DNA of 17,239 nucleotides, taken from the NCBI GenBank assembly GCA_017965495.1, contig JAGCPW010000088.1, positions 1-17,239 on the forward strand, given 5' to 3'. A program made the position numbers and the translations under genes. Positions 1 to 17,239 of this stretch are shown in pieces. Under the pieces are notes generated by a model that was given only the letters and a program-made list of their open reading frames with translations, did no database searches and was not told the DNA's origin. How positions within the stretch are numbered: the first letter of the stretch is position 1; each line of letters starts with the position of its first letter. The stretch comes from Eubacterium sp. (GTDB lineage Bacteria > Bacillota > Clostridia > Lachnospirales > Lachnospiraceae).

Positions 1-50
1 GCAGAGGACTGAAAATCCTTGTGTCTCTGGTTCGATTCCGGAACCGGGCA
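1..50 (+). tRNA. tRNA-Phe (anticodon GAA), 3' portion only; the 5' half is off-window
   Basis: Anticodon stem GAGGA/TCCTT (4-8/16-20) with loop CTGAAAA (9-15) and anticodon GAA at 11-13. A 5-nt variable loop GTGTC follows. T-arm is TCTGG-TTCGATT-CCGGA (26-42). Acceptor 3' strand ACCGGGC plus discriminator A occupies 43-50. CCA is not encoded. Confidence 0.8.
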
Positions 51-56
51 TAAATT

Positions 57-83
57 AGGACTTCATTGGAAGTCCTTTTTTAT
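57..83 (+). terminator. Rho-independent terminator after the tRNA
   Basis: Perfect 8-bp hairpin AGGACTTC (57-64) / GAAGTCCT (69-76) with loop ATTG, followed by TTTTTT (77-82). Confidence 0.85.
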
Positions 84-125
84 TGCAAAACTAGATTAAT
101 AATAAAGATATCTACTTATTAAATG

Positions 126-134
126 TGTTATAAT
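126..134 (+). promoter_or_regulatory. Candidate extended -10 promoter element (TGtTATAAT) for the decarboxylase gene
   Basis: TGTTATAAT at 126-134 matches the TGnTATAAT consensus exactly. No good -35 is present. The ATG at 143 begins 9 nt after the last base of the hexamer, and no Shine-Dalgarno lies in between. Confidence 0.4.
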
Positions 135-142
135 AATTCAGT

Positions 143-1555
143 ATGAAATCTTTGAAAGAAAAGTTAATTGAATACAAAAAATCTGGTATTTATCCGATGC
201 ATATGCCAGGTCATAAAAGAAATACTAGCCTATTTAAAGACCTTAAAAACATAGAAGATATCGATGTTACAGAGGTGGAGGGGCTAGATAATCTTCATGA
301 CCCAGAAGGCATAATAAAGGAGTCTATTGATAAGACTTCAAAGTTTCTTGGAACAGATAAAACCTACTATTTGGTGAATGGATCAACCATTGGAATTTTG
401 GTTGCAATTCAGGCTGTTACAAACATTGGAGATTCCATAATTGTCGCTAGAAATTCTCATAAATCTGCATACAATGCAGTATCTATGAGAAATTTAAAGC
501 CTGCGTATTTGTATCCAAAGAAGGTGGGAGCCTTTGACGGAGGATATGATCCAAAAGAGTTAAACGAGCTACTTAAAGATACTGGTGCAAAGGCAGTAAT
601 TATAACATCACCCACATATGAGGGTGTGGTGAGCGATATTAAATCGTTAGCAGAAGTAGCTCACGAAAACGCCGCTGTATTAATAGTAGATAGCGCTCAT
701 GGAGCACATTTTATGTTGGATGGATTTCCAAACCCAGCCTACAAAGAAGGTGCAGATATTGTGATTGAGAGTGTGCATAAAACTTTGCCGGCGCTTACGC
801 AGATTGCGGTTATGCACACAATGGGAGATAGAGTGGATGATGATAAAGTTAGAGATTCACTAAATACATATCAATCATCTAGTCCATCATATGTTTTCTT
901 GGCTAACATTGACGAAACATATGACTTAGTGATGGAAGAGGGCGAAAGAAAAGCCGAGGAATTGTTAAAAATCCTTTCGAAAATAAGAGAGGATGTTAAT
1001 AACACTGGAAAAATATATATACCGGGATTAGAAATAGCGGGAGAAAACGAGGTCTATGATTACGATCTTGGAAAACTAGTTCTAGACCTAAGCAAGACCA
1101 ATCTTACAGGAACTGAGCTTCAAGAAATTCTTCGTGAAAAATATAAATTTGAGACGGAGATGGCAAACAAAAAATATGTGATTGCCATGACTTCGATAGC
1201 AGATGATTTGGAAAAGATTAAGGAATTTGGCGAAGCCTTGGTGGAGATAGCTAAAGGGTTAGAGATAGCAGACACACCAGAAGAGAACGAAGAAGAAACA
1301 ATAAAAAATGAAATAAAATATAGCCCTTATGAGGCTACTTTAAAAGAGACTGAAACGGTGGCGCTAAAGGATGCCCAAGGCAAAGTGGCAGGGGATTATT
1401 TATATAAATATCCACCGGGAATTCCGTTGATAGTGCCGGGTGAAATTGTTAGCAAAAACCTAATAAAAGAAGTAGAAAAAAGCCTTGAATCTGGGTTGCA
1501 GATAAAGGGAATAACAGATAAAATAACTAGAGGAATTAAAGTAATTAAGGAATAA
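143..1555 (+). CDS. PLP-dependent Orn/Lys/Arg decarboxylase family protein (B. subtilis YaaO-like)
   Basis: 470-aa ORF. N-terminal HMPGHK motif, SVHKTL with the putative PLP-lysine, and the aminotransferase-fold core VDSAHGAH. Its position upstream of a kinase and holB mirrors yaaO synteny. Confidence 0.85.
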   Translation: MKSLKEKLIEYKKSGIYPMHMPGHKRNTSLFKDLKNIEDIDVTEVEGLDNLHDPEGIIKESIDKTSKFLGTDKTYYLVNGSTIGILVAIQAVTNIGDSIIVARNSHKSAYNAVSMRNLKPAYLYPKKVGAFDGGYDPKELNELLKDTGAKAVIITSPTYEGVVSDIKSLAEVAHENAAVLIVDSAHGAHFMLDGFPNPAYKEGADIVIESVHKTLPALTQIAVMHTMGDRVDDDKVRDSLNTYQSSSPSYVFLANIDETYDLVMEEGERKAEELLKILSKIREDVNNTGKIYIPGLEIAGENEVYDYDLGKLVLDLSKTNLTGTELQEILREKYKFETEMANKKYVIAMTSIADDLEKIKEFGEALVEIAKGLEIADTPEENEEETIKNEIKYSPYEATLKETETVALKDAQGKVAGDYLYKYPPGIPLIVPGEIVSKNLIKEVEKSLESGLQIKGITDKITRGIKVIKE

Positions 1556-1558
1556 ATT

Positions 1559-2146
1559 ATGGGCAAAATATTTTTTATTCTTGGAAAAAGCAGTAGTGGA
1601 AAAGACACTATTTTCCAAAAAATAAAAGAGAATAATGCACTTGATCTAAAGACAGTGGTGGGTTATACCACTAGGCCTATGAGAGAGAATGAGGTGGACG
1701 GAGAAGAGTACTTTTTCGTGGACCGAGATAGACTCGAGGAACTTCAAAACGACGGCAAAGTAATTGAGGTGAGACACTACAACACAGTGCACGGAGTTTG
1801 GAGTTATTTCACTGTGGATGATGGACAGATTGACCTAGAAGATACAGACTATTTGTACATTGGAACGCTTGAGTCTTACGAGCAGATGAGGGATTACTAC
1901 GGAGAAGATGCTATTGTTCCAATTTTCATAGAAGTGGAACAGGGCGAGAGACTTAAACGTGCTATACTTCGTGAGATCGAGCAGAGCGAGCCAAAGTATG
2001 AAGAATTATGTAGAAGATTTTTGGCGGACGAGAAGGACTTTAGAGAAGAAGAAATAGAGAGACTTGGAATTAAGAAAAAATATATGAATGAAGACTTGGA
2101 TGCTTGTGTAGAAGAGATAGTAAAAGATATCCAGGCTAATAAATAG
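1559..2146 (+). CDS. Guanylate kinase-like nucleotide kinase (non-canonical P-loop)
   Basis: 195-aa ORF. P-loop GKSSSGKDT and the Gmk-like motif YTTRPMRENEVDGEEYFFV. AAGGAA lies upstream of the ATG. It begins 4 nt after the previous stop. Confidence 0.65.
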   Translation: MGKIFFILGKSSSGKDTIFQKIKENNALDLKTVVGYTTRPMRENEVDGEEYFFVDRDRLEELQNDGKVIEVRHYNTVHGVWSYFTVDDGQIDLEDTDYLYIGTLESYEQMRDYYGEDAIVPIFIEVEQGERLKRAILREIEQSEPKYEELCRRFLADEKDFREEEIERLGIKKKYMNEDLDACVEEIVKDIQANK

Positions 2147-2185
2147 GAAGAAAACTAGGCGAAAGCCTAATAATATAAGTAAAAA

Positions 2186-3202
2186 ATGACAGAGAGAGCA
2201 TTAGGACAAAATCACATATATGAACATTTTAAAAATGCCATTGCTGCGGGCAAGATTTCACATGCCTACATCCTACACGGTGAGAGAGGTATGGGAAAAT
2301 TAAATATTGCAAAAGAAGCGGCAAAGGCTATTCAGTGTGAGAGTAATGCTCCGGAGAAAAATGATAAGACAGGAGAGGCTTGTGGCCAGTGCAAATCTTG
2401 TCACCAAGCAGAGTCTGACAATCAACCTGATATTAAATATGTACTTCCTGCCAAGAAAACATTGGGCGTGGATGATATAAGAGAGCAGATAAATGAAGAT
2501 GCGCTAATCAAACCATACGGAAGTCCATATAAAATATATATAATACCAAAGAGCGACACTATGACAGTGCAGGCACAAAACGCGCTTCTTAAAACAATTG
2601 AGGAGCCACCAAGTTATGCGATTTTCATTTTGCTTGCGGCTAACATCGATGCATTCTTGCCAACGATTCTTTCTAGATGCGTTATGCTAAATGCAAAGAC
2701 TGTGAGCGAGGGTGAGATAGTAAATGAACTTAAGAACAAGTTTGGCGTGGGCGATTACGATGCGAAAGTAGCTGCTTCCTTTGCCGGAGGCAATATCGGA
2801 AAAGCGGAGAAGCTTATAGCATCAGAAAGTTTTAAGGAATCGAAAGATTCGGTTACGGATTTGATTAGAAATGTGGCAAACGGCGGAATGGACGCTATTG
2901 CGCAGGAAGTCAAAGAATTAAAGAACTACAAGGACGACAAAGAGTCATTGAGGGATTACTTGGATATGATCCGCGTGTGGTTTGGAGACGTGTTGAAATA
3001 CAAGTCCACTAAGGATGATAGAGAGTTGGTTTTTCAGGAATCTTTGGCGGAGATAAAACAGCTAGCAGACCATATTTCATTTGAGGATTTGAATGGAATA
3101 ATGGAAGAAATAGAAAGGTGCGAAGAAAGGATAAAGAGCAACGTAGGATTTGACTCCAATATGGAAGTTATGTTGCTAGGAATAAAAGAGAGGTTACAGT
3201 AA
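2186..3202 (+). CDS. holB: DNA polymerase III subunit delta'
   Basis: 338-aa ORF. Contains HAYILHGERGMGK (a degenerate AAA+ Walker A typical of delta'), the Cys cluster CGQCKSC (zinc module), LLKTIEEPP and the SRC motif (LSRC). Confidence 0.85.
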   Translation: MTERALGQNHIYEHFKNAIAAGKISHAYILHGERGMGKLNIAKEAAKAIQCESNAPEKNDKTGEACGQCKSCHQAESDNQPDIKYVLPAKKTLGVDDIREQINEDALIKPYGSPYKIYIIPKSDTMTVQAQNALLKTIEEPPSYAIFILLAANIDAFLPTILSRCVMLNAKTVSEGEIVNELKNKFGVGDYDAKVAASFAGGNIGKAEKLIASESFKESKDSVTDLIRNVANGGMDAIAQEVKELKNYKDDKESLRDYLDMIRVWFGDVLKYKSTKDDRELVFQESLAEIKQLADHISFEDLNGIMEEIERCEERIKSNVGFDSNMEVMLLGIKERLQ

Positions 3203-4107
3203 TGATAGACGTAGTAGGAATTAGATTTAGAAATACAGGAAAGATTTACTATTTTAATCCTAAAAATATTGAGCTTAAAAAAGGCGACCACGTGATTGTG
3301 GAGACAGCAGTGGGCGTGGAATACGGCGAAGTGGCTTTGGAGAAAAGACAGGTGACAGACGATCAAGTTAAGAAGCCTGTTAAGGATATTATGAGAAAAG
3401 CCAACGAGAAGGACGACCAAAAGTATGCTCAAAACCAGGAAAAGGAAAAGAAAGCATACAAGACATGTAAAGAAAAGATTGCTAAGCATGGTCTTGAGAT
3501 GAAACTTATCAAGGTTGAATATACATTTGATGGAAAGAAGATTATGTTCTACTTTACAGCGGACGGTCGTGTAGACTTTAGAGAGCTAGTTAAGGATTTG
3601 GCTTCTGTATTTAGAACAAGAATAGAACTTCGACAAGTGGGTGTTCGTGATGAGGCAAAACTCATAGGTGGAATCGGAATGTGCGGAAGAGAATTATGCT
3701 GTAGTACATTCTTGCCATCATTTGCGCCGGTTACTATTAAGATGGCGAAAGAGCAAAACTTATCACTTAATCCAACTAAGATTTCTGGTATTTGTGGAAG
3801 ACTTATGTGCTGTTTGAAAAATGAGCAGGAGTCTTATGAATATTTGAATTCAAGCCTTCCAGATGTAGGTGAGAGAGTTAAGACATTCGATGGTTTTGAG
3901 GGAGAAGTGACAAGTGTCAATGTCCTTAAACAAGAAGTTAAGATTGTGGTGGAAGAGGACGAAGAAAGAGAAATCAAAACTTACAATGTAAGCGAGCTTA
4001 AGTTTAAGCCAAAGAAAAAGAAATTTGACTTGGCGGCTGAGGAACTTAAAGAACTTCAGGGATTAGAAGATAAAGACGATAACGTGGAAGAAGCCGACAA
4101 ACACTAA
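3202..4107 (+). CDS. ricT: PSP1-domain protein / stage 0 sporulation protein YaaT (RicT) homolog
   Basis: 301-aa ORF. The start overlaps the holB stop (TAATG). Contains FRELVKDLASVFRTRIELRQVG and the Cys cluster GMCGRELCC...GICGRLMCCL, which is characteristic of PSP1/YaaT. Confidence 0.85.
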   Translation: MIDVVGIRFRNTGKIYYFNPKNIELKKGDHVIVETAVGVEYGEVALEKRQVTDDQVKKPVKDIMRKANEKDDQKYAQNQEKEKKAYKTCKEKIAKHGLEMKLIKVEYTFDGKKIMFYFTADGRVDFRELVKDLASVFRTRIELRQVGVRDEAKLIGGIGMCGRELCCSTFLPSFAPVTIKMAKEQNLSLNPTKISGICGRLMCCLKNEQESYEYLNSSLPDVGERVKTFDGFEGEVTSVNVLKQEVKIVVEEDEEREIKTYNVSELKFKPKKKKFDLAAEELKELQGLEDKDDNVEEADKH

Positions 4108-4120
4108 GGGGCGACCTTTA

Positions 4121-4858
4121 ATGGAAATAAAGCTAAAAGAAAACGAAGAAATTTGCGACCTTGAGCGCAAAGGATATAAAGTAATCCAAGACAAAGAAAA
4201 ATTTTGTTTTGGGATGGATGCCGTGCTACTTTCTTCTTTTACTGAAGTAAAAGCGGAAGAGAGAGCGATTGATTTTGGAACAGGCACTGGAGTTATTCCG
4301 ATTTTGCTTGAGGCTAAGACTGAAGGTGAGAACTTTGTCGGTCTAGAGATTCAAAAAGAATCTGTGGATATGGCAAAGAGAAGCATCCAGATGAATGGGC
4401 TAGAAGATAAGATAGAGATAGTAGAAGGCGATATAAAAGAGGCATCTGAAATTTTTGGTAAAGACTCGTTTGATGTGGTAGTTACAAACCCACCATATAT
4501 GAGCGAGAACAATGGGATTGAAAATCCGGACGCGCCAAAGGCTATCGCTAGACACGAGATTAAGTGCACACTAGAAGATGTGATAAGAGAAGCTGCCGCA
4601 GTGTTAAAACCACAGGGCAGATTTTATATGGTTCATAGACCAAGAAGATTGGCTGATGCCATGGAACTTATGAGACAGTACAAGATTGAACCAAAGAGAA
4701 TAAGGATGGTTTATCCGTACAAGGACAAGCCAGCCAATATGGTTTTGATAGAGGGATCAAGAGGTGGCAAACCGATGATGAATATTGAAGAGCCGCTTAT
4801 AGTTTATTCAGAACCAAATGTTTATACACAGGAAATATTAGATATTTATAATAAGTAG
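4121..4858 (+). CDS. SAM-dependent tRNA (adenine-N6)-methyltransferase, YabB/TrmN6-like
   Basis: 245-aa ORF. SAM-binding DFGTGTG and the catalytic NPPY motif (VVTNPPYM). Its position between yaaT and rsmI matches B. subtilis yabB. Confidence 0.75.
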   Translation: MEIKLKENEEICDLERKGYKVIQDKEKFCFGMDAVLLSSFTEVKAEERAIDFGTGTGVIPILLEAKTEGENFVGLEIQKESVDMAKRSIQMNGLEDKIEIVEGDIKEASEIFGKDSFDVVVTNPPYMSENNGIENPDAPKAIARHEIKCTLEDVIREAAAVLKPQGRFYMVHRPRRLADAMELMRQYKIEPKRIRMVYPYKDKPANMVLIEGSRGGKPMMNIEEPLIVYSEPNVYTQEILDIYNK

Positions 4859-4867
4859 GAAGGCAGT

Positions 4868-5716
4868 ATGGCTGGAAAGTTGTATTTGTGTGCGACGCCT
4901 ATTGGAAACTTAGAGGATATGACATTTAGGGTGATTCGTACATTGAAAGAAGTAGATTTGATAGGCGCTGAAGATACTAGAAACAGTATCAAGCTTCTCA
5001 ATCATTTTGAGATTGAGACTCCTATGCAAAGCTATCATGAATTTAATAAATATGACAAAGCTAAAGAGTTAGTGCAGATGATGAAAGATGGCAAAAGTAT
5101 CGCGCTAATAACTGACGCTGGAACTCCTGGCATTTCAGATCCGGGAGAAGAGTTGGTAAAAGAGTGCCTTAAAAATGGTATTGAGGTTACTTCTTTGCCG
5201 GGGGCGAGTGCGTGCGTGACTGCGCTTTCTATGTCAGGGCTATCAAGCCAAAGATTTTGCTTTGAAGCGTTCTTGCCAAAGGATAAAAAGAAAAAAGAAA
5301 ATGTGCTAAAACAGTTACAAAATGAGACAAGAACGATTATAATATATGAAGCGCCTCATAGGCTTACAAAGACGCTAAAGGAACTTGAAGATGCGCTTGG
5401 AAACAGAAGAGTAAGTATAAACAGAGAGCTTACTAAAAAATATGAAGAATCATTTTTGACCACGCTAAAAGAGGCTAGAGAAAAGTACGAGGCAGAGGAG
5501 CCAAGAGGCGAGTTTGTCTTGGTGATTGAAGGCAAAGACCCAGAGGAACTAGACCAGGAAGAAAAACAGAGATGGGATGAAATGTCTTTGGAAGATCACA
5601 TGAAAATATACTTAGACCAAGGCCTCGACAAAAAGTCAGCCATGAAGAAAGTGGCAAAAGACAGAGGTGTGGCAAAGCGAGACATATATAACCAGTTAGT
5701 TCAGGAGGAAAAATGA
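4868..5716 (+). CDS. rsmI: 16S rRNA (cytidine1402-2'-O)-methyltransferase
   Basis: 282-aa ORF. Tetrapyrrole-methylase fold signatures: LYLCATPIGNLEDMT, AEDTR, SDAGTPGISDPG-like (TDAGTPGISDPG) and YEAPHR. Confidence 0.9.
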   Translation: MAGKLYLCATPIGNLEDMTFRVIRTLKEVDLIGAEDTRNSIKLLNHFEIETPMQSYHEFNKYDKAKELVQMMKDGKSIALITDAGTPGISDPGEELVKECLKNGIEVTSLPGASACVTALSMSGLSSQRFCFEAFLPKDKKKKENVLKQLQNETRTIIIYEAPHRLTKTLKELEDALGNRRVSINRELTKKYEESFLTTLKEAREKYEAEEPRGEFVLVIEGKDPEELDQEEKQRWDEMSLEDHMKIYLDQGLDKKSAMKKVAKDRGVAKRDIYNQLVQEEK

Positions 5717-8235
5717 AAGGTAAAATTCATTGGCCGTTAATTAAGAGAATACTTGGAACCCTACTTGTTTTGGCAGGGCTTGTTTTCTTACTTGTAAACT
5801 ATAAAGCGTGCTACAACGCACACAAGACTAGAGCATATGCAGATCCAAACCAAAAGTTAGTTAAGTTAAAGAGTAACAGTGTTATTAAGCAGAAGTTTTT
5901 AGGTCGTGATGGCGAGCTAAAGAAAATCGGAATCTGCATGGATAATATGGGTATGGAAAAAGCGACAGGTAGTGTGACAGTTACTATCTATCACAAAGGA
6001 AAAGAAATCTGTACGGATACCATTGAGGCAAACATTATTGAGACAAATAAGTTTGCTTGGTTTAGATTTTTAGATAGACCAGAGACAGAGGAAGATGAAG
6101 TATACACAGCAGTGTTTAAGTGTAACGACTTTAAAAATGCACAGGGCTTTGGCGTGTATGTTTCAAGTGTATTTAATCCATATGTTACAGAACCTGGAAC
6201 TATAGATGGAAAATCTACTCTTAAAACTGATAATGTAAGAATTAGAATGTCATTTATGAATTATGATATTGCATTGTTTATAAAGATGGCACTAATTCTA
6301 TTAATTGGAATAATTCTTATCTGGCTTCCATACGGAAGAATTCAAGAATTTATAAAGAAGAAAACAAACAAAGAAATTGATCTTCAAAAATGGATTTCAA
6401 GAGCATTCTTTGTTACAACACCACTTACAGCATACTTCATTATGGAACTTCTCTCGAAGCATACTATGTCATATGTGGAGGGCAAACTTCTAACTATTGA
6501 GGGATGGTATAACATGATGATTTATGCCATCATTTTGGCAGCGGCGTATGCTATCACTAACAGAACACAGTACGCGTCATTAATCACATGGTCGCTCACA
6601 TTAGTAGTTGGTTTGACTAACTATTATGTAACAGCATTTAGAGGAATTCCAATATTAGTTCAGGACATTATGTCTATTGGCACAGCTAAGAATGTGGCAG
6701 CAGGATATGTTTATGAATTTGATATGTGGGTACTTTGGGGCGTGGCGTTATTTGCGGCAGCCGCAGGTACGATGCTCGGTTTAAAACCATATAAGGGTGT
6801 TAGATTAAAACTTAGATTTATCCCAGTACTTATCGGTGTGGCTGGACTTATCTTTGGATATTGGTTCTTTGTTCAAACAGAGATTGTGGCAAAGAGCGGT
6901 ATTGAGGATAGTCAGTGGAAACCACAACTTACATATAGAAAGAATGGTACAGCGCTATCGTTCTTAACTTCTTGGAAGTATATAAAGACTGAAAAGCCAA
7001 AGGGATATTCAGTGGATAAGGTTAAGGAGTTAACCAAGAATTATAAATCTGACGTTACTTCAAAAGACAATGCAACCAAGAAAAAGATGCCAAACATCAT
7101 TGCTATTATGAATGAGTCTTTGGCGGACTTTACATACGACGGTGAGCTTAAGACTACTGAAGATTATATGCCATACTTAAGAGCGCTTAAGAAAGATGCA
7201 GTTAGGGGACAACTATTTGTATCGATCGAGGGTGCCAACACAGCAAACTCAGAGTTCGAGTTCTTAACAGGAAACAACATGGCATTCTTTGCTCCAAGAG
7301 CAGTGCCATACAACAACTTGCTAAGTGGAATCTTGCCTTCGATGACAAGAACACTCAAGATGCAAGGATACACAGGTAACAATTCATACCATCCATATAA
7401 GAGAGATGGTTGGAACAGACCTAATGTTTACTCATATCTTGGATTTGATAACTTCTATTCAGAAGAGCACTACAAAGATGCGAAGTACACAAGAAACTTT
7501 GTATCGGACGCTAGTGATATGAAGCAGATTATCAAAGATTATGAGGCTGAGAAAAAGAAGAGCAAAGCTCCTTACTATCAGTTTAACGTTACTGTTCAAA
7601 ACGACGGTGGTTATATAGGACAGCGAGGCAAAGTAGATGTAGATGTTAAGGTTACAACATCAGGACTAAGTACAGAAGAGAACAACCAGTACATGACATT
7701 GGTTAAGCAGTCTGACGATGCCTTCAAAGAATTAGTAGAACATTATAAGAAAGTGGATGACCCTACAGTTATCGTAATGTTTGGTGATCACCAGCCACCT
7801 CTAGTAGAGCAGTTCTACGAGACATTGTTTAAGAAGAAACAGTCTGAATTTACAACAGAGGATACAGCTAACTGGTATTCAACACCATATGTAATTTGGG
7901 CTAACTATGATATAGAAGAAAAAGAAAATGAGAATATGAGTTGTAACTATTTATCATCATATGTTCTTGATATGCTAGGTGCAGATGTCACTGGCTATAA
8001 CAAGTACTTGATGGACTTGAAGAAAAAACTTCCAGTGGTTACAGCACTATTCTACAAAGGCGACGATGGCAAGTTCTATGACATTGATCAGAAGTCAAAA
8101 TATTCGAAAGACTTGAATGATTATGCTATAATTCAGTACAACGAATTGTTTGATCAAAAGAACAGAGTGGATGATTTCTTCTTCTTGAAGGGTGGAGATT
8201 ATTACATCGAGCCAAAACAATTCTTTAATGAATAA
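5713..8235 (+). CDS. LTA synthase / sulfatase-family (alkaline-phosphatase superfamily) polytopic membrane protein with an N-terminal extension
   Basis: 840-aa ORF. AGGAGG at 5703-5708; the ATG overlaps the rsmI stop (ATGA). One N-terminal TM is followed by a soluble segment of about 150 aa, then a multi-TM block, then an extracytoplasmic sulfatase-like domain (NIIAIMNESLADF ... MFGDHQP). Confidence 0.75.
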   Translation: MKGKIHWPLIKRILGTLLVLAGLVFLLVNYKACYNAHKTRAYADPNQKLVKLKSNSVIKQKFLGRDGELKKIGICMDNMGMEKATGSVTVTIYHKGKEICTDTIEANIIETNKFAWFRFLDRPETEEDEVYTAVFKCNDFKNAQGFGVYVSSVFNPYVTEPGTIDGKSTLKTDNVRIRMSFMNYDIALFIKMALILLIGIILIWLPYGRIQEFIKKKTNKEIDLQKWISRAFFVTTPLTAYFIMELLSKHTMSYVEGKLLTIEGWYNMMIYAIILAAAYAITNRTQYASLITWSLTLVVGLTNYYVTAFRGIPILVQDIMSIGTAKNVAAGYVYEFDMWVLWGVALFAAAAGTMLGLKPYKGVRLKLRFIPVLIGVAGLIFGYWFFVQTEIVAKSGIEDSQWKPQLTYRKNGTALSFLTSWKYIKTEKPKGYSVDKVKELTKNYKSDVTSKDNATKKKMPNIIAIMNESLADFTYDGELKTTEDYMPYLRALKKDAVRGQLFVSIEGANTANSEFEFLTGNNMAFFAPRAVPYNNLLSGILPSMTRTLKMQGYTGNNSYHPYKRDGWNRPNVYSYLGFDNFYSEEHYKDAKYTRNFVSDASDMKQIIKDYEAEKKKSKAPYYQFNVTVQNDGGYIGQRGKVDVDVKVTTSGLSTEENNQYMTLVKQSDDAFKELVEHYKKVDDPTVIVMFGDHQPPLVEQFYETLFKKKQSEFTTEDTANWYSTPYVIWANYDIEEKENENMSCNYLSSYVLDMLGADVTGYNKYLMDLKKKLPVVTALFYKGDDGKFYDIDQKSKYSKDLNDYAIIQYNELFDQKNRVDDFFFLKGGDYYIEPKQFFNE

Positions 8236-8244
8236 AATAATATA

Positions 8245-8430
8245 AGCTGTAGTCACGACCATTTGGTCAGAGGAAAGTTCGGTGAGAATCCGACGCAGTC
8301 TATCCCTACTGTATTTGGGACGAACGGGAGAATGCTTCACAGGCACCTTAGTAGAGTGATCATAAGTCAGAGTGCTCAGACTATAGCCACATTAGTTCGT
8401 AGGCAAGACGAATTAGCACTAGACCTTTTA
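8245..8430 (+). promoter_or_regulatory. Cobalamin (B12) riboswitch-like aptamer (boundaries approximate)
   Basis: AGAGGAAAGTTCGGTGAGAATCCGACGCAGTCTATCCCTACTGTA (8270-8314) matches the conserved cobalamin-riboswitch core (GGGAA..GGTGnnAAnTCC..GC.G..CCC..ACTGTA). AAGTCAGAG (8365-8373) resembles a B12 box and GCCAC is at 8386-8390. It lies directly upstream of an ECF/DUF4430 operon. I could not fold it completely by eye. Confidence 0.7.
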
Positions 8431-8454
8431 TAGGTTTGGTTTGTTAATATATTA

Positions 8455-8486
8455 AAAAGTCTTGCGAAAGCAAGACTTTTAATTTT
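8455..8486 (+). terminator. Intrinsic terminator, the probable expression platform of the riboswitch
   Basis: Arms AAAAGTCTTGC (8455-8465) and GCAAGACTTTT (8470-8480) flank a GAAA loop and are followed by AATTTT. The terminator ends 21 nt before the ATG at 8507. A second copy of GCAAGAC at 8403-8409 could pair with GTCTTGC (8459-8465) as an antiterminator. Confidence 0.8.
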
Positions 8487-8506
8487 ACAAAACGGAGGAA
8501 GATAAC

Positions 8507-9574
8507 ATGAAGAAAATTATTAGTATGATTACCGCTATTGCACTAGCGCTTACTTTAGTTTTTGTGCCAGTAAATGCACAAGCGGCCACTGCCAAGAGTG
8601 CTTACATTACAGTGGAAAAATTAACTATTGGACAAGGACTCCTAGTTCAGCCTACAAAGGCTGAGATAAAAGATGGAGATACTCTCCAGACTGTTTTTGA
8701 GAAAGTAATGAAAGATGCTGGATATGAAACGGTGGTAGATACTCAATACGGATACTATCTAACAGGCATTAAGAATGCTGATTCAGGAAAGATTGATATT
8801 CCAAAAAAGATTTCAGATATGCCTGATTATGTGAGCAGTTATGAGTGGGAAGGTCAGACATTCTCTACTACATATGTAGCGCCATCTAATGAAAACAATG
8901 ATGGAAACTTAAGTGCTCCAGACTTAAACCAGTATGCGTACAATGCTATGTCAGGCTGGATGTTTATGGTAAACAATAAAGGCGCGGCAGAAGGCGCAGA
9001 TAAATTATTAGTAAATGACGGAGATGTCATTAGACTTCATTTCTCAGTTTTTGGCTGGGGCGATGATGTTGGAATTGGATTTAGTGATTCTAATTTGAAA
9101 CTTGCAAACAAGGACGAGTTAGTTAAAAAGATTGCAAATGTAAAAGATGATCAAACATTTATGAGCATAGCTGCTGCCAAGAAAGCATACGAAGACGGCG
9201 TGAAAGTACTTGAGAAATATGACGCTACAGATGCTGAAGTAGCAACTGCAGTTAGCGCTATTGCTAAGTACGAAAAGCCAGCAGAAGTAAAAGTGGCAAG
9301 AGCGTCTATTAAGAGCATCAAAAACATCAAAGGCAAAAAAGCAAAGATTACAGTTAAGAAGGTAACAGGTGCCACAGGATACGTATTCAAGTATTCAAAA
9401 TATAAGAGTTTTAAAAAAGCTTCAAAGAAGACTACAACTAAATTAACTATCAAAACTAAGAAGTTTAAGAAAAAACAAAAATGCTACGCCAAAGTTCAAG
9501 CATACAAAAAAGTGAACGGCATCAAACACTTTGGTAAGTGGAGCAAGGTTAAGAAAGTTAAAATTAAAAAATAA
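8507..9574 (+). CDS. Secreted DUF4430 (transcobalamin beta-domain-like) protein with a C-terminal Lys-rich Fn3-like domain
   Basis: 355-aa ORF. GGAGGAA RBS at 8494-8500. Type I signal peptide (..VNAQA|AT). DUF4430-type pattern: ITVEKL..IKDGDTL..VFEKV...SGWMFMVNN...LLVNDGDVIRLHF. The C-terminal ~95 aa (GKKAKITVKKVTGATGYVFKYS...YAKVQAYKKVNG...WSKVKKVKIKK) resemble the small Fn3-like module common in Clostridia. Confidence 0.6.
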   Translation: MKKIISMITAIALALTLVFVPVNAQAATAKSAYITVEKLTIGQGLLVQPTKAEIKDGDTLQTVFEKVMKDAGYETVVDTQYGYYLTGIKNADSGKIDIPKKISDMPDYVSSYEWEGQTFSTTYVAPSNENNDGNLSAPDLNQYAYNAMSGWMFMVNNKGAAEGADKLLVNDGDVIRLHFSVFGWGDDVGIGFSDSNLKLANKDELVKKIANVKDDQTFMSIAAAKKAYEDGVKVLEKYDATDAEVATAVSAIAKYEKPAEVKVARASIKSIKNIKGKKAKITVKKVTGATGYVFKYSKYKSFKKASKKTTTKLTIKTKKFKKKQKCYAKVQAYKKVNGIKHFGKWSKVKKVKIKK

Positions 9575-9583
9575 TAAGCAGTA

Positions 9584-10873
9584 ATGAAAAACAACATCAT
9601 TAAAAGATTATTTATAATATGTTTAGCGTTAACAGTAGTTCTTCCGGGGACTACTGTTAATGCTAATATTGTATTGTCGAAGAGTGAGACATCAAAATAC
9701 ATAAATGCAGTTGCTCAAAGACAATTAAGAGAAGTTAAAAATCCATCACATAGTTCGGCAGGGGGAGAGTGGACAGTGATGGGGCTTGCCAGAGCAGGCA
9801 AGATTACAAACAACTACAAAAACATTTACAAAAAGAACTTGAAAAAGACTTTGGATAATACAAATGGAGAGTTATCCAAGAATGCATTTACAGAATATTC
9901 CAGAACAGTAATCGCACTTACATCTATTGGCGAGAATCCATATAACTTCTATGGATACGATGTGATTAGTCCACTAGCAGAAGTGGACAATGTAATAAAG
10001 CAAGGAATGAATGGACTTGCTTACGCACTTATTGCACTAGAGTGTGGTGATTACGATAACGTTAGTCCAAGAGCTGGATATGATGGCAAAGTTGGCAACA
10101 TAGAAAAATATAAAAATTCGCTAGTTAGTTCAGCGCTACCAAATGGTGGCTGGGCACTTTTTGGAAAAAAGGCTGATGTAGATATGACAGCTATTGCTAT
10201 TCAGGCACTTGCTCCTTTTTATAAAGAGAGCAAAGTGAAAAAAGCGATAGACGAAGGGCTAGAGATAATATCCAAAAAACAAAAAGACACTGGCGGATTT
10301 GAAACAATGGGAAACGAAAACTGCGAGAGTTCATGCCAGGTGCTAACAGCAATGTCTTCGCTTAGAATTAGTGTTAAGGATAAAAGATTTGTCAAAAAGA
10401 ATCACACAGTTTTGGATTCGCTTATGAGCTATTACCACAATGGTTCGTTTAGGCATTTAAAAGGTGGAATGGCAAATCAGATGGCAACAGACCAAGCCCT
10501 ATACGCTTTGGTTGCATATAGAAATACGTTGGCAAATGACCCTCCACTTTTCAATATGAAAAAAGTGGCGATTAAGAAAAAGGCTAGAAAGCCTGCGTCA
10601 AAGAAAAATAAAACAAAATTTAAGAAATCAACAGTCGTTAAAAGCGATGATCAAATAAAGAAAGAAAAAGAAACAAAGAAAAGCAAAAAGAAAATAAGTA
10701 CTAATAAAAGCGAGCCTACTTCTGAAGTGAAAGCAGAAGAAACTACTAAACAAAATCAAAAAACTAAAGAAGATAAGGCTAGTCCTGTTTGGTTTTGGAT
10801 AGGATTGGCGGTAATAATGGCCGCAGGAATTGCGTTTACTATTTATAAAAAGGTAGGAAGAAAAGATGTTTAG
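9584..10873 (+). CDS. Surface-anchored prenyltransferase/squalene-oxidase-repeat-like (alpha/alpha-toroid) protein
   Basis: 429-aa ORF. Signal peptide (..TTVNA|N). Recurring toroid-repeat-like motifs AGGEW (aa 59-63), NGGW (187-190), TGGF (236-239) and NGSF (286-289). Lys-rich low-complexity linker at aa 325-400. C-terminal TM helix PVWFWIGLAVIMAAGIAFTIY followed by a basic tail. Confidence 0.6.
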   Translation: MKNNIIKRLFIICLALTVVLPGTTVNANIVLSKSETSKYINAVAQRQLREVKNPSHSSAGGEWTVMGLARAGKITNNYKNIYKKNLKKTLDNTNGELSKNAFTEYSRTVIALTSIGENPYNFYGYDVISPLAEVDNVIKQGMNGLAYALIALECGDYDNVSPRAGYDGKVGNIEKYKNSLVSSALPNGGWALFGKKADVDMTAIAIQALAPFYKESKVKKAIDEGLEIISKKQKDTGGFETMGNENCESSCQVLTAMSSLRISVKDKRFVKKNHTVLDSLMSYYHNGSFRHLKGGMANQMATDQALYALVAYRNTLANDPPLFNMKKVAIKKKARKPASKKNKTKFKKSTVVKSDDQIKKEKETKKSKKKISTNKSEPTSEVKAEETTKQNQKTKEDKASPVWFWIGLAVIMAAGIAFTIYKKVGRKDV

Positions 10874-11363
10874 AAACAATAGAGCAGCCAGAATAATTTT
10901 CCCACTTATCATCATTGCACTTTTAGTGGCAGTGATGGAGTTTGTGGACTTTAAAAAAGAAGAAAAGAAAGATGTCATTATTGGAAAGTGTAGTGTTTCA
11001 ATAGATTGTAAAACTGTGCTAAAAAATAGAGATACTTTGGAGATGGAACTAAGAGATAAAGTACCAAAAGATGGAGTTATCTTAAAAGAGACAAAAGTAG
11101 ATCTTCACAAGGGAGATACTGCATATGACATTCTATATAAAGTGACAAAAGATAAAAATATTTCTATGGAAAGTTCTGATACTGCAGGAAACAAGTATGT
11201 AAAAGGAATTGATAATTTCTACGAGTTTAGCTGTGGACCAGAATCGGGGTGGCTTTACCAGGTGAATGGCAAAAAACCTAACAAGAGTTCAAGTGAGTAT
11301 AAAGTAAAGAGAAACGATGTGATTGCATGGAAATTTACTTGCAAAAAGGGAGACGTGAAATAA
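10866..11363 (+). CDS. Membrane-anchored DUF4430 (transcobalamin beta-domain-like) protein
   Basis: 165-aa ORF overlapping the previous stop by 8 nt. N-terminal signal-anchor (RNNRAARIIFPLIIIALLVAVMEFV). Canonical DUF4430 pattern: SVSIDCKTVL..GVILKETKVDLHKGDTAYDIL...YVKGIDNFYEF..GPESGWLYQVNGKKPN..SSEYKVKRNDVIAWKFT. Confidence 0.7.
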   Translation: MFRNNRAARIIFPLIIIALLVAVMEFVDFKKEEKKDVIIGKCSVSIDCKTVLKNRDTLEMELRDKVPKDGVILKETKVDLHKGDTAYDILYKVTKDKNISMESSDTAGNKYVKGIDNFYEFSCGPESGWLYQVNGKKPNKSSSEYKVKRNDVIAWKFTCKKGDVK

Positions 11364-11367
11364 AACG

Positions 11368-12228
11368 ATGAAAGATGAGTTTGGGAGATTTCATCCCATA
11401 GCAAACTTAATATTTTTTATCGCGGTCATAGCATTCTCAACGTTTTGGATGCAGGCTGGAATGATAGCCGTGTCGTTTGTGTGCGCCACGGTTTATTATT
11501 TTATGCTCAAAAAAAGCGAGGGCATCAAATACTTTTTGACAGTTTGTGTGGCAATGCTTATTGCATCCATTGTAAATCCTCTATTTTCACACAGAGGAGA
11601 GACAATACTATTTAGACTTCCTACAGGAAATCCAGTGACGTTTGAGTCAATAATGTTTGGACTTTTGGCGGGCGTGATTTTGGGCGAAGTGCTTTTATGG
11701 TTTTCTATGTTTAACAATGTGATGGAGGACGACAAATGGACAGCTACTATAGGGAAAATTGCTCCAACCATTTCAATGATTATAACAATGGTGCTAAGGT
11801 TTGTTCCAAAATACACTAAATTCACAAAAAAGACTAGGGACATTCAAGTAGCCAATGGATTTGACAGTGGAAGAAAAATCAAAAATGGAATGCAAGTGTA
11901 TTCTATTACAGCCACATGGGCACTTGAGACATCCATAGACACTGCAGATTCTATGAAATCTAGAGGGTATGGAAAAACAAAGAGAACAAATTATCACAAT
12001 TATAAATTTGAGATAAGAGATTTGGTTTTTGTTTTGTGGGTGATAGCGCTTAGTGCACTTATTTTATACATGGCAAACGTAGATAAAATACACACATTCT
12101 TTTATCCAACGCTTAGGAATAAAGAATCAGTGATAGTTTTAGTGGCATATATCATTCTTTGCATAACACCAATATTAATTAACATATGGGAGACAATAAG
12201 ATGGCGTATATTGAGATCAAAGATTTAA
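11368..12228 (+). CDS. ecfT: ECF transporter transmembrane (T) component, CbiQ/EcfT family
   Basis: 286-aa polytopic ORF with the EcfT-type coupling-helix motif ...TADSMKSRGYG. It lies directly upstream of a double ABC ATPase and an S component. Confidence 0.75.
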   Translation: MKDEFGRFHPIANLIFFIAVIAFSTFWMQAGMIAVSFVCATVYYFMLKKSEGIKYFLTVCVAMLIASIVNPLFSHRGETILFRLPTGNPVTFESIMFGLLAGVILGEVLLWFSMFNNVMEDDKWTATIGKIAPTISMIITMVLRFVPKYTKFTKKTRDIQVANGFDSGRKIKNGMQVYSITATWALETSIDTADSMKSRGYGKTKRTNYHNYKFEIRDLVFVLWVIALSALILYMANVDKIHTFFYPTLRNKESVIVLVAYIILCITPILINIWETIRWRILRSKI

Positions 12229-13529
12229 AATTTAAATATCCACAAAGTGAAAGAGAGATTCTCTCCGGCATCAATTTAAGAGTTGAAAAAGGAGAGATTG
12301 TAGTAGTGTGCGGAAAAACAGGAAGTGGAAAGAGCACACTGCTTAGACTTTTGAAAAAAGAAATAGCTCCAGCGGGAGAAATGAGTGGAGAAATAAATTT
12401 TGACGCAGAAAAAATAGGATTTGTATTTCAAAATCCAGAGCATCAGATAGTGACAGACAAGGTGTATGGCGAACTTGCTTTTGCGCTTGAAAACGAGGGA
12501 GTGCCTACAGATGAGATTAAACTTCGAGTGGCAGAGATATCTGAATATTTTGGAATTACAGATTGGTATTTCAAAAAAGTAGATGAGCTTTCTGGTGGAC
12601 AAAAACAGATTTTAAATCTTGCATCAGCTATGGTGGCAAACCCGGAAGTATTAATATTGGATGAGCCAATTGCTATGCTAGATCCTATAGCAAAAGAATC
12701 TTTGCTTCACTTGCTTGGAAGAATCAACAGGGATTTTGAAACTACGATTATAATGGCAGAGCACGACGTTAAGAAAGTATCGTACTTAGCAGACAAGATT
12801 GTGGCAATAAAGGATGGAATGATCTCAGATGATGTAAGTGAATGGTTAAAGGAAGAAGTAATAGAGTCAAACTCAGAAGAGACAGAAAAGAATACATCAC
12901 TAGAGGGTAAGAATATTTGGTTTAGATATCATAAAAACGACCCAGATGTTTTGAGAGGGCTAAGTTTTAAAATAAGCGAGGGAGAAACATTTTGCATGTT
13001 AGGTGGTAACGGAACTGGAAAGACCACAGCATTACTCACCATAAGCAAAGTGTTAAAGTCCTACAGAGGAAAGGTAAAGACTGATAAAAAGATTGGATTA
13101 ATGCCTCAAGATGCTAAGCAATTGTTTTGCTGCGAGTCAGTGAGAGAAGAACTAGATAGCGTATACGAAGATGAAAAGAGCAAAAGTGAAATAATAAACA
13201 CCATGGGCTTGGAGCACTTACTAGAAATGCATCCTTACGATCTAAGTGGAGGAGAGCAGGAAAAATTAGGCATAGCAAAGGTGTTGTCAACTAATCCAGA
13301 TATCATTCTTCTGGATGAGCCTACAAAGGGATTAGATATTTTTCTCAAAAAAGATATAGCCCAATTGTTTGAAGGACTAAAGAAACAGGGAAAAACTATA
13401 GTAGTAGTTACACACGACATTGATTTTTGTAAGAGAGTGGCAGATAGATGTGGACTTTTTGCCCAGGGCGAGTTGATAGGAGTAAGTTCCACAAAGAAAT
13501 TCTTTAACAATATGAAGTTTTATAAGTAG
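12201..13529 (+). CDS. Fused ECF ATPase (EcfA-EcfA'-like tandem ABC domains)
   Basis: Domain 1: Walker A GKTGSGKST, Q-loop FQNP, signature LSGGQKQ, Walker B LILDEP, H-loop AEHD. Domain 2: GGNGTGKTT, LSGGEQEK, ILLDEPTKGLD, VTHD. I prefer the start at 12201 (MAYIEIKDL) because GGGAGA at 12188-12193 sits 7 nt upstream. The ORF track's ATG at 12186 has no RBS. Confidence 0.85.
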   Translation: MAYIEIKDLKFKYPQSEREILSGINLRVEKGEIVVVCGKTGSGKSTLLRLLKKEIAPAGEMSGEINFDAEKIGFVFQNPEHQIVTDKVYGELAFALENEGVPTDEIKLRVAEISEYFGITDWYFKKVDELSGGQKQILNLASAMVANPEVLILDEPIAMLDPIAKESLLHLLGRINRDFETTIIMAEHDVKKVSYLADKIVAIKDGMISDDVSEWLKEEVIESNSEETEKNTSLEGKNIWFRYHKNDPDVLRGLSFKISEGETFCMLGGNGTGKTTALLTISKVLKSYRGKVKTDKKIGLMPQDAKQLFCCESVREELDSVYEDEKSKSEIINTMGLEHLLEMHPYDLSGGEQEKLGIAKVLSTNPDIILLDEPTKGLDIFLKKDIAQLFEGLKKQGKTIVVVTHDIDFCKRVADRCGLFAQGELIGVSSTKKFFNNMKFYK

Positions 13530-13534
13530 GAAAG

Positions 13535-14197
13535 ATGAGAAGTTTTACAGGAAACGAACTAAATAGCATGTTTGGCGACAGACTGTATTTGATAGTGTCG
13601 GTGGCATTAATTGTACTAGCCATCGTAGTTTTCGTGCGCAGTTTTGAGAAAAAGAAGCCTGGCACAAAGGACGTGGTTATGCTTTCAGTAATGGTGAGTT
13701 TGGCTGTGGTGGGTAGACTTGTATTTTTTATGATTCCTCAGTTTAAACCGTGCGCAGCAATCATAATCATCACCGGAATAATGCTTGGAAAACAATCAGG
13801 TTTTTTGTGTGGAGTACTTACGGCATTCATCTCTGATTTGTTCTTTGGAATGGGACCTTGGACTGTTTGGCAGATGATAGCCTTTGGAATAATAGGTGTG
13901 TTATCAGCACTAATATTTAGCGAAGAGCGCATAGAAAAAATGGGAGACTTCGGCAAACTAATGCTTTGCATATATGGTTTTATCGTGACATTCTTTGTCT
14001 ACGGAATAATAATGGACACTGCTACAGTGTTTATGATAACGGACAAGCCAAAGGTAGCCACATTTGTAGCAACATACTCTGCCGGAATAGTGTTCAATAT
14101 GATTCACGGAATTTCGACATTTGTCTTCCTATATTTAATGGCAAATCCGCTCAGCAAAAAAATAAAAAGAGTTTTGATTAAATACAATAATAGATAG
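13535..14197 (+). CDS. ECF transporter substrate-specific (S) component, candidate cobalamin/corrinoid-specific (CbrT-like by context)
   Basis: 220-aa very hydrophobic ORF with 6-7 predicted TM helices and an AGGAAAG RBS. It is the last gene of the riboswitch-controlled ECF operon. Substrate assignment rests on context only. Confidence 0.65.
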   Translation: MRSFTGNELNSMFGDRLYLIVSVALIVLAIVVFVRSFEKKKPGTKDVVMLSVMVSLAVVGRLVFFMIPQFKPCAAIIIITGIMLGKQSGFLCGVLTAFISDLFFGMGPWTVWQMIAFGIIGVLSALIFSEERIEKMGDFGKLMLCIYGFIVTFFVYGIIMDTATVFMITDKPKVATFVATYSAGIVFNMIHGISTFVFLYLMANPLSKKIKRVLIKYNNR

Positions 14198-14341
14198 TCG
14201 ATTTGCGATATTTCTATAAACATAGAATGTTATACATTCCGCGTCCAAACACAAGGGCTTTATAATGGAAAAGCCTTTGTATATACGACTAATCTAAAGA
14301 GGGGAAGAGATAGGTTTTATATTAAAAGGCGGCAACCCAAT

Positions 14342-14376
14342 GCGGACCAAATATAAGTTTGGTCCGTTTTATTTTT
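14342..14376 (+). terminator. Rho-independent terminator closing the B12 operon transcript
   Basis: 9-bp stem CGGACCAAA (14343-14351) / TTTGGTCCG (14358-14366) with loop TATAAG, followed by TTTTATTTTT. Confidence 0.85.
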
Positions 14377-14387
14377 CCCCTAAAATA

Positions 14388-14396
14388 TGGTAAAAT
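14388..14396 (+). promoter_or_regulatory. Candidate extended -10 element (TGgTAAAAT) for the HPr-like/metG transcript
   Basis: TGGTAAAAT at 14388-14396 lies just after the terminator and 36 nt upstream of the ATG at 14432. There is no convincing -35. Confidence 0.35.
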
Positions 14397-14431
14397 TGTC
14401 TCTAGAAATACGCGTAATCAAGGAGGTTACT

Positions 14432-14695
14432 ATGGTACATAAAACTATTACTATTGATGTAGCAGAGGGAATAAAACTTCATGAAGCGGCTAATATTGCA
14501 AGAGAAATGGAAAATATGGACTGCACATGCGAGCTAATTTATGGCGATAAAAGACTTAATGCAAAAAGCCAGATTAGTATTATTTCTGCTGGCATCAAAA
14601 AAGGTGCAGAAGTAACTTTTGAGTGCGACGGTGATGATGAAGAAAAAGCCCTAGCTAAGCTTGTAGAGATGGCTAGCGAGGGATTTAAAGCATAA
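14432..14695 (+). CDS. HPr-family (Crh-like) protein with Lys in place of the catalytic His15
   Basis: 87 aa from the ATG at 14432, which is preceded by AAGGAGG (14420-14426). The ORF-track start at 14387 has no RBS. The sequence aligns without gaps to B. subtilis HPr as I recall it: G13-I14 are conserved, His15 becomes Lys, Arg17 becomes His, and K45-S46 (the HprK site) are conserved. Confidence 0.75.
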   Translation: MVHKTITIDVAEGIKLHEAANIAREMENMDCTCELIYGDKRLNAKSQISIISAGIKKGAEVTFECDGDDEEKALAKLVEMASEGFKA

Positions 14696-14720
14696 AAAAT
14701 AGGAGAGACAGGAGACAATA

Positions 14721-16292
14721 ATGAGCAAACCATTTTATTTGACAACAGCTATAGCGTACACATCTGGAAAGCCTCACATTGGTAATACCTATGAGGCTAT
14801 TTTAGCGGACGCTATTGTTAGATTTAAAAGAGAACAGGGATATGACGTGAGATTCCAGACTGGAACTGACGAGCACGGACAAAAGGTGGAAGAGAAAGCT
14901 GCAGAGCAGGGAGTTACACCTAAAGAATTTGTGGATGAAGTTTCAGGCGAGATTAAGAGAATCTGGGACTTAATGGGAACAAGTTACGACAGATTTATCA
15001 GAACTACTGACGAAGATCACGAAAAACAGGTTCAAAAAATATTTAAGAAATTATATGACCAGGGAGACATTTACAAAGACTCTTACGAGGGACTTTACTG
15101 TACTCCTTGTGAATCATTCTGGACAGAAGCACAGCTTAAGGACGGCAAATGCCCTGACTGTGGTAGAGATGTTAAGCCAGCCAAAGAAGAAGCTTACTTC
15201 TTTAGAATGAGTAAATATGCAGATAGACTAATCGAGCACATAAACACTCATCCAGAGTTTATCCAACCTGAATCTAGAAAGAACGAGATGATGAACAACT
15301 TCCTTCTTCCAGGACTTCAGGATTTGTGCGTGTCTAGATCATCATTCAAGTGGGGAGTGCCTGTGGACTTTGACCCAGAGCACGTAATCTACGTTTGGAT
15401 AGATGCACTTTCAAACTATATTACTGGATTGGGATATGACGCAGACGGAAACCACGATGAATTATACAAAAAATATTGGCCAGCAGATATACATTTGATT
15501 GGAAAGGATATTTTGAGATTCCATACTATTTATTGGCCAACATTATTAATGGCGCTAGATATTCCTTTGCCTAAGCAAATTTTCGGACATCCATGGTTAC
15601 TACAGGATGGCGGAAAGATGAGTAAGTCTAAAGGAAACACTATCTATGCTGATGACTTGGCTAAGTACTTTGGCGTGGATGCGGTTAGATATTTCGTTCT
15701 TCACGAGATGCCATTTGAAAATGATGGAAACATCACTTGGGATTTGATGCTAGAGAGAATGAATTCTGATCTTGCAAACACACTTGGAAACTTGGTAAAT
15801 AGAACTATATCTATGTCAAACAAATATTTTGACGGAGTGGTTGCTGATAAGGGTGCAGCAGAAGATGTGGACGCAGAATTAAAGCAGACTATATTGGACG
15901 CAGCCAAAGAAGCTAACGCGAAGATTGATGAGCTAAGAGTAGCTGATGCACTAAGCGCAGTAATGTCAATTTTTAAGCGTCTAAACAAATATATTGATGA
16001 GACAGAGCCTTGGGTTTTGGCAAAAGAAGAGGAGAAGGCAGACAGACTTTCAACTGTTCTTTACAACCTTATTGAGGGAATCAATATTGGTGCAAGTTTG
16101 CTTAAACCATTTATGCCTGAGACATCAGAAAAGATTTTAGCTCAGATTAATGCAGACTTTAGGAACTTCGACAATATGGAAGAGTTTGGTCTTTACGAGT
16201 CAGGCAAGAAGGTTACTGATGAGCCAGAAATCTTGTTTGCAAGAATGAAGATGGATGAGCTTATTGAGAAGGTGGAAGCAGACGCTGAGTAA
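14721..16292 (+). CDS. metG: Methionine--tRNA ligase, short form without the C-terminal tRNA-binding appendage
   Basis: 523-aa ORF. HIGN motif (KPHIGNTYE), KMSKS motif (GGKMSKSKGN) and zinc knuckle CTPCE...CPDCG. It ends shortly after the anticodon-binding helical domain. GGAGA RBS; the gap to the HPr-like gene is only 25 nt. Confidence 0.9.
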   Translation: MSKPFYLTTAIAYTSGKPHIGNTYEAILADAIVRFKREQGYDVRFQTGTDEHGQKVEEKAAEQGVTPKEFVDEVSGEIKRIWDLMGTSYDRFIRTTDEDHEKQVQKIFKKLYDQGDIYKDSYEGLYCTPCESFWTEAQLKDGKCPDCGRDVKPAKEEAYFFRMSKYADRLIEHINTHPEFIQPESRKNEMMNNFLLPGLQDLCVSRSSFKWGVPVDFDPEHVIYVWIDALSNYITGLGYDADGNHDELYKKYWPADIHLIGKDILRFHTIYWPTLLMALDIPLPKQIFGHPWLLQDGGKMSKSKGNTIYADDLAKYFGVDAVRYFVLHEMPFENDGNITWDLMLERMNSDLANTLGNLVNRTISMSNKYFDGVVADKGAAEDVDAELKQTILDAAKEANAKIDELRVADALSAVMSIFKRLNKYIDETEPWVLAKEEEKADRLSTVLYNLIEGINIGASLLKPFMPETSEKILAQINADFRNFDNMEEFGLYESGKKVTDEPEILFARMKMDELIEKVEADAE

Positions 16293-16313
16293 AACTGGCG
16301 ACTAGGAGAAAAT

Positions 16314-17081
16314 ATGATTTTTGATACACACGCTCATTTTGACGATGAGAGATTCAACGAAGATAGAGACGAATTGCTCGGCTCCATGAGAAATCATGGA
16401 GTCGAGTTTATAGTGAATATAGGTTCGGAAATGGATACGTGCCACGATACACTGGATCTAATAAAGAAGTACGATTTTATGTACGGCACACTAGGCATTC
16501 ATCCAGACTGCGTTTATGATTTGACAGATGACGATTATCAGTGGATAGAGGCTCATATAAATGACGACAAGATAGTGGCAGTGGGCGAGATAGGACTAGA
16601 TTATTACCGCGAGTACGACAAAGATGTTCAAAAGAATGCGTTCATTCGCCAAATGGACATTGCTAGAAGAAATAATAAGCCAATAGTAGTACACAGCCGT
16701 GATGCTGCGCAAGATACCTATGAGATTATGAAAGAAAACCATGCCGAAGAATTGGGAGGCGTAGTACACTGTTTCTCATATTCCACAGAGATGGCTGAGA
16801 AGTTTATGGATATGGGATTTTATATCGGAATAGGTGGAGTAGTTACATTTAAAAACTCCAAGAAATTACAGGAAGTGGCAAAAGCTATGCCAATTGAAAG
16901 GTTAGTTCTAGAAACTGACTGTCCATACCTTGCGCCAGACCCACATAGAGGCGAGAGAAATGATTCCACATACATAAGTTATGTGGCAGACAAAATAGCA
17001 GAGCTTAGAGGCATGAGTACAGAAGAACTAATCAAGACTACCACAGAGAATGCCAAGAGAATGTATAGAATAGAGGAATAA
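16314..17081 (+). CDS. tatD: TatD-family metal-dependent hydrolase (YabD-like)
   Basis: 255-aa ORF. Contains FDTHAH, GEIGLDY, VHSRDA, VHCFS and LETDCPYL, the typical TatD metal-ligand motifs. AGGAGA RBS. Confidence 0.9.
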   Translation: MIFDTHAHFDDERFNEDRDELLGSMRNHGVEFIVNIGSEMDTCHDTLDLIKKYDFMYGTLGIHPDCVYDLTDDDYQWIEAHINDDKIVAVGEIGLDYYREYDKDVQKNAFIRQMDIARRNNKPIVVHSRDAAQDTYEIMKENHAEELGGVVHCFSYSTEMAEKFMDMGFYIGIGGVVTFKNSKKLQEVAKAMPIERLVLETDCPYLAPDPHRGERNDSTYISYVADKIAELRGMSTEELIKTTTENAKRMYRIEE

Positions 17082-17083
17082 TT

Positions 17084-17239
17084 ATGGCATATCTTGCATC
17101 TCTAAGAGAGACAAAAGCAATAATAGATAGTTATTCATTCAATTTCCAAAAGAAGTTTGGACAAAACTTTTTGGTGGATTCAAATGTGCTTGAAAACATA
17201 ATTGAAAAAGCTGGAATAACTGAAGATGACTTGGTGCTA
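17084..17239 (+). CDS. rsmA: 16S rRNA (adenine1518/1519-N6)-dimethyltransferase, N-terminal 52 codons (runs off-window)
   Basis: The ATG at 17084 follows GAGGAA (17073-17078). Translation is MAYLASLRETKAIIDSYSFNFQKKFGQNFLVDSNVLENII..., with the KsgA/RsmA signature KKFGQNFL. Synteny with metG and tatD supports the call. Confidence 0.85.
   Translation, partial: MAYLASLRETKAIIDSYSFNFQKKFGQNFLVDSNVLENIIEKAGITEDDLVL

Follow-up and report, generated by a model that had tools for sequence, protein, structure and literature searches.

A leader resembling a cobalamin riboswitch precedes six genes in a contig of Eubacterium sp. (JAGCPW010000088.1; 17,239 nt, called the window), and the question is what these genes import and whether the leader controls them. 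We consider that the operon probably serves corrinoid (B12) scavenging and import in a gut Eubacterium and is repressed by B12 via a reduced cobalamin riboswitch, with a probability of roughly 0.7. The corrinoid capture-and-import reading is well supported in silico.

The unit extends from 8246 to 14376 (Table 1). Its ORFs are tightly packed, with intergenic gaps of 9, 4 and 5 nt and overlaps of 8 and 43 nt, and a strong terminator (an 11-bp stem with five G-C pairs, followed by TTTTATTTTT) was found at its end by scanning; the tight packing and the closing terminator claimed in the preliminary description were both confirmed. ORF1 is preceded by the RBS GGAGGAAG at 8494-8501. Transcription of the leader may start at a promoter-like site lying within the upstream gene, at its 3' end. 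Because promoter-like sites were not enriched relative to shuffled sequences, the evidence for this start is weak, and the leader could alternatively be transcribed by read-through from the upstream gene.

Table 1. Features of the operon and its leader (positions in the window)
Feature	Position	Strand	Basis
Promoter-like site TCGAAA-17-TATAAT with TG	8104..8132	+	consensus scan only
Reduced cobalamin-riboswitch aptamer	8246..8387	+	orthology, covariation; sub-threshold RF00174 score
Aptamer P1	8246-8254/8379-8387	+	
Aptamer P2 hairpin	8257-8268	+	
Aptamer P3	GAG 8270-8272 / CTC 8375-8377	+	
Aptamer P4	8279-8293	+	
Aptamer P5 with loop L5	8295-8312	+	
Aptamer P6, short	8326-8348	+	
B12-box-like AAGTCAGAGTG	8364-8374	+	
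P13 hairpin TTCGT-AGGCAAG-ACGAA	8396..8412	+	invariant stem, both leader types
Conserved spacer hairpin ACTAGACC...GGTTTGGT	8418..8440	+	between P13 and terminator; also terminator-scan match
Leader intrinsic terminator AAAAAGTCTTGC-GAAA-GCAAGACTTTTAATTTT	8454..8486	+	sequence and MFE fold
ORF1, 355 aa, secreted DUF4430-helical-FN3 protein	8507..9574	+	Pfam, AF2
ORF2, 429 aa, membrane-tethered alpha/alpha-toroid protein	9584..10873	+	AF2, Foldseek
20-bp hairpin within signal-peptide coding part of ORF2	9623..9666	+	terminator-like scan match
ORF3, 165 aa, N-terminal anchor and DUF4430/SLBB domain (transcobalamin beta-domain family)	10866..11363	+	Pfam
ORF4, 286 aa, EcfT (T component)	11368..12228	+	family profile
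ORF5, 447 aa, fused EcfA-EcfA' ATPase, two complete ABC domains	12186..13529	+	Pfam, TIGR
ORF6, 220 aa, ECF S component, CbrT (cobalamin) type	13535..14197	+	Pfam, solved relatives
Intrinsic terminator closing the operon	14342..14376	+	terminator scan and sequence

Searched against Rfam, the window leader gave no match reaching a gathering score; with RF00174 (Cobalamin) it scored 16.7 bits against a required 31.5 (local E 0.02-0.04). By itself, this result counts against the cobalamin riboswitch proposed in the preliminary description, and comparative evidence alone rescues it. Orthologous leaders of the same operon passed RF00174 at 63 bits (L005) and 60.9 bits (L009), and that of L090 passed RF01482 at 55.5 bits (gathering score 50). 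The window leader shares with the Rfam cobalamin clan CL00101 (RF00174, RF01482) the GGTG..AA..CC hairpin, the CCC..ACTG hairpin, the AAGTCAG box, the P1 closure and a 3' hairpin with a GGCAA loop, but it falls below both thresholds. It is without the GCCACGG..GGAAGGCGC peripheral extension of RF00174-type orthologues and retains P2 and a P6 stub, both absent from the RF01482-type leader of L090; it also contains a GAAAG junction. The P1/P3 duplex was present, with differing sequences, in 14 of 14 relatives. Over 39 leader pairs, 96.5% were kept (33-46% in slid controls), with five compensatory pairs, and the MFE z-score of the leader was -4.4. Orthology and covariation thus support the leader as a derivative of a cobalamin riboswitch; of the earlier claim, this ancestry and the terminator platform stood, whereas the leader's own Rfam score fell short. 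Ligand binding is putative and unproven, because that score is sub-threshold, AGGAAA stands in place of GGGAA and the B12 box is shortened.

Downstream of the aptamer, P13 matches the 3' hairpin with GGcAA loop of the RF01482 model and includes GCAAGAC, a sequence that complements the 5' half of the terminator stem. GTCTTGC (8459-8465), a conserved stretch proposed as the switching segment, can pair either with the P13 hairpin or inside the terminator. The truncated leader transcript folded into the GGCAAGAC:GUCUUGC antiterminator, and the MFE structure of the full-length leader comprised the terminator and P13 (-31.6 kcal/mol; forced antiterminator, -23.3). The terminator stem was kept in 14 relatives with one compensatory change from A-U to G-C, and the spacer hairpin (8 pairs, 96% of cells paired) also showed one compensatory pair. 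The L008 leader keeps GTCTTGC although a better terminator partner would exist. When corrinoid is scarce, GCAAGAC in the P13 region of the unliganded leader would pair with GTCTTGC as an antiterminator and permit read-through; in the loaded aptamer, P13 would be held, presumably as the kissing-loop partner of L5, and GTCTTGC would close the terminator.

The same leader could instead be a decayed, B12-blind riboswitch in front of a corrinoid importer, that is, an attenuator, constitutive or otherwise controlled, at a stage before the complete loss of the riboswitch seen in sister species. Such decay would fit the sub-threshold score and the stepwise loss of P2 and the P6 extension across relatives, and six close relatives (L007, L012, L013, L015, L017 and L019) lack any riboswitch before this operon. 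However, conservation is higher in the leader than in the neighbouring proteins (in L004, ORF1 shows 57% identity and the leader core is nearly invariant), substitutions in the leader are compensatory, its most reduced form still scores above the RF01482 threshold, and the alternative pairing between P13 and the terminator is preserved across relatives. We regard decay as unlikely and retain repression by B12 as the preferred reading.

Surveying gene neighbourhoods, we found the cluster to be widely conserved and often located behind bona fide B12 riboswitches. The order toroid-DUF4430-EcfT-EcfAA'-S recurred in Clostridia and Paenibacillus. A cobalamin riboswitch at the Rfam level lay upstream on the same strand at 14 of the 30 loci scanned; employing nhmmer, we detected a cobalamin-riboswitch-like element in the same arrangement at 41 of 80 genome loci.

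The presence of a dedicated ECF module, as first described, was confirmed with Pfam, ECF-ATPase models and a family profile. ORF4 had no Pfam match and a weak single-sequence match (4HZU_T, E 0.006), and its family profile matched EcfT over the full length (5D3M_D, E 3e-15; 4HZU_T, 1e-11). ORF5 matched PF00005 in two stretches (E 5e-51) and TIGR04520/TIGR04521 at 2e-85 and 2e-80, and its translation contains both Walker A motifs and LSGG signatures. ORF6 scored above the cut-offs of PF07155 and PF12822; its best solved relative was 6FNP_A, the S component of ECF-CbrT (E 3e-9), and the next S component followed at E 0.26.

A CbrT-like S component bears on the possibility that the substrate of this machinery is not a corrinoid but heme or another tetrapyrrole. 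Heme uptake was assigned experimentally to the ECF-like system Lsa1836-1840 of Lactobacillus sakei, where heme accumulation was impaired in a deletion mutant and complemented in trans, and where models cast the two extracellular proteins as the alpha and beta domains of transcobalamin (Verplaetse et al., bioRxiv 10.1101/864751). This is the sole homologous operon of five genes with experimental data, and for the window we only infer the ligand. By description, the two systems share an S component, a fused EcfAA' and EcfT in one transcription unit, and transcobalamin-beta-like and transcobalamin-alpha-like proteins, both with export signals. The L. sakei operon differs in having five genes, without the third, SLBB-FN3 protein of the window, and in its heme assignment with no B12 riboswitch reported. 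Against heme, the window leader has its ancestry among cobalamin riboswitches, and such a riboswitch precedes about half of the related loci; ORF6 is closest to CbrT, and ECF-CbrT transports cobalamin and cobinamide with no competition by hemin (PMC5997447); and the window contains no heme-related gene. Import of heme is accordingly improbable, and corrinoids remain the preferred ligand.

That the three other products are extracytoplasmic, two DUF4430 proteins and one toroid, was borne out by Pfam, AF2, Foldseek, hhalign and topology. ORF3 has a single N-terminal hydrophobic segment (residues 4-31) and matched PF14478 (DUF4430) at 62.5 bits (E 5e-17); it has four conserved cysteines, and the family alignment shows an SGW.Y.VN motif and conserved C42, C48 and C159. 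Transcobalamins carry DUF4430 as their C-terminal domain (PMC4350170; PMC1796856); sequence searches with the DUF4430 families of ORF1 and ORF3 did not reach a solved transcobalamin. ORF1 consists of a signal peptide, its sole signal-like segment, an extended DUF4430/SLBB region (about 30-190), a three-helix segment (203-253) and a very basic FN3 domain (263-355; 35 K+R, 0 D+E). It passed the Pfam DUF4430 cut-off of 23.8 at 27.6 bits and was related to the ORF3 family by hhalign (probability 98.9%, E 2e-17); its AF2 model (pLDDT 90.6) found FN3 fold matches. Because sequence inspection revealed no anchor motif (LPXTG absent), ORF1 is predicted to be secreted and possibly wall-associated.

ORF2 comprises a signal peptide, a toroid (about 33-320), a disordered K/T/E/S-rich stalk of ~75 aa and a C-terminal TM (about 403-423). 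It had no Pfam match of its own, and its relatives bear Prenyltrans/SQHop_cyclase domains. The top Foldseek matches of its AF2 model (pLDDT 84; core >95) were transcobalamin (7QBE/2V3N/2BB6) and intrinsic factor (3KQ4/2PMV), at E-values of only about 4e-4 to 1e-3, and class II terpene cyclases and prenyltransferase beta subunits ranked among them. By sequence, ORF2 is nearer squalene-hopene cyclases (profile match at 1e-8) than transcobalamin, its NCBI name is 'terpene cyclase/mutase family protein', and it retains DVDMTA where cyclases carry DxDDTA. All this would suit an extracellular enzyme of the terpene-cyclase/prenyltransferase superfamily acting on a lipid or wall component, the B12 link being incidental. 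Yet ORF2 is exported and held by its tether on the outside of the cell, lacks a complete catalytic motif, and in structure matches transcobalamin and intrinsic factor best. Toroids of this type invariably adjoin DUF4430 and ECF genes or are fused to DUF4430 (in both orders; fusions to SLH or dockerin domains also occur). We therefore hold the enzyme reading to be very improbable and keep to a role in corrinoid capture.

The operon would thus supply three extracytoplasmic proteins and an ECF transporter. The toroid on its long stalk (ORF2) and the SLBB/DUF4430 domain on its short anchor (ORF3) may form a two-chain equivalent of transcobalamin that clamps a corrinoid at the membrane, and ORF1, the other SLBB protein, whose FN3 domain is polycationic, could capture corrinoids further out, in the wall or medium. 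The ligand would be handed to the CbrT-like S component and imported by EcfT-EcfAA' with ATP.

The relative output of these proteins may be set within the operon. The hairpin inside ORF2 (-30.6 kcal/mol, z-score -6.75), located ~50 nt past the ORF1 stop, was kept in 10 relatives; in the correct register, 98.9% of the cells are paired and no change disrupts pairing. L087, of different sequence, has a hairpin of -26.9 kcal/mol in this position. The element may act as a partial terminator or stabilise the mRNA, and in either case it would raise the output of ORF1 relative to ORF2-6.

The preliminary description had likened the surface proteins to BtuG/BtuH or the Isd relay. BtuG/BtuH of Bacteroides (PMC6143338, PMC8941943) are likewise accessory surface proteins placed before a B12 transporter under B12 control, but this is analogy only: their folds are unrelated, their transporter is the TonB-dependent BtuB, and the family search with ORF1-3 gave no match linking them to BtuG/BtuH. 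The closest relatives are instead the two domains of animal transcobalamin and intrinsic factor. In these carriers and haptocorrin, an alpha6/alpha6 toroid and a DUF4430 beta domain clamp one cobalamin, and the former two are the best structural matches of the ORF2 model. The animal carriers are single soluble chains, whereas the window encodes two separately anchored chains with putative binding, no PF01122 and a toroid nearer terpene cyclases in sequence. ECF-CbrT of Lactobacillus delbrueckii (PDB 6FNP; Santos et al. 2018, PMC5997447) provides the closest solved relative of ORF6 and, in its EcfT, the best match of the ORF4 profile; it uses a shared (group II) ECF module with no extracellular protein, whereas the window has a dedicated module with fused ATPases and three co-transcribed surface proteins.

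According to the preliminary description, no biochemical account of the three-protein module was known. We came across no publication demonstrating that Gram-positive surface proteins of this kind bind B12, but the concept was predicted in 2007 and the L. sakei homologue has been studied for heme, so the novelty is lower than first proposed. Burroughs, Balaji, Iyer and Aravind (2007; PMC1796856) predicted B12 scavenging by SLBB and toroid proteins of the cell surface that are encoded in CbiO/CbiQ-type operons, and their prediction covered a second SLBB paralogue. The window shares with their operons the secreted or anchored SLBB (now DUF4430) protein, the fused or adjacent toroid partner, the second SLBB paralogue and the adjoining ECF-type ATPase and T component. 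Their study was computational only and did not use riboswitch evidence. The window operon is a further, still uncharacterised member of this known corrinoid capture-and-import concept, in which toroid and SLBB form distinct chains with anchors at opposite ends, the additional SLBB protein bears a polycationic FN3 domain, and an S component of CbrT-like type is added along with the reduced riboswitch.

The six ORFs of the operon (ORF1-ORF6) lie on the + strand with spacings of 9, 4 and 5 nt and overlaps of 8 and 43 nt, and the single strong terminator that the preliminary description had placed at the end of the unit was found there. The best-supported reading, drawn from homology, gene context and RNA structure, is that the operon encodes a system for corrinoid capture and import (probability about 0.7). 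The operon and the sulfatase-family membrane protein gene are hosted by an array of housekeeping genes (decarboxylase, kinase, holB, PSP1, methyltransferase and TP_methylase, and further on metG and tatD), in which the TP_methylase-family gene is probably rsmI. In window 4868-8235 and 14387-17081, the TP_methylase-family side and then the HPr-like gene, metG and tatD bracket the two. Together they look like an insertion into a conserved Firmicutes housekeeping array. At L011, a related genome locus, the protein encoded upstream of the ORF1 homologue ends closely like the C-terminus of the window's TP_methylase-family protein; the TP_methylase-family gene therefore directly abuts the ORF1 homologue there. 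The sulfatase-family protein, encoded directly upstream of ORF1 in conserved synteny, resembles lipoteichoic acid synthases in architecture. The window starts within a tRNA gene, the 3' part of which occupies positions 1-50 (RF00005, 29.5 bits). The window derives from a MAG of Eubacterium type, in keeping with 100% identity of ORF2 to a protein of a Eubacterium sp. MAG. The nearest genome loci to the window belong to Lachnospira and Eubacterium MAGs, some of them from sheep and reindeer samples.

Coordinates and architectures of features in the window, in related loci (L) and in related protein clusters (P)
Feature	Sequence	Position	Strand	Remarks
Sulfatase-family membrane protein gene	window	5713-8235		5' flank of operon
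Leader	window	8246-8486	+	reduced cobalamin-riboswitch aptamer and terminator
P13 hairpin	window	8396-8412	+	
Leader terminator	window	8454-8486	+	
ORF1	window	8507-9574	+	DUF4430-helical-FN3
FN3 domain of ORF1	window	9293-9571		residues 263-355
ORF2	window	9584-10873	+	toroid
Internal hairpin	window	9623-9666		near-perfect, 20 bp; in ORF2 signal-peptide coding part, about 50 nt past ORF1 stop
DVDMTA of ORF2	window	10175-10192		residues 198-203
ORF3	window	10866-11363	+	DUF4430
ORF4	window	11368-12228	+	EcfT
ORF5	window	12186-13529	+	fused EcfA-A'
ORF6	window	13535-14197	+	S component
Operon-closing terminator	window	14342-14376	+	strong
HPr-like gene	window	14387-14695		3' flank of operon
Cobalamin riboswitches (three)	L050	5049-5205, 6696-6879, 13294-13480		
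Cobalamin riboswitches (divergent pair)	L067	5672-5847	-	
	L067	6538-6722	+	
Fusion protein	P0062, P0064			toroid, TM-like linker, DUF4430
Fusion protein	P0086			DUF4430, toroid, dockerin; cluster of 4576 member sequences

ORF4, ORF5 and ORF6 had been called EcfT, a fused EcfA-A' ATPase and an S component, and all three assignments proved correct. ORF4 had no Pfam match and, as a single sequence, matched EcfT weakly; a profile of 28 orthologues aligned over its whole length with EcfT 5D3M_D (E 3e-15). ORF5 contains two ABC domains matched by ECF-ATPase models at 2e-85 and 2e-80, and ORF6 scored above the cut-off for both ECF S-component Pfam models, PF07155 and PF12822. The operon thus encodes EcfT, two EcfA-type ATPase domains and an S component in adjacent or overlapping genes, the organisation of a dedicated (group I-like) ECF transporter. 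Compared with all solved structures, ORF6 had a sole clear relative, 6FNP chain A (E 3e-9, 40 bits), the next S component following at E 0.26. 6FNP is ECF-CbrT, a vitamin B12 ECF transporter (Santos et al. 2018); because the remaining 6FNP chains recur in other ECF entries, CbrT must be the one chain unique to it, a 182-residue 'membrane protein'. Both cobalamin and cobinamide are substrates of ECF-CbrT, with which hemin does not compete, and in L. delbrueckii cbrT sits in an nrdJ-cbrS-cbrT-pduO cluster (Santos et al. 2018, PMC5997447).

In the model of ORF2 (429 aa; pLDDT 84, core >95), a signal helix is followed by an all-helical toroid, from which a disordered stalk of K/T/E/S composition, about 75 residues long, leads to a TM helix at the C-terminus. 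It had no match in Pfam, Cobalamin_bind included. In a Foldseek search of the PDB with this model, transcobalamin came first (7QBE_C, 4.4e-4; also 2V3N, 2BB6 and 8IXU), closely followed by intrinsic factor (3KQ4 and 2PMV); these matches had E values of 4e-4 to 8e-3 and TM scores of about 0.43-0.46. Class II terpene cyclases and prenyltransferase beta subunits were interleaved with them, the sequence profile of the ORF2 family was closer to squalene-hopene cyclase (1e-8), and relatives of ORF2 gave Prenyltrans/SQHop_cyclase Pfam matches. Searches of PDB sequences with ORF1, ORF2 and ORF3, as single sequences and as profiles, showed no link to transcobalamin; the best candidate, the transcobalamin beta domain 5NO0, had a non-significant E value of 0.54. 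The acid motif of squalene-hopene cyclase is DxDDTA. The DVDMTA of ORF2 resembles it in position and retains the central acidic pair; D200 and T202 do not vary across 65 ORF2 relatives, and D198 hardly does. ORF2 does not fit a class II terpene cyclase, which would carry the complete motif and lie in the cytoplasm or at the membrane face: its motif is incomplete, and it is exported by a signal peptide and held by a TM helix at the end of an external stalk. ORF2 is probably not a cyclase.

ORF3 (165 aa) consists of an N-terminal hydrophobic anchor and a full DUF4430 domain (PF14478, 62.5 bits, 5e-17). ORF1 (355 aa) has a signal-like N-terminus, a DUF4430 domain, a three-helix segment and a C-terminal FN3 domain, the last with matching folds (model pLDDT 90.6). 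Its DUF4430 scored 27.6 bits, barely over the Pfam cut-off, and a profile-profile comparison with hhalign showed homology to the ORF3 family with an insertion (probability 98.9%, E 2e-17). Both proteins therefore carry the DUF4430/SLBB domain, which is the beta domain at the C-terminus of transcobalamins (PMC4350170; PMC1796856). In Foldseek, the SLBB domain of ORF1 gave no fold match, the output being dominated by the FN3 domain. The FN3 domain has 35 Lys+Arg and no Asp/Glu (pI 10.7), and the whole ORF1 sequence contains neither an LPXTG motif nor a TM anchor. As judged from sequence, this composition suggests that the polycationic FN3 domain may hold ORF1 electrostatically on anionic wall polymers. 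In ORF3 and its relatives (alignment A5), C42, C48 and C159 are nearly invariant, and a further Cys is frequent in an EF.CG motif. For a strict anaerobe, conserved cysteines in an exported, extracytoplasmic domain such as this DUF4430 are unusual; they may form disulfides or provide a cobalt ligand, as in BtuM.

Because DUF4430 is the transcobalamin beta domain, ORF2 and ORF3 together appear to have the domain content of one transcobalamin on two chains. Animal transcobalamin and intrinsic factor carry both domains on a single polypeptide that clamps one ligand, whereas in the window they are divided between ORF2 and ORF3. Natural fusions of toroid and DUF4430 exist in both orders (see table). 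The preliminary description had likened ORF1-ORF3 to BtuG/BtuH and to the Isd (NEAT) heme relay. No such Pfam or NCBIfam match was found in these proteins, and their folds are SLBB, FN3 and toroid; the likeness is one of analogy only.

The operon had been proposed to be controlled by a cobalamin riboswitch. At the gathering threshold Rfam detected no riboswitch in the window, and a local search with RF00174 gave 16.7 bits at 8233-8392 versus a gathering score of 31.5. The threshold match expected of such an element was therefore missing, which taken alone would refute the proposal as the preliminary description had framed it, but comparative data reversed this verdict. Orthologous leaders, located at the same position of the same operon and sharing an alignable core, passed the thresholds: L005 (63 bits) and L009 (60.9 bits) with RF00174, and L090 (55.5 bits) with RF01482 ('AdoCbl', gathering score 50), both models of clan CL00101. 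In the Eubacterium/Lachnospiraceae subgroup that shares an ORF1-like first gene, we defined two alignable leader types. The canonical type is found in L005, L006, L008, L009, L010, L014, L016 and L018, two of which were the Rfam-scanned leaders with the RF00174 scores just given; the window type is found in the window and L001-L004. Common to both are the GGTGAGAATCC hairpin, a CAGTCT.TC.CTACTGT hairpin, GGGACGAAC, TAGTAG, AAGTCAG and a downstream TTCGTA.GCAAG.CGAA hairpin. The window type differs in that AGGAAA replaces GGGAA, the B12 box is shortened and a small hairpin stands where the canonical type has a GCCACGG...GGAAGGCGC extension.

We then compared 14 leaders, namely those of the window and L001-L004 and nine distinct ones from eleven added window-type loci. 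GGAAAG, GGTGAGAATCC, CCCTACTGT and AAGTCAG were invariant. Window-type leaders showed stepwise reduction, with P2 present or absent, the P6 stub variable and L090 minimal. Siblings of L090 scored 26-35 bits on RF01482 or 27-30 bits on RF00174; as L090 itself passes RF01482 and its siblings score lower on either model, the window leader lies between two recognised models of one clan. The leaders of L083-L091, L081-L082 and L001-L004, with L090:1272-1410 at the minimal end, can be ordered by degree of reduction, starting with the RF00174 type that carries the peripheral extension and finishing with the minimal RF01482 type, and P2 and the P6 extension were lost independently in different leader lineages. 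Such orthologous leaders are natural intermediates between the two Rfam cobalamin models and amount to a natural experiment on paring down a large riboswitch.

The aptamer fold was examined with helices defined by hand. A P1 duplex (or a continuous P1+P3 duplex) formed in 14/14 leaders at -9.4 to -14.6 kcal/mol from at least 7 different sequences, versus -4 to -6 kcal/mol in shuffled controls. Over 39 further pairs in the leaders, 96.5% of cells were paired, compared with 33-46% in slid controls, and 5 pairs showed compensatory changes. A P1-closed multi-helix junction (P3-P6), as in clan CL00101, thus has covariation support. The MFE fold of the window leader reproduced P1, P2, P4, P13, the spacer hairpin and the terminator (z-score -4.4). 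Given an alignment that combined the two leader types, RNAalifold detected P4 and P13, placed P5 wrongly and recovered nothing else.

GCAAGAC of P13 is the same sequence as the 3' half of the terminator stem (GTCTTGC-GAAA-GCAAGAC, 8459-8476). In computed folds, GGCAAGAC pairs with GUCUUGC and P13 is disrupted when the transcript ends before the terminator 3' half, and the complete transcript favours P13 plus terminator (-31.6 versus -23.3 kcal/mol). In L008 the 5' half remains GTCTTGC although GCCCTGC would suit its own partner better, as expected if the segment must serve two partners. In solved cobalamin riboswitches, ligand binding fixes P13 through a loop-loop contact with L5. By analogy, ligand binding to the window leader would fix P13 through L5 and favour termination; inspection of the leader sequences by eye did not identify this contact. 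The canonical-type leaders of L005, L009, L014 and L018 have no terminator, and an RBS immediately follows P13; one aptamer lineage therefore uses both translational and transcriptional platforms.

A second conserved RNA element, the internal hairpin (see table), has a folding energy of -30.6 kcal/mol (z-score -6.75). In 10 relatives, 98.9% of its cells are paired and all changes preserve pairing; the more distant L087 has a hairpin of -26.9 kcal/mol and different sequence at the same place. The hairpin could act as a partial terminator or stabilise an mRNA end, raising ORF1 output over that of the membrane components, and may in this way set the ratio of ORF1 to ORF2-6 expression.

Scanning species-representative genomes with the ORF2 alignment, we found 518 places encoding an ORF2 relative, 80 of which were kept for analysis. 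Based on tblastn, most of these 80 loci have the order toroid-DUF4430-EcfT-EcfAA'-S. Riboswitches across the loci were detected by Rfam scans and with an nhmmer seed built from the Rfam hits; a regular expression for the core missed the window and most loci, and a pattern scan of metagenomes returned 2 loci only. A cobalamin riboswitch at Rfam level was found upstream on the same strand in 14/30 loci scanned, and with the seed one was found upstream of the toroid gene in 41/80, both Paenibacillaceae loci included. The toroid/DUF4430/ECF cluster is common and strongly tied to B12 riboswitches. The presence of several riboswitches at L050 and L067 (see table) suggests larger B12 regulon islands around the cluster. 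Six close relatives with Eubacterium operons (L007, L012, L013, L015, L017 and L019) have no riboswitch upstream of the ORF1 homologue, so B12 control is common, not universal; in these six it was either lost or never gained. Their spacer is about 80-170 nt only, with a sigma-70-like promoter in several.

A system of this kind has been predicted before and partly studied. Burroughs et al. (2007, PMC1796856) defined the SLBB superfamily. In Gram-positive bacteria, proteins of its transcobalamin-like clade are for the most part secreted or anchored; many are fused to an alpha/alpha toroid in either order, and the same operon often encodes a second SLBB paralogue. Its members are encoded with genes for a CbiO-like ATPase and a CbiQ-like membrane protein and occur in organisms without B12 synthesis; the authors proposed that they scavenge B12 and that the carriers of animals arose from bacterial ones. 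In L. sakei, lsa1836-1840 encodes an S component, EcfAA', EcfT and TC-beta-like and TC-alpha-like proteins, and its deletion impaired heme accumulation (Verplaetse et al., bioRxiv 10.1101/864751). Our literature search, in which subscription journals were thinly covered, found no published demonstration that Gram-positive proteins of this kind bind B12, and B12 competition among Gram-positive gut bacteria was described as poorly understood in a 2022 paper on Bacteroides BtuH (PMC8941943). Four features are specific to the present locus and clade: a toroid/SLBB pair split into oppositely anchored chains, an additional SLBB-FN3 protein, a reduced riboswitch that lies between two Rfam models, and the conserved 20-bp hairpin inside ORF2.

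More tentatively, and at somewhat less than even odds, ORF2 and ORF3 would be the two chains of a transcobalamin tethered to the membrane, with ORF1 as a 'corrinophore' that is either bound to the wall or released. The three would then make up an obligatory relay outside the cell for the ECF transporter, a member of a class thought to need no binding protein, and would be a form ancestral to the animal B12 carriers. On the same reading, the leaders would run from class I (RF00174-type) to minimal RF01482-type, the window being intermediate and possibly altered in corrinoid selectivity. The locus is a clean, testable starting point for work on B12 capture by Firmicutes and on whether such systems take up heme or B12. 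The cluster appears to be built from the two domains that make up human transcobalamin and intrinsic factor. If its proteins were shown to bind corrinoids and feed the ECF transporter, the disagreement with the heme function assigned in L. sakei would be settled, and Firmicutes would have a counterpart of the BtuG/BtuH story. The idea put forward in 2007, that the B12 carriers of animals came from such bacteria, would be tested as well.

Follow-up and report, generated by a model that had tools for sequence, protein, structure and literature searches.

The textbook definition of ECF transporters is that of importers operating without an extracytoplasmic binding protein. For low-GC Gram-positive bacteria, Burroughs, Balaji, Iyer, and Aravind predicted the scavenging of B12 by surface SLBB and alpha/alpha toroid proteins encoded in CbiO/CbiQ-type operons, and the same authors proposed a bacterial origin of animal transcobalamin (TC) (Biol Direct 2:4, 2007; PMC1796856). 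A similar gene cluster was later described in L. sakei, namely, lsa1836-1840, which encodes an S component, a fused EcfA-A', EcfT, and secreted TC-beta-like and TC-alpha-like proteins; Lsa1839/Lsa1840 were modeled as an alpha/beta heterodimer beside the ECF transporter (bioRxiv 10.1101/864751, 2019). Deletion of lsa1836-1840 reduced 57Fe-hemin uptake 5- to 8-fold, complementation reversed this effect, and overexpression boosted uptake; the effect required hemin at micromolar concentrations, in experiments that did not extend to corrinoid transport (bioRxiv 10.1101/864751). The ECF-CbrT transporter of L. delbrueckii, for which a structure is available (6FNP), was found to carry cobalamin and cobinamide; hemin did not compete, and CbrT was co-expressed with the ECF module from the pre-existing p2BAD_ECF plasmid (PMC5997447). 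As for the animal carriers, separately expressed alpha and beta domains of human TC form holo-TC only when cobalamin is added, and the isolated beta domain alone binds cobalamin and cobinamide (PMC5599065). A literature search for the biochemical characterization of the Gram-positive proteins returned nothing beyond the 2007 and 2019 studies (PMC1796856; bioRxiv 10.1101/864751).

Here, we report on a 17,239-nucleotide stretch of DNA from Eubacterium sp. (Lachnospiraceae; contig JAGCPW010000088.1), referred to below as the window, that encodes a toroid protein and a DUF4430 (SLBB) protein side by side. An initial annotation had read this pair as the TC architecture apparently split into two polypeptides. 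The analysis was computational and covered domain identities, folds, topology signals, operon structure, gene-order conservation, fused orthologs, riboswitches, and the CbrT-like S component. We consider it moderately probable that the two ORFs specify an extracytoplasmic corrinoid-capture module for an ECF-CbrT-type importer, one encoding its alpha-like and the other its beta-like half; in this reading, we infer the ligand, the assembly into a heterodimer, the sequence of binding events, and the hand-over to CbrT. The idea of such a capture system is not new, having been published in 2007 (PMC1796856) and, with a link to heme, in 2019 (bioRxiv 10.1101/864751).

Operon organization and regulation

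The toroid gene and two DUF4430 genes form part of a six-gene operon that spans positions 8507-14197; all features described here are on the + strand. Gene 1 (8507..9574) encodes a secreted DUF4430/SLBB-like paralog of 355 aa with an N-terminal DUF4430/SLBB-like domain (Pfam PF14478, E 4e-6, residues 144-179) and a C-terminal Lys-rich domain. Over its length, its product can be aligned with both the TC beta domain and the 165-aa protein encoded by gene 3, and homologs were found upstream in at least 28 related loci. The toroid gene and gene 3 are followed by a gene for an EcfT-type transmembrane coupling subunit (11368..12228, 286 aa), which weakly matches 4hzu_T and 4huq_T (E 6e-3) and has homologs at the equivalent position in 70 of 80 loci. 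The adjacent fused EcfA-A' ATPase (12186..13529, 447 aa) possesses two ABC domains and matches PF00005 twice (E 5e-51), the ECF ATPase models TIGR04520 (E 2e-85) and TIGR04521 (E 2e-80), and TIGR01166 cbiO (216 bits). The last gene (13535..14197) encodes a CbrT-like ECF S component of 220 aa (PF07155, E 3.5e-14; PF12822, E 7e-9). Its sole significant solved relative in the PDB is 6FNP_A (E 3e-9 over 162 residues), a 182-residue membrane protein in the L. delbrueckii ECF-CbrT crystal structure that, judged from its size and S-component character, is read as CbrT; similarity alone thus suggests that the S component of the window belongs to the CbrT family. At the end of the operon is a terminator-like hairpin (14342..14367) that has a T tail and an 11-bp stem, 5 pairs of which are GC.

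The 5' leader of the operon (8233..8410) resembles a divergent cobalamin riboswitch. It scores 16.7 bits against Rfam RF00174, the gathering score being 31.5, and its positions 8255-8410 were matched at E 3.3e-14 by a profile for which only riboswitches from orthologous operons of other clades than that of the window were used. The leader is conserved within this clade and lacks one peripheral hairpin. An intrinsic-terminator-like hairpin read from the sequence at 8454..8486 (GTCTTGC-GAAA-GCAAGAC, then a T run) was found to be kept in the related loci L004, L005, and L007 and is likely the expression platform of the leader.

Conservation in related loci

Toroid relatives were sought in one-genome-per-species GTDB contigs using A2, the narrower of two toroid-family alignments, A1 being the broad one. 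The 452 relatives identified were largely from MAGs of the human, ruminant, and rabbit gut. Gene order was counted in 80 species-level loci, among which the order toroid, DUF4430, EcfT, and EcfAA'(S) was nearly universal. The toroid and DUF4430 genes were adjacent in 73 of these loci, often overlapping by 4-8 nt; they were separate in 65 and fused in 8. Related operons were also seen to carry several DUF4430 copies, and additional toroids are present in large surface proteins.

Directly 5' of the operon, 16 of the 26 loci scanned possess a cobalamin riboswitch that scores above the Rfam gathering score. With the derived profile, 40 of the 80 loci gave a match, without exception on the + strand, and in 39 of these 40 cases a distance of 20-450 nt separated it from the first gene for a toroid or DUF4430 protein; the match in locus L061 was weak and 1.4 kb upstream.

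The riboswitches and the S component bear on the nature of the ligand. The L. sakei lsa1836-1840 cluster is the sole system of a homologous type that has been tested genetically, and the fact that heme uptake was affected counts against a corrinoid ligand. It may be argued that heme, either alone or in addition to corrinoids, is what the pair captures for the ECF importer, as claimed for Lsa1836-1840, given the 5- to 8-fold lower 57Fe-hemin uptake of the five-gene mutant, the reversal or boosting of uptake by complementation or overexpression, and the separate secreted TC-alpha-like and TC-beta-like proteins of that cluster. However, at least 40 of the 80 species have a cobalamin riboswitch in control of the orthologous operon, the nearest solved relative of the S component is in ECF-CbrT (6FNP), for which hemin does not compete, and no heme-related gene was found within the window, whereas the L. 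sakei effect was limited to micromolar hemin in a study that did not include corrinoids. We consequently regard heme capture as quite unlikely and corrinoids as the better candidates.

The toroid protein

The toroid protein (9584-10873) comprises 429 aa. Its residues 1-27 (9584..9664), with a basic n-region, a hydrophobic core, and a VNA end, are predicted from these sequence features to be a signal peptide. The ectodomain that follows (residues 28-326; 9665..10561) was modeled by AlphaFold2 (AF2) as an all-alpha alpha6/alpha6 toroid of 12 helices (pLDDT 97.5, pTM 0.94) and contains GG[WF] repeats and a DVDMTA motif (residues 198-203). The recurrence of AGGEW, NGGW, TGGF, and NGSF, reported initially with a spacing of roughly 50 aa after a first gap of about 130 aa, was reproduced, since the motifs are at residues 59, 187, 236, and 286, with gaps of 128, 49, and 50 aa. 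These repeats are not due to chance, as the family profile matches the repeats of squalene-hopene cyclase (SHC) and drimenyl diphosphate synthase (DMS) at E values of 7e-9 to 1e-7. The composition of residues 327-401 (10562..10786) is that of a Lys-rich low-complexity tether, and the equivalent segment of the fused ortholog P0062 has a pLDDT of <50 in its AF2 model. A hydrophobic C-terminal transmembrane anchor (residues 402-421; 10787..10846; VWFWIGLAVIMAAGIAFTIY), which corresponds to a segment predicted to be helical in P0062, precedes the basic tail KKVGRKDV.

Conserved polar residues of the toroid are located at the N-termini of alternate helices, an arrangement that would fit a ligand-binding face. 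The thioester motif of TED domains is CGEQ. A thioester similar to that of the alpha2-macroglobulin TED was considered for the conserved NCES..Q motif and rejected: its Cys-Gln spacing is unlike that of the TED motif, and across the broad toroid family neither this Cys nor any other was found to be conserved.

Relationship to terpene cyclases and prenyltransferases

By sequence, the toroid is nearest to the repeats of class II terpene cyclases (family profile, SHC at E 7e-9), and it has in common with these enzymes and with prenyltransferase beta subunits an alpha/alpha toroid with GG[WF]-type repeats. Proteins of this kind carry the NCBI name "terpene cyclase/mutase family protein." A catalytic role within the terpene cyclase/prenyltransferase superfamily would be in line with this name and with the profile matches to SHC and DMS. 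It would also agree with the DVDMTA motif, whose counterpart in the SHC alignment, located at the start of the same helix, is the catalytic DVDDTA; all toroid members keep the Asp that corresponds to the general acid of SHC. However, the DxDD motif, intact in SHC-type cyclases, was found to be incomplete in all 76 toroid members checked: its fourth position is M/I/V/L in 74 and Ala or Thr in 2 and is never Asp. Furthermore, class II terpene cyclases possess two toroid domains (beta-gamma) between which the active site is enclosed, whereas the window protein is a single exported toroid of 300 residues, with Foldseek TM scores to SHC and DMS of 0.31-0.40. Its sequence predicts a location outside the cell, tethered to the membrane, and the genes constantly found next to its own are those for DUF4430 and for a B12-type ECF transporter under riboswitch control, with no isoprenoid genes nearby. 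Protein prenyltransferase beta subunits have a Zn-binding Asp/Cys/His triad and pair with an alpha subunit; the broad toroid family has no conserved Cys, and no gene for an alpha subunit was found within the window. It is therefore highly improbable that the 429-aa protein is such an enzyme, and the terpene cyclase/mutase annotation is almost certainly misleading. The initial annotation had named a toroid closer to these enzymes and with an intact catalytic pocket as the outcome contrary to its proposal; the enzyme-like sequence was indeed encountered, but the intact DxDD motif was not.

The DUF4430 protein and the two-gene state

In the 165-aa product of gene 3 (10866..11363), residues 10-27 (nt 10893-10946) are predicted to form an N-terminal signal-anchor helix, and residues 83-158 (nt 11112-11339) make up the DUF4430/SLBB domain (PF14478, E 5.3e-17). 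In an alignment, the protein is colinear with the TC beta domain, including a G-W motif at TC W377. This residue belongs to what we take to be the cobalamin contacts of TC, namely, T134, Y137, Q138, D176, N224, W377, and others. In human TC, the alpha domain matches PF01122 and the beta domain matches PF14478 (25.0 bits). The equation of DUF4430 with the TC beta fold made in the initial annotation is correct because this score is above the PF14478 cut-off of 23.8. The toroid protein and the DUF4430 protein are both predicted to expose their ectodomains at the outer membrane face.

The end of the toroid gene and the beginning of the DUF4430 gene share 8 nt (10866..10873, ATGTTTAG). The ATG at 10866 is within the toroid reading frame, the toroid TAG ends at 10873, and an AGGAAG stretch resembling a Shine-Dalgarno sequence is found a few bases 5' of this ATG, so that the overlap reported earlier is borne out by the sequence. 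It is also kept in the close relatives L004-L006. A frameshift error as the source of the two ORFs was rejected, as the gene pair is identical in three independent contigs, L004-L006 share the overlap, and the genes are separate in 65 of 80 loci.

The description of the pair as a split architecture has the wrong polarity because most loci (65 of 80) keep the genes separate, with fusions in the minority. In bacteria, the two chains are ordinarily separate, and this state is not the product of fission of the animal protein. In the fused orthologs, toroid and DUF4430 are joined through a two-helix membrane hairpin, the second helix of which is lipobox-like, and for this reason the fusions are evidence of co-localization and not of a direct domain-domain linker. 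A different arrangement is that of P0086, a member of a cluster of 4576 sequences, in which DUF4430, Ig-like, toroid, and dockerin domains form a single secreted chain with reversed domain order.

Relationship to transcobalamin, intrinsic factor, and haptocorrin

The claim that the pair has the domain content of TC was upheld, with an alpha6/alpha6 toroid in the AF2 model and a DUF4430/SLBB beta domain (PF14478). Foldseek comparison of the toroid with TC, intrinsic factor (IF), and haptocorrin (HC) gave TM scores of 0.55-0.63 (2bb6, 7qbe, 4kki, and 2pmv). For the toroid alone, the scores were 0.59-0.63 to TC versus 0.54-0.59 to farnesyltransferase beta, so that by fold the model appears only marginally nearer to TC. 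The comparison of the predicted ectodomain that had been suggested initially thus returned a TC-like toroid but no clear preference over farnesyltransferase beta.

At the sequence level, phmmer searches against the PDB did not connect the toroid significantly with the alpha domain of TC, and hmmsearch with the toroid family profile did not match TC, IF, or HC in the PDB. PF01122, for which human TC scores 381 bits, was absent from the window toroid and from P0062 at E values up to 1. The hhalign probabilities were 0.15-0.6% (A2 versus human TC; A2 and A1 versus a mammalian TC alignment), a test that is weaker than it could be because the TC profile was shallow, the protein search with human TC having returned only mammalian TC2. 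The toroid thus appears not to be detectably related in sequence to the alpha domain of TC, the match being at the level of the fold only.

More information was obtained from the AF2 model of P0062, in which the domains are confident and the linker and membrane hairpin disordered. The top 15 PDB matches of this model were all TC, IF, or HC (E 2e-10 to 9e-8), with the best enzymes, terpene cyclases, at 1e-5, i.e., about 100-fold or more behind. Both domains align to TC/IF/HC in the same N-to-C order, and the beta domain has TM scores of 0.74 to TC beta 5no0 and 0.70-0.72 to R. gnavus 3u7z. Normalized to TC, the TM score rose only from about 0.47 for the toroid to about 0.51 for the fused model. 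The closed TC sandwich was not reproduced (rmsd 12-14 A); we treat the domain placement in this model as uninformative on a toroid/DUF4430 interface and not as evidence against one.

The vertebrate carriers TC, IF, and HC (PF01122 plus PF14478; PDB 2BB5, 2PMV, and 4KKI) thus have in common with the window pair a toroid and an SLBB beta domain, the latter of the same Pfam family, PF14478. They are single soluble chains with a flexible linker, whereas the window pair consists of two chains, each anchored to the membrane, with a toroid that is not a PF01122 member, without a receptor-binding role, and with putative ligand binding.

This comparison also raises the question of whether the two proteins act together. 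DUF4430 proteins might bind the corrinoid while the toroid has another surface role, such as the binding of other corrinoid precursors, ligand shielding or remodeling, or wall anchoring, with no TC-like two-chain sandwich being formed. Binding of cobalamin and cobinamide by the isolated TC beta domain is consistent with such a division, as are the lack of a TC-like closed arrangement in the fused-ortholog model, the lack of detectable TC-alpha homology of the toroid, the multiple DUF4430 copies per operon, and the toroids in large surface proteins. Against it stand the adjacency of the genes in 73 of 80 loci, often with an overlap of 4-8 nt, their fusion in 8 loci, the secreted P0086-type chains that join DUF4430 and toroid directly in reverse order, and the ligand-face-like position that the conserved polar residues would have. 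Independent roles are consequently rather unlikely, although less so than heme capture.

Comparison with described systems

The ECF module of L. delbrueckii is shared, and we know of no reported extracytoplasmic partners of its ECF-CbrT. This transporter (6FNP) and that of the window have a related S component, a T subunit, and two ATPase domains in common, whereas the window operon has a dedicated module with fused ATPases and also encodes three exported accessory proteins. The surface cobamide relay of Bacteroides is a Gram-negative system whose proteins have folds unrelated to those of the window and supply an outer-membrane transporter of the TonB-dependent type. It offers a functional analogy only, that of surface corrinoid capture ahead of a membrane transporter in gut bacteria, with BtuG, BtuH, and partners feeding BtuB in the outline given in PMC13616437.

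The likeness to L. sakei lsa1836-1840 is one of gene content, together with the same two-chain idea; mutant phenotypes led to the assignment of that cluster to heme uptake, and the window operon differs by an extra DUF4430 gene and the riboswitch-like leader. The operons described by Burroughs et al. in 2007 likewise combine an exported SLBB (DUF4430) protein and an alpha/alpha toroid with a second paralogous SLBB protein (the ORF at 8507-9574 in the window), a CbiO-like ATPase, and a CbiQ-like membrane subunit (EcfA-A' and the EcfT-like protein in the window). SLBB-toroid fusions were stressed in that study, whereas the window has two membrane-anchored chains, and the present survey adds the separate chains in 65 of 80 loci, the riboswitch in half of the loci, and the CbrT-like S component.

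Proposed function

Corrinoid capture by the two chains for an ECF-CbrT-type importer counts in its favor the riboswitches on orthologous operons, the homology of the leader (E 3.3e-14), and the match of the S component to 6FNP; for the two-chain carrier, there is in addition the assembly of human TC domains as separate chains upon cobalamin addition (PMC5599065). To be counted against corrinoid capture are the P0062 model, which is not TC-closed, the missing TC-alpha homology of the toroid, and the leader score below the Rfam threshold.

The following sequence of events may be envisaged. Under B12 scarcity, the leader (8233-8410) would let transcription proceed past the terminator (8454-8486), and the six genes (8507-14197) would be expressed. 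The toroid protein would be exported, lose its signal peptide, and remain attached through its C-terminal anchor and a flexible, Lys-rich tether some 75 residues long, and the DUF4430 protein would be kept on the same membrane face by its N-terminal signal-anchor; translational coupling via the 8-nt overlap may help to match the amounts of the two proteins. By analogy with TC, a corrinoid would be bound first by the small beta-type domain, over which the open face of the toroid would then close. The membrane-proximal complex could deliver its ligand to the CbrT-like S component, with import driven by EcfT and EcfA-A', and the secreted 355-aa DUF4430 paralog encoded by gene 1 probably serves as an outer capture or relay protein.

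Implications

The locus adds no new principle, and its value is that of one well-resolved example together with survey figures (65 separate versus 8 fused; riboswitch matches in 40 of 80). A broader proposal, which we advance tentatively and with less confidence than the capture function itself, is that a widespread clostridial class of ECF transporters has a binder in the form of a membrane-tethered, two-chain, ligand-closed "bacterial transcobalamin," with an alpha chain derived from terpene-cyclase-like toroids, that hands corrinoids to CbrT, and that its fused forms were the source of animal TC, IF, and HC. Both parts, the ECF binder and the origin of the animal carriers, have already been hypothesized in print. 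If the pair does close around a corrinoid, gut Firmicutes would have high-affinity surface capture ahead of ECF-CbrT, which would bear on the competition for B12 in the gut and rumen. It would also amend the view of ECF transporters as working without binding proteins and would provide an experimentally tractable bacterial counterpart for the study of the origin of the animal B12 carriers.

The toroid and DUF4430 gene pair

A run of co-directional genes in the window includes two overlapping open reading frames (ORFs) that encode a 429-aa toroid protein (9584-10873) and a 165-aa DUF4430 protein (10866-11363). The toroid protein begins with a signal peptide (residues 1-27), followed by a region of about 300 residues containing the motifs AGGEW, NGGW, TGGF, and NGSF (starting at residues 59, 187, 236, and 286), a Lys-rich low-complexity stretch, and a C-terminal hydrophobic helix that precedes the sequence KKVGRKDV. 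The second ORF opens before the upstream stop codon, resulting in an 8-nt overlap, ATGTTTAG, and its product combines a signal-anchor helix at the N terminus with a DUF4430 domain (Pfam PF14478, E 5.3e-17). The same Pfam models were applied to human transcobalamin (TC), using a sequence checked against PDB 7qbf/2bb5; its beta domain matches PF14478, and its alpha domain matches PF01122. The initial annotation had described a toroid-motif ORF overlapping a DUF4430 ORF by 8 nt and had assigned DUF4430 to the TC beta-domain type. As the ORFs, motif positions, overlap, and shared PF14478 match all check out, every factual element of that observation is confirmed.

Fold and kinship of the toroid

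Residues 28-326 were modelled as a 12-helix toroid (AlphaFold2, 76-sequence alignment; pLDDT 97.5, pTM 0.94). Foldseek comparison of this model with the PDB matched three groups, each with E near 1e-4: TC, haptocorrin (HC), and intrinsic factor (IF), with query-normalised TM values of 0.55-0.63; the beta subunits of farnesyl- and geranylgeranyl-transferases (0.54-0.59); and class II terpene cyclases (0.31-0.52), among which squalene-hopene cyclase (SHC) and drimenyl-diphosphate synthase scored 0.31-0.40. The TC-alpha-like fold proposed earlier was thus recovered, but the toroid alone does not tell a carrier from an enzyme.

At the sequence level, E values of 7e-9 to 1e-7 linked the toroid family profile to SHC and drimenyl-diphosphate synthase only, and DVDMTA (residues 198-203; window 10175-10192) lines up with the catalytic DVDDTA motif in SHC. 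All 76 members keep both the third-position Asp, corresponding to the general-acid Asp of SHC, and the Thr. At the fourth position, 74 carry a hydrophobic residue and the remaining two carry Ala or Thr; since Asp never occurs there, the DxDD general-acid motif is, as judged from the alignment, incomplete in all 76. The toroid protein is not a terpene cyclase and does not belong to the eukaryotic family PF01122. An identical protein in NCBI Eubacterium sp. MAG records is named "terpene cyclase/mutase family protein," which, given the gene context, is probably misleading. For residues 196-308, the NCBIfam model "SCO2321 family membrane protein" scored far under its cut-off (E 3.8e-11); this weak match suggests that related exported toroid proteins occur in Streptomyces. 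No test revealed a sequence link between the toroid and the TC alpha domain, the TC profile being shallow (mammalian TC2 only). A non-significant hhalign alignment placed the DVDMTA segment on GNVYSTPLALQ of TC (N224 region), which hints that this position may mark the start of a ligand-contact helix in the toroid, SHC, and TC groups alike.

Analysis of both domains together was made with P0062, a related protein in which they are fused. Its AlphaFold2 model has two confident domains and a disordered tether. The top 15 PDB matches were all TC, IF, or HC (E 2e-10 to 9e-8), against 1e-5 for the best enzyme match, and the alignments to these carriers cover both domains in the same order. The beta domain alone matched TC beta (5no0, TM 0.74) and a Ruminococcus gnavus DUF4430 structure (3u7z, TM 0.70-0.72). 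The rmsd to the carriers was 12-14 Å, with TC-normalised TM values scarcely above those of the toroid-only search, and the closed TC sandwich is absent from the model.

Separate and fused forms among relatives

A pattern scan using one genome per species identified 452 toroid relatives, mostly in Clostridia (Lachnospiraceae, Oscillospiraceae, and Eubacterium) and a few elsewhere, e.g., in Varibaculum and Ellagibacter. Among the best 80 of these 452 loci, the order toroid, DUF4430, EcfT, EcfAA' (S often fused) is nearly universal; 70 loci contain EcfT, 65 contain the ATPase, and 58 contain S. Contig edges truncate several of the loci, which probably explains many of the missing genes.

Separate, adjacent toroid and DUF4430 genes are present in 65 of the 80 loci, usually with an overlap of 4-8 nt or a gap of 1-20 nt. 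At the same position, eight loci (L010, L011, L014, L016, L017, and L019-L021) carry a single ORF of 606-626 aa encoding both domains; these are relatives of 44-50% identity from Eubacterium or Lachnospiraceae, and about 30 more protein clusters are of this fused type. The initial annotation had regarded the pair as a TC architecture split into two polypeptides. This polarity has to be reversed, since separate chains are the norm (65 loci versus 8 fused).

In the fused proteins P0062 and P0064, the toroid is followed by a tether, a transmembrane helix, a short basic loop of the KKKNK type, a second helix with a lipobox-like GGC or TGC at its end, and DUF4430 (loop and helices at P0062 residues 445-487). 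This helix-loop-helix arrangement identifies the fused ORF, at the level of predicted topology, as an in-frame read-through of two membrane-anchored genes. What the fusion proves is that the two domains share the outer face; it does not prove a soluble linker of the TC type. The second helix resembles a lipoprotein signal peptide, so the fused protein might be recut into two chains after export. In other relatives, a single secreted chain joins the domains directly and in reverse order; one such protein is P0086 (from a cluster of 4576 sequences), which runs DUF4430, Ig-like, toroid, and dockerin.

Two further features were noted in these loci. Most of the more distant ones encode, as an A-A'-S fusion of 800-985 aa, both ECF ATPase domains together with the CbrT-like S component (L029 9144-11759; L031, L034, L049, L069, L070, and many others). 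Such covalent attachment does not fit easily with models in which S components leave a shared ECF module and exchange on it. In addition, ORFs of 1000-1900 aa with extra DUF4430 and sometimes toroid domains lie directly upstream of the toroid gene (L030 253-5808, L037 508-5841, L041 500-5947, L052 76-5793, L058 44-5788, and L081 61-5832) and are preceded by a cobalamin riboswitch wherever upstream DNA is present. Their products look like multi-domain surface corrinoid-binding proteins.

Operon context and ligand

The pair lies in a six-gene operon (8507-14197). The product of gene 1 (8507-9574) is secreted and gives the operon's second DUF4430 match, a weaker one (E 4e-6). On the 3' side of the pair, 11368-12228 codes for a membrane protein resembling EcfT, 12186-13529 for an ECF-type ATPase in which two ABC domains are fused, and the last gene, 13535-14197, for an ECF S component, after which a terminator-like hairpin follows (14342-14367). 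The best and sole significant solved relative of the S component is 6FNP_A (E 3e-9). 6FNP is the crystal structure of ECF-CbrT from Lactobacillus delbrueckii, which transports cobalamin and cobinamide and for which hemin is no competitor (PMC5997447). Chain A is a membrane protein of 182 residues, which we take to be CbrT.

In the 271-nt spacer upstream of the operon, the Rfam Cobalamin model matched weakly at 8233-8392 (16.7 bits; gathering score, 31.5), and 8454-8486 forms a clean terminator hairpin. Rfam scans of two successive sets of 13 related loci gave above-threshold cobalamin riboswitches in 3 and in all 13 loci, respectively, each just 5' of the operon's first gene. A profile seeded from the first three Rfam-positive loci detected the element in 40 of 80 loci, on the coding strand in every case; 39 of the 40 are situated 20-450 nt upstream of the first gene encoding a toroid or DUF4430, the other being a weak match 1.4 kb upstream (L061). 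When the window's clade was left out of the profile, positions 8255-8410 of the window still matched (E 3.3e-14). A hairpin that relatives L008, L009, L012, and L018 carry between GCCACG and GGAAGGCGC has been lost in this clade; the rest of the leader is conserved, including a stem with variable loops (8418-8440) and the terminator. We interpret the window leader as a variant riboswitch that is functional or was so until recently, and the segment 8233-8490 may be a compact form. Together, the riboswitch evidence and the CbrT-like S component favour corrinoids over heme as the ligand.

The gene directly upstream (5713-8235) encodes a membrane protein of 840 aa with multiple transmembrane passes and, at its C terminus, a domain of the sulfatase family (PF00884, E 1.7e-24). 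The protein may be of the lipoteichoic-acid-synthase or phosphoglycerol-transferase type, the Pfam match itself stating only "Sulfatase"; a promoter-like site for the operon (8104-8132) lies inside the 3' end of the gene. The window opens with the 3' part of a tRNA gene (1-50; RF00005, 29.5 bits), cut by the window edge.

A proposed two-chain mechanism and its precedents

In the mechanism that we propose, the toroid and DUF4430 chains, both tethered at the external surface of the membrane, would close around a corrinoid and hand it to CbrT for ATP-driven import, and the gene 1 product would act as an additional outer binder. What the computation shows is the folds, topology signals, operon structure, synteny, fusions, riboswitches, and S-component kinship; the identity of the ligand, heterodimerisation, and hand-over are inferred. 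The key experimental precedent, by analogy, is human TC: its alpha and beta domains, expressed separately, form holo-TC only upon cobalamin addition, and the isolated beta domain is able to bind both cobalamin and cobinamide (PMC5599065). The two-chain TC-type reading is partly supported; its polarity was wrong, and homology of the toroid to the TC alpha domain is unproven.

The idea of two-chain capture and its evolutionary corollary, a possible bacterial origin of the animal carrier, are already in print. Burroughs et al. 2007, who defined the SLBB superfamily, described TC-like SLBB domains that bacteria carry in fusion with alpha/alpha toroids, as well as operons with a second SLBB paralog and CbiO-/CbiQ-like genes (PMC1796856). 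The Latilactobacillus sakei locus lsa1836-1840 encodes S, A-A', and T subunits together with separate secreted TC-beta-like and TC-alpha-like proteins, which were modelled as a heterodimer, and has been tied genetically to heme uptake (Verplaetse et al., bioRxiv 10.1101/864751). In view of these two accounts, neither the central idea nor the corollary is new. The window locus is a further example of the TC-like SLBB/toroid operons already described, in which B12 binding by the bacterial toroid and DUF4430 members is predicted and would be easy to address biochemically.
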